A stretch of DNA of 63,748 bases, the filler included, from Globobulimina sp. (Eukaryota), in the NCBI GenBank assembly GCA_003354225.1. It is 37 parts of 37 records of this genome, joined end to end, with 100 filler letters (N's around TTAATTAATTAA, not from the genome) between each part and the next. Parts side by side here need not be neighbours in the genome. Positions count along the whole stretch, not along the records: positions 36,248 to 37,873 come from PIVH01013949.1; 36 more parts are not named here. One strand, 5' to 3'. A model generated the notes under the pieces. It searched no databases, was not told the origin of the DNA, and saw nothing but the letters and a program-made list of their open reading frames with translations. Shown here piece after piece: positions 1 to 63,748 of this stretch (the first letter of the stretch is position 1; every line of letters starts with the position of its first letter). The position numbers were made by a program, and so were the translations under genes.

Positions 1-456
<456 letters not shown>

Positions 457-637
457 CTAGATTCTAAATTAAATGTATACACTAAATAAATAGAAAAGAA
501 TTTGAAATTTTGGTTGGAACTTTAAATTTAGACATTAGATGACCTAACGTTGAGGTATGAATAGGATGAAGCAAGAATGGTGAAAAGTTGTTGTTGATGT
601 TTGTTGATTAAGTTTTTTAATACTTACTGCCTGGTAC

Positions 638-1492
638 ATGGCATTCAAACCAACATTAAAAAATATATTAATAACCGGCAGTCCAGGCGTTGGCAAAACA
701 ACATGTGTCCGGCACATTGTTGATGCACTTCAAGATAAAAATAATAGATATTCATCCATTTTAAATATAAATGGATTTTATTCTGTCGAAAGACGAAAAT
801 CGCCGCAAACGCATTATTCAAATTATACCAGATCAGTGAGGATTGGATTTGATATAATATCGGTTAGTGATGGCGCGTCGAGTATATTGGCGAGAACCGA
901 ACAAGAATTGCCACAAAATATTTATAATAAATATAAACAACAAGCATCATATTCATTATTTAGACGTGTCGGGAAATATATTGTTGATGTTGTTGGTTTT
1001 GAAAAAAGTGTATTGCCATTGTTGCATTGCAATAAAAATAATAATAAACAAACTGTATTTATTATTGATGAAATTGGTAAAATGGAATTATTTTCAGATC
1101 AATTTGCAAAATGCGTGGATAAAATTATTAATAATCCATCATTTATTGTGATCGCAACTGTTCCCAATAAACGTCATATTGGATTTGTGGAGAAAATAAA
1201 AAAAAGAAAAGATTCAAAATTATATGTATTGACACCAAATAACAGAAATTCATCAACAGATTATATTACAAAATGCTTATTTGAGTTAATTGATTTCAGA
1301 AATGATCAAAATAATAATCAAAATACGGATGATGTTGAATTTAAACAAAAAAATTGGAACAATAAAGACACTCAATATAATAACGCGGATGATCATTATT
1401 ATAATAATAATAATTATAATACGAACAATGATAATAATTATAACAAAAAGTATTATAAAAATAAAAACCAGTCTTATCGTAAAAAAACTTAA
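638..1492 (+). CDS. NTPCR: NTPase_1/THEP1-family nucleoside triphosphatase with Asn-rich tail
   Basis: ITGSPGVGKTT Walker A, RIGFDI, RVGKYIVD, IIDEIGKMELFS. Confidence 0.92.
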   Translation: MAFKPTLKNILITGSPGVGKTTCVRHIVDALQDKNNRYSSILNINGFYSVERRKSPQTHYSNYTRSVRIGFDIISVSDGASSILARTEQELPQNIYNKYKQQASYSLFRRVGKYIVDVVGFEKSVLPLLHCNKNNNKQTVFIIDEIGKMELFSDQFAKCVDKIINNPSFIVIATVPNKRHIGFVEKIKKRKDSKLYVLTPNNRNSSTDYITKCLFELIDFRNDQNNNQNTDDVEFKQKNWNNKDTQYNNADDHYYNNNNYNTNNDNNYNKKYYKNKNQSYRKKT

Positions 1493-1627
1493 TGTCCTGT
1501 TTGTACATTATTTATAAAAATGCCATCATTGCCATGCATGAAACAAAAAAACTAGTCAAAGTAACCATCTTTTTATGTTTTCCAAATCACTGATCTGGCA
1601 ACCATGTCATTTACAAAACAGAAATTA

Positions 1628-1727
1628 NNNNNNNNNNNNNNNNNNNNNNNNNNNNNNNNNNNNNNNNNNNNTTAATTAATTAANNNNNNNNNNNNNNNNN
1701 NNNNNNNNNNNNNNNNNNNNNNNNNNN
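1628..1727. other. Artificial contig linker (44 N + TTAATTAATTAA + 44 N); first of 36 copies recurring every 1725-1726 nt
   Basis: Identical spacer with stops in all six frames between near-equal-length contigs. Confidence 0.99.
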
Positions 1728-2138
1728 TGATACAAACATTAAGCAGAACAACGCCATTCCAAACATTCCATGTTTTGTATTGAATGCAATGCCGTTTAAT
1801 ATAAATAACTCAAATAAAATACTTAAAAAACAAATGAAGAATGCTAGCATAAATCCAATATAATGAATGCGTTTCCGTTTATCAGTCGATATCGATATGG
1901 AACATGCCGCGCCAAAATAAAAAAACATCATAGAAATTGGTAAAATAACTCCAAATGCCATAAACATTAACATTCCATGCTGCCAATGAGTAAATGCAAT
2001 GTTTGATGGACTGTCTTCGAGTGTTGGCTGCATTTGTTCTGCAATAATCGCCACTGTTCCATTGTTGGTTGGATTGTCTGAAGTCACGCATTTACTGACT
2101 ATTACAGAGAGTATCAAATAGGGACTATACGAAGGCAT
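1728..2138 (-). CDS. Cytochrome b561-like membrane protein, partial
   Basis: Signal peptide; heme-ligand-like His motifs HGMLMFMAFG, IHYIG, KHGMFG in TM helices. Confidence 0.7.
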
Positions 2139-2182
2139 TATGATGATTTTAGTCAGATGTTTTCACTGAAAACTAGGCAAAT

Positions 2183-3340
2183 ATGAGAGTTGATTTGGTG
2201 TCTAATGATTTACGCAGTTCCTTTGACATTTTTGAGATTGTTGGAGAAGGATCATATGGCGTCGTGATAAAATGTAAAAGAAAATCAAATGGAGAGGTTG
2301 TGGCAATAAAATTCATTAAAAAATGCGGAGATAACAGCAATAATAATAATAATGCGGATGAAAAACAAAGAGAATGCAATAAAAAAGGATTACGAATTGA
2401 TATTTATCGCGAGATTCAAATATTAAATTGTTTGTATGACAATGATTTAAATAACAATATAAATTATGATTTTACCAATAATCGAATTACAAAATTACAG
2501 CAAATATTAATAGGTTCGATGTGCGACAACAAATACAATCTCGGCCTCGTATTCGAATATTATGAACTGTCGTTGTCACAAATTATCAGATATCACCGTA
2601 AAAAATTAAAAAAACAATTATTTTCAAACCTATTCATTGCACAAATATTATATCAAATACTCGAAGGTGTCACCACATTGCACAATGCGTGGATTCTTCA
2701 TCGCGATCTCAAGCCATCAAACATATTAATCGATGTTCGCAATGGTGGCCTAATAAAGCTATGCGACTTCGGTTTGAGCAAAATATTCCAAAAATATCAG
2801 ACAAACGGAACGCACAAACAACAGAAAGACGGTGAGATTGTGACATTATATTATCGGTCGCCGGAATTGTTTTTGACTAAAAATATCAACAAATGTAATA
2901 AGCCGAGCATTGATATTTGGAGCATTGGCTGCATTTTTGCAGAATTGATAAATTTAAAGCCTTTGTTTAGAATCGAGATCGATAAAATTAATCACAATGC
3001 GATAAATAAGGAGTTGTTGAAAAATATATGTTATATTATGGGCATACCGGATAAGGAGACATGGCATGGCATTCAGTATTTGGATTATTATAATATTTAT
3101 ATTCATTCATGGCAAATTAAGTATAATTGGAAAGGATGTTTGGCGGTGAAAATGAACTCTGCGACGTTTCTACAAATGGATTTATTGCGGAAATTATTAA
3201 CAATGGATCCGAAGAATAGAATAAGTGTCAAATATGCACTCAGTCATAAATATTTTAGTATATTGTCTGCAAATAATGGTAATCACAAGAAACAGTTACT
3301 TTTATTTCCAAACGGACAATGTCAGTATGAATTTATTTAA
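2183..3340 (+). CDS. CMGC/CDK-family Ser/Thr kinase
   Basis: GEGSYG, VAIK, HRDLKPSN, DFG, VTLYYRSPEL, DIWSIGCIFAEL. Confidence 0.93.
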   Translation: MRVDLVSNDLRSSFDIFEIVGEGSYGVVIKCKRKSNGEVVAIKFIKKCGDNSNNNNNADEKQRECNKKGLRIDIYREIQILNCLYDNDLNNNINYDFTNNRITKLQQILIGSMCDNKYNLGLVFEYYELSLSQIIRYHRKKLKKQLFSNLFIAQILYQILEGVTTLHNAWILHRDLKPSNILIDVRNGGLIKLCDFGLSKIFQKYQTNGTHKQQKDGEIVTLYYRSPELFLTKNINKCNKPSIDIWSIGCIFAELINLKPLFRIEIDKINHNAINKELLKNICYIMGIPDKETWHGIQYLDYYNIYIHSWQIKYNWKGCLAVKMNSATFLQMDLLRKLLTMDPKNRISVKYALSHKYFSILSANNGNHKKQLLLFPNGQCQYEFI

Positions 3341-3453
3341 TGAATAAAAGTCANNNNNNNNNNNNNNNNNNNNNNNNNNNNNNNNNNNNNNNNNNNNTTA
3401 ATTAATTAANNNNNNNNNNNNNNNNNNNNNNNNNNNNNNNNNNNNNNNNNNNN

Positions 3454-5079
3454 CCTGAGCCCGCGCTTGCACAAATTGGGACTTTCTGACAGTCAGTCGG
3501 TGTTTGATTGGTTTCTTACCCTCGTGTGGCAAACAATTAAAATTTTGCAACGGAAATGCTCCACGCATATAATCCAATTTATTATGGTATAAAAACTGTA
3601 ATTTTGTTTCTAAGATTCTCTTACTTTGATGCCTTCTCTGTATATATTTGTCCCTATAAATGTCCACTCCATTCATCTTATCCTCAATACTCACTCTGTT
3701 TGCTACATCTTCATGAGACGGAGCACGATAACTATCCACATAATAATGTTGTTTTAAATGATGATTATCTCCATTTTCATCCCCGCAAATATCATGATAA
3801 TATTCCGGTAATCGTATCGGTCTTTCAATGGGAACATTATTCAATACACCAAACAAATAACCACTCCAATAAGTTGCTAATTTCTCCTCATTCGTAAACT
3901 GTGGCATCTCACTATATTCATCGCTCATAAACTGTTGAGGGGCCAGCAATTTCTCTGTAAATCTCATAGTATGCCATAGTTGTTTCTTCTTTTTATTTTG
4001 CAGCGCAATCTGAGTCTCGCACATATTGTCAGAAAGATATTGTTGAATCTGAAAGTCACTGATAATTTCATAGAATTTCGATACGATATTGCTTTGGTAA
4101 TATTCTATAAATGTTTCAAATGGTTTGAATAGTTCATGATACATTTTATTTGCTTTATTTTGTTGTTCAGTGGAATCTAAATGTTGCCCTTTATTTATTT
4201 CATAAACATCATACGAGGCAAAGTTGCATATTTGCTTTGTTAAAGATTTATTACTTAATAATTGCAACAATTTACTAAATTCATCACTGAACACAGCTTC
4301 CAACAATGCGTGTTTTTGCCAGGTTTCTGGCGCAGTTTCTTCGATTATTGTACTATTCGCGGTTTCTAACATTAATTTATCCCGATATAATTTCAAAAAA
4401 TAACTGGATAAAAACTTGTGTAATTGTTTTATATATTTTTGGTCGATTTTGGCCATTTTCTCTGGCAATAATAATTCATTCACATCGGCAATTAACGGAT
4501 CTTTAAATAATGAAATATATTTCTCATCCTTTTCAACTATTTTTGCTCTTTGTAACGCTGTTTTATTCTTCAAATCTTTTATCGGATCAATGTTTATTAA
4601 ATCTAAATCTTTTCCATTTTCTAACGACAACTGTATGTTTTTAATATTTTTGTTTCTGTCCCGTGCATACATATTATTATCGCGAACGGCCCAATTTTGT
4701 GTTTTTGTGATAATTTGTTCCATAAATGGGTCAATATGAGCTAATAAACTTTGTGCGGATTCAATCAATAATTGTGATTGGTATCCAATACGGACAAATC
4801 CTTCAGATAAAGGAACAAATGCTGAATTATCTGAATTAAGTTCAAAATTTGTGCCATTTAATAAATAAGAATTTAAATCACGAATTAAAAGTTTATCTTC
4901 CCACGACATCACATCTCCCATCTCACTATAAAATATATCTAAATTATCCCTCACATTCGTTAACTCGGTGACCCATTTTCTTTTTTTCAGCTCAGTGGAT
5001 AAATGAGAAACAATTTTGTCTCTCAAATCTTGTGTTTGTGAGGGTAATATACAAAATGACCTCAAATATAATGAATCTG
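3454..5079 (-). CDS. Hypothetical protein, partial
   Basis: >530-codon open frame across the contig; no motif recognised. Confidence 0.7.
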
Positions 5080-5179
5080 NNNNNNNNNNNNNNNNNNNNN
5101 NNNNNNNNNNNNNNNNNNNNNNNTTAATTAATTAANNNNNNNNNNNNNNNNNNNNNNNNNNNNNNNNNNNNNNNNNNNN

Positions 5180-6805
5180 CATTGTATTGCAAAGATTCAA
5201 TGTTAAACCTCGGCAAAGCCAGCCACAAAGCTATAGAGATAAATGAGTTAAAGCAACAGGTTGATTTCCGACCGTTGCATCAGCAATTTGAGACATTGCA
5301 GTTTAGAATATCCGAGCGATTGTCCCAATGCATTATGTGTCGAATTGTGCAGGACCTCTCCAGTACGTATAAGCAAATGGACTTTGCAAATATGAGTGAG
5401 AGAGATTACATATTTTTGGAGAAGTGCAGATATTTGGTGGAATCTGCGTGGTCTAATCTGGTTATTCAGTTATTGTATATTATGCCCATTGCACACTATA
5501 AGTTTATGATTAAGAGATGTGTGTATTTGTTGGCTGAATATATATTTGAAAGTACATTGGCATTGAAACGTATTAATAGTAAAATTGTCAGGTTGTTGCT
5601 GCAGAATTACACGCATATTAAATCTGCGATTTTGACGCATTTAGGCAACGAATCGCAACACTTGGCCTCTGAAATTGAGGTCGCGTCAAACGTAATATTT
5701 GCGCCAACGGACGTATTGTATGATTTGTTATGCACAGCAAATGAGGCAATACCTGCGTTACTCGACGATGACGAAGATCTGAACGTGGAATCAATGCAAA
5801 ACGGATTTACGTTCGAGACACTTAAAACTAAGATTGGCCAAAATATTGCACAGACACTGCATGTGGACGTAGACGTTGATGCGGAACCAGAGCCTGTATT
5901 TTATAAAAAATACACATTATTTGAAATGAAAGTTGTTGACTTTTATCATTCGTCCAATGTGGTGCTATGTTTCCAAACCCTTTTATTGCAATTGGCTGAA
6001 AGTCAAATAAAAGTGAATCGGAGCACCAAAAGCAGCGTAAAACCAACTTTTTTTGAAGCATTTGACTTTGCGCATTATACCAAGCCACAACTGAAAGATA
6101 AATTAGCTTTGAAAGAAAGATTAATATCCAAAATAATGCAATGTAAAGCTATTGATAAAGATACACAGAAAAGAATGCAACTGCTATACAGAGAGAAGAC
6201 CACTGTGGATATGAAACAGGAACAACAGGATTCCATTTATGAGGCCATTCAGAAAAAAGAAGCATGGGAACAAGAACAGAAAGAGAACAAAATAAAGGCA
6301 CAAAAGGAAGCATCAGCAATGACATTTTTTAATAAAACACCAACTGCGGAGAATACAAATGAAAGCGGTGATGCATTGGATGCAATTGCCGGTACTATGG
6401 GCGATATTGACGATGATGATGTAATTGTCATGAAACAGACCGTTGATGTCAAGGATGTGGATAATACCATTGTGGTGGCTGCAGAGCCAGAGCCTCAACG
6501 ACCAGCGCCCGTTTTTGCCGCAGCACCGCAAGCGGAGGTAAAAGGTGATGCGGATACAATTGATACAAAGCCAGAGGTAAAGATAGAATTCGATGTGGTT
6601 GAAAAGGATACAACAATGTTGGATGAGGAGGTGAAAGAAGAAAAAGTGAACGTAAATGTAAGAGTGAAACGAAAAATATCTCCACCAAGTTATCGTCCGC
6701 CACCACCAAAAGTGCCCAATACGAGGCCTCCACCACCACCAATTCCAAGGGGTGCGTCGCCGTCTCCTGCTTTATCGAATAGTAGTATTAATATGGCGAA
6801 TAAAC
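5180..6805 (+). CDS. Helical protein, possibly a CATCHR/exocyst-type tethering subunit, with Pro-rich tail; partial
   Basis: Long ORF; helical region weakly resembles Sec15-like C-termini (inference); RPPPP tail. Confidence 0.4.
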
Positions 6806-6905
6806 NNNNNNNNNNNNNNNNNNNNNNNNNNNNNNNNNNNNNNNNNNNNTTAATTAATTAANNNNNNNNNNNNNNNNNNNNNNNNNNNNNNNNNNNNNNN
6901 NNNNN

Positions 6906-7086
6906 TACCAGCCGTCCCTACAACGAAGACTACCATGTGCTCTCGGGAGGCTTCGCCGAGCCCGTGATTGGCGCCATTCGTCGTGGCGTGGATGCTTCGG
7001 GTGTACCGGTAGAATTCAGCAAGGGGGAGGCCAGCCCTGGGCAACATGAAATCAACCTGCGCTATGCACCGGCGGTGGAGATGGCC
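6906..7086 (+). CDS. Bacterial glutamine synthetase-family (gamma-glutamyl ligase-like) fragment, chimeric
   Basis: GC-rich; translates TSRPYNEDYHVL...GVPVEFSKGEASPGQHEINLRYAPAVEMA. Confidence 0.85.
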
Positions 7087-7808
7087 CCGAAGCAGTGGCT
7101 GAGGCTTTGAATGATGCGGTAAATTTAACCTATCGCAAAAACGCAATAAAAATATGCGTAATTATTGCCGACGCGCCACCACATGGTTTAGGTTGCAGTG
7201 GCGATGGTTTCCCAAAGGGCAATCCCAATGGCCATGATCCAGTAAAAATAGCTAAAAAAATGGCAGAATTGGGGATAATTCTCTATGTAGTCGCATGTGA
7301 ACCATCTTTGAGTGGTTTTAAAGGAGCACATGATTTAATGGCTGGATTGGCAGAAATTACAGAAGGAAGATATTTGCCTTTGACTGGGGCCCATTTATTG
7401 CCTGATGTTATTATTGGTGGTGCAAAGGAGGAGGTTTCATTGCAGAAATTAGAGAATTTTGTGCAAAATAAAATGGATAAAATTACGGCAGACAAACCAA
7501 ATATATCCGAATCAGAAATGAATGAGAAAATTAAGACTGAAATGAATGACTACGGAATGACGCATGTTATGAATGAAGTGGAAGAGGATGCGATTTATGG
7601 CAATTATAATAAAGCAAATATTGGTGTTTGGGCCAAAAATGCAAACTCATTAAGTCATGGTGTAAAACAACAGCAAAAATTAGTGCAACCACGTGCAAAT
7701 TTTGCACATCAACAACAGCAACAATGTTATACATCTGCTATGTCTACAAAAACGGTTTCAAAAATGATGAATAGAGTGAATAAAAAAAGTAAAAATTCAT
7801 ATTATTAA
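7071..7808 (+). CDS. von Willebrand A (vWA) domain protein, C-terminal part
   Basis: GGGDGPEAVAEAL...ICVIIADAPPHG...LAEITEGRY. Confidence 0.85.
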   Translation, partial: GGGDGPEAVAEALNDAVNLTYRKNAIKICVIIADAPPHGLGCSGDGFPKGNPNGHDPVKIAKKMAELGIILYVVACEPSLSGFKGAHDLMAGLAEITEGRYLPLTGAHLLPDVIIGGAKEEVSLQKLENFVQNKMDKITADKPNISESEMNEKIKTEMNDYGMTHVMNEVEEDAIYGNYNKANIGVWAKNANSLSHGVKQQQKLVQPRANFAHQQQQQCYTSAMSTKTVSKMMNRVNKKSKNSYY

Positions 7809-8029
7809 ATGTATTAAATATTATTTCTTGTACTGTACACACATCGTGTGTGTTTTTTTGCTTTTTGAAATTTGTTAGATTGTTTATTTTGAAAGTTTTG
7901 TTTCAAATATCAATTTAATATTCGTTTCAATTTTAGTATTTTTCTTCTTGTTTTACATGTTTCTGTGCAAGGATAGAACGGTGTTTTTTAACGAATGTAA
8001 CGGAGTTTGTGTTTTTCAACTAGGGCTCA

Positions 8030-8381
8030 ATGGGAAATACTATTTCAGTGCTTGATGAAAAGCTTAAGGATGATTTTAGAGAATCCAAGTATACAAACTC
8101 ATTCTTATTATTAGGAAGCAAATCATCTGGAAAAACTACTGTGTTAAAACAGATGCAATTGTTACAATGTTGCAATGAAGACCATGACATATTTATATCA
8201 ATGTATCCAAATATCTTGAATTCAATTAGAAATGACTGTATATCCACTATTATAAAATTATGCTCTCAAATTAATGATCATAATACAATACAAACACACA
8301 AAACATTATCAATCCATGACTCAACTCAATTGATTCAAATAAAGGATAAAATAACATCTATCTTTCAGCAGTTTAAAAAAG
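8030..8381 (+). CDS. Heterotrimeric G-protein alpha-like, first exon (divergent)
   Basis: MGN myristoylation start; LLLGSKSSGKTTVLKQM P-loop; GT donor at 8382. Confidence 0.8.
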
Positions 8382-8631
8382 GTGAATGTGTACATGTTTA
8401 TTTTCACCATATGTGGTGAAAAGCGCCCGGTACAAAAAAAATACAATTTATAAATCGTAAAAAAAGCATATAAATCACAAAAAAAAAAAATGTATTGACG
8501 TGCAAGAAAAAATATGTCGTTCGTCTAGTGCNNNNNNNNNNNNNNNNNNNNNNNNNNNNNNNNNNNNNNNNNNNNTTAATTAATTAANNNNNNNNNNNNN
8601 NNNNNNNNNNNNNNNNNNNNNNNNNNNNNNN

Positions 8632-8950
8632 CTTTTTTAAACATTTTATTCAAAATTAATTTCCATTGTATAATTTTATTACCTTTCGCATCTCGCGGTG
8701 TTAATGGATCATTTTTAAAAAATTCAACTGCTCTCAATATATATGCTTTCAATGAAAAATTCTTTTTATTCTCCCAATCCCAATAATATTTAGATGTAAC
8801 TTTAAATGGACATTTTAATATTTTGCTTAATATAATCGCTCTTTTTTTTAGTGCTTCTTTTTGTCTCTGTCTCTCCTCATATTCTGATTGCCTTTGGCTT
8901 GCTACCATTGCCGTTGAAATATCGGCTCGGCCGCGATTATGTCGTGGCAT
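8632..8950 (-). CDS. Hypothetical protein, partial
   Basis: ORF from MPRHNRGR runs into contig end. Confidence 0.5.
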
Positions 8951-8995
8951 ATTCAAACCGTACGTTTAGAGGTGACAGACAGTGACTTGACTTTT

Positions 8996-9083
8996 GGGAT
9001 TCGCTTCAAGAGAGGATTCGGTAAAACTTAAGGTTTTTGGGATTCGCTTAGAATGGGATTCACTAAACACATGGGATTCGCTT
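8996..9083. repeat. Five dispersed copies of a GGGATTCGCTT-like motif
   Basis: Copies at about 8996, 9014, 9039, 9055, 9073. Confidence 0.75.
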
Positions 9084-10257
9084 ACAACGAACACTACATG
9101 GAAGAAAATCAAGTACATATTTTTTATTAAGACCAAAATCAAGTACATCACAAATTGGATGTAATGGATGTTGCTCGCTAAGACTACAAATACAAAATTC
9201 ACAGAGTGTTTCTGACCATTCATCAGCGTCACCATGCATTATAAATCCAGCATTAATATTCTTATCAGTTCCATTTACACAAAATTCATATGCTGTTGTT
9301 GTCGCCATCAACGGTGAGCCACTTGGCATTGTTGTGGGCATTGCAGTTGACTGAGTCGGCATTTCAGTTGGTGATATACTTGGTATTCCGCTGGGAGCTA
9401 CACTTGCTATGTTTGTAGGGGATATAGTTGGCATTTTTATTGTTGGCATTGATGTCGCACCAGACTCAATTTTGGTATATTGTATTCCATCCTGATTCAC
9501 TGCGAAAATATATCCAAAATCATTTGTAGGAGCAACCCAGACAGCTTCGGCAATGGAACTTAATCCATTAGACACCATATTGATTTGATATATATTCATC
9601 GTAGTGATTTCAAATACTTCCGCAGTGACGAGACTAGCTCCATTAGTGCCTCCCATACAAATTATTTCATCTACAAATGGATTGGTAACGCAATGAAAGC
9701 CATATCGAGCAGTAATCACTTTTGTTGAAGCTAACGCTGTCCATACATTTGCATCGACATTATATTCTTGTATCAAATCGCTATAAACAGAGCTGCCTCC
9801 TACACCACCAGCAAATGTATAAATTATGCTCCCATTTAAATTTGTAGCACATCCAGTCTGCCACAACGGTGTAGCCATAGCGCTGCCAAGTGACCATATA
9901 TCTGCGCTAATATCATAAATTAACGTTGTTGACGGATCATCCGTAGAATCAGAACCATAATGACCGAATAAATATAATTTATTACTATACGATGAAGCCG
10001 CAGCACAATGATCATTCAAATATCCCGCAGCACCCCATGGGGCAGTTTCAGTGTAGGAAGATAAACTAACATACGCTCGCGTGGATAAATTATAGATAGT
10101 CATTGTAGCGGTGACTAAACCAATTGACGCCAAATATAATCTATTATTAAACTGTTCTCTGCCAACGCTGCTGGCAAAAAAACCATAAGATCCACAATTA
10201 GTCCTTGTTGCAGGACATGTTTGACTAAATGTATTGTATGGTAATAACAGTACCGAT
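9063..10257 (-). CDS. Kelch-repeat extracellular protein with Pro/Thr/Ser stalk, partial
   Basis: LYLFG..., IYTFAGG...YNVDANVW, IICMGG kelch blades; PTISPT/MPT repeats. Confidence 0.8.
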
Positions 10258-10602
10258 NNNNNNNNNNNNNNNNNNNNNNNNNNNNNNNNNNNNNNNNNNN
10301 NTTAATTAATTAANNNNNNNNNNNNNNNNNNNNNNNNNNNNNNNNNNNNNNNNNNNNATTCTTTTGTAACTTAATCAGCGATTTTTCCTCCAATATATCC
10401 ATTTCCTCCATTTTTCTCCCTATCTCTTTCATACACAATGATGATTGAATAGGTGAATTTATTGGTCATTTATTTTATTATTATATATATTGTTTGCATC
10501 CATTTATTATCATTATTTCTTTTTTTCAGATTGTATTGTTTGTGTTAAGAAGTTTTTAAGATTGGCTTGATTTTACACTCAACTCAGTTTTTTAATTTAA
10601 CC

Positions 10603-10642
10603 TCTCTGAAGAAGACCTCCATTATGAGGTCGAAACGTTAGA
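10603..10642 (+). ncRNA. Minimal type I hammerhead ribozyme (Penelope-like-element type)
   Basis: TCT-CTGAAGA-A-GACCTC-cattat-GAGGTC-GAAA-CG-TT-AGA: core, 6-bp stem II, palindromic ACGT at stem III, 3-bp stem I. Confidence 0.8.
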
Positions 10643-10875
10643 CATTGTACATTTAGATAGTTCGATCGAATCCTTCAAATCACTATCGACCAGCTTTCTT
10701 ATTCAAAACAGAAACACTTTCACACATATAAATTCTAATATTCTTCGAAAACTAATATTCTTCGAAAACTAACTAACATTTTTACATATGCGGTTTCTTA
10801 TATTCATATCCCAAAGAAATTGGAACAGATTATGTATATTATGAAGCAGATAATGCTCCCTACAGATTCAGTTCA

Positions 10876-11898
10876 ATGGATGATGTGGAAGCGCACAAAT
10901 ATTTCAATGAAAATGGATATGTTGTTATTACCGATATGTTTGAAAATCAAGAAGAAATTGAATATGCTCATAAACTATTATGGAATTATTTGGAGACAGT
11001 GGGATGGAAAAAGGATAATCCATTAACATGGAATAATTTTCCAGGATGTGATATTACAGGAATTATATATCAAAATGGTATCGGACAGAGTGGATTTCAG
11101 TGGTTTATAAGAACACGAAAAAAAATATTATCCACATTTGAAAAAATATGGAATCTAACACAGAATGATAATGACAATAAATTAATTACAAGTTACGATG
11201 GTATCGGGATATTTCGACCATGGAAATATAACAAAAGATGGGAAACGTTTGATGGATGGTACCATATTGATCAAAATATTGTAAATAAACCAGGATTGGA
11301 TGCCATTCAGGTTTCTATACTCATATATGATATATTGATTTTATACAAACATTATTCATGTTGTTATTATATGCATCTTTAGGGAGTTTTATCATTAACA
11401 AATCAAAATAATTTAACAGGATCTACCGTTGTTATTCCTCGATCACATTTATATACTCCGACGTATTTAGCGGATACTATGACTGCGGATGATGGTGATT
11501 TCAATGTGATCAATGAAAATGATGTGGATATATTACTTAAACCGCCACACAACTTATTTCCGTTATTGTTATCTACAAAAAGCGGAGATTTATTGCTATG
11601 GGATGCGAGATTGATTCATTGCTCTTCTCCAAGTTTGGAATTATTGAATTGGAATATGGAGGAAAATTATAAATCTAATACAAAAGAAATTGAATTATTG
11701 AGAGTGGTCTCTTACGTTTGTATGACACCGAAATATAAAGCATCCCCGGAAATGCTTAAAAAGAGAATTAATGGATTTGAAACACATCAAACAAGTAACC
11801 ATAACCCACATGATATTCATCTTTATGGCAAACATGACCAAATCCCGGCTCTTTGGCGGGATGCTCAGAAATTAGATATGGATATTCAAAAACGTTAA
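10876..11898 (+). CDS. Phytanoyl-CoA dioxygenase (PhyH)-family Fe/2OG oxygenase; intron 11311-11382
   Basis: WYHIDQN, AIQ|GVLSL, GDLLLWDARLIH, LRVVSYVCMTP; 72-nt GT-AG intron joins the two ORFs in frame. Confidence 0.9.
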
Positions 11899-12811
11899 AT
11901 GAACATAATGAGTTGTAGTGATTCTAATTTTTTGTAAAATCTATGTGCTAACTCTTCTTTGAATGCAGATATCAAAAAAAAGANNNNNNNNNNNNNNNNN
12001 NNNNNNNNNNNNNNNNNNNNNNNNNNNTTAATTAATTAANNNNNNNNNNNNNNNNNNNNNNNNNNNNNNNNNNNNNNNNNNNNAACATACACATTAATTA
12101 TTTGCTGATTAATTTAATACATTTTATCGTTTTTGTTGCGTAAGAAATGTGGTACTTCCATCACATTCACATCATAACATGTCGGTAAATGGAGCGATTT
12201 GGCGTCTGTTTATTTTTGATTTTTATGAATGAGAAACAGGCAAAATAACAGATAAAAAAAATGATATTTTTTTTATGTTTCTATCAGTTGGGTATTTGTG
12301 TAATCAGCACAATGAATAAGCTCCGAGAGTTTCAGTGTAATGGGCTGCTAAGCCTTAGATCTCGACCATGTTCACAGTGATTGATGTCATATTACTTCAC
12401 GATTAAAGCAACTACAATAAATTTACGGAGCGCAGCAGGCAATCATCACAGAAACAAAACATTGTAATTTTCTTATCAGGATGTGATTGTGCTTTAACTT
12501 GGGTCTTGCTTGCGAAGTGATTGTGGAACAAGTATTAGTATAGGATAGTATTAGAGAGGAATGTTTTTAGTGTTGAGAGTTTTTGTAGTTTTCTTAAAAA
12601 TTGAGAATGTATTTGTGGTCATTTGATCGTCAAGTACAGAATCTAACGTTTTGGTCATTTGATCGTCATGTTTTCGATCCATCTGCGCAGAAAGAGATAG
12701 AACCAGCAAAAGTGTAAAAAAAAAGATAAGATATATAATTATTAATAAGAAAAATGGTAGAAAATATAAAAAAATCAAAAAATAAGCAAAAAGTCATTCA
12801 AAGTCTTCCTC

Positions 12812-13630
12812 TCATTCTACATATAATTTTTCTGATTCGTCCATTTTATCAATATCCATACTTGCTGCAATGTGCGCCATTGCAATATCAGCTGCAGCCA
12901 TTGCTGTTTTTTCAACATGTACATATTCTGTAAAATGATCATTTTCTTTTAAATGATCATTCTCTTTGAATTTGGAAAAAAATGCATACTGAAAATATAT
13001 TGCCAATAAAAAAGGAAATATTATCAATAACGACACAATGACCATAACAAAAAGAGATGACGACGATATTAATAAGACAGATATTATTAATATTAAACAC
13101 GCCAACAAAATCCATTCCATTTCATTAATTTCTTTATATAAAAAGGGTTTACATTTTGTTTGTACGCCTAATAATATGATGAGAGATAAAATTAAAAACC
13201 ATTTCAAATAATCATTGTTGAATGTAATGGATAAAAATGCAATTAATATACGTCTAAATAATAGGACAAATTCCCAATAATAATATTCCTTTTTATATGC
13301 GTCTGTCATTAATATTAATGAATTTTTTTCTTCATTTCCTCTTAACGATGGATCCATTTTTTTAATCACAAAAAATAACACAATAAAAACTAAAATAATT
13401 GCAATCAATGACAACAATGATAATGTCCAAGTTACACCATAACATTCTTCAATTCCAAAGTAAAAATGAACATATTTTGCATTATCACCAGTTCCAACAG
13501 ATTGGCAATTTAATAATTTAAACAAAATTGATAATATTTGTCCAATTGTTAACAATAAAAATGCAACAAACGTTTTTGGGAAATTCGGTGTTCTGTTTTT
13601 AATTTTTATTTCTTTAAATTTTGACAACAT
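12812..13630 (-). CDS. Multi-pass membrane protein (TRP-like C-terminal TM domain of protist surface proteins), partial
   Basis: YKKEYYYWEFVLLFRRILI, KPFLYKEINEME, multiple TM helices. Confidence 0.7.
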   Translation of the reverse strand: MLSKFKEIKIKNRTPNFPKTFVAFLLLTIGQILSILFKLLNCQSVGTGDNAKYVHFYFGIEECYGVTWTLSLLSLIAIILVFIVLFFVIKKMDPSLRGNEEKNSLILMTDAYKKEYYYWEFVLLFRRILIAFLSITFNNDYLKWFLILSLIILLGVQTKCKPFLYKEINEMEWILLACLILIISVLLISSSSLFVMVIVSLLIIFPFLLAIYFQYAFFSKFKENDHLKENDHFTEYVHVEKTAMAAADIAMAHIAASMDIDKMDESEKLYVE

Positions 13631-13809
13631 ATAGGGCCTATCTAATCTAAAATGCGTATTTACAGTTTGAGAGTATATTTACATGTCATATGCTTATAGC
13701 GGTTTTTATNNNNNNNNNNNNNNNNNNNNNNNNNNNNNNNNNNNNNNNNNNNNTTAATTAATTAANNNNNNNNNNNNNNNNNNNNNNNNNNNNNNNNNNN
13801 NNNNNNNNN

Positions 13810-14526
13810 TGATTCAGTTTGTTTCATTCGTTTTGACATATATTCATTAAATATAATCTCCAACTGTTTAATTCTTATTTTCTCAGTGTTTTTGCTCTCT
13901 AAATGAACTGTATTAATCCATATGCTTTCTCCTGTATTTTCCAATCCAACTTGCATTGACAGCAACTTTCGACCCATTCTATTTTAACAAAATTAATTTT
14001 AACTTCCACAATCAAAGAATGAAAATGTATAAATTAACAAATTCAATTACATTGAGTGCAGTTTGCAGAGTTTTAAATCCAAAACATTTAATTTACTCAT
14101 TTTAGCACCAATGAATGTGCCATAACCATTCAAAGTTGTCGTGTCTTTAGGAACAGCAGTCAATATATAATTATTTTGGACCAATGGTATTTGGGTAAAA
14201 TCCTGTAACCATTTTGCTGTTACCTCTTGAAAACAAAATATGTCTGGTTTTATATTTTCTAATATTTTAACTAACTCAACTTGCCGTTGTTTAAAATTTT
14301 CTTCACCAAACCAGATGTTAAACGACATTACAATCAATTGCTCCGTGTTAACGCTATCATTTTGTTTCATTTCTTTATTGTTTGCATGTTTAGATTTTTT
14401 ATCAAAACCTAATTTGAACCATTCTCTTCCAGTTGAATCATATTGGAATGGATATATTTGTTTCAGCTCAGATATTTGATAGCTTCCATCACCATTCTTG
14501 AATCTGGAGTTTTGTTGATTGCCCAT
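13810..14526 (-). CDS. TDP2-like endonuclease/exonuclease/phosphatase, partial; intron 13979-14050
   Basis: MSFNIWF, PDIFCFQEVT, SIMGRKLL, TVHLES; MGN start. Confidence 0.85.
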
Positions 14527-14631
14527 TTGAGCTAATTTTAATAGTAACACGGTTTATTTTGTCTGACTGATTTGTATATGTTTTTTAGGAACGTTAGGAA
14601 CTATAATTACAAATTTACAAAAGAAAGTGTT

Positions 14632-15435
14632 TTATAATTTGGATTTGCAATTCCCGACACCCAATTTGCCGTATTTTCTTTTCGCAGTCTGCATATTCAT
14701 GGAAATAATGGGAAACCAAAATGCCATCTCAGCGATTTGATCAATAACCGATGAAGTTTTACCAGTAACCACATCCTGATTTAACATGATATGATTCGCA
14801 ATATCAAAACACAAATCCCAATACTTTTGTTTATTTGTAATTTCGCCCAAAATGGAACTGGCCCACATTACTTTATGCGCAGCGGCATTATTCCGAATAT
14901 CATCATTACATTTCGTAATTGCAAAATCCAATATCGTTTCCGCACCATTTAAATATGTTTCATTCCTTGTCATTCGATATAAAATACCTAAAAAAGCAGC
15001 AGGATATCCAAGACTCCACCAACTTTGTTTCACTCTGTTGCCATTTACACAAAACAATACCCATTCTTTCATTTCCTCCGCATCTGTTTTAAAATTGCCA
15101 TTATCATCAAATATATGATAAAAAATGCCTTTCTCCATATCTGGCTGACGCGATATTTGCTCAATTACTCGATCTCCAAATTCTTATTTTATTTTGTCAA
15201 ATTATAAATATTTTGGGCTACAATTGCTGAATAAATGAGCAGCAGCTAAAATATTTATAATTCAATGAAAATAAGTGTCATAACTCATGGCTCTGTCAAC
15301 ATATCCAAGAGTAAGATATGTCAATCCCAACGCAGCTGTGTTGAATACACAATTCATATTTGCTCCATTTGGAGCATTGCCATAAGTATACCGTATGGTG
15401 CACGCACTCAATTTTGTATTGTAATATTTGTCTAA
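14632..15435 (-). CDS. Hypothetical alpha/alpha-toroid-like protein, partial, probably intron-containing
   Basis: LYRMTRNETYLNGA and LGEITNKQKYWDL helical-hairpin repeats. Confidence 0.55.
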
Positions 15436-15535
15436 NNNNNNNNNNNNNNNNNNNNNNNNNNNNNNNNNNNNNNNNNNNNTTAATTAATTAANNNNNNNNN
15501 NNNNNNNNNNNNNNNNNNNNNNNNNNNNNNNNNNN

Positions 15536-15880
15536 AAAAAATTACTATTCCGATAATTAAAGAAGTCGTACTTTTTACGCTTGAATCTATTTCGCTGCTT
15601 GTATTTTTCATCTCATCCCAGCCTGAACCGATAATACCTTTGGAAAGAGAGATAATCCGGGGGGCAAGGGGAAGAAGAGTCTTTTCTATTTCGCTATTCA
15701 TTTTAACAGCAACCGCGGCCATACCTTCAAATTCATCCATATAATTTTTAACTTCAAAGGCAGCGCTCGTAAATTCCGGTTCCTTTTCCAGTTCAGAAAG
15801 TGACTGGCCCAGTCTCATCGAGGCCATTGTCATGTGTGTACTCGATCTGATGCCTGGAGATCTAAAAGACATACTCGTAA
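15536..15880 (-). CDS. Probable bacterial chemoreceptor/sensor periplasmic domain fragment, chimeric
   Basis: Helical bundle ending in a TM start (SLIIGIVIF); unlike flanking genes (inference). Confidence 0.4.
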
Positions 15881-16251
15881 AAGAAAAATGGTGCAAGAAT
15901 TCCGAAATGGAGAGAAACGCCTTGCAAGCTCTCTTGAGTAGACTATACAGTTTAGTGTGTTTGTCTGCCTTTCGGAAATGTGGTTTTTTAGTTTAGACTC
16001 AATCCAAATAAGACTGGCATTTTTTTGATTTATTTGAGAATTATATATTGAATGAATTTGAATAGGAATGAATGGATATGATTAGGAATCACTTGGTTAG
16101 AATTTTGAATACTGGCTCAACCAAATGGATGGTATCATCATCATCACTCAATTCCAGAGTCTCATCAATCACGCGAAGCATGGCAGTTACTTGACTCGTT
16201 GACTTAAAAGGGATTTTCGAAAAACCTATATACAAAAACAAAGTGTGCTGC

Positions 16252-17097
16252 TCATAAACTGTGCACAAACAATACCACAGAAGCACAGGGAACAATCAAT
16301 GCGGCGAACTCACTGATGATGCAGATCAATGATATGTGATGCACCTTTTTCAAATCTTGAGATGTTTCTGGTAACCGATATAAAACAATGACGTAAGCAA
16401 TATCCAATGCAAAGCCCAGAGAAAATAAAACAACGGCTAAGGTGCTCCATTTTTGTTGAATGGCGAATGCGAGGGATTGCAGTACAAATATCAATGGCGC
16501 ACACGCATAGTGCATAGTTGTAGACAAATAATTGTTTGGTCCTTCTAACTCCCACGTGCCGTATATCCCATTTCCAAATATACCACATATCATCAGTATA
16601 GATGCAATTTTATCATTTAGATTTTCTTTATAATCGTAGTTTTCATTCCAATGTATAATTATCGCAGAAAATACAGCGCCGACCGTGGCGTATGCGGCAC
16701 GGGAAAATAAATTATGCGCATTCGATCCAAAGGTTGCTGTGACAGCGGATACAGATTTTATAGCTCGCTCCTTCTCTTCAATCGTACATTGAGGCACTAC
16801 ATAATTGGTAAAACCGTAAATTGATTTCCGTTTCACATAAATGTAATGCAGACTTTTTGAACCAAATATTATTGAACCAAAATATACAGCGGCAATTACA
16901 TAGAATACAGTGATAACATAAGCAACCATATGATAGCCATTTCCGTTTTTATTTGAGATGATCAATATGAGAATTAAGAAAATTAGAAATATCACGGTGT
17001 TCACTAGTTTGATTAATCGAGTGCGGCCAACTAATTTACGAGTCATAACAGCAGTTATTTCCAGATCTTCCTCTGGATCATTATCTGGATCGGTCAT
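16252..17097 (-). CDS. Multi-pass membrane protein (Frag1/DRAM-like)
   Basis: About 7 hydrophobic helices; SVSAVTA, MHYACA, ISEF. Confidence 0.6.
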   Translation of the reverse strand: MTDPDNDPEEDLEITAVMTRKLVGRTRLIKLVNTVIFLIFLILILIISNKNGNGYHMVAYVITVFYVIAAVYFGSIIFGSKSLHYIYVKRKSIYGFTNYVVPQCTIEEKERAIKSVSAVTATFGSNAHNLFSRAAYATVGAVFSAIIIHWNENYDYKENLNDKIASILMICGIFGNGIYGTWELEGPNNYLSTTMHYACAPLIFVLQSLAFAIQQKWSTLAVVLFSLGFALDIAYVIVLYRLPETSQDLKKVHHISLICIISEFAALIVPCASVVLFVHSL

Positions 17098-17635
17098 TTT
17101 ATAAATTTATTTATGTTTGAATGATGACTTCAAAAAAAAGTGGACAGTTAGGACACTCTGCNNNNNNNNNNNNNNNNNNNNNNNNNNNNNNNNNNNNNNN
17201 NNNNNTTAATTAATTAANNNNNNNNNNNNNNNNNNNNNNNNNNNNNNNNNNNNNNNNNNNNCACAACAATAACAGAAACACTTTCATCTCAATTCAATGA
17301 AACCTCCGTTATAAAGTAACAATCTGTTTATATTTACTGATAAAGAAAAAGAAATATTGATTAAAGCGGGTCCATATCTGAATATATATATTTATATATT
17401 GATTATTATTTGTTTTGTATATAGGTTTAAAGTGATTGTATTAGATACAGTATATTTAATACATCACGAATTATTATTAAAACAAAAAGAAATTGGATGG
17501 AGATGTGATTACTCTCAAAGTAGTAATATCAAAAATATCAATATACATCGATCTGCATTTTCTCCGATTTCTGACTGGATTATGATCATGATTATAATTG
17601 ACGTAGTTATTTGATAATAATTTGTAATCCAAAAC

Positions 17636-18887
17636 ATGTTGAAATCCAATGCAGTGGTTCCACAGAGCCAATCAAGCAATAAAATAGGGAGTCAATTCGA
17701 TTCAGGATACGATGAATTCGATTCAGAATCGCGTTTACCATTTCGTAGTATACCGACTCAAATGAATGGAATGGCGCGAGCTCAACAACGACAAGAGAAC
17801 GATAATGATATTGATTTAACCAAATCAAATATTTATAATCCAAACAATGTAGACAAGCAGGAGGAAATCCGGAGTGTAAAAATATCAAAATATATATTAA
17901 TTTATATTACAAATGATTTATATCGTATTACATCCATATTTGCAGTCATCATCGCCTTATTCGCCTATGATTTCTCGAGAACATTAGAATATTCGCAATT
18001 CGATGATGTTGTAGAATACACATTATGCGCAATGTTTGTGTTTTTGTTGGGAGATTGTATCTGTCAATCAATTGTATACAAATCATATCCAGGTTCATTT
18101 TTCTTTTGGTTGGATTTAGTTGGCACTGTGACGTTATTGGCTGACATATCATTTACATATCAGCTGTTTGGCTATACCCAGGCCGATCTAACAGTAGCTC
18201 GCGGCGGTAGAGCAGGGAGAGCTGCCCGTACTGCGACCACATTACGTATTACACGGTTAACGCGCTTAATTCGATTGGCGAGGGTATTGAGACAATTTAA
18301 GTTAATGATACAGAACTCATTCAGTGACAGTACTAACAGACAGCATAGAGTGTCGGCAACAAAATCTTTAACATCGGATGACTTAAAGATTCCCGCAAGC
18401 GATAATTCCGAAGATTTAACTGCTTTAAATACACAAAAGAACTCCCAAACTGCGAGATCTTCGTTGTCGAGTTCTGGAGATGACAGTATAAGCAGTGACA
18501 GTTTAAGCAAAGAACAGTCAGTTCGCACAAAACATTCAAGTCGTATTGGTGTACGTGTGGCTGATTCAATTACGAGGAATGTTGTGTTTGGCATATTATT
18601 GACGGTATGTTTAGTGCCGATATTTAATTATACGGAAGAAGAAAGTTATTCTGCTATGTATCTGGCATTGGATTTGTTCAATAACCATCAACCATATCTA
18701 AATAATACAATTGATACATTTTTATCTACGACAGATGGTGAGAATGTATATTATTTAGATATTAATGGCACAGAATATAGGAACGACATTGCAGTTGCAG
18801 ATATTTTAAGAGGTACAGAGACTTTGACATTTTCTCAGAATAATGTTGAAATAAAATTGAGTATTGCAGAATCGGTACAGTTTGAAC
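17636..18887 (+). CDS. Voltage-sensor-like TM module, likely N-terminus of an ion-channel/adenylyl cyclase fusion; partial
   Basis: SFFFWLDLV, RAGRAAR...LRITRLTRLIRLARVLR (S4-like), SRIGVRVADSITRNVV. Confidence 0.7.
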
Positions 18888-19129
18888 NNNNNNNNNNNNN
18901 NNNNNNNNNNNNNNNNNNNNNNNNNNNNNNNTTAATTAATTAANNNNNNNNNNNNNNNNNNNNNNNNNNNNNNNNNNNNNNNNNNNNTATCGCAATTAAA
19001 TTATATGAAGAAGTTTAATATATTTAGTTTAAATTAGAGAAATTACATAAATAAGTTTAATTTTGTTAATTTTGTAAAAATGTATAAAGAAATAAATATA
19101 CTATTCAAATTTTACTTTTATTGTTTAAG

Positions 19130-20613
19130 GGAAATGACAGTGGTATCATTTATTGTCGTAAAAGAGAAGAATGTGAACATATTGTAAATGAGTTACAGAA
19201 AAATTTTTTAACCGCCATTTCATATCATGCAGGATTGCCAATTAATGTTTGTTCAATATTTAAAATAATTAACAAAATTTAATTATATCAATTTATTATT
19301 ATTTTAGACAAGACGGCTAGTTCAAGAAAAGTGGATGATTGGTGCAGTTCGTATAATTGTAGCAACAATTTCATTTGGAATGGGTATTGATAAACCTAAT
19401 GTTCGGTAATATTGTATTTTATTTCTTTCATTTATATATGTATATTATTTTTTTATTCATTGTTGAAAATATTCAAAATTGAAGGTTTATTGTCCACTGG
19501 AACATGTCACATTCATTATCATCTTATTATCAAGAATCAGGTCGTGCTGGTCGTGATGGAAAAAAAGCTTTTTGTCGAATATATTACAGTCAAGTTGATC
19601 GAGATTTATTGTTGTACTTTGCGAAGAATGATATTGAAAAGTTCAAGGTTTTTTTAGTTTCTTTTCAAATAATAATGATTATTAATTTAATTATAATTTT
19701 TAAGAAAGAAGGGAAAAATTTATTTTACAAAATTCACCATACGATTGATGGATGTAAAAGGATGGCACAGTATTGTGAAAGTATACAGTATGTAATTAAT
19801 TATATTTATAATAAGTTTTTGTATGTACTTAAAAACTTTCCTCTAACTTTAGATGTCGACATTCCATAATTTGTAACTATTTTGATGATAATAGTGTTCT
19901 ACGATGTTCCAAAAATTGTGATGTTTGTGAAGATTACCAGAAAGTGCAAAAAAATATTTACGATCTTGTTTGCAATTCCAGTCCATTTTCTATTGCTCCT
20001 ACTGGTGGAGCAGCTGGATATTCACCTGGATTTCAAAATGCCAATTCATTACATTTAACTAGTGATCAAACAACCAGAAAAAGAAATTTAACCACTTTGT
20101 ATGTACTATTATAATAATAGTAACAATATTATAATTATTTTTAAAAAAAAAATATTTTAGTCAGTCTTCCGAAAGTACAGAAATTTCAAATGAAATTCAA
20201 ATCAAACAAGTAAAATAAAAAAAAAATTATCTTATAACTTAGTTTATTACTGCATTTTAGGAATATGATCAAACTGATACTAACAAAGAAGCATGCAGTT
20301 CGGAATGTGACATTTTAGTTTTGTTTCCAAATGCAAGTACTGTTAATGGTCTATCAATTGAAGTAAGTATATCAATTTTAGAATATTAAATATTTACTGA
20401 ATTGTTGCCGAATTGTTTTAGAAAAGAACTGAAATGAAATTCAAAATAGAATGTGAAATAAACAAAAATACAACAGTTTTAAATTTGTTAGTCATATTAT
20501 TTAGTATTTTTTCATAATGTTACCTTTTTTAGTTCTTTCTTTATAGAAACACAAACATTGACAGTGTACATGAAGCCATGAAAATTGAATATTCCATTTA
20601 CAAAAGTGTAAGA
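19130..20613 (+). CDS. RecQ helicase (RecQ5-like), C-terminal part, many short introns
   Basis: Spliced: [45 protein letters not shown]...CSKNCDVC; introns 19247-19307, 19406-19484, 19648-19704, 19788-19852 and more. Confidence 0.92.
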
Positions 20614-20713
20614 NNNNNNNNNNNNNNNNNNNNNNNNNNNNNNNNNNNNNNNNNNNNTTAATTAATTAANNNNNNNNNNNNNNNNNNNNNNNNNNNNNNN
20701 NNNNNNNNNNNNN

Positions 20714-20887
20714 TTTCCCTTCAATTTGCCCAATATATCTCACTTTGCCATACATATGCGAAGCATGCTTCTTTTTTTTGTTCTGAGTTTGAAATGTTAT
20801 CTGCATCAACATAGATATGCGTCAGTTTATAGATTGACTCATTCAATAAAACTTAACAGTATCACCAACAGTCACAACCAACGACAT
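20714..20887 (-). CDS. CAP-Gly-like domain protein, 5' fragment with one intron
   Basis: Spliced MSLVVTVGDT|ITFQ...YGKVRYIGQIEGK. Confidence 0.6.
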
Positions 20888-21196
20888 TTGTATTTAATCT
20901 GACTCAAGTCCTAAACTGTAATTATCGTTTTCAGTCTAAAAGTTGAACAAAACAATAGTAAAAGTCATAAAACCATTTTAATTATTTTCTATCCAATAAA
21001 TGGAATGGGTATAATTTGCTGATCAGAAATACTGACTAGAAATGCATTTGTTGTGAAGACCGGATGCTCTTTTACCATTAACCGATTCGATCTGGTTGAA
21101 AACCACTTGACGTCATAGATTTTTTAAGAAAGTTAAGAATTCAACTCTAGTTCCATGTTTTTCAACAATAATGTTCCAATGCATAGAGGCAAAGAG

Positions 21197-22339
21197 TCAT
21201 TGACAATAATCAAGAACAAAAAATTTCTGAATACCAAACGAAGTAATTATAAGCGGAAAAATCAATCTAATCCATTTGTCTCCATATTGTACTCCTCCGT
21301 TTCTACTCAGTCTGAATGGATGTTGACTCCCTCCATTTGTGCCATAGCCACCTCCTCCGCCATATGCCAATCCATAGCCTCGTGTCCCACCTCCGCCACC
21401 ACCAAAATTATGCACATATTGTTTGACGGATAGTTTTTTATATGATTCGCCAGTCCAACTTTGAGGATGTTGAGATTTGCCGCCTTTATATCCCTTTCCA
21501 TCAAGTTGTATCTTGCCACCTTTCTCAATAACAAACTTAGTCAATGAACGAATGGACAGTTTGCCGCCTTCTCTCTTATCGGAATTCCAGCCATTGACAG
21601 TTAAAATTGCTGCGTGTTGGACGATGACTGCATTAAATATATAGTCAGCTGCTGGCAATGTTTTTGTCTCATTCTTGGCAATAACTAATAAATCTGGATA
21701 ATTCGAGTATGCTGCCAACATTTCGATGATTTCGCGAGGAATTGTAACGACATGGTCTGATACAAAGACTCGAGCATATCCTTCGATCAATATCAAGTCA
21801 GATTTATTCTGTTTTGGGTGATGTTCTTCGACATATTCCTTCTCTGCTAAGTCATGCGTATCATTACATGGATTTGCATCTGCTTCGGATGGATTGTGTT
21901 GGTTTTGAGCCACCGCATTGTCATTAGTTTCTGTTGCTTGCTGGCTGAGATTAGATTGATTAGTTTGATTAACTTTTTTCTTTTTGTTGCATGTTCTGTG
22001 TTGGAGAAATGGTTTAGGAAATACTATTTGTCGTCTTAGTATATAATTTGTTTGATAATACCATTTGTCGTCTTGGTTGGATGAGTTTATTCCGTTTTGT
22101 TGAGTATTATTGGATTTTGACAATGTTTTCTGTGGTTCTGGTTGAATATAATTCTGTTGCTCATATTTAGTGAGCATATCATCGAAAATATCATCGTCAG
22201 TTTGAATAAATTGCGGTGATCGTTCTTTTTTATGCTGCATTTCTTTGTTTGATTCACTTGAATATGAATTGTTTGATTTTTTCTGTTCTTCATTGCTGCC
22301 GCAAGATTTCTTTTTTTTTGGTTTGTTACTAGGTGCCAC
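21197..22339 (-). CDS. Gly-rich-domain protein, C-terminus possibly truncated
   Basis: GKIQLDGKGYKGG, GGGGGG, YGGGGGYGTNG. Confidence 0.6.
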   Translation of the reverse strand: MAPSNKPKKKKSCGSNEEQKKSNNSYSSESNKEMQHKKERSPQFIQTDDDIFDDMLTKYEQQNYIQPEPQKTLSKSNNTQQNGINSSNQDDKWYYQTNYILRRQIVFPKPFLQHRTCNKKKKVNQTNQSNLSQQATETNDNAVAQNQHNPSEADANPCNDTHDLAEKEYVEEHHPKQNKSDLILIEGYARVFVSDHVVTIPREIIEMLAAYSNYPDLLVIAKNETKTLPAADYIFNAVIVQHAAILTVNGWNSDKREGGKLSIRSLTKFVIEKGGKIQLDGKGYKGGKSQHPQSWTGESYKKLSVKQYVHNFGGGGGGTRGYGLAYGGGGGYGTNGGSQHPFRLSRNGGVQYGDKWIRLIFPLIITSFGIQKFFVLDYCQ

Positions 22340-22439
22340 NNNNNNNNNNNNNNNNNNNNNNNNNNNNNNNNNNNNNNNNNNNNTTAATTAATTAANNNNN
22401 NNNNNNNNNNNNNNNNNNNNNNNNNNNNNNNNNNNNNNN

Positions 22440-24065
22440 TGAATGTGTTATCTCAATGAAAAGCGTGGTTCGATCCATGGGTAACGAAGTTGAACCAACC
22501 TCAGTTAGATTCGGCGAACTCATTGTTGAGGGTATTTCAATTCGTTTCTCTGTTTCTTTGTTTCCACCGGCTTTTTTCCCCCATTTACGGCACACATAAA
22601 TGGTAAAAACACAAACGCAGCACAAACAAATTAGAACCACTGCAATTAATACAATCGAAATCATAAATGAATCTGAGCCAGCAACAAAATTAGATTTAGA
22701 TTCATCAGTATATTGCGATTTTGATGGGTTTGCAGTCGGTGCTTTGCTTGGATTATATGTTGGGTTTAAAGACGGACTCTTTGTTGGTATATTGGATGGG
22801 AATTTTGACGGAAAATATGATGGTGAATTGGATGGCAAATTTGATGGGAAATTTGATGGAAAATTTGAAGGAAAATTTGTTACAAATCTTGATGGAGAAT
22901 TTGAAGGAAAATTTGATGGAAAACTAGGTGGATTTGATGGGGAATTTATTGGTGAATTTGATGGTGGATTACTTGGATTGAATGTGGGTATATTTGATGG
23001 TGAATTACTTGTCATTGTAGGAGCATTTGATGGTGGATTAGTTGGAGAAATAGAAGTTGACATAGATGGGTTATTTGTTGGTGTTAATGTGCTGTCTAAA
23101 CATGTTAAAGTTAACTTGGAATCCAATGATTTCCCAGAACATTCATTCCCGACTTTCTTTGGTTTATTCACGGTGATTGTATAAGAAGTTCCAGCGGAGA
23201 GTGAGTCGGGAACTAACGGTCTGTCGCTAATACACGGCAACCAGTTCGCACATATTTTATCTTCTGTCCCTTGACACGATCCAAGAGAACCATACATATC
23301 AGAAATCTGTAATATTTCATCACTGACCGCATCATCATTATCAATATCTAGATGTTCAAAACTGATGGCAGGTTGTTTACAATCAGAAGCTATTACATTA
23401 AACGTAACATCATAATATATATTAGCTATGTCACAATCCACTATGCTGTCTGCTATGATTACTTCCTTTGATAAAGACAGCTTTGGATTTATATCGATAT
23501 CATTACAATATCGGGTTGGATCCGTACCACAAAGTGTCCATTCATCGAACATGCAAACCAAGCTCAATTCCGCCCGCATACTCATACCCGAACAGTCAGC
23601 GTCAGCCCTAACAGTAGCTGGTTTAAGCACTGTTTGTTTTGAACATAAACGAAGTTGTTACAGTTGATGGATATTATAAATTTTCAAACCTGTGATGTTA
23701 TATGAACCACCAGCAGTGATTTCATTCATTGGTAATAGCAAACTGCTAAAACAATACAGCCATTCCGAGCATAGTCCATTAGAGGTTCCTTGACAGCTTG
23801 CAATTTCACCATTTGCATCGGAAATGACAAGCGCTTCATCCAAATCTTCGTTATCTGTGTCTTTAAATCCAAAACTTATGGCTGGCCGCTTACAGTCAGT
23901 ATCTATGGCGGTAAAAGTAACCAAATGATAGGAATCCACGCCGGAGCTGAAATCGATAAGTCGTACTTCCGTGGATGTGATGGCCTGCGGGAATGTAAAT
24001 ATGTTCACATCGTAACACAATCGATTTGTACCACATTGTACTGTGCTGTATGTCCATTGAATTGA
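22440..24065 (-). CDS. Type I surface protein with Cys-rich repeats, Pro/Ser/Asn stalk and TM; partial, intron near 23630-23690
   Basis: Repeated DCK.PAISF...SCQGT...C..W..C domain; (PSNF/PSNP)n; TM ISIVLIAVVLICLCCVCVF. Confidence 0.8.
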
Positions 24066-24176
24066 NNNNNNNNNNNNNNNNNNNNNNNNNNNNNNNNNNN
24101 NNNNNNNNNTTAATTAATTAANNNNNNNNNNNNNNNNNNNNNNNNNNNNNNNNNNNNNNNNNNNNCTTATAATTAC

Positions 24177-25791
24177 ATGTTTGTACATAATATAATTAAA
24201 TTAGATTATGTACAAACAGACATATATGATATTTATAAATTACATTATTTCATCTGGGTACTACTTAAGAATAAGAAAAATAGAATACAGAGAAATAGAA
24301 CAAAGTCATCCTCATTGCAGCTGACTAAAAATGTAAACAAAGATTTCTATCGAAACAAAACAGCAGATACAAACAGGAAACATGCAAAGCAAAAACATAG
24401 ATTCAGCAAAGAAGATATCACCAAAAAAGAGCCGACCAAACCAATGCCAATGAATACCAAAAACAACCCACGGATCACCAGAATGGATCAAATAAAAATG
24501 TCCAAATTAAATGTCAAACCAGATACACATAAAAAACGTTTCTCATCGCCATCTGTAGAGATATCAAAGAATTCAAAGTCAGCCAAAGCAGCTGACCGAG
24601 ACACATCCGACGATTATAAAACCAGTCCAATCCGCCCCAAAATAAAAAGAAGAAGCAGTTTCAGCTTCAAATCTAGGAAAAAAACGGACCATTTCGGAAT
24701 GGATAAAGACAAACAAGACAACAAAAACAAGCACAAACGAGGCAGACGAAGCAAACATTCGCGTTCCAATTCCTTCAGTTCTCGAGCCTCCAAACTGGAG
24801 CGATTTAGCTTCAGTTTGAGCCCACGGCCAAGAAGAGCCTCTCAGCAATCGCAACATCATAAAAATGGGTCCGTGACACCCAAACGACGCAAAATGTCCT
24901 TTCATTTCAAAAGCCATTCATCGGACATCTTTGACGGGACAGAGAGTGGTGACATGGACGACTTCTTCGAAGACAGCAACAAAGTGTGGACCGTGAATGA
25001 TTTGATCAGTGAGATGGTGTCCAATGGCTACGACTTGGAGACCGAGAATAGAATGAGAAACGCATTGATTTTATGCCACCAAACCTTTACGACTTCGCTC
25101 GCTTTGTTGGAAGAGCTGCGGCGTTTCTTTCGAATGAGTATCACGCAAATGAGCCAAAGCATATTGTACTTCGACGACGAGAAGGACGACGAATACGAGT
25201 CGTCGCACGATCGGAGATGGAGAATGCGGCAGAAAGTGACGCAGTGTATATTGTACTGGACGGACACGTATTGGCTGCAAGATTTTGCGCACAACAAAGC
25301 GTTGCAGAAAGAAATTGAATTCTTCAAATCGGACATCCGCTCATGTATTCACGACGTAAATCGATCGAAATCGTTGCTGGAGCCGTTGATGGAGAGTTTG
25401 AATGCAATTAAAAGCAAATATGGCGGGATAAACCCGAAGAATTTAAATTTGAATCCAGCGTCGGCAGCGGCAGTGTTTGTGCCTGTTTCTGTGCCGTGGG
25501 ACGACGATGACAATGAAGCGGAGGAAGAGGAGGAATTGTCGACGAGTGTCGTGATCCATTCGTCGGAGGAGGACGTCGACGACAACACAGTGGTCGTCGA
25601 TGAGGGCTCGTTTCGACGCAAAAAGAACACGATGAATTTGATGATTCAGTCACGTGGACGGAAAGTGTCTGTGACCGATGTTGGCTCGGATGGCCCGCCC
25701 GCAATAAGCAAGTCTGTGGCGGCGCAAAATATAATCAGATCGTATGCGGATGAAAAAAGCAAGAAGGAATTGCAGAAAGTGACTGCGGATT
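24177..25791 (+). CDS. RasGEF with REM (N-terminal) domain, partial; start uncertain
   Basis: LILCHQTFTTSLALLEELRRFF...RQKVTQCILYWTDTYWLQDF. Confidence 0.75.
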
Positions 25792-25931
25792 NNNNNNNNN
25801 NNNNNNNNNNNNNNNNNNNNNNNNNNNNNNNNNNNTTAATTAATTAANNNNNNNNNNNNNNNNNNNNNNNNNNNNNNNNNNNNNNNNNNNNTACTGTCCA
25901 ATCCTCGCATTCTGATTCATTGTCGATATCA

Positions 25932-26720
25932 TTACATTTCAATAAAAAACCAACCAATCAAAGGTTTGTTAAATAAGTATTCCATGGAAGCATAATTCAT
26001 ACCGTATGCCAATGGATCTGTTTTAAAATCTGTGTCGGAATGAATGGTTTTATAATTTGTTGGAGCGTGATGGCTTAATATGATTACATTTTTATTCTCA
26101 TTTTTAGCTTTATTTAATTCGTATTGTAAAAACTTTATTGATTCATTATGCAATTTGTTAACAATTGGACAGGTTAATAATGGTAATTTCGCCTCTTTTA
26201 TTTCTTCTTTTTCATTATTTTCATGTTTAAATCGTATCCGTCTGAAGTCGTTAATTCTATATTCATACTGAATGGCAATGCTTTCATCATCAGCTGCTTT
26301 CGGATAATTAACCCACAGCGTAGTGCCTAATATTCTTATATTTGGCAAAATATCTTCAAATTCCAACCATTCATTCTGAAGGAAATATACTTTGTTTTTA
26401 TATGTTGGAGTGTTTGATATCTTGTCGTTAATTAATTGATGAACAGTGTGATATTCATTTTGATAATATTCATGATTGCCTGCAATGATTAGAATATATT
26501 TAAATTTATCTAATATCTTATCAATAAATTGCCAATATGCTTCTTTCTGTGGGCATCCTATATCACCCAATAAAGCTAAGATTGGAGCACCAGATATTGG
26601 AAAACGATCCTCTTTTTCCATTTTATCAAATACACCACCAAATTCTAAATGAAGATCACTGATGATTTGAATGGATGGTGTAATCCTATCATTTATTAAC
26701 ATTTCTGTCTCAGTTGCCAT
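25932..26720 (-). CDS. Calcineurin-like metallophosphoesterase; 3' end aberrant
   Basis: ISDLHLEF, LLGDIG, AGNHEYY, LGTTLW, LSHHAP; expected GHTH missing after GWFF. Confidence 0.9.
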   Translation of the reverse strand: MATETEMLINDRITPSIQIISDLHLEFGGVFDKMEKEDRFPISGAPILALLGDIGCPQKEAYWQFIDKILDKFKYILIIAGNHEYYQNEYHTVHQLINDKISNTPTYKNKVYFLQNEWLEFEDILPNIRILGTTLWVNYPKAADDESIAIQYEYRINDFRRIRFKHENNEKEEIKEAKLPLLTCPIVNKLHNESIKFLQYELNKAKNENKNVIILSHHAPTNYKTIHSDTDFKTDPLAYGMNYASMEYLFNKPLIGWFFIEM

Positions 26721-26875
26721 TATAAAAAAATATAGTTGTTTTTAGACAAAAGGATTAAAGGATTAAAGGATATATACAGATAGATAACCCCCGGCCTGTA
26801 TAACTTATGTTTACAACTTCTGAGTCACTTAAGCTCTGCCTTGCAACACACAAGCATTGCAATCATATCATTATT

Positions 26876-27259
26876 TTACGCACAAGCTTGTATTGGTTTT
26901 TGTGCGATGGCTGTGAGCACTTTAAATACGGTGTCAGATAAAGTAAGGATCGTTGTTTGCAGATTTTTGACTTTCTGGGCTTGGATATTTTGTGATTGTT
27001 GATGTGCTTTTGCTCTTTGATTCGCTTTCCGTGATTGGTATGCTTTGGTAGCAAACCCTATCAATATAAATAAAATAATAAAAAATGCTTCCGAGTACTT
27101 GTCGTCAGGGATAGGGAGCTCAATTGGCAGGACTCCCATTCTTGCGATCATCACAAGTGTCGACAATCCGTTGAAAGTGGACGTCAGCCACGAATACCAA
27201 CACCTTTGCTACAGCCACGACAAAAACATATCTTTTTTAACATTCGGGAACAACACCAT
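26876..27259 (-). pseudogene. Small membrane protein ORF with in-frame TAG at 27209-27211
   Basis: MVLFPNVKKDMFLSWL*QRCWYSW...FFIILFILIGF in one frame. Confidence 0.35.
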
Positions 27260-27634
27260 CGTGTAAATCGAACGGGGCAGCATATAATACTAAAAGCACA
27301 TTTACATAAGCTTTTCACGCCTGTGTGTATATATCAATTTGTATATATATAGTATATGATGTTGTGTGTCTGACTATATGCGACCGCAAATGTGTAAAAC
27401 AAAATAGTTTGTGTTGTTTCCATTATGTTACTATTAGACGCGTACGAAGATTAGTTCGGACTTGACAGGATTTTAAGTTTAGTTGAAAAAAACGTGAAAC
27501 GATAAATAAAGGCATACNNNNNNNNNNNNNNNNNNNNNNNNNNNNNNNNNNNNNNNNNNNNTTAATTAATTAANNNNNNNNNNNNNNNNNNNNNNNNNNN
27601 NNNNNNNNNNNNNNNNNCCAAGTTCATACTACTC

Positions 27635-28906
27635 ATGGCGTGGCTTCTTGAAAGTTTTAAAATCTATCAAAAATTGGAAAAAACTGTCAACAATCCTAAG
27701 TCAGAAATATGGAGTGAATGTTTCATAGCAATTCGAAAAATCGGAAATGAAGTAAAAGTATCTTCGTTGGACATATGCTTGTTATCATCTAATGAGATAA
27801 ATAAGAAACTATTGCAACAAAAAGAATTATGGACAACCACTCAAAAATCTGTTAAACACATTTTGAAACATCTTGCATTTCATTCAAATCATCATTTTTT
27901 ACCAGTTATGATTGAATCGTCTGACAGATATAGTTGGCTGACAATTATTTCAATAGCACATAATAACTGTTGCAAAGTTTTTGAGCAGTTTGATTTGATC
28001 ATAGATTCTCAATTTTCAAGTTATGGCGCAAGAGTTGATATAATAACAACAGAATTTATTGACAGATGCAGTGACTACGAATGGTGTCACACATTTTGGG
28101 TCACCTTTTATGAATTGAATCAATCAGTTGATCGTTTTGATCCTTTTGACCCTATTCTAAAGACAGTATCTGGTTTTACGTTGTTTTTTGGCGCAAAACG
28201 CATTCACAATATGTTGTCAAACAGAAGTAATAAAGAAATTCAAAAAGAAATGGTTTATACGTGGGACAGTCGGGAAGTAGAATTAGCAAATGTTGATAGA
28301 CTGAAATTGTACAAAGTATTAATTGGTTGGCGTAACCATTCAGATATTGAGGAATATGGCAAAATGTTTATCCCCAGTCATTTTGAACCAGTTGGACGCG
28401 GTCAATTTCTTATAGAAAACGTAGCTTTCCTTTATGGAAAAATGCATTTGCAAAATAAAAGATATTTGGATGCAAAATATGAATTTATTTATGCGATTGA
28501 TAATGCATCGTCATTTGTGATGATATCTTTGTCATTGCGATATTTAAGTACAGTTTGCAAATATTTTGGTGAATATGGAATCGGTTTAAAATGTTTAAGA
28601 CGTGCTTATAAATTATGTCATATTGATAATGAGCTGTGTATTACTCCATCATTTGTAGAGAGATATGGTAAAAAAAAGATGTTTTTTATAAAAAAGTTGA
28701 ATAAAATGGAATGTGGATGTTGTGGAATGAAAAAAGGAATAAAATTGCGGTCATGCAGTGGATGCATGAAAGCAATGTATTGCAATAGAAAATGTCAAAA
28801 AAAGCATTGGAAAAATGTACATCACAATAATTGTGATAACAAGTTTTGGTCTCGGAATTATAGTATGCTTAAAAAATCATGTGCTATTTTTAAAAAGTTA
28901 TTGTAA
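27635..28906 (+). CDS. MYND zinc-finger protein
   Basis: CGCC...CSGCMKAMYCNRKCQKKHWKNVHHNNC. Confidence 0.9.
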   Translation: MAWLLESFKIYQKLEKTVNNPKSEIWSECFIAIRKIGNEVKVSSLDICLLSSNEINKKLLQQKELWTTTQKSVKHILKHLAFHSNHHFLPVMIESSDRYSWLTIISIAHNNCCKVFEQFDLIIDSQFSSYGARVDIITTEFIDRCSDYEWCHTFWVTFYELNQSVDRFDPFDPILKTVSGFTLFFGAKRIHNMLSNRSNKEIQKEMVYTWDSREVELANVDRLKLYKVLIGWRNHSDIEEYGKMFIPSHFEPVGRGQFLIENVAFLYGKMHLQNKRYLDAKYEFIYAIDNASSFVMISLSLRYLSTVCKYFGEYGIGLKCLRRAYKLCHIDNELCITPSFVERYGKKKMFFIKKLNKMECGCCGMKKGIKLRSCSGCMKAMYCNRKCQKKHWKNVHHNNCDNKFWSRNYSMLKKSCAIFKKLL

Positions 28907-29344
28907 TTGGCACACACAACAATGGATATTTATATTTTGTGGTAAAATAAACCAAAAAGTCAAAGAAAAGATTTTCATTAAAAACAAATGATTGGTTGTT
29001 TATTCAGGATTTGCTCAATGATAAGTTATTGGGTGAATCCAAGACTGTTTTGTAAATAATTGATTTTAGTATATTCTGATGGTTTTCTAATTCCTTGAAA
29101 CATTTCCCAACACTTTCTAACATATCCCATTACAATCAATCCATTCTCATCGCATAATCTTCAGCAACAAACTTTTGTCGATCCCAGTTTTTTGCTATCA
29201 GAATGTATTTTGCATACACCCAACAATGGTTTTATTTCAAACTNNNNNNNNNNNNNNNNNNNNNNNNNNNNNNNNNNNNNNNNNNNNTTAATTAATTAAN
29301 NNNNNNNNNNNNNNNNNNNNNNNNNNNNNNNNNNNNNNNNNNNA

Positions 29345-29500
29345 CGAGTATTAGAAGGAGGAATTTGTCAACCTTCTGGTGAAGAATTCACAATAATCAT
29401 TGTTAAATCATATGAAGAAGAATCATTCACAACATCACACAAAATACGCGGATGTTTTGATTTAGTTTTTAATACGATTAATCGATTCGAAATTTATTGA
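29345..29500 (+). CDS. Phage hypothetical protein, 3' end
   Basis: Open frame RVLEGG...RFEIY* ends 2 nt before the next ATG. Confidence 0.45.
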   Translation, partial: RVLEGGICQPSGEEFTIIIVKSYEEESFTTSHKIRGCFDLVFNTINRFEIY

Positions 29501-29502
29501 AA

Positions 29503-30033
29503 ATGAAAGAAGTGTTAACACAAGAAAAATTAAAAGAATTATTAGAATATGATTCTGATACTGGAATATTCATATGGAAAGTGTCAACAGCTAATAGAAT
29601 TAAAGTTGGTGATACTGCTGGTAGTTTGTGTCATGATTATATCCAAATACAAATAGATAGTAAAATTTATAAAGCTCATCGTTTGGTGTGGTTATATGTT
29701 CATGGATATTTTCCAGAACATGGTATAGATCATAAAAATAGAATTAGATCTGACAATTGTATTGATAATTTAAGAGAAGCATCACAAAGTTGTAATATGA
29801 GAAATGCTGGAATGTTATCTAATAATATATCTGGTGTAAAAGGAGTATGTTATCATAAAGCAGCTAAAAAATGGCAAGCATATATAAAGACACCTGAAAT
29901 AAATATTTATCTTGGTATTTTTAAAAATGTTGATGCCGCGGTTAAAGCAAGATGGAATGCGGAAGTCAACTATAATTTTCCAAATTGTAATACTTCATCA
30001 TCTGCTTATTTGTATTTGAATGAAAATTGTTAA
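29503..30033 (+). CDS. Phage HNH homing endonuclease with AP2-like domain
   Basis: LTQEKLKELLEYDSDTGIFIW, AHRLVW, IDHKNRIRSDNCIDNLR, SGVKGV...WQAYI...YLGIF. Confidence 0.93.
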   Translation: MKEVLTQEKLKELLEYDSDTGIFIWKVSTANRIKVGDTAGSLCHDYIQIQIDSKIYKAHRLVWLYVHGYFPEHGIDHKNRIRSDNCIDNLREASQSCNMRNAGMLSNNISGVKGVCYHKAAKKWQAYIKTPEINIYLGIFKNVDAAVKARWNAEVNYNFPNCNTSSSAYLYLNENC

Positions 30034-30055
30034 ATTATTATAAAAGGATATTGAT

Positions 30056-30424
30056 ATGAAAAAGATAAAGGAATTTATTGAAAATAAATTAGGAATGGAA
30101 ACAATGGATCATTCTGCAGAAAATGTAGAATATTTAATAACACCTATGTTTTCAGTTATCAAATTTAATGATAATTATGCACTTTCTTTTGGAATAAATA
30201 TTGATAAAAAATATGCATTTGATTTTTATATTGAATTAGGACAACATTTTTTAGATGAAATTGATTTTGAAATATATGATGATTGTCTCATTAAGTTTAA
30301 TAGATTCACAAACGAATTAGAATATTTTTGTTTTGGACAACAAGCAAAAAACATTTACTTTAGTGAAATTTATAAAGATATAACTGCTCAAGCATCTATT
30401 CCTAAAGATACGGTGTGGAATTAG
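30056..30424 (+). CDS. Phage hypothetical protein
   Basis: AAAGGA Shine-Dalgarno-like motif upstream; abuts primase. Confidence 0.75.
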   Translation: MKKIKEFIENKLGMETMDHSAENVEYLITPMFSVIKFNDNYALSFGINIDKKYAFDFYIELGQHFLDEIDFEIYDDCLIKFNRFTNELEYFCFGQQAKNIYFSEIYKDITAQASIPKDTVWN

Positions 30425-30969
30425 ATGTTTTACGATGTTTTACACCAATTACCTGTTCAAAACATGGTCAAAAAAGGTCATCAATATAATTTTAAGTGTC
30501 CTGTTTGTAATGATGGGAATAGGAATAAAACAAGAGCATGGTTTTTTGAAAAGAAAGGTAATTGGTGTTTTCATTGCTTTAATTGTGGTACGGGTCACTC
30601 ATTTAATAATTTTGTTAAGTATCACTATCCAGACATTTATAAGAATATAGTTAAGTTATCTTTCAAGCAAAAACAAAATGTTAAAGTAATTGAGAATGAA
30701 ACAAAGTTACAAGAGTCAATAAAAACATATAATGAATTTCCTTTAATAAGCGTTGATTTGCTGGGTGAAAATCATAAGGCATACCTATACATCAAAGAAC
30801 GAAAAATACCTGTTAAATCGTTGCCTCTGTTGTTCTATTCGTCTGATTTTACTAAATTCACAAACAGTATGACTAACAATAGATATTCTGATTGGAAATT
30901 TCATGATCAGCGATTAGTAATTCCATTTCGTAAAAGAGATAAATCAATATTTGCATTTCAAGGACGAGA
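30425..30969 (+). CDS. T4-like phage DNA primase (gp61-like), N-terminal part
   Basis: YNFKCPVCNDG...RAWF...FHCFNCG zinc ribbon; YIKERKIP; RLVIPF...FAFQGR. Confidence 0.9.
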
Positions 30970-31069
30970 NNNNNNNNNNNNNNNNNNNNNNNNNNNNNNN
31001 NNNNNNNNNNNNNTTAATTAATTAANNNNNNNNNNNNNNNNNNNNNNNNNNNNNNNNNNNNNNNNNNNN

Positions 31070-32262
31070 ACTCTGTCAAATTTTTATTTTGAATTTATAT
31101 TGATATCAATTGGAATTCAATGTTGTAATTTCTTATTATCATATTTTTGTAGAATTGATAATTTTACAGGTAAATAATACTAAATATTCATATTTGATTA
31201 CATGTATATAATTTTCAAGGATGCACAAATTTTTGTACCTTAACAATATTAAGTTATTATTGCTCAAATTGTTACAATGTAAAACAATCAATGATGACAT
31301 GTATGTTATTAATGTGGTCACTCCGTTTAGGAATATTTTTATTGTCTAGAATGCTAATAAGAGATAAAGGCGGTGATGATAGGTTGGATAAACTTCGTTT
31401 AAAGCCACACAATTTGCTCACTTTTTGGATATTACATTGTTTATGGTGTTTAATTGTATCATTACCAGTTACTTTATTTAATTTAATTATTTATAGTGAT
31501 CTGGATGCAAATCATAATGCGTTTTGTAACCAATATTTGTCATTCGATATCGTAGAATATATTGGTTTAAGTATATGGTTATTTGGGATGTCGTTATCCT
31601 CTGTTGCTGACATACAAAAATTAAAACATTACGAATTAAATAAAAATATTAAAACAAACAAAGTATTTTGCAATGTTGGTGTTTGGCGATATAGCCGCAA
31701 CCCTAATTTTTGTGGGGAATGCATTTTATGGGCTGGAATGGCTATTGTTTCATCATATAATTTGTATATTAATCCTGTATTACACACAACAAATAAACGG
31801 TATTTTATATGCATACCATATTTGCGTCCTTTGTTCACCGCATTTGTATTAATTGGGTGGTCTGGAAGTTAACTACATTAATATTCATTTTTTTTAATTT
31901 CATCCAATATATTTGTCAATGTTGTTACTGTTTTAGTTCCATTTCGAGAAAGAAAATATTGGAAACGATTTGGAAATCAAAATATAGAATACATGGAATA
32001 TAGAAAAAATACATCAATTATATGGCCATTACCGCCTGGAATATATCAGTTGATCCCAAATATTATAAAAAGAACAATATTTTGTGAGCTTAAGGTAGTA
32101 CAGGAACAAATTAAGCAGTTCAGCGATGGGTGATAATTATCTATAAAATTACCAGATATCACCCATCGTTGAAATAATTAATATATTCCTATCATAAATA
32201 TATATGTGATGAAGATGTTTGAATACAAATCAAAAGCGGAAAGACGAGGTAAATACAATTAA
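31070..32262 (+). CDS. DUF1295 (steroid 5-alpha-reductase-like) membrane protein; introns near 31170, 31868-31936 and probably 32095-32214
   Basis: WSLRLGIFL, DDRLD, ADIQK, GVWRYSRNPNFCGE, SGIPFRE, YRKNTS. Confidence 0.88.
32102..32190. repeat. 34-bp imperfect inverted repeat (hairpin)
   Basis: Arm 32102-32135 vs reverse complement of 32157-32190: 28/34 identical, ungapped. Confidence 0.9.
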
Positions 32263-32410
32263 CAAACAAGCAAAAAATATTTATTTAATATCAAAAAATA
32301 TACAATAAAAACTCAAAAATTAATTAAAAAGATTTCACAAAACCCATTCAAGAAAAAAAAAACATGTCAAATGCAACTTCGCTTTATTTTATGATTCACT
32401 TTCTATATAA

Positions 32411-32695
32411 TCAAAAATCAACAAATGCGGTATGAGTGACAGCTTCAGTGTTTGCATCAAAATGGGCTTCGACAATAGCACAGTTACCAACATATGACCA
32501 AATATTTAGCAACGCCCGAAAATATCCACAATGTCCAATTAAAACGATATTATGTTCAGAGCGTGACGCTAAAAACGATTTAAATCTTGCTTGTCTTTGT
32601 TGAAACTCTTTTTTTGTCTCAAATTTCAATTTGGTTTCGTCGTCGTTATCAAAGGCTTCCTGCCATTCCTTCTCATCATCATAATCGTCTTCTTC
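32411..32695 (-). CDS. Histidine phosphatase/phosphoglycerate mutase family, C-terminal part
   Basis: ETKKEFQQR...IVLIGHCGYF...NCAI. Confidence 0.75.
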   Translation of the reverse strand, partial: EEDDYDDEKEWQEAFDNDDETKLKFETKKEFQQRQARFKSFLASRSEHNIVLIGHCGYFRALLNIWSYVGNCAIVEAHFDANTEAVTHTAFVDF

Positions 32696-32811
32696 NNNNN
32701 NNNNNNNNNNNNNNNNNNNNNNNNNNNNNNNNNNNNNNNTTAATTAATTAANNNNNNNNNNNNNNNNNNNNNNNNNNNNNNNNNNNNNNNNNNNNTTGGT
32801 GATACTGTTGG

Positions 32812-33432
32812 CTAAACTGTGCTGCCGATTGATAATCCAGCGCCGTTCGTCCATGCTGATGCATCTGCATATCTATTTTGTGCGTTTATATTGAAATAAA
32901 TTATTAGTTTTACCGGTGAACAATCATCTACTTCGTTATCAACACATAAGTGTTTGTAATGAGAATAGCCATCGCCGCAAGCACCATCAGTAATTTCCCA
33001 GTCTTGTTCATATCCGGTGTTTACTGCCTCATTGACTGCCCCTGGGGGAATACACCATGACTTTGTACCCCACCATGCGTCCAATGTATCAGTCACTAAA
33101 ACGCTGTCTACAACAACTGCATTATTATTTGGATTGTCAACCATTATTTTATATTCTGAATTGAGGCAATTCGAGCTGAGTACTGTCCAATTATCTGAGG
33201 CACAAATATAAGTTGTATCGTGTGTTGATGGTTGAATGTCACATTGAAGTATGGCAGAATTAAACCACAATGTCACTGTGATTGTACCAGCTGTCGCGGC
33301 GTAATTAAACTCAGCAGTTTTAATAGAAAATGATTGTACATCACCAATACCATTTGTTATTTTAAACAAAACCAATGCGTACAATATGAATTTCAATGTA
33401 AAATGACTTTCCGTCAAAAAACAAGTTGACAT
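32812..33432 (-). CDS. Secreted Cys-containing protein, possibly with premature stop
   Basis: Signal peptide; TAG is followed in frame by PTVSP. Confidence 0.6.
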   Translation of the reverse strand: MSTCFLTESHFTLKFILYALVLFKITNGIGDVQSFSIKTAEFNYAATAGTITVTLWFNSAILQCDIQPSTHDTTYICASDNWTVLSSNCLNSEYKIMVDNPNNNAVVVDSVLVTDTLDAWWGTKSWCIPPGAVNEAVNTGYEQDWEITDGACGDGYSHYKHLCVDNEVDDCSPVKLIIYFNINAQNRYADASAWTNGAGLSIGSTV

Positions 33433-33570
33433 TATTTAAAAAGGTTTTCGCTGCGGGCAAAAGGACTGTGTACTGTACGGACTTTTAACCAAAAAGTTAC
33501 GGATTTTACGAGAGCGATTAGTGATTACAAATTTCAAAATAAATCAAGAATTAAATGAATTGCAAGTTTT

Positions 33571-34421
33571 TTATAATGCAGTATATAGTCTAGTTACACC
33601 ATCAGAACACGCAGCAAAAATCCAAGGTTGCGTTTTGTGCCATACAAGATCCAAAAACCTGTGCTTTCGAATTTGTATTATTTTCAACGGCAACAAAATT
33701 GGATCCTGGAATTTCGTCCGGAACATCTTACAGTAAAAAATATATATTTTGCCATCATCACCACACGAGGCCCACAAATTATATTTACGATCATGATGAA
33801 ACATTACATTTCGAACACAATGCGAGCCCTGCCCAGAAACATGATATTTAAATGTTTTATAGGGCGAATGCGATAAATCCATATCATACCAACCGACGTG
33901 GCCATCCATGCCACCAACGATCATATTTAAGCCCGATCTGTGCAGTGATAGGCACGTTATCCAATTGGTAGTCACCGCATATTTCTCCCGCAATTTGCAT
34001 TTCCCCAAATCGAAGCAACGAATCGACTGCTTACACGCCACATATATGAGTGGTTTGCGTGGATGCCATTCAATGTCACTTATATCGCCAATGGATTTAC
34101 TAAATGGCAACACAGACTCGAACTTACTCATTTTATGGATTATCAGCGACGCTCTCTTATCACCGCCACCCGCGCCACTGCTCCAAGTACAAAAATATTC
34201 GCCGCGATTGTGCCATTTAACGCCATTTAGGAAATTCAAAAATGAGATACAAATCACATTGTTATTAATCAATTCATAATTGCCAATGATTGTATTTTGT
34301 TTATTGCTGTGAAAGGTTAAAAACGACCATCTCGCTGCCATTGAAATGTCATCTGTATTCTGTTCGATTTTCTCCTTTTCCCCTTCCTCCTCATCCTCCT
34401 CCGCTTCGTTTGTTTGTTTTT
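33571..34421 (-). CDS. BOP1: Ribosome biogenesis WD40 protein BOP1/Erb1, C-terminal part
   Basis: WHNRGEYF, WYDMDLSHSPYK, DPILLPLK, WHKTQPWIF...RLYT. Confidence 0.9.
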
Positions 34422-34523
34422 NNNNNNNNNNNNNNNNNNNNNNNNNNNNNNNNNNNNNNNNNNNNTTAATTAATTAANNNNNNNNNNNNNNNNNNNNNNN
34501 NNNNNNNNNNNNNNNNNNNNNAC

Positions 34524-34670
34524 ATTGATAACAGAAATGTTATTTTAGAACAAGTGAAGCAGCAATATAACATGCAAACAATATCAGATGCTAAACAATT
34601 ACTGTTGACAATTATGTACGGCGGTTCAACAGATTTTCATATCATGGTGAAAAACAATAAGAAGATTTCA
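34524..34670 (+). CDS. Fragment resembling family-A/TV-Pol motif B of virus/transposon primase-polymerases
   Basis: IDNRNVILEQ...SDAKQLLLTIMYGG. Confidence 0.4.
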
Positions 34671-34828
34671 AAGAATGGAATTCCGAATATAGCTCCTCGG
34701 CAATAAGTACGATTCAAGAATGGAAAGAGTCACAATCTTCATCAGAAATTACGTCGATTACTCCAATCGATGATACAGGAATTCATTATTACATACCACC
34801 ACAACAAACATTTCTTGAAACAAGAAAA

Positions 34829-35785
34829 ATGTTATTACAACATTGGAAATCTGAGCCCCCAAAAAATATTTATCCATTTAACATAGATGGTTATCCTTTA
34901 AATAAAGATGCATTACATCCAAAAATATATTTCCATGGTAGAGTTACTAATCCGTATTGTAAGGAATCTATGAACACTGAACTACATCGTAGGGATGGTT
35001 GGAGAGAGTGGCCAAAAACGACTAATTTTTATTACACCGATGATGGTAGTTTGGGTGACTATGATAATTTATGGACTATTGCATTAACTGAAAAAAATAC
35101 AAATCCACCTTCTCCAATGGGTGATCTTTATTGGACAATCAGATTTTCGCATCAACACTCACATGTTCCGTTTGGTTTTATTGTTGTATTTCAACCCCGA
35201 AATGAGGCATGTTCTGTTATGGAACCTCAATTGTTTGGTCAGCGTTTGTGTCAGAGCGGCGTGAGCTTACACACGAGGTCAAGCGTGATTCCGAGACAAG
35301 ACCATTCTGCTTCGGAAGCAAATGGTTATTATACAAACACAAATCTTGGCCCTGATTCATATGTATTTACACCTTATGCTCAAGTTGAAGAATGTGGATT
35401 GGATATAGTTCGTGTGTATTGTGCTGATTATACTTTAGTGAAAAACTGTGAAGAAAACTTACCCTCACCATGGCCGTATACTCAAGGATGGGATATTCTC
35501 GATATTGCACCAGAAATAAAAAATGCAAATATTCAAGATATTGAAGATACTGAAGATATTGATGAAATTACAAAAGTTGGAGGTGAGGAAACAGATGCAG
35601 GTTTAATTGTAAGTGAAGAGGGATTGATATCGGATGACATTGTAAGTGAAAAGAATGATATTCGTTTATGGCCATTTCTTATTATTTTAATTGGGATTGT
35701 ATGTGTTATTGGTGTTGTATATGTAAAGTATTGGATGAACAAACATGAATCTGGAAAAGTTGTGCACCAAAATTCTGTTGTATAA
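34829..35785 (+). CDS. Hypothetical type I membrane protein; frame open upstream to about 34661
   Basis: C-terminal TM LWPFLIILIGIVCVIGVVYV. Confidence 0.7.
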   Translation: MLLQHWKSEPPKNIYPFNIDGYPLNKDALHPKIYFHGRVTNPYCKESMNTELHRRDGWREWPKTTNFYYTDDGSLGDYDNLWTIALTEKNTNPPSPMGDLYWTIRFSHQHSHVPFGFIVVFQPRNEACSVMEPQLFGQRLCQSGVSLHTRSSVIPRQDHSASEANGYYTNTNLGPDSYVFTPYAQVEECGLDIVRVYCADYTLVKNCEENLPSPWPYTQGWDILDIAPEIKNANIQDIEDTEDIDEITKVGGEETDAGLIVSEEGLISDDIVSEKNDIRLWPFLIILIGIVCVIGVVYVKYWMNKHESGKVVHQNSVV

Positions 35786-36811
35786 AAGAGGTACCTTTAT
35801 GTGGCAAGGTTTCAGTTTTAATGCAAAACGTGCGGTCGTACAATAGAGTTAACAATTTGATCTTCCTTAAACATTTGCAAATTCGTTTTTTAATTGTTTT
35901 AAAACTGAATCCTTGCCCCATACCGATACCTCTTTTAATACATTTTTGATTCATTGTTTTTTTGCAATTTCAATTTTTGACACTTTATGCAATTAATACT
36001 GGTTTTTGATCGAAATGTTTGTACAAGATCTTTATTAACTGTTGCTTTGTTAATATTATGTATTGTATGGTATACATTATTGATACTAACATTTGTTTGG
36101 TGTAATAATGATAAATATAAATATGAATGGAAAGGACCAAAAGCAATNNNNNNNNNNNNNNNNNNNNNNNNNNNNNNNNNNNNNNNNNNNNTTAATTAAT
36201 TAANNNNNNNNNNNNNNNNNNNNNNNNNNNNNNNNNNNNNNNNNNNNTCCCAAGTCTAGACCCAATTCAGAATGCTTTTAACTGGACCTCGTCAGTAGAC
36301 TGCTAAAAGCATCGAAGCTCATGAATAGCCAAAAAAGGTTAAAAACACTTTTTTAGACAAAATTCACTATTCTACTCTTAAAAAAATTTTTTTAAAAAAT
36401 AAATATTTAAATACCTATTATGGTACCTGCAAATTAGTGCTATGGTTAATTTGAAAATTAAAATTATTTTTATATGTGAGTGTCGAAAAAATCGAAGTTT
36501 TATTAAGAAAATTAAAAAAGTGCGTCGTCGTCCCTTTTATAGAGCCATAATAAAACACAAATACTTAATGTTTTACTTGAATTGTAGAGGAGTTTGCTTC
36601 ATCTGTTTCTTCTCCTTCAGTACGATTCCTTTTTGTAGGAGCCATCACTTTTGAATGGACGTACAGGACAGATAAAATAATAGAATGACGTTATTTTTCT
36701 AAAACTTTTCTTCAAAGTTTTCCTGAGTTGCTAGTTTTGCAATAGATCTGATAACGAATTTCTTATAGCAAAACTATAGTTATTCTGTACCCATTGTTTA
36801 TTTTTCATTAA

Positions 36812-37003
36812 TTTGTAGCCAAGTCTCTGTTGCCTGCTGGGGAAATAGTTTATCTATTTGATTTTACTTGGTTTATATACGCAAACACACGCCACATTGG
36901 TCGATTTTTAATTGTTTGTAGCCATGCCTCTGTTGCTGGGGAGTAGTTTATCAATTTGATTCCACTTAGTTTATATACGCAAACGTATGCCACATTCGTC
37001 TAT
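36812..37003. repeat. Two diverged direct repeats, period about 103 bp
   Basis: tttgtagcca..tctgttg..gctgggg..tagtttatc..gtttatatacgcaaac..gccacatt at 36812 and 36915. Confidence 0.9.
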
Positions 37004-37011
37004 GCTTAGAT

Positions 37012-37095
37012 TAACACCACTCACCCATTGGGTGAGTAAATAACACCGCTAGCATAAAGCTAGTAAAATAACACCGCTAGCATAAAGCTAGTAAA
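37012..37095 (-). repeat. Three tandem 28-29-nt hairpin units
   Basis: TAACACC-[ACTCACCC att GGGTGAGT]-AAA, then 2x TAACACC-[GCTAGC ataaa GCTAGT]-AAA. Confidence 0.92.
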
Positions 37096-37105
37096 TTTAG
37101 TTGTT

Positions 37106-37873
37106 TTATGAAGTAAGTTTTGCACAAAATTTAGCTTTTTTAATTTTATTGTCCAGTTTAAATTTAAGCAATAATGGACTATATGCTGTGGCGAACTTGT
37201 AAAACATATGAGTCATATTTACCTTGTTATAGCCATTTTTTGATAATGTGTCAATTAGCTGCTTAACTCTAATTTCAAAATCATTTAAATTGTTACATAT
37301 GCGTGCCATTCTAATCAGCTGTGAATATAGTACTTTATATCCCATTGAACTATGTACATTGCTATCAGCAAAACCATATCTGACAACATGAAAATTAAAA
37401 TCATCAGTTTTATTATAAACTGCAATTCTTTTGTTATCTGACTTTAAGGTAATCTGTATATCTAAGAAACAACTTTCATATGCTGATTTTGCAGTGTTTT
37501 CCAATGGCAAGCATGCTGGATAAATAAGTTTAGCATATTCTAGAAATTTTGAACAATTCAGTGATAATATATCGTCAATATATCGCATAGTATGTGTCAT
37601 TGCTCTAGCCAAACTGCTATTTTCGTTTTTAGTCAAAAATACATACTCCAACATGCTAAGTGTTAAATCTGCGATAAGTGGACTGGCATTCCCACCCATT
37701 GGAACACCACATGTTTGTCTAAAGTGAAAACCGCCAAATAAAACATATGTTTCATCGATAACATCCATAATTAAAGATTTGACTTCATTTCTGTCAAGTA
37801 TTATAATTTTGGTTCCTTCAGATTGATCTGCATAGTAAACATTGTTGTATGAAATTATCACAAATCTTTTATT
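37106..37873 (-). CDS. Penelope-like reverse transcriptase, C-terminal part; no C-terminal GIY-YIG
   Basis: FRQTCGVPMGGNASPLIADL, MRYIDDIL, CFLDI, YNKTDDFNF, SQLIRMARIC, NGY. Confidence 0.93.
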   Translation of the reverse strand, partial: NKRFVIISYNNVYYADQSEGTKIIILDRNEVKSLIMDVIDETYVLFGGFHFRQTCGVPMGGNASPLIADLTLSMLEYVFLTKNENSSLARAMTHTMRYIDDILSLNCSKFLEYAKLIYPACLPLENTAKSAYESCFLDIQITLKSDNKRIAVYNKTDDFNFHVVRYGFADSNVHSSMGYKVLYSQLIRMARICNNLNDFEIRVKQLIDTLSKNGYNKVNMTHMFYKFATAYSPLLLKFKLDNKIKKAKFCAKLTS

Positions 37874-37973
37874 NNNNNNNNNNNNNNNNNNNNNNNNNNN
37901 NNNNNNNNNNNNNNNNNTTAATTAATTAANNNNNNNNNNNNNNNNNNNNNNNNNNNNNNNNNNNNNNNNNNNN

Positions 37974-38426
37974 AAAAGAATACAAATCATTTTTCTTTAT
38001 GATCATTAAACCATGGCAATTGGCATAAATCTGCTTGGTATTTGATACCATGCTCTCCGTTTCAAATAATTGCGTCCATTCAGTCAACTGACGTTTATCA
38101 CAAACCACAGTTGCAAGGATATTGCTGTTATTCTTGCCAATGCCAAATAACTGATATTTGGAAAAGAAGTCAGATATCAGCGTTTCGATTTGCATTGGAA
38201 TTTTTAGGCTAAATTCACATTCTATTACCTGCAAATAACTTGATATGATGCGTTCTTTATTTCTGCAGAATGAATATATTCTCCTTCTTTTCTTTGATTG
38301 TTCAACAACAAAGTCATTGACATTTCGCCCCCATTCGTCGACATCTCGTTGCCAGCTTTTGAGCGCTTCATCTATTCTGTTGAGCTCTTGCTGTACATTT
38401 AAACTGTTACTTTGGCAAATGCCCAT
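37974..38426 (-). CDS. RCC1-repeat-like protein, N-terminal part
   Basis: MGICQS start; LFGIGKN and NDLYSF RCC1-like blade starts. Confidence 0.55.
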
Positions 38427-38478
38427 ATATAGCTTTAAGTTTTTGAAATAGTCTTTTTTTTTGCCACTACCATACAAA

Positions 38479-39598
38479 ATGATGAGAAGATTCCTCCGTC
38501 CCCTTCGCACAGTATCACTACAATTGAAAAGATATATTCAAATTCGTGCCATTCGCACATTACACACCCATACCACACTCAGTATTTCATCCAGCACCAA
38601 ACGATATTTCTCCGCAGCCAGCAAAAAAGAACTGACCTCCACGCCACACGGTGAAGGCAAAGATTTCTTGGATGCGACACGTAAAACCTTAGAGAAAACC
38701 GGTGCCATATTGGGTTTATCCAAAGACAAAGTCGAAGCATTAACCCATCCCCGCGTAGTATTCAAATTTGCGTTCCCGTTCCGCGACGATGCCGGAGACT
38801 GCCATACCATTCACGCGTACCGCTCACAACATTCTCATCACAGACTACCCTGCAAAGGCGGCATCCGCATGGATGAAATGGTCGACTTAGAAGAAACCAT
38901 CGCATTGTCCATGTTAATGACGTGGAAATGTGCAGTATTAGATGTGCCATACGGCGGTGCAAAGGGCGGCATCAGAGTGGATCCGCGAAAACTGAGTCCC
39001 TCCGAAAAAGAGCGCATTGTCCGCGCCTATACTGCAGAATTAGTGTCGTTCCAAGGCATCGGCCCCGCCATCGACGTGCCGGCACCTGATATGGGCACAG
39101 GGCCGCAGGAAATGGCCTGGATTCGCGACACTTATCAGTTATTACAACGGCACGACATCAACGCCGCGGGAGTGGTGACTGGCAAACCGGTGGCAGTGGG
39201 CGGCATTGACGGCCGCAATGAGGCTACGGGTTTGGGCGTTTATTATGGCATTCGACACTTAATGGCAAGTATCGACAAGTTCCCACTGACAAAATTAGCT
39301 CCGGGGCTGTCCAAAGCGAATACGATCGTGATTCAGGGCTTTGGCAATGTGGGCTATCATTGTGCCAAATATTTCGAGCCAGAAACGACTGTCATTGCCA
39401 TTGCAGAATACGACGGCTATGTTTTTAATGAGCGCGGGTTGGATATCACTGCCCTTAAGAAATATTATGACGACAATGGCACCATTTGCGGCTTTGATGG
39501 TAATGGGACGAAGACTGTGTTGCAGAAAGATGTGACGGCGGATAATGACCCGTTGGCCATCGAGTGCGATATTTTGATTCCTGCGGCAAAGGAGTTGG
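38479..39598 (+). CDS. GLUD1: Mitochondrial NAD(P) glutamate dehydrogenase, partial
   Basis: Transit peptide; HRLPCKGGIR, VPYGGAKGG, DVPAPDMGTG, GRNEATGLG, QGFGNVG. Confidence 0.96.
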
Positions 39599-39698
39599 NN
39601 NNNNNNNNNNNNNNNNNNNNNNNNNNNNNNNNNNNNNNNNNNTTAATTAATTAANNNNNNNNNNNNNNNNNNNNNNNNNNNNNNNNNNNNNNNNNNNN

Positions 39699-39780
39699 GT
39701 GATCATATCATATATATATAGATATGATCAAAATTTCTATGCACGGATATATGTAGTCGTGTGATCATATCATATATATA
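39699..39780. repeat. GTGATCATATCATATATATA direct repeats, period 62
   Basis: Copies at 39699 and 39761; ATATGATCA between them. Confidence 0.88.
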
Positions 39781-39810
39781 AAATTGTTAACAAAGTATGA
39801 TTTGACTCAA

Positions 39811-41139
39811 ATGGCAGAAGAGGAACAAATAAAACTCGCCATTGCATTAAATACTGAAGTGAATGCAGCATGCGACGATGAATTTGTTACTATTTCTGGT
39901 TGGTCAGGATTGGTACCAGGGAGTAGTATCCAACAAAAAGTTTTGGATGCTGTTAATTGGGCTAGACAAAAAGGAGGACGGATGGGTGACAGCTGGATTG
40001 ATTATGATGAGTGGCATGAGATTTGGCAAAGATTATGCGAAGAGAGAGGTGGATTATCTCAACTGATAGTAACACCGGAACATGAAGATATAAATTTATG
40101 GAGTTGGTTGAATGGAAAAGTATATAGCCAAAGTTTAAAAGATATAAAGATTGGCAGCAATTCAGGCTATCGATGTTGGTTCTTATCGCTTTTATATTTC
40201 TTCATATGTGAGGATCAGTTTATGACTGTTTTACAAGAAAATCAAGAAATAAGCATTGGTCATCGATTATTATTCAAAATCCTACAATCATTAAAAATAG
40301 CAATCATAACACAAAATGTAAGTGCTTTACAGCATGTAACGGAATTTATTGAAGCATTCTTACAAGGTCATTTTTTTCATTGGGAGGATTTTGGCAGTGT
40401 CACAACAGCATTATCTATTGTATGGAGAATGGCACCAGGTTTAGTTGACAAATTTATTGTACAATATGAAATATGGAGTATATGTCCTACACATAATAAA
40501 TATAAAAAACGAAAAGTGAATGCACATACATTGTTTTTCAATCATTCGATTGATTGGGATGAAAAGACAGGGAATGTGACGTCCCATACACAAACAGAGA
40601 GTCAGTGCTGGGCAAGAGCACCATATCCGGATCGATCTCTCTGTAGTACGCAAAGCAAGGATAGGTTCTTTCAGGTTACCACACCAATTAATAAATCATT
40701 TTTGATTTATTTTGAGCATGGAATACCGGAAATATTATGGTGCCGCATAATGGGCGGATTAAACATCTATTTTGGGAGCGAGATGAGACAGATTGGAGGT
40801 GCGATATTTAGAATTAACCAGAGTCATTTCGTGGCAGCATATTTAATGATGAATCCAAGTGAAACTGCAGCAAGATTAAAGATATGGGTTAAAATGGAAA
40901 CATTAAACAAAAAAATGGAAACACTAAAAAATGTTAAACGAGAAGATTGTAGAATAATTTTCGTTCACCCTCCAGAGAGAAGTTGTTTTTGTGGACAATA
41001 TGATAAATTGGATATGAAACAATGTCCGAAATGTAACCATTGGATTCATACAGAATGCACGAACGTTGCAAATTTAGATCAAGTTTGGGATGGCTCTGGT
41101 TGTAGGAAATGTATACTGATGGATACTGATGAAATATGA
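39811..41139 (+). CDS. UIM + divergent USP(C19)-like cysteine protease + PHD finger protein
   Basis: EEEQIKLAIALN; GSNSGYRCWFLSLL; GAIFRINQSHFVA...WVKME; CFC...QCPKCNHWIHTEC...CRKC. Confidence 0.7.
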   Translation: MAEEEQIKLAIALNTEVNAACDDEFVTISGWSGLVPGSSIQQKVLDAVNWARQKGGRMGDSWIDYDEWHEIWQRLCEERGGLSQLIVTPEHEDINLWSWLNGKVYSQSLKDIKIGSNSGYRCWFLSLLYFFICEDQFMTVLQENQEISIGHRLLFKILQSLKIAIITQNVSALQHVTEFIEAFLQGHFFHWEDFGSVTTALSIVWRMAPGLVDKFIVQYEIWSICPTHNKYKKRKVNAHTLFFNHSIDWDEKTGNVTSHTQTESQCWARAPYPDRSLCSTQSKDRFFQVTTPINKSFLIYFEHGIPEILWCRIMGGLNIYFGSEMRQIGGAIFRINQSHFVAAYLMMNPSETAARLKIWVKMETLNKKMETLKNVKREDCRIIFVHPPERSCFCGQYDKLDMKQCPKCNHWIHTECTNVANLDQVWDGSGCRKCILMDTDEI

Positions 41140-41174
41140 TTATTTGTTTGATTATTTATTTGATTATTTTGTTG

Positions 41175-41323
41175 TGAACATATTTATATATCACAATATG
41201 ATCACAAAGCTAGGTCACAATTGCATATATGATCATATTTATACATATCACAATATGATCACAAAGCTATGTTACAATTGCATATATGATCATATTTATA
41301 TATCACAATATGATCACAAAGCT
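41175..41323. repeat. Tandem 55-57-bp repeats containing ATATGATCAC and the palindrome ATATGATCATAT
   Basis: Units start at about 41175, 41230, 41287 and run into contig end. Confidence 0.92.
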
Positions 41324-41423
41324 NNNNNNNNNNNNNNNNNNNNNNNNNNNNNNNNNNNNNNNNNNNNTTAATTAATTAANNNNNNNNNNNNNNNNNNNNN
41401 NNNNNNNNNNNNNNNNNNNNNNN

Positions 41424-42075
41424 TAAAGCCATTAAATCTGGCAATAAAAATGATAATCAATTTGAAGTTGATATTGATAATATTTTTCAATGGGATACAT
41501 TTTATAATTTTCATATTGAATTAAAAATATTGCAGCCATTTATGTTGGTAATTAGATCAAATATCGTTAAATTAATGATTAATGAAAAAATACCAAAAGA
41601 TAATCCAGTTAGGATTCAATTGCAACAACATTCGTGTCTCAAAGCTATTGATTCATCATATTCTCCTAAAAATATGTTAAGTTCCAATGATAGTGTTTAT
41701 GCTAGCAAAGACAACAAAGAGTTTACAAACAATGAGAATGATTGGGTTATTTTTAAGATGCAACAAAATGAATTATATTTACCTACAAAATTTACCATAA
41801 AGAATCATGGTGGTTATGGTTACGGAGTAAAAAGAATGAGAATATTGATTGGCGATGGATATAATGAATGGTTTGCATTCAAACCTGACACAATTAATGT
41901 TGCTAAGAATGGTGATTTCCAATCATTTAATATTGATGGCGTGGATCATCAAATAATAAAGAAAAATGGGTGGAGACATATAAAACTTGAATTTTGCACA
42001 AATCATGGTTGCACTGATTATGGTTGTTGTCGCTTTGTTGTTCAAGAATTTCAAGTGCATGGTATTAAATTGTAA
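41424..42075 (+). CDS. Protein with C-terminal galactose-binding/discoidin-like domain, partial
   Basis: YSPKNML, NDWVIF, GVKRMRI, RHIKLEFCTNHG, EFQVHG. Confidence 0.65.
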
Positions 42076-42242
42076 CACCAATGAACTTTGAAAGCTGTAT
42101 AAATTATAAGTATAAATAAATTATTATACAACTAGTGACTATGTAGTAATGACATTCAGTTTACATTTGTTAAACAAACCAGTTTCTGAAAAAAAAGTAT
42201 AACTGATACTTATCGACCGGTGGTTAGCATAACAAGAGAAAA

Positions 42243-43048
42243 TCACAATATCACACAACTACTACATGTACAATTGCGTTTCTTACCGCTTTTCTGTTTC
42301 TCTTTCTCCTCTTCAACCCATGTCACGAGCAAATACTGTGCAACAATCTCAAACAACTGATCAATATTATTTCCTCTTTTTGCGCTGCATTCAATGGATT
42401 TCATTCCATATTCATCAGCCAATTGCTGTCTTTGCTCAATGGAAATAACTCTTTTCTGCATTAAGTCACATTTATTGCCAACTATCATTTTCCATGTTTT
42501 CTCATGAAATATCTCATCAGCACAAATATTTGCTTTCTCAATCCATATCCTGGTGTTATTGAAACTGCTCTGATTAGTAATGTCATACACAAACAATATG
42601 CCGTGTGCTCCACGAAAAAAAGCTCGAGAGATTGTACCAAATTCTTCATGATTGCCAGACATATCATATATTTGTAATTTTACTCCGTTCGCATGTGTTT
42701 CGAGATTAATTATTTGATCTTGTCGTATAAGACCCATTGTCGATGTATATAACGGTTCAAATTCATCCTTGACAAACCGATTTAGAATGGAACTTTTCCC
42801 AGTTTTACAATCACCGATTAATATTATTTTAAATATATCGTCATATTCAGCTGCTTTTTGAATTTGACTTTTTGTTTTTTTTACAGTTCTTTTAATGGAA
42901 TATCCTGTTTGTAATTCTTTGATAGCGTTTTTAAATCGGATTTTCTGTGATGTATTATAATTATACGACAATTGTTCAATTTCGTCAGGAGCGATTGAGA
43001 GCAAATCAGGATATGTTAGAAAACATAAATCTTGCAATAAAAACGATA
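42243..43048 (-). CDS. Rab-like small GTPase with SAM-like N-terminal extension and CaaX
   Basis: GDCKTGKS, YDMSG, GNKCD, CSAK, C-terminal CVIL. Confidence 0.88.
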
Positions 43049-43148
43049 NNNNNNNNNNNNNNNNNNNNNNNNNNNNNNNNNNNNNNNNNNNNTTAATTAA
43101 TTAANNNNNNNNNNNNNNNNNNNNNNNNNNNNNNNNNNNNNNNNNNNN

Positions 43149-43858
43149 CCTTGCCAGTCAAGCTGACCAGAGAGAAGTGCCGTGGCTTGTGCCTCGACAT
43201 CAGCGATGCCATAAATCTCAATTGCTGCAAGCCCAGGAGGACCATCCCAGTAATCATCATTGGCAACCATGACAGTAACGCCTTCTACATCCAGAGTTTC
43301 CAGTTTGAACGGACCAGAGCCCATCCCTGTCTCCAGAACACCGGGCAGACCATCTACCGGCAAAACGCGGGCGCGATAGTCCATCACAGTCAGGTCAAAG
43401 GTAACAACGGGGGCTGTTAGATTGAATACAACCGTAAAATCATCTGGCGTTTCAATGCTATCTACTATGGCAAATGTGGTAGCCAGGATGGATGTTTCGG
43501 ATGTTTTCCAATGGTTTGCGGAGTATGCCACATCGGCCGAAGTGAGTTGGGTACCATCATGGAAATAGACATCTTCACGAAGGTGGAATGTCCACATAGT
43601 AGCATCATCATTACTTTCCCAGGAAGCTGCCAACGAAGGGCTTGGAACCATTGAATCAAAAGCCGGTTCTGTTAAGCGATCAAAAAGCAAGGAAATGGCC
43701 GGCCAGAAGCGGGCTTCATCCACCGGGTCAAGATTTTCGTTGCCGCCATAAGCCAGGCCATCAGTAAACCGGAGCGTTCCACGATCAGCCGCCGGTTTTT
43801 CCTTTGCAGGTGTTGTTGGGCCACATGCACTCATGACCAAGGCAAATACAAATAGTAT
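43149..43858 (-). CDS. Bacterial ABC peptide/nickel-binding lipoprotein (SBP family 5), chimeric fragment
   Basis: Lipobox LVMSAC; PSLAASWE, WTFHLREDVYFHDG, GSGPFKL; higher GC. Confidence 0.93.
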
Positions 43859-44455
43859 GCTATTATGAAATATGCTTCCCGTAAATCCATGGGATGGGAA
43901 CGGAAATGGTCGGGACGGAAACCATTCGTTTGTATAATAATGATAACGTTGTAAATATGCAATGGAATGAGGACCGGATTGCTGATAAGAAACAACAAAC
44001 ATATATTCACCGAATGAGTCATTTGTGACGGATATATATGACCCATTTATTGGTGATAATGGTGGCGAGATGTGGTCCGAAGATAGAAATATATCGTTGG
44101 TTGTGTCAAATATTAATATTGTATTGATATTGTGAGTGACAATGTATATTAATGTTTGATTGAGTATGGCAGTGCATTGATAGCAATATATTGGCAATGA
44201 AGAAGGTGTTGTAATGGGTAATGTTATCCAGAGTCCACTGTTGATGGCATATTTATAGATTTTATGGGACGGTGTGTTTGTATCATCATTGAAGCCACCA
44301 AATAGATAAATAGTTTCTTCGTTAATTGTAGCGGACGCAGAAAGTGATAAATGTGATGGCAAAGCGGTTGAGCCGGATCTCCATGTTATTAACGATGATA
44401 TTGGAACAATGCATACGCCGGATATTAATATAAGTAGTTTGCAAAGTTGTGCCAT
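43843..44455 (-). CDS. Eukaryotic secreted Kelch-repeat protein, N-terminal part
   Basis: Signal peptide; IYLFGG...IYKY...W kelch blades; AT-rich. Confidence 0.8.
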
Positions 44456-44489
44456 GATTTAATTGCAAAAAACTTGTGCTAGCTAATCG

Positions 44490-44773
44490 ATGGCAGAGTA
44501 TCCAAACCAAAACTGGTCAACAACCAAAGAAATTGACTGGTCCTCGGATCCAGATGTATTAAAACGAAATTTGCTGTCCCTTTCAAAACCAAAAATAGTG
44601 AAAATATGTATTGGTAAAAAAGTGTCTTGTTACGGCAGTAAAATGCAAATAGTAACTCGTTTAATTGAAAACAATGCAAAATCGAAACAAAAGCATGAAG
44701 CCTTATCACTGAGACATGGTTCTGTCAGCAATGGAAACTTGGATATTGAAATAAATCTGTTTGAAAAATTACA
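44490..44773 (+). CDS. Hypothetical protein, possibly SAP-like motif; partial
   Basis: LSKPKIVKIC...VSCYGSKMQIVTRL. Confidence 0.45.
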
Positions 44774-44873
44774 NNNNNNNNNNNNNNNNNNNNNNNNNNN
44801 NNNNNNNNNNNNNNNNNTTAATTAATTAANNNNNNNNNNNNNNNNNNNNNNNNNNNNNNNNNNNNNNNNNNNN

Positions 44874-46445
44874 GCATTCTGTTCAGTAAAGGTGCATTGA
44901 TTCGAACCCAATCTGGTACATTTCGTAAAGCATGTATATGGGCCTCCATTCCATTAAGGCGATTTGTTAGAATCATATTAGCATAGGGAAGTTCTTCCAC
45001 CATTTCTGTGATAACCTTTATTCTTGCCAGATCATCCATTCGATTTTCTTTCCGGGTAACCATCATGTTCATTATTTGTTTGACTTTTCTGCTGAACAGT
45101 CTGGTGTGCCATTCATTTGCTATGATGTATCCAATTGAGACTAGAACCGTTATGTAGATAGAACTCCAGATGAAGTCCATTTTCCATACTGTTTCATATG
45201 CAATGTTGGCATGTTTTTCATGTCTTGACAAATCTGGGATCTGTTTTTCGGCACATGTGGTTGGAATCAATAAGCATAGTATGGCAATGAAGGTCATTAC
45301 TGTTATCGTCGCTGTTGTTATTATTGGTTGTTTTGGTTTCAGTTTTCTTTTTGGTGTTTTTATTGGGCGCTCCACTTTGTGCGATACATTACCAGCTTGA
45401 CTGTCAGAATCAGATGGTGAGACTGTTTTTCTTTGGTTTGGTTCAGGAGTTTCCAATTGTGGGGTTTCATCTTCCGAAAGTTCTGATTTCTGACTATTTT
45501 GTGCAACTAGAGCTAATTCCTCTTGTTTCTTCAACGCAGGTATTCTTACATGTCGTTGTAGTGCTAATATCTGTTGTTGCATTTCCGCTGTTGTTTTCAC
45601 CAGTCTCTCAAGTCTCAAATCCATCAGACCATTCTCATTTTGTTGGGATTCATGAAATTCATCAAATTGTTCACGTAAGGCTTCTACCACTGGTCCTTGG
45701 ATATGAACCCAGTCATGTATATGTCGAAAATTATTGACTCTGGTTGTCAACCCATTCACATGGTTGGTCAACATTGTATTTGCTCGTGGCAGTTCCACTA
45801 CCATCTCTACAATGGCATTGAGTCGTGCATGGATACGATCTTCAGCTTGATGGTAGTTTCTTTTGAACATGGCACTAAAGAACTGTCTGCATTTTCTTGT
45901 GAAGTTTTGGGTATGGTACTCATTTGCGACTAGATAGGTTATTATAACAGCAAACATTATGTAAATACATTCCCAGATTGAATGTATTCCTATAATGTTT
46001 TCATTCTTGGATGTTTGTGTTTCCGCTGCATGGCTTGTTGGCAACATCAATCCTATCACAATTAGAACTGACATTAAGGACAATTGTGCAGTTGGCATTG
46101 ATGTTATTGAATTTGATGTTGTGGTCCTTGATTTATGACTAGTATCACAATTTTCACTAGTTTGGTCTATATCTTCCATTTCCACATCATCATCTTCTTT
46201 AAGACTAGAATTTGAAGGGATTCGAATGTCATCATTATTTCCTTTCTTGTCATTTGGTTCATCAAAATGCATTCTTTCAGCTAATTTGTGTGCATCGATG
46301 ATGGCATTTTGTTTTTGCAAATGTTGAATAAAATCGTACCACAATTGCGAGTGGGTGGATAGAAAATCAAGATCCCCAAAAATGATCAGAGCTTCTCTGG
46401 CACGTGTTGTCGCAACATTAAATCGTTTTGGGCAGTCGAGGAGGC
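44874..46445 (-). CDS. SF1 (Upf1/Dna2-like) helicase C-terminus fused to two signal-like/TM/coiled-coil repeats; partial at both ends
   Basis: KRFNVATTRAREALIIFGD motif VI; duplicated IW..IYI...Y..ANE.HT..F.RK...EMV.ELP.AN..LTN..NG. Confidence 0.75.
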
Positions 46446-46598
46446 ACAACCTCCCCATGGGCCTCCGCTTTCTCTATGAACGGTTGACGGAGGCCCAGNN
46501 NNNNNNNNNNNNNNNNNNNNNNNNNNNNNNNNNNNNNNNNNNTTAATTAATTAANNNNNNNNNNNNNNNNNNNNNNNNNNNNNNNNNNNNNNNNNNNN

Positions 46599-48223
46599 CC
46601 ACCGCAATGCCACCGCCGTCAATTGCTGCTTGTAATAATACTGCGTAGTCTGGTTTTTTTTGCATAAAAATGTGGTGGAAGTGATATATTGTTTAAATTG
46701 GATCTCATTCATGGAATGGTGTTTTTTGATCACATATTCGATGTTATATTTGCCGTTTTGATGGCGTACAATATCATTAATGATGAAATGATACGATTTG
46801 ATAAAATCGCGAATGAAACAATTGATATGTTTTAGCAAAATGGCAGGTTTTAAGTGTCGCGTATCTTTGCGGCTTAATATCTTGAACCAGCGTCGGATAT
46901 TTTTACCAATTTCATTCCGTGCGTCCAATACTAAACAGTCAAATTTATTCTGTATCTGTGTCACGACATTAGTGCATAAATAGTAATGTTTGATTTTTTG
47001 ACCAGATAATCGATGGCCGATATTGTTGTTGGAGTACACATTGGATTTTAATTCGTATTTATTTGTCTCTACGAACCAATGAAATAAAACCAAGACGATT
47101 CCAATCCTGTCTTCATACGACACCAATAACTCTTGTCTTTGCTGCAAATATTGCTCATTTTTTAATTCTAAGCGTAGATTTTTGCATAAGTTTTTTAATT
47201 GTTTCTGTGAAGAATTCATTTCTTCCTCCAAATTACCGCGATATTCACCTAAATGCGCATTAATATCGGTGAGATCCGTATATTTTTTGTACATATTTCT
47301 TTTATTTTTCTCCATCGAATAGCGTGATTTTGGTCGATTTATGGAATTGTAGCGCTGCATTAAACTGTTATCACTGTTATTGATTGAGTTTATTCGTCGA
47401 TTACTAGTACTTAATTCATCCAATTTTATGTTATTTTGGTCCACAACATCCATTCCAATCACTTTCTCCTCTTCTTGCTGTTGCATATCATGTTCGCTGT
47501 CATCCTCCTTTGCAGCGCCAGCGGCGGGCACTGTGAATGAGAATAATTCTTTCTTCTCGCTATCAGCGGGAAATAGTGGCTCATTGTCGCCAGAGGACGG
47601 TGCCTCCTCTGGTAATACGGGAATGTTGGATGGCGCATTTTTATTGGTATTTGGCGGCGGAGCAGACGATGATTGATAGGCATTGTTATCCGGAGTATTA
47701 ACGTTATTATCAATATGTTTTTGTTGTTTCTGTGCATCAAAATGTGCCATTAATGATTTGATTTCAGATAAATATTTCTGTTCAAATAAGATTCTCCAAT
47801 TAATGATGGAAAGCTGTGTCTGCCCGAATTGTTTGGTAATTTGTGCTTTGCGTAAATGCATTCGTTGATACGCTTTGGATATTTCATTTGTTATGTTTTT
47901 GTATTTTGAAGTTCTTAATTGATATAAATGCCTCAATTGTTTACGTATCCTGTGACATATATATATTTTATATAAAATGTGTATCGATAATTTATGAGAA
48001 TCGTAACTTATCAGATTCTGCCCTCAGTGTAACAATCTCCTTATTTTGGTTAATTTCATTGAATTGTGCTAGTATTTGGGACTGAGTTGTAATTGACTGG
48101 CTTATTGGTTGCAAATTTATTGGTTTGCTTGCTGGTGGTTTATATCGTTGGTTGCTTGCATCTGTGTCCTCAGAAGAGTTAACATCAAAGTAGCCATCTA
48201 AAACGGAAAAATTCATGTTTTTG
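46599..48223 (-). CDS. Hypothetical coiled-coil protein, partial; probable intron near 47950-48000
   Basis: Two adjacent ORFs separated by a short AT-rich gap. Confidence 0.6.
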
Positions 48224-48354
48224 NNNNNNNNNNNNNNNNNNNNNNNNNNNNNNNNNNNNNNNNNNNNTTAATTAATTAANNNNNNNNNNNNNNNNNNNNN
48301 NNNNNNNNNNNNNNNNNNNNNNNGTACCAAAATAACATCTTGCAAAATAAAATG

Positions 48355-49163
48355 ACGCCAACACAAAATGCACAACAAAAACAATTGGAAGAATGCATTG
48401 TGACAGCGATTAAATCTGGTTATTGTGGCATAGACACAGCGCAGGGATACTCCACTGAACACATCATCGGCAATGTGTTAAGAAATAAAAAATATAATAT
48501 ATCAAGAAATGATATTTTTATTACCACAAAGTTAGGCTCAAAAGAAAGAACAATAAAACAATGTTACCAATCAATTGAAAATTCATTAAAGTTATTAAAT
48601 ACAAAATATATCGATTTATATTTAATTCATTCACCGCATACAAAGGACAATGGAATGGATGTTATAAATATTTATAAATATTTATTAACGAATTATAAAT
48701 CAAAAGGAATTATTCGATCTCTCGGAGTTTCAAACTTTAATATTGATCACATAAAATGTATAAAGAAACATAATTTAGAATTGCCGGCTGTAAATCAGAT
48801 CGCTTTCAGCTGTTTTATGAATCCACAGAAAATAACATTGTGGTTCAAGGATATTCGCCGTTGTGCAAAGCATCAAATATTGTTCAAACAAATAAGAGAT
48901 TATTAAACATTGCTAAAAAATACAATAAAAAATGGAGTGATATTTGTTTAAAATATTGCTTTCAAAAAAATATAGCAATAACTTGTCAAAGTAAAAATAC
49001 TCAGCGAATTAAACAAAATATCTGTTCGTATTTTGATAAAACATTTATAATTTCGGAGAATGATATGATTGAATTGGACAAATTGAATGACATTCAGTTA
49101 CGACTGTCATGGGGATCGCAAAACCCATTAGAGATACAATGGGGTATTTTTGAGGAATTATAA
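48355..49163 (+). pseudogene. Aldo-keto reductase with frameshifting deletion near 48830
   Basis: IDTAQGY, IFITTK, DLYLIHSP, LGVSNF, PAVNQI in one frame; ENNIVVQGYSPL in another. Confidence 0.8.
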
Positions 49164-49280
49164 TCCACTCTTATTTATATAACAACACCTTTCTTTTTCA
49201 ATCGATAATTGTTTAATTTATTCGGTGAAAGCCTTCAAGATTCAAGCTCTTTACTTCAAGTTCACAAACAACCAAAAACC

Positions 49281-49845
49281 ATGTTTTCATTACTGTTGCT
49301 TTCATTTCTGGTTCGTATTTTTTTGTTTCTATATTTTTTGGATACTAGTATCATGATTACATGTTACAGGCACTTTCAGTCTCCGCATTACACCGTATGT
49401 TACATAGAATACATGTTATTTTTTTACAAATAAATCACAAACAAAATAAATATGATCAGATATGAATATAAGTTGGATTAATTGTACCCAACCAGATGAT
49501 GGTGCATTGGTAGAATCTCTGTTCTTTTATCCAACTGTGCCAATACTAGGTCAAGATTTAACTGTGATCGCAAAAGGAATTGTTAAATCTGAAACAGTTA
49601 CAAATGATTCATTTTATAATCTTAAAGTTAAATTTGGTTATCTCACCGTGTTGGATACCAATGGACCGCTTTGCGGAAATTCAACCATTGAGTTACCTCT
49701 CCACATTGGTCAAATTACGTTGAAAGGATTGACATGCCCTCAAGTTAAATATAACCTCATTTTGGTTTCCGTGCATTGCTTTCGGAATTTAACTCGATTT
49801 TGTTCAATTAACAACACCTAGAAACCGCAAGAATTGGTAACTTTA
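49281..49845 (+). CDS. ML (NPC2/MD-2-like) lipid-binding protein, intron-containing, truncated
   Basis: Signal exon; ISWINC...P.VPILGQDLTV...GPLCG...LTCP. Confidence 0.7.
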
Positions 49846-50048
49846 AGGGTTTGGTCCCCTATTTTTTTGACAATTTGACAAAAACGATTTGACAATTTGA
49901 CAGTACCGCTAACTCCTCCATGGCCCAAATGTTTTCACTTGTCAAATTNNNNNNNNNNNNNNNNNNNNNNNNNNNNNNNNNNNNNNNNNNNNTTAATTAA
50001 TTAANNNNNNNNNNNNNNNNNNNNNNNNNNNNNNNNNNNNNNNNNNNN

Positions 50049-50450
50049 GGCATTAATGATCCATTTTGTAGCAAATCTTTCCATTGTTGTGTAAATATTT
50101 CATTTTTACTGTCATTATTTTTGTGAGGCGCTTTATTTAACCTTTGCATTACCATAAAAATAGGCAAATCTAGAATCCATCCCGTTCCATCTGCAGCTAT
50201 CTCCAGCTCATTGACTAACGTTTTTACGTCTGTCTCCGAATGCGATTTACCTAATTCCGACAGTAATTGCACCATATGTTCAATGGTAATGAGCACACTA
50301 TTTATTTATTCAAAATACAATATTTTATATTTATATTCTATAGAACTTATGTTTTAGAGTCGTACTTAACTTATTATCATCAAGTTGTTTACTGAATTGT
50401 TGAAGCGCTGTCGTATATTCGTCTATTTCTTTTTGATTAAAAGGTTGCAT
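50049..50450 (-). CDS. Divergent calmodulin-like EF-hand protein, partial, one intron
   Basis: MQPFNQKEIDEYTTALQQF...LSELGKSHSETDVKTLVNEL..ADGTG. Confidence 0.6.
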
Positions 50451-50691
50451 AGTAACAAACACAAATTACCATTGGCATTATGAGTTTATTATATTACTCA
50501 TACAAATGATTTTATAGTGAAATTATAAATGATAATTTACAATGAGGTAAATCGATATTTTTGAACATAAACGTTCTTAATATTAACCAGTGAGTGTATA
50601 TTGAATGGAATCATGGTCATTATTATTAATCCCGAAAGTATAAAGAAAGGTAAATGATGTCGAAAACTTTAACTACAAAACTACAGTAACC

Positions 50692-51243
50692 ATGGACTCG
50701 ATGGTGGATTCACCAAATGTAAAAAGCATATTTCCTGATAAAAAAGATAATGAACAATTTCAAGAATATTATGTGTCATTATTACGAACTGATTTATGCA
50801 AACTTATTCCAAATGGGATTTCTAAACTTATCGCTGAATTAGCAACGGGAACAATCATATCATGCAATCATTGTAAAAAACGCGAAAGCATTGTATTATT
50901 ACATCAAGACGCAGGCATACAATTTTATGTACATTCCTCATTAGTCAAAGCGTTTCCAAATACACCAAATTATTTCTGCAAAAAGTGCATGAACGAACTT
51001 GAATGCATGCGTTGTTTTAATATAATATCAAAATCAAAATTATGCAAATTTCATTGTTTCGCATCGGAACAGCCATATTACGAAAATAAAGAACATATTC
51101 GAGTGAGAAATAATGCATATTATAATAATACAGGTTTTGGCTTTCCTTGCTGTGGCGCTTTATGTATTGGTAGGTTTCAAAAACCAAAAAGTCAACTTAA
51201 TGGATGCAAGGAACTTAAACAGCATTTGTTACCAAACTATTGA
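50692..51243 (+). CDS. Cys-rich hypothetical protein
   Basis: Several CxxC pairs. Confidence 0.6.
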   Translation: MDSMVDSPNVKSIFPDKKDNEQFQEYYVSLLRTDLCKLIPNGISKLIAELATGTIISCNHCKKRESIVLLHQDAGIQFYVHSSLVKAFPNTPNYFCKKCMNELECMRCFNIISKSKLCKFHCFASEQPYYENKEHIRVRNNAYYNNTGFGFPCCGALCIGRFQKPKSQLNGCKELKQHLLPNY

Positions 51244-51773
51244 TACTTTTGTAATTTAATTAAACATTCTTCACTTGATAATAACCGAACTTTCTCAAGC
51301 GCCACCTTGGTAAAACTCAACTCAACGATATATTCCAAAAGATAACCCCCCCCCTTTGTATACCGAAAATTCAATTATAAATTTGTTCTGACTTTGTTCT
51401 GGATTTGCAAAGCGTTTCTCAGATAATTGAATAAAATGTATATCGTTCAGGGGGGGGGGATATATCGTTCAGACAAGACTTACAATTTATTATTTTTACG
51501 GAAATTAACGCCGCGATTTGAAAAAAAAACACATTTTCAAAAAACAAACAGTTTCGAAAATAGTAATATTAAATAGTAATATTATCATATCGCTGGAGCA
51601 TATTTTATGATTATGAAATATATTTAGAAAGCAAAAATATACCACTCGTTATAATGAGCAGAACAGAACAGACNNNNNNNNNNNNNNNNNNNNNNNNNNN
51701 NNNNNNNNNNNNNNNNNTTAATTAATTAANNNNNNNNNNNNNNNNNNNNNNNNNNNNNNNNNNNNNNNNNNNN

Positions 51774-52549
51774 CTCGGTGCGTCCAAAATGGCTCCGAGC
51801 TTCCTTTTGCGTCCATTGCTTTTCTTATTTTCTGTATTTGGCATTCCAGGCGTTGCTGTTACAGTATTTCCAACTGCTTCAATGTCTGTGTTTGCGCTGA
51901 CATTTTTCGTTACGATTTGCTTTGATATAGCAACTGCAAAGTGATTTTTTTTGGGTATTCGCTGAGGAATATCGACGTTAATATTTGTATTGCGATTGGT
52001 GTTCATTTTAATTTTTTTAGCAGGCGGCTGATGATGGTAAATGTTGTAATTATTAATGACATATTTACTGTCATCGCATTGTTCGTATTTATCATTATCA
52101 TTTTGCAGTGTTTCGCGTTTGTAATATTCTAAAAACTTTTCATCACTCAATGGGTTGTTGAGTATGGTGGCGCCGTATTGCACAAATTGCGCATTCTGAT
52201 GCAAATAATGCATAATTTCATTGTGTTGCGAATCGATTAGTAAATAGGACTTAAATTGCATTCTTTGTTTGATATTTTTGAAAGAGTCATAGCATATATT
52301 CCGGCCATGGTCGTCCTTCATAAACGATATGATATAATTTGAGGTTGACACTCGATTCATAGCCTGCCATTCTTCGTTTTTTTCAACTTCAAAATCAGTC
52401 TCAATGCTATTAATATTGAAAGGGGATAATTGTACTTCATAACAACACGGTTCTTTTTCATCTTCGTCAAAGGACACTACTCCTTTATCGTCATAATATT
52501 GCTCCAATGCCTCAACTTTTTGCTCCAACGCTCCAACATCCTGTAACAA
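51774..52549 (-). CDS. Hypothetical protein, partial
   Basis: Long ORF; may be the same gene as 52555-53367. Confidence 0.5.
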
Positions 52550-52554
52550 GAAAA

Positions 52555-53398
52555 TTATTTACTACGCACACAAAATGCAGCAAGAAATACCATATTTGTT
52601 AAGCTCAACAGAGCCTCTTTCAGCAACCATTGAGGGAAACCATCCTCACATAATTCGTCGATTTTATCCACATATTCTTCCAGATTGCTACAAAAACAGC
52701 CTGGCTTTGGGAAACGTAACAAAATGGACAGAACAGGAAATATCAACGCAGTGCGGTTCACTGCTAACCATGCAAAGGTACCGCGGATTGCTTTTGTTAA
52801 TAAGGGGAAATCAATATGTTTGCAAGCAGTAATATCGATATCCTGATTCGAGTCTGTTTTTTTGCAGACATTTGCATTGAGAGTATGGTAGATATTTAAG
52901 TCCATTTTGTGGTTATATTTCAATGATAAATGGTTTGTAAACATGAGAGCCGACGGAATGTCTCTTTTGTTGTCGTCCAACACGTTCATTAACGGAGATA
53001 ATATATGAAATATATCGTCAGATGCAATATTGGTATCAAATGAAGATATTTTTCTATAAAACACTGTTTGTTGCACAAATTGGAATTTTTTAACTTTTAA
53101 GTCTGGATTGGTGATACTAAAATTATTCAGTAAATCATTAATATGGTAATAGTGGTAATTATTATTTTTGCTGCATTCGTTATCGCAGCAATTACACTGC
53201 ATTTTGTGTTCATTTTCATCATTTATTTTATTGACAGTGCTGCAGTTCATACATTTCCATAATTTATGTCGATGATAATACTCAAATAATTGGCAATTTT
53301 TGTTCAATTGCAACAGCATTTCAGTATCAACATTGTCTTCTTCTTCATTGTTGTTATTTATTGCCAAGAATTTTATATTTCAGATGTTTTGTGTTGGG
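52555..53398 (-). CDS. Hypothetical protein with RanBP2-like zinc-finger motif
   Basis: WKCMNCSTVN...CNCC. Confidence 0.5.
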
Positions 53399-53640
53399 NN
53401 NNNNNNNNNNNNNNNNNNNNNNNNNNNNNNNNNNNNNNNNNNTTAATTAATTAANNNNNNNNNNNNNNNNNNNNNNNNNNNNNNNNNNNNNNNNNNNNTC
53501 GATCACAAACAGAGGGAAAGTATACGTACCAACTTTGCCGCCTAAAATAGCACCAAATGTCATTGTTGTGATTAATAAAAAAAATGAATAATTTGCAATT
53601 GATGTGTAATTATCATAGTCAGATTTAGAAACTGGATGAG

Positions 53641-55005
53641 ATGCATTGTGGTACGCTATGTATGAGGCGATATACGGTAAAACATTGCCATACGTCCACT
53701 GAAACGGACTTAGATATTTTCGAAAACGAATTGAAAAAAGTAGATGCGCTGCGTCATGCGGCTGAATATGACAAATTGATTAAAAAAATCAAGGTTTGTA
53801 AGCTAAAAAAAGAAGTGATTCATTCAAAGATAGAGTGTATAAATAAAACGAAAGAATTGACGGATTTGAAGTCATTGGATTTAAATGAATGTCATTGTGT
53901 GTTCTGTAAAGGATACTCACCGCATCAGTATCACTTTGGTATTCGTAAAGATGTCAACGGCTCCAATTATCGCAAAGAAAGACTCCGAAATGAACAGAAA
54001 ATGGAAGCTGAAATAGCTGACCTTTCTGACGATGATGACAGCGATACGTTTGACGATGACGCGGTCATTGAAATACAAGACGTGAACTCCAAGCATATGA
54101 ATAACAGCAATCAGTTCGATCGGAAGTTGTCTATCATCGAAGAGCATTCTTCCGAGGAAAAACATGATGAATTATTCAGCCGTAATCTGAAGAAAGTACT
54201 GTTGAGCCGTAGCAATCAGACAGAATCTGATAAAAAAATAAAAGTGACAATGTGGGATAAACAGAATTATTCTGAAGCAGAAGTGGTGAATAATTTAATT
54301 GAAAAGTTGCGGAAAAAAAGGCAGAGACATGAAGAGAAACAGAATTCGAAGTTGCAGAAACCTGACAAGACTGCAACAGCTACAAAAGGATACTCTGAAT
54401 TTGATCTGATGAGTAAAATGGTGTCAGATTTGAATGCGAAGAGAAAGAAAGCACTGAGCACTGTAAATGTGGGCAAAACTAAGAATAAACAGCGTGTTTT
54501 GAGGAAGAAAGAGTTGAAAAAAAGCAGGAGAGCGAGTGATAGGAATATTGGTAAAGTGAAGCATGAGACAAATGCGACGCAGTCGAGAGATAAGACAAAA
54601 AATTTAAGGAAAAGAGGAAAATCGTTGGAAAGCGGTGCGTTGATAGCTGCGAGGACTCGGCATAAAGGCGGCAAATCCATTGTTGATTTGGAGGCGATGA
54701 TGAGGAGAAGTCGCAAGAAGCAAAAAGAAAAAAAGAATGCGCAGCGAGTGAGGCAATGTAAGAATACAAACAAAAGTAAAAGTAAAAGTGCTGTGGGCGT
54801 GGCTGAGGAGTTATGTTTTGAGGATCGCGATGATGAGAAAGCGATTAAAGCGAGTAAGGGATCGAAAGGGAAGAAATCTGGATCTGGATCGAAAAAAAAA
54901 CCTAAATCTAGAAAGAAATTGAAAAATAATAAAGCTCGAACACCAAAACGAAGGACAATTGCTCGTCAATCCAGATCAAGTTCTGATGTGTCACACGTGC
55001 AATGA
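53641..55005 (+). CDS. Lys/Arg-rich hypothetical protein
   Basis: 454-aa ORF. Confidence 0.65.
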   Translation: MHCGTLCMRRYTVKHCHTSTETDLDIFENELKKVDALRHAAEYDKLIKKIKVCKLKKEVIHSKIECINKTKELTDLKSLDLNECHCVFCKGYSPHQYHFGIRKDVNGSNYRKERLRNEQKMEAEIADLSDDDDSDTFDDDAVIEIQDVNSKHMNNSNQFDRKLSIIEEHSSEEKHDELFSRNLKKVLLSRSNQTESDKKIKVTMWDKQNYSEAEVVNNLIEKLRKKRQRHEEKQNSKLQKPDKTATATKGYSEFDLMSKMVSDLNAKRKKALSTVNVGKTKNKQRVLRKKELKKSRRASDRNIGKVKHETNATQSRDKTKNLRKRGKSLESGALIAARTRHKGGKSIVDLEAMMRRSRKKQKEKKNAQRVRQCKNTNKSKSKSAVGVAEELCFEDRDDEKAIKASKGSKGKKSGSGSKKKPKSRKKLKNNKARTPKRRTIARQSRSSSDVSHVQ

Positions 55006-55523
55006 TTAAGGATATTGATACGCCATAAATGTCGTGTTTTTCAATTATTGTGTCCATATTATTTAATCTTTTTGATACGAAATCTTGTCCTAATTTATTG
55101 CTAATGCTTGTAATATTGAACATNNNNNNNNNNNNNNNNNNNNNNNNNNNNNNNNNNNNNNNNNNNNTTAATTAATTAANNNNNNNNNNNNNNNNNNNNN
55201 NNNNNNNNNNNNNNNNNNNNNNNCGAGTTAAATGCCTTCGTGCTGAAATATGTTTTTTGATTTGAATTAGTATTTATTTTTGTATCTGTTTTTATTGTAT
55301 GTGTTGTATATACCTTATTGATTTCAATGTTTCATTGTTGTGAAATCTCGGGAAAATCAGTGGGATGCGTTCATAATCTTCATATGTGATACGAGGACTG
55401 GTTTATTGCATTGGTTTGAGTTCGCTACAATAAAAAAAAAACGAAGTTCTGAACATTTCCAAAACTTCACAACTGTGTTACAAAAGTACAACAACACTCA
55501 ATATCAATTTTAATATCAAATTG

Positions 55524-56634
55524 CTATTTGAACATTTTAAACATTGTAGATAACTTCATATTTTTCTCATTTTGTTTCTCTCGATCAATGGCATTCCGTC
55601 TTTCATCCCTGACATTGTCATTAATTTGGTTTTGTTGGTTTCTGTTTCTATAATGATCATCAATTTTCCTTTGTGTTTTATCCTTCCTCTCTTCCAATAT
55701 TTGCTCATAAATCGCATCTAACACCGTTTCAAACTCAAAGATCTCAATCACGCCATTGCCATTTTCATCAAATTCATCAAACGGCGGGAATCTGCCGCTT
55801 ATATTCTCATCCAAATCAAATAATAAATAGTCAAATTCCTGTCTGTTCAAACCTTGCTCGTTATCATCCAATGCTTGTTTATCATAAAACAACTTCAACA
55901 AATCCGCTTTCTCTGTTTGCAATTTTATTGTTTCATATTGGGTCCATAAATCATCACACATCGCATCGCATTCTCCCACAAATTCGTCTTGTACACCATT
56001 GGCGCCTTGCAAATTATTGCTTAGTTTGTCAAATTTATCCACACATTTCAATAAACTGTTTTTCTCCACATTTATGCCATACAATGTTGTTTTTAACGTA
56101 GAAACTTCGTCTTGTAATAACTGCTGCACTTCGGTGAAACCGTCGACTTTGTCACGCAATAAATGCGTTTGTTGCTGCAGACGTTGTATGTTGCTCGAAA
56201 CTGTGCCATATTTGAATGTCAAACAGCAACCAAGCTACACACACACATAGGTATTAATATTTATGTTTATCCATATTTATAGATAATAATATATGTAATA
56301 CTCAACCACAGAGCCAATAATAGTGAAAAACACAACACTCAGTAAAATATAATCTATATAATCGCCAAAATCGCCACCAAATGTAGATACTGCCATATCC
56401 AATAAATAACAACACAATGCAAATATGGCTAAAACACATATCAGTCCATATACAAACACAATCATAAATTGGCTCCATTTTAGATACCATTGAGGCAGAA
56501 CCTTTTGAGCTTCCTCTAGATCGGGATCGTTTTCATCCGCTGATTGATCCATCACGTCAGCCACTTGCCTGTCCTTTTCACGTTTCTTTTCGATAAATGA
56601 CATGTCCTTCATTTTCTCTTTTAAAGACGGCATT
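55524..56634 (-). CDS. TM + coiled-coil + EF-hand protein, one intron near 56235-56295
   Basis: Two TMs; DDNEQGLNRQEF and FDENGNGVIEIFEF EF-hands. Confidence 0.75.
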
Positions 56635-57404
56635 GTTAACGTTTCAAAGTAAGTCAACTACAAAACATTTTCGTTCCAAAACAGTGGATCGAAGAATGAA
56701 GGAGACCACTAAATTACCATTATTTTAGCAAGGCAATGGCCCTATTTATTGCTTGGTGTTACAGCTATATAAATATGATATGTTGGCCGAGTGAATATAA
56801 TTAGTATAAACAAGTCCCATCATAAAACATTGGGAACAATTATGAGTTNNNNNNNNNNNNNNNNNNNNNNNNNNNNNNNNNNNNNNNNNNNNTTAATTAA
56901 TTAANNNNNNNNNNNNNNNNNNNNNNNNNNNNNNNNNNNNNNNNNNNNGCAAAAAGTGTTTATCGCAAGCACCGATATTCCAGATTTATGTGTATTATTT
57001 AAATATGATTCAAACTGGTGTTCACAATCAGTTATTCCCAAATTAAATCTTGCCGATTCTCTCAAATTGAGAAAATATTTTGGTGATTCTGCCATGAATA
57101 TCATTGATGATAACTCTGAGGATGTAAAATTATTAAAAATATCATCAAGCATTCTTAATATTAAACAAGATATGTTAGAATTGATTATACTCAAATTATT
57201 CGTTGAAGATAAAACTACTCATACATTGGTTCATCATTTACAAAGTATCGGTTTGTCCCAACTCCAAATGTATCACAAGCCGCGTCTGATGCATATCAAT
57301 TAATGTTTTTCTTTTAATTTTTAAAATTGTAGAAGATTAAGTTAAATCTAAGCTTGATATTCAATCTTTAAAAGTAATTAAAGCAAGTCTATAATATACG
57401 TTTA

Positions 57405-58439
57405 TCAACAAGTTACTGTAAAATCAGAAGGTAATATTCTAATATAAGTAGGTTTTAATGCTTTCCTCTCGCCATCAATATCCATCGGTGGCTCATTCGC
57501 AGCCGTACTCAATGGCTCAATAACAACTTGCTCCACGTCACAATATTTTACACATTCTAAATCTAAATGTGTCCCTGTTTCCAAAGTCAACAAAATAGAG
57601 ACGCCATTCTTTCGCGAGGTTTTCTTATTCCATACTAATCGCAATGTATTTGTTTTAGCATTGAAATCGTGACCGCCCATACAAACATCCTCGCCAATCC
57701 ATTGCAAATTTGTAACACACAATAAACCAAACTCTGCTTCAATGCAAACCCAATCCGATGGATATAAATTTCCTTTATTTTCTATCTCCAATTTCCTCCA
57801 CCAACCTTTCTCATTATTTGCTATTCGGCCTTTTCTCTCTCTCGCACTCTCCGCAACAAATTCTTTCACAACCTCTTTATCGATGGGTTTAAAATATAAT
57901 CTCGCCGCATAAGACGAACCATACGCAATCTCAGAAACTGCCTTTAGAGTAAACCTCAAGCCGCCCATCCAACGGTACCCTTCGGACTCCAAATCCACTG
58001 CCGATAATAGACCGAATTCGGTCGATACAAAACAATATGTATCCTCCTCATCCGCTTGTGACGCTAAATACGCATCGATACGAGTTTCAAAGCCACCAAT
58101 TAATTTCCGTAAACAATGTAAAATATTCTTCATACCCATTTCTGTGGCCAGCGCATTCCCAGAACCACAAGCTATTGCCGTTACGCATAAATCATTTTGT
58201 GTGACATTTTCGTTATAATATAATCCATTTATAACCTCAGAAATGGTGCCATCGCCGCCTATGCACATAATACCATCATATGAATGGTCCGCCGGTAAAG
58301 CTGCACATTGCTGTCGGGCATGAAACTGTTTGTTTGTGGTCAATGCTGTATATTGCAAAGAGTGTTTGTGAAAATCTAAAAACGGTTTCACTAAATCTTG
58401 CCACACTTGTCGTGCGTGACCTGTTCCACTTATTGGATT
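57405..58439 (-). CDS. Sphingosine kinase (DAGK-domain) family, partial
   Basis: NPISGTGHA, IGGDGTISEVINGL, GSGNALA, DLESEGYRWMGGLRF, DIDGE. Confidence 0.92.
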   Translation of the reverse strand, partial: NPISGTGHARQVWQDLVKPFLDFHKHSLQYTALTTNKQFHARQQCAALPADHSYDGIMCIGGDGTISEVINGLYYNENVTQNDLCVTAIACGSGNALATEMGMKNILHCLRKLIGGFETRIDAYLASQADEEDTYCFVSTEFGLLSAVDLESEGYRWMGGLRFTLKAVSEIAYGSSYAARLYFKPIDKEVVKEFVAESARERKGRIANNEKGWWRKLEIENKGNLYPSDWVCIEAEFGLLCVTNLQWIGEDVCMGGHDFNAKTNTLRLVWNKKTSRKNGVSILLTLETGTHLDLECVKYCDVEQVVIEPLSTAANEPPMDIDGERKALKPTYIRILPSDFTVTC

Positions 58440-58440
58440 T

Positions 58441-58573
58441 CGTCTGAAAGTGTTTGAGAATCAACCAGGCGATTTTGCCGGGTGGGATGAATAGGTTCTC
58501 AGCCTCGAGTCCCCAGCCTGCGGGCACGACCAAACCTTCACCAGTGCGCAGAAGCACCCGTTCACCGTTGACG
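58441..58573 (-). CDS. GC-rich bacterial fragment (cupin-like), chimeric
   Basis: VNGERVLLRTGEGLVVPAG; abrupt GC shift. Confidence 0.5.
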
Positions 58574-58673
58574 NNNNNNNNNNNNNNNNNNNNNNNNNNN
58601 NNNNNNNNNNNNNNNNNTTAATTAATTAANNNNNNNNNNNNNNNNNNNNNNNNNNNNNNNNNNNNNNNNNNNN

Positions 58674-59157
58674 CCACCATCTTCCATAATTAGGTAATAA
58701 TTTGTATTGCTATATATTACAAATCATCATTCTGAAAAACATAATATAAATATAGAAAAAGAGACGATTGTTTTTGCAAATAACATGAAACTACTTACCA
58801 TTCAAAAAAACCACAATATTTTATAATTGATTGTGGTGCATTTGTTTCTTCTGTTAAATATTTTAAGATCGAAGATTCCAACAATATATTTTCTGTAATC
58901 TCATGATATCGATTATTCACCAAAGCAATTGAATGTTTATGCAAGTATTTATTTGTAATTTTTATCACAATATTTTCTTTTGTTGCTTTGTTTATTGCTT
59001 TGTATAAACTTCCTATATATAAATATATAATATGTACAACCATTCGGATTAGCGGGGAATGAATGTAATTTTTACCTTGTAATGTATCTGCGATTTTAAT
59101 AATATTAATAAAACCAACTTTGCCAAATTCAGCTTTCAAATCTGCTGCAAACGACAT
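58674..59157 (-). CDS. Ser/Thr kinase N-lobe, partial, two introns
   Basis: IADTLQG|SLYKA, IVIKIT, ENILLESSILKYL, YYLIMEDGG. Confidence 0.75.
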
Positions 59158-59210
59158 CTTGAAAAAACAATTTTAGTTTAAATTTAAATACAAAAAATAT
59201 CATATAAAAC

Positions 59211-60067
59211 ATGTTAGCTTTTGGCTCCACAAAGATGAGCAAAATGAGTGATGCAGATCTGATTGCCTCACCATTCCTGTTTGATTTGAAGCGTCATTTT
59301 GCTCATTTATCCCATTTATTATATCTTGAAGTTATTGAATATGACACCAATTCTACAGAATATCAAACATATTTTATGCTTTATAAATACGACGACGACT
59401 ATTTCATCGATAATAAACCTGAATTAGCAGCGAATTTTGACGAAAGCAAATACAGCAAAAGCGAATCAATGGAAAGTCATTCACCAACACATTATATAAA
59501 CAATATCGACACCAAATTAATCATTCGATAGACACTCATTTAGGAATTTATTTATTGGAGACAATGTCCGATATAAATATCTTATTCGATTACATCGTAA
59601 CCCATAATATGCATTACATTGAATCGCATAATCTGAAACAACCTCAATTTATATCCTATAATCAATTACTTTTATTTATAAATCATGACAGATCCTTATT
59701 ATCCCGCGCCATCCGTATAATTTATGACCAATTATTCATTGCAACTATTTAAAAAATACCATTATAGCCAGTCCACAAAATAGCACATGTGCCAACAGTG
59801 AGAATCCCATCGATAAAAACGATAAAAATTTTGAATTTGACAAAAGAATTCGAGATAAAATAATTATTTGTGCCGCAGTTGAACAAATCAGCAAATTATT
59901 ACAATATATCCAGTTCGATGTTGATACCGTGGTTGGATTATATCACTCAAACAAACGACGACGACGCCGCAGGTATTTCCACTATGAATGACAACGCAGA
60001 CATATGCATGGCAAATATGAGGAAAATAATTCAACAAAAATTTGTTATTAGCAACCATGACCTTTAA
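59211..60067 (+). pseudogene. Fragmented coding-like region
   Basis: Successive short ORFs broken by stops and frameshifts, no clear introns. Confidence 0.35.
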
Positions 60068-60787
60068 CATATTGGTGGACTGTATGATATTTAGTTATTT
60101 AATACCAATTTGTTTTATGTCTCATTCATTATTTCCTCGTACCAATTTGGACAGTTTTTAGGCAAAATCATATTTAATAAGTTATTCCATTGTAAATATG
60201 ATGATATTTATCGCTTTATTTACCAATATTTTGTGTCAATTATTAATGCCCATTGCAGTGTATCAGCAATCTGTGTCTTTGATACTTTTGTTTCGATTNN
60301 NNNNNNNNNNNNNNNNNNNNNNNNNNNNNNNNNNNNNNNNNNTTAATTAATTAANNNNNNNNNNNNNNNNNNNNNNNNNNNNNNNNNNNNNNNNNNNNTC
60401 ATTTCAACGATTGGCAATGTTTTTGGGTTAGCTAGAGTGGTTTTTATATAACTTCGAATACTAGGTCATTGCTAGGATTACTTGAGTTGAAAACCACTCT
60501 AGAAAACCACCACTAGGTAAGTAAACGGGTCAAAAGCAGTGGAGTAATACCATTTTTACTGCGTTTTTTGGGTAAAAAAGTTAAATGCGTTTTTAGTACT
60601 TTTTACGACAAAAAAATGGAAATATCATATTTATTTATTACTCTTTTCATTTGTATGACCCATGGGCTCTTTTCGTAAACTGTATTTTGTTTGTTTACAA
60701 TTTTATCGGACTTATAAAGCGAACACAATATAATTAAACATCAAATATGATTGCATTGGATATATATGATAATTTTTGCAAGAAAAG

Positions 60788-62023
60788 TTATGATACGCGC
60801 CAAACCTCATAGTCACTCACCTTAAAGTTATATTCTCCAGCTAACTTGGTTTTGCTTGCATCAGCTGAATAAGTGGTACCTAAATGTGATTGGGACGTTT
60901 TATTATTATTGCATCCATCTGCTAAGTACAACTCATGTCCACCTCCGAATAATGGTCCATATGCTTTATGTCCATGTATTGCATATTCTGGTTGTTTGGT
61001 TGGTGTCCACTTTTCAGGTCTATCACCCTTAGCGCTCCTCAATAAAAAGATCCATGCCTTATCATCTCGTTTATAACCACCCGTATGAATCCATGATTGC
61101 TCCGTATAACCACCAAATACATGATTTTTCTCTGACAGAGCTATCACTAATGTTTTTCCTTTGTTGTCACATTTTGCATGAAACGTAGATGCCGCAAATC
61201 CATCACGACTTCCTCGAAACAATAACGTAAATTTACGTTGATCTGCATCCTCAATCCATTTCATTAATTGTATTGATTCAGAAACATCATAAATTATACT
61301 CGATGCCAAACGCACAAATCTTGGTGTTTCTGCATGTAATATAGACGAATACACGTCATTTGAACTGAATGTCGCAGCAATACGAAATTTATAACTTGTC
61401 AATCCAACTAATAAACCGATTTTGCCTTTTTCCGTCTTTCCATTCTCTTTTTTTTCCTCATCATCCACCTCCTTGTTATCATTTAAATTAATGGAAGTTT
61501 GGTGTTTTTTCAGTGACGTTAATTGTCTCCATCCATTTTCTGATTTTTTTTCATCATCACCAGCATTCTCATTTGTATTCCGTTGGAATTGCAACGTAAA
61601 TTTAGCAGTATCGGGTAAAGAAGTTGTCCACGCAATGATGGCTTTGGCGGCATCAAATTTTATTGCAGCAAAATTAATATCACAACCAATTACATCGTCC
61701 ATGTCCTCCACAAATTTTCTAAATAATTCTTGCTCATTTCTTGCGTATTTTAATTTGGGGTTCGTTGGTAATGCCATATCGTTATCCAAATATTTTTTAT
61801 ATTTTTCCAATCGCGTTTTTGAGGATTTAATATGTTGTGTGATGGCTATTTGTTTCTTGGTAATATCTAATTTTTTATCATTTAGTATTTCATTAAAATC
61901 AAAAGTAGTTTTTTCTAAATGTTGCAATGCTTCAGTTGCTGCAGTATATGTTTGCTTTATTGCAGACAATTTGTTATTTTTTATTGTTTCTAATTTTCGA
62001 AACGTTTGAGCTTGTTGTTGAGC
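60788..62023 (-). CDS. TLDc-domain protein with coiled coil and FN3-like region, partial
   Basis: LLFRGSRDGF, FHAKCDNKGKTL, VFGGYT, YGPLFGGG, YEVW. Confidence 0.93.
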   Translation of the reverse strand, partial: AQQQAQTFRKLETIKNNKLSAIKQTYTAATEALQHLEKTTFDFNEILNDKKLDITKKQIAITQHIKSSKTRLEKYKKYLDNDMALPTNPKLKYARNEQELFRKFVEDMDDVIGCDINFAAIKFDAAKAIIAWTTSLPDTAKFTLQFQRNTNENAGDDEKKSENGWRQLTSLKKHQTSINLNDNKEVDDEEKKENGKTEKGKIGLLVGLTSYKFRIAATFSSNDVYSSILHAETPRFVRLASSIIYDVSESIQLMKWIEDADQRKFTLLFRGSRDGFAASTFHAKCDNKGKTLVIALSEKNHVFGGYTEQSWIHTGGYKRDDKAWIFLLRSAKGDRPEKWTPTKQPEYAIHGHKAYGPLFGGGHELYLADGCNNNKTSQSHLGTTYSADASKTKLAGEYNFKVSDYEVWRVS

Positions 62024-62123
62024 NNNNNNNNNNNNNNNNNNNNNNNNNNNNNNNNNNNNNNNNNNNNTTAATTAATTAANNNNNNNNNNNNNNNNNNNNN
62101 NNNNNNNNNNNNNNNNNNNNNNN

Positions 62124-62900
62124 GTAAACAAAGGAGAGCATCGCCCAATCTCTCATGAATTTAAATTTATATTTGGCATCATTAAGTTTGTAATGATCAT
62201 CCACATATTCCGTGATATAAAACTGAGCCATTTGTAAGAATAACAATGTATAATTAACATTAGAATAAGCAAAGGTTGCACTCGCATTCAACTTCGACAC
62301 ATTCAGAAATTGATAAACTTCCGGTATTACAAATTCCTGTTTGTTGTATCTGCCATTAAATGGTTCCCCATGTTGACCAAAATGGTAAAAATAACCGGAT
62401 AAAATGGTATTCATCGGTTCTCTTAAAAAATGTAAGAAAACAGTATCATTCGGGCAATAATGAGTAGTACACGTTGCATTAAAAAATTCCAAATATAATG
62501 CATTTTCGAGTGATAAAATAGTATGATCGGGAGACTGAATAAAGGAACCACTGCAATAAGAGATTATAGTTTGTACCAATGCGCGTTCTAACATTATACC
62601 CATTTTATGCTCTCGTAGAATGTGTATGGTATTGGGGAATAACAATGCACACAGTTTTCTACGATGTGCATTTTTGGGATGTTTGTGATGTTTGAGAGGT
62701 GAATGTGTTGGAAGTGTTGATGGGGAAAGTATATTGATATCTGAATCGTGTTGGAAGCGCTTATTGGAAGTTATAGTTTCTTCTGATAATAGATTGAATA
62801 TTGAAGTCCATATACATAGGCATATTATAAGTACAATTGTAATTAAAATGCATGAAATTTTTAGACCACGATAGCTTGATCCACATTGTTCTAGGAGCAT
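62124..62900 (-). CDS. Type II membrane sulfotransferase-like protein, partial
   Basis: N-terminal TM; HKMG; LHFLREPMNTILSGYFYH. Confidence 0.7.
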
Positions 62901-63012
62901 ACTATTTATTCGAGCAACTTGAAACGTGCTTGAAAATAAAAAATATCTTTTTTACTACTTTATTAAAATCATCCTTGCCATTTCTAAAATAATCAATATA
63001 TTCATTACGTTG

Positions 63013-63748
63013 ATGGATACAGAGAACATTATTCTTTTTGCATCACAAAATGCCAAACCACCAAGATCAAGCAATAAAAGAGCGAAATACAGAAGAAATA
63101 AAATGAAAAAACTAAAATCTTCAAATACAGATTCTAACAACAAACAAACAAATAACAATGACCAAAATGATACACACAAACACACAATGCAGTCATATGA
63201 GCAATTTGGAACAACATATTACTGCCAATCACCATATCCGTTTGGTGATAGAATATCCGATTATACACACCTTAAAATATCACCATTTTTATTAAATTAT
63301 GATGCAACTCAACATATATTGATTTGTGGAGAATGCGATTTTTCATTTACGTGTGCTATCATTAGGAAAAGAAAAAGTGGCATGAATTGTTGTTCCACCG
63401 CATGGAATTATTATGATCAATGGATTGAGAGTATAACACAAGAAATCGGCGTCAACCAATTCAAAGTATTTGAAGAAAACTTAAAATTTTGTGTAGATAA
63501 TAAATGTAAAGTAACATTTGGTATCGATGGCAAATACATTGCTTTTACAGAATATAATTGGAATTTTGCGATGGATTCTAAATTTGATCGGATTATTTAT
63601 ACGTTTCCGAGAGTTAAAGATTGGCCAAATTATAATCAACAAAATGAGAAATTATTATTTGATCTATTAAATGCAGCAAGAAATTATTTAAATACAGACG
63701 GCGAAATCCATATTTTATTGTTGAATGATCAATTCACGAAATGGAAAA
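63013..63748 (+). CDS. DUF2431/BMT5-like rRNA methyltransferase domain protein, partial
   Basis: ILICGECDFSF, FGIDG, FDRIIYTFPRV, GEIHILL; not in the ORF track. Confidence 0.8.
   Translation, partial: MDTENIILFASQNAKPPRSSNKRAKYRRNKMKKLKSSNTDSNNKQTNNNDQNDTHKHTMQSYEQFGTTYYCQSPYPFGDRISDYTHLKISPFLLNYDATQHILICGECDFSFTCAIIRKRKSGMNCCSTAWNYYDQWIESITQEIGVNQFKVFEENLKFCVDNKCKVTFGIDGKYIAFTEYNWNFAMDSKFDRIIYTFPRVKDWPNYNQQNEKLLFDLLNAARNYLNTDGEIHILLLNDQFTKWK

Follow-up and report, generated by a model that had tools for sequence, protein, structure and literature searches.

Tandem hairpin units with an exchanged stem directly after a Penelope-like reverse transcriptase ORF: a candidate cDNA-initiation module

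Directly behind the stop codon of a reverse transcriptase (RT) fragment in an assembly of Globobulimina sp. (GCA_003354225.1) lie three short hairpin units with constant flanks and, in the third, a different stem. The question raised by this locus is whether the units form an RNA signal of a Penelope-like element (PLE) or are an ordinary repeat of its untranslated region (UTR). The choice of the RT start on PLE RNA is known for one vertebrate element only, and for the clade with an N-terminal endonuclease and no hammerheads an RNA signal has not been described so far; a 28-nt module with an exchangeable stem would be an easily testable candidate for such a signal and would be of interest for RT-based insertion tools. 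If the array is simply a palindromic minisatellite, it reflects ordinary UTR repeat turnover.

The window, by which we mean the whole 63,748-nt stretch of DNA that was analyzed, is an artificial concatenation. Seventy-two runs of exactly 44 N, paired around 36 TTAATTAATTAA linkers, split it into 37 pieces of ~1,625 to 1,627 bp each, joined by N44-TTAATTAATTAA-N44 and apparently ordered by size; because these are 37 unrelated contigs placed end to end, gene neighborhood across the linkers is meaningless. GC content along the window is 26 to 42%. The cassette and the RT share one contig of 1,626 bp (positions 36248 to 37873). All results on the cassette come from one element copy at one locus with two distinct unit sequences; a DNA repeat search, tblastn with nine PLE proteins, and a motif search found no second copy of the PLE in the window.

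The RT reading frame and its stop

On the minus strand, positions 37109 to 37873 encode the C-terminal 255 amino acids of a PLE RT, from the palm motif YIDD through the thumb, as identified by translation, the RVT_1 model, and comparison with relatives; a TAA stop codon follows at 37106 to 37108, read from the minus-strand sequence and supported by the ends of the relatives. At 37873 the frame breaks off because the contig ends there (filler occupies 37874 to 37973), which is not a natural 5' truncation. This copy starts at RT motif C, and the EN, CxC linker, IFD, and DKA/DK regions fall upstream of the contig end. The RVT_1 match to the 255-aa ORF is weak (E = 2.5e-4, 21.3 bits, under the Pfam cutoff of 29.6). 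Related proteins comprised 36 longer sequences at E <= 1e-3 among 960 candidates and 27 of 217 candidates of similar length at E <= 1e-20; in a representative library, 5,873 relatives were found at E <= 1e-3 and 184 at E <= 1e-30. Full-length relatives (800 to 1,000 aa) are 38 to 48% identical to the window RT over 84 to 100% of its 255 residues, which align with the last ~250 residues of these proteins (e.g., 747 to 992 of 995); the only closer relatives are three short fragments (P0069, P0089, and P0181) at 70 to 75% identity. An N-terminal GIY-YIG domain with the RT toward the C terminus was present in eight of nine full-length relatives scanned, and the nine top relatives that were inspected all share two features, a Cys-rich CxxC-type motif that precedes the GIY-YIG core and a CxxC within it. 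When 18 sequences were aligned, the relatives terminated no more than a few residues away from the TAA, with co-linear ORF ends. These homologies establish that the ORF belongs to a Penelope-like RT and ends at its natural stop, both of which the first-pass annotation had assumed.

The architecture of the relatives places the ORF, by sequence comparison, in the permuted-domain PLE clade (N-terminal GIY-YIG, Naiad/Chlamys), and the thumb region of its PLE-type RT ends the ORF, as it does in that clade. Judged on the CxxC motifs of the relatives and on the distinctions drawn in PMC8557442, the element appears Naiad-like rather than Chlamys-like. Other readings of the stop were rejected: a readthrough or frameshift stimulator at the TAA is ruled out by in-frame stops 4 and 7 codons later, and a ciliate-type code through the TAA is ruled out by the identical end point of the relatives and by long ORFs elsewhere in the window that are intact under the standard code.

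Layout and folding of the cassette

The first-pass annotation described hairpin units on the minus strand beginning 10 nt after the stop, and the sequence reads so. Behind a 10-nt spacer (AACAACTAAA, 37096 to 37105), unit 1 (U1, 37069 to 37095) reads TTT-A-CTAGC-TTTAT-GCTAG-C-GGTGTTA; its 5-bp stem pairs CUAGC (37091 to 37087) with GCUAG (37081 to 37077) around the loop UUUAU, and GGUGUUA follows a single C, at 37075 to 37069. A single linker T at 37068 separates U1 from unit 2 (U2, 37041 to 37067), which is identical to it (stem 37063 to 37059 and 37053 to 37049, GGUGUUA at 37047 to 37041). Both units were recovered from the sequence itself, from Tandem Repeats Finder (period 28, 2.1 copies, 100% matches, 37038 to 37095), from folds, and from a motif search, in which the 24-nt unit core had just two sites in the window at up to three mismatches, U1 and U2, with 0 expected. 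Unit 3 (U3, 37012 to 37040; sequence, folds, and random-core control) reads TTT-ACTCACCC-AAT-GGGTGAGT-GGTGTTA, with ACUCACCC (37037 to 37030) pairing with GGGUGAGU (37026 to 37019) around the loop AAU and GGUGUUA at 37018 to 37012. The claim that this third stem differs in sequence yet pairs perfectly over 8 bp was correct: it has 8 Watson-Crick pairs, to which sense RNA adds 2 U.G pairs. The 6-bp ACUAGC/GCUAGC stem that had been given for the first two units has to be shortened to 5 bp; the sixth, outer pair is A.C on the sense strand and a G.U pair on the opposite strand only. Common to all three units are the flanks, 5' UUUACU and 3' AG(Y)-GGUGUUA, whereas the apical part is CACCC-AAU-GGGUG in U3 versus AGC-UUUAU-GCU in U1 and U2. 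Of the 10 positions in the 5' arm and loop start of U3, ACUCACCCAA, 9 are A or C; the arms of U1 and U2 are not AC-rich.

The 3' arm of U3, GGGUGAGU (37019 to 37026, minus strand), also fits the eukaryotic 5' splice-site consensus, G/GUGAGU, and its partner arm would mask the site. This match is probably a coincidence; PLEs are known to retain introns (PMC8557442).

In a 106-nt sense RNA, the three hairpins are present in both the MFE and the centroid folds, so that the predicted template RNA contains stem loops; the RNA folds at -28.5 kcal/mol (z = -2.1), and 8 of 200 shuffles were as good. Folded alone, U3 reaches -13.8 kcal/mol (z = -3.4; 1 of 200 shuffles as good), and U1 and U2 each reach -6.4 kcal/mol (z = -1.7 with 13 of 200 shuffles as good, and z = -1.3 with 19 of 200, respectively). 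The antisense 87-mer gives z = -7.1, with 0 of 200 shuffles as good. The evidence on the strand is mixed, as the sixth U1/U2 pair exists in the antisense only and the extra U.G pairs of U3 in the sense only. Taken over its full 331 nt, the 3' region shows no more structure than shuffled sequence does (z = 0.15).

Perfect hairpins of at least 8 bp were listed 25 times in the window versus 16.0 ± 4.6 in simulations, and those of at least 7 bp 68 times versus 54.2 ± 8.9. By itself, a perfect 8-bp hairpin is no rarity in so AT-rich a window; the signal is therefore the arrangement, two self-complementary cores between homologous flanks, and no single hairpin. When random cores of local composition were set between the fixed flanks, 1 of 20,000 reached the energy of U3 and 648 of 20,000 that of U1. 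Random cores are rarely this stable, and self-complementarity has therefore been kept in both unit types despite their differing apical sequence: the exchange of stems between U1/U2 and U3 is genuine, and a random core would be very unlikely to give it. Since U1 and U2 are the same, the cassette holds two independent unit sequences and one swap event. Two broader claims of the earlier reading thus stand in part. That structure was kept without sequence agrees with the swapped stem and the random-core result, and applies to two sequences at one locus and one swap event; that simple slippage is not the origin agrees with the exchanged core of U3, but not with the 100% identity of U1 and U2, which is what slippage or duplication gives.

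Related elements and the remaining 3' region

A related-DNA search with a small alignment as the query yielded two loci, L001 and L002, from 30 candidate stretches; tblastn against plasmids and phages found no related PLE DNA. Both loci carry full-length PLE ORFs with an N-terminal GIY-YIG on contigs binned as bacterial metagenome-assembled genomes (MAGs), labeled Maribacter (L001) and Halanaerobiales (L002); eukaryote-type PLEs in bacterial MAG bins are most simply explained as eukaryotic contamination. L001, 40% identical to the window RT at the amino acid level, contains a full-length element repeated head to tail every ~5.27 kb and has an extra upstream ORF of 214 aa that matches no Pfam family. 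Partial tandem insertions (pseudo-LTRs) are typical of PLEs; in the window, the element occupies one 1,626-bp contig with no second copy.

The 3' UTR of L001 contains two ~105-nt repeats with four GAGGA-UUYAY-UCCUC hairpins, among which one G.U pair replaces an A-U pair and no double compensatory change occurs. A 24-nt hairpin unit is duplicated there in tandem (1.9 copies, 100% matches), and the sense strand folds with z = -2.2 (5 of 200 shuffles as good) versus z = -1.1 (35 of 200) for the antisense. L001 is thus a second, distant element in which a short hairpin unit has been tandemly multiplied early in the 3' UTR. Its likeness to the window units, as far as sequence can tell, is one of form and not of homology, the unit sequences being unrelated: the unit pattern of the window was not found in L001 or L002, and a covariance model of the L001 hairpins had no match in the window cassette at E <= 10. 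An AUUUACU string shared by L001 and the window in a MAFFT alignment was rejected as a sign of homology, as it forms the loop in L001 and the flank and stem base in the window; the miss of the covariance model likewise speaks against homology of the hairpins. L002 (45% amino acid identity) has no comparable tandem hairpin array after its stop, and its sequence runs out at the contig end in at least 75 consecutive T.

In the window, ~860 nt of contig follow the stop. Repeat searches identified two tandem ~98-nt repeats, 81 to 82% identical, directly after the cassette on the minus strand (36800 to 37008), a pair analogous to the ~105-nt repeats of L001. They are probably further 3' UTR of the element, the alternative being flanking DNA. 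Each repeat contains a small hairpin (36975 to 36988 and 36877 to 36890), and three substitutions between them keep pairing through G.U. We rejected these hairpins as conserved structure: their folds do not stand out from shuffles (z about 0), and 90% of cells still pair when the partners are shifted by 2 columns, so that pairing here is not evidence. Farther along the same strand, a short ORF (36427 to 36645) begins at an ATG at 36645 to 36643 (MAPTKRNRTEGEE...) and runs into GTAAAAC at 36576; together with TTTGCAG at 36433 to 36427, this could delimit a 150-nt intron, and the spliced frame stops at once. The ORF may belong to the host or to the 5' region of a next copy of the element.

An Rfam scan of the contig at E <= 10 gave six weak matches, none to a hammerhead or to another curated self-cleaving ribozyme model, and no described family covers the cassette; a scan of L001 and L002 at E <= 1 gave no matches, to hammerheads or other ribozymes. 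The Naiad/Chlamys clade is reported to be without canonical hammerheads in its 2021 description (Craig et al., PMC8557442), and the same text reports that these elements also carry 30- to 40-bp tails and that several Chlamys families are lengthened by tandem repeats. The absence of a hammerhead from the contig fits this reported lack, and the cis signal of these elements is as yet undescribed. The terms "hairpin" and "stem-loop" each occur 0 times in that description (PMC8557442), and the literature searched contained no report joining Naiad, Penelope-like, and stem-loop; a tandem stem-swappable module behind the ORF is likewise absent from PMC8557442, from PMC11167929, and from the literature matches listed. 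Within these limits, the motif is as new to PLEs as the first-pass annotation had supposed: the clade is already known, as is stem-loop initiation in one PLE, and what is new, at one locus, is a tandem stem-swappable module directly after the ORF.

Possible roles of the cassette

We read the cassette as an RT-binding and cDNA-initiation module of the element, with a rough probability of 0.35, because the RT of the PLE Poseidon starts in a stem loop and Naiad/Chlamys elements have tails. In this reading, the 3' UTR of a permuted-domain PLE would begin with the cassette (~85 nt), whose three tandem copies of a ~28-nt stem-loop module would most likely act as a cis signal in the element RNA. The element's own RT would bind a hairpin and start cDNA internally, at or beside it, and the repeated units would offer adjacent alternative starts ~28 nt apart. 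The hairpin sequence would be free so long as its pairing was kept and the constant GGUGUUA followed. The cassette would then correspond, in this clade, to the stem-loop initiation sites from which the 30- to 40-bp "tail" of canonical PLEs arises. We infer that the RNA form of the cassette matters rather than its DNA form, that the RT binds it and starts cDNA there, and that the 3' boundary of the element coincides with the units or is close to them.

The in vitro precedent of Poseidon, published in 2024 (Frangieh et al., PMC11167929), has made such a recognition or priming signal more plausible. In vitro, the purified RT of the Poseidon element PAc from Anolis begins cDNA synthesis within its template at two neighboring sites of an AC-rich stem loop; what lies between the two sites is the 30- to 40-bp tail found at PLE insertion ends (PMC11167929). 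The initiation stem loop of PAc is located 111 to 118 nt inside the ORF start, beside a hammerhead (PMC11167929). The window element resembles PAc in having a PLE RT with a GIY-YIG endonuclease (here known from relatives), a stem loop in the template RNA (here predicted), adjacent sites tens of nucleotides apart, and, in U3 alone, an AC-rich arm; the unit spacing of 28 to 29 nt is close to, yet below, the published 30 to 40 bp. It differs in that the cassette comes after the stop codon and not near the start of the ORF, in a clade without hammerheads, and in that its units are explicit tandem repeats with a constant GGUGUUA; initiation would be attributed to them by analogy. With the Naiad/Chlamys elements, as described in PMC8557442, the window element shares an RT C terminus that ends the ORF, the lack of a canonical hammerhead, and tandem repeats in the UTR, and relatives of its RT share the N-terminal GIY-YIG; unlike the elements in that account, it has a candidate hairpin signal, and its host looks like a rhizarian protist, whereas Naiads are described there from invertebrates.

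An initiation module fits the stem swap, the AC-rich arm of U3, the unit spacing, the absence of a hammerhead, and the parallel in L001. Against it stand the single element copy with its two distinct unit sequences, the position behind the stop, the weak and non-AC-rich hairpins of U1 and U2, the mixed evidence on the strand, the ~200 nt of repeat downstream, the unstructured 331-nt region, L002 without an array, the miss of the L001 covariance model, and the identity of U1 and U2.

Outside PLEs, a 3' stem-loop in the UTR is recognized by the element's own RT in "stringent" LINEs (e.g., eel UnaL2) and in R2; these are non-LTR elements that prime at their extreme 3' end, and the stringent LINEs also have a short repeated single-stranded motif next to this stem-loop. 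The cassette is like these systems in combining a 3' UTR hairpin with a short repeated single-stranded motif, with recognition by the RT being a proposal here, and unlike them in that its RT is telomerase-related, its 28-nt units directly follow the stop, and at least 200 nt of further repeat lie downstream. It also resembles the hammerheads of canonical PLE pseudo-LTRs as a small structured RNA in a PLE untranslated region, but no hammerhead model matched in the contig (E <= 10) or in L001 and L002 (E <= 1). A more specific proposal, which we regard as quite improbable, is that in hammerhead-less permuted PLEs a hairpin followed by single-stranded GGUGUUA after the ORF would serve as a telomerase-like boundary and start site, with multiplication of the module creating the tail starts and the stem freely swappable. 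If this specific proposal is true, it would give the Naiad/Chlamys clade its first defined cis-acting RNA element and would link PLE priming to the template-boundary logic of telomerase RNAs.

The best of the alternatives, a serious competitor with a probability only slightly lower, is a neutral minisatellite, in which a short palindrome in a fast-evolving UTR was duplicated by slippage or unequal exchange and has no function, its palindromic cores arising and spreading mechanically, e.g., by snap-back or inverted duplication. The 100% identity of U1 and U2 is what this predicts, and tandem repeats are common in these UTRs, with the 98-nt pair here and the 105-nt and 24-nt pairs in L001; they are also reported to lengthen several Chlamys families (PMC8557442). 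Perfect hairpins of 7 to 8 bp are just mildly enriched in the window over simulation, both strands of the cassette fold, as they would for any DNA palindrome, and the hairpins of L001 and of the window have no detectable homology. However, the homologous flanks enclose two different cores, each of them self-complementary, at a level for U3 reached by 1 of 20,000 random cores, whereas slippage copies sequence and does not swap in a different complementary stem; moreover, the two diverged elements have their hairpin units in the same place, near the beginning of the 3' UTR and directly downstream of the ORF.

It is unlikely that the cassette is a signal of another kind, either an element for transcript 3'-end formation, stability, or localization or a DNA site for homing by the GIY-YIG endonuclease, in which case insertion into existing copies would build the tandem arrays typical of PLEs. 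Each hairpin lies between a U-run and a U-rich tail, and the contig has three terminator-like sites, all in U1 and U2, versus 0.5 ± 0.7 in shuffles; the scan uses a bacterial consensus, however, which has no known meaning in a eukaryotic nuclear element. In addition, ~200 nt of L001-like, 3' UTR-like repeat follow the cassette, and transcripts therefore probably continue beyond it. For a DNA site it counts that the palindromes, as DNA, fold just as well whichever strand is taken, and that the Penelope endonuclease is reported to need the tail for recognition and cleavage (as summarized in PMC11167929). An assembly artefact, in which errors in putting together a low-coverage, highly fragmented genome would have produced either the duplicated unit or the connection between cassette and RT, is highly improbable: the window does consist of ~1.6-kb contigs, and tandem and inverted PLE structures are known to trouble shotgun assemblies (PMC8557442), but the unit copies are exactly in register and a diverged third unit comes after them, a pattern that collapse or expansion errors do not produce, and the ORF is uninterrupted right up to the cassette.

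Other contigs of the window bear on the host and contain further repeats. A glutamate dehydrogenase gene with an N-terminal presequence-like stretch lies at 38476 to 39597 on the plus strand (contig 37974 to 39598); among named homologues, a transcript from Ammonia, a foraminifer, is closest at 70% identity, and other eukaryotic entries reach 78%. A foraminifer-like rhizarian is thus the probable source of the assembly. If the PLE contig comes from the same organism, it would represent a Naiad-like PLE outside the animals of the original Naiad description; the PLE contig might instead be contamination rather than DNA of a foraminifer-like host. An ORF at 37974 to 38537 is on a separate contig from the cassette, in unrelated DNA of the same assembly. 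At 22744 to 23016 (plus strand), an array with a 12-nt period, made up of 14 copies of 60 nt that overlap and are TTTGATGGNAAA-like, probably codes for a peptide repeat of 4 residues. At a contig end, positions 41180 to 41293 (plus strand) hold two tandem 57-nt units, 91% identical, that overlap a low-complexity ORF.
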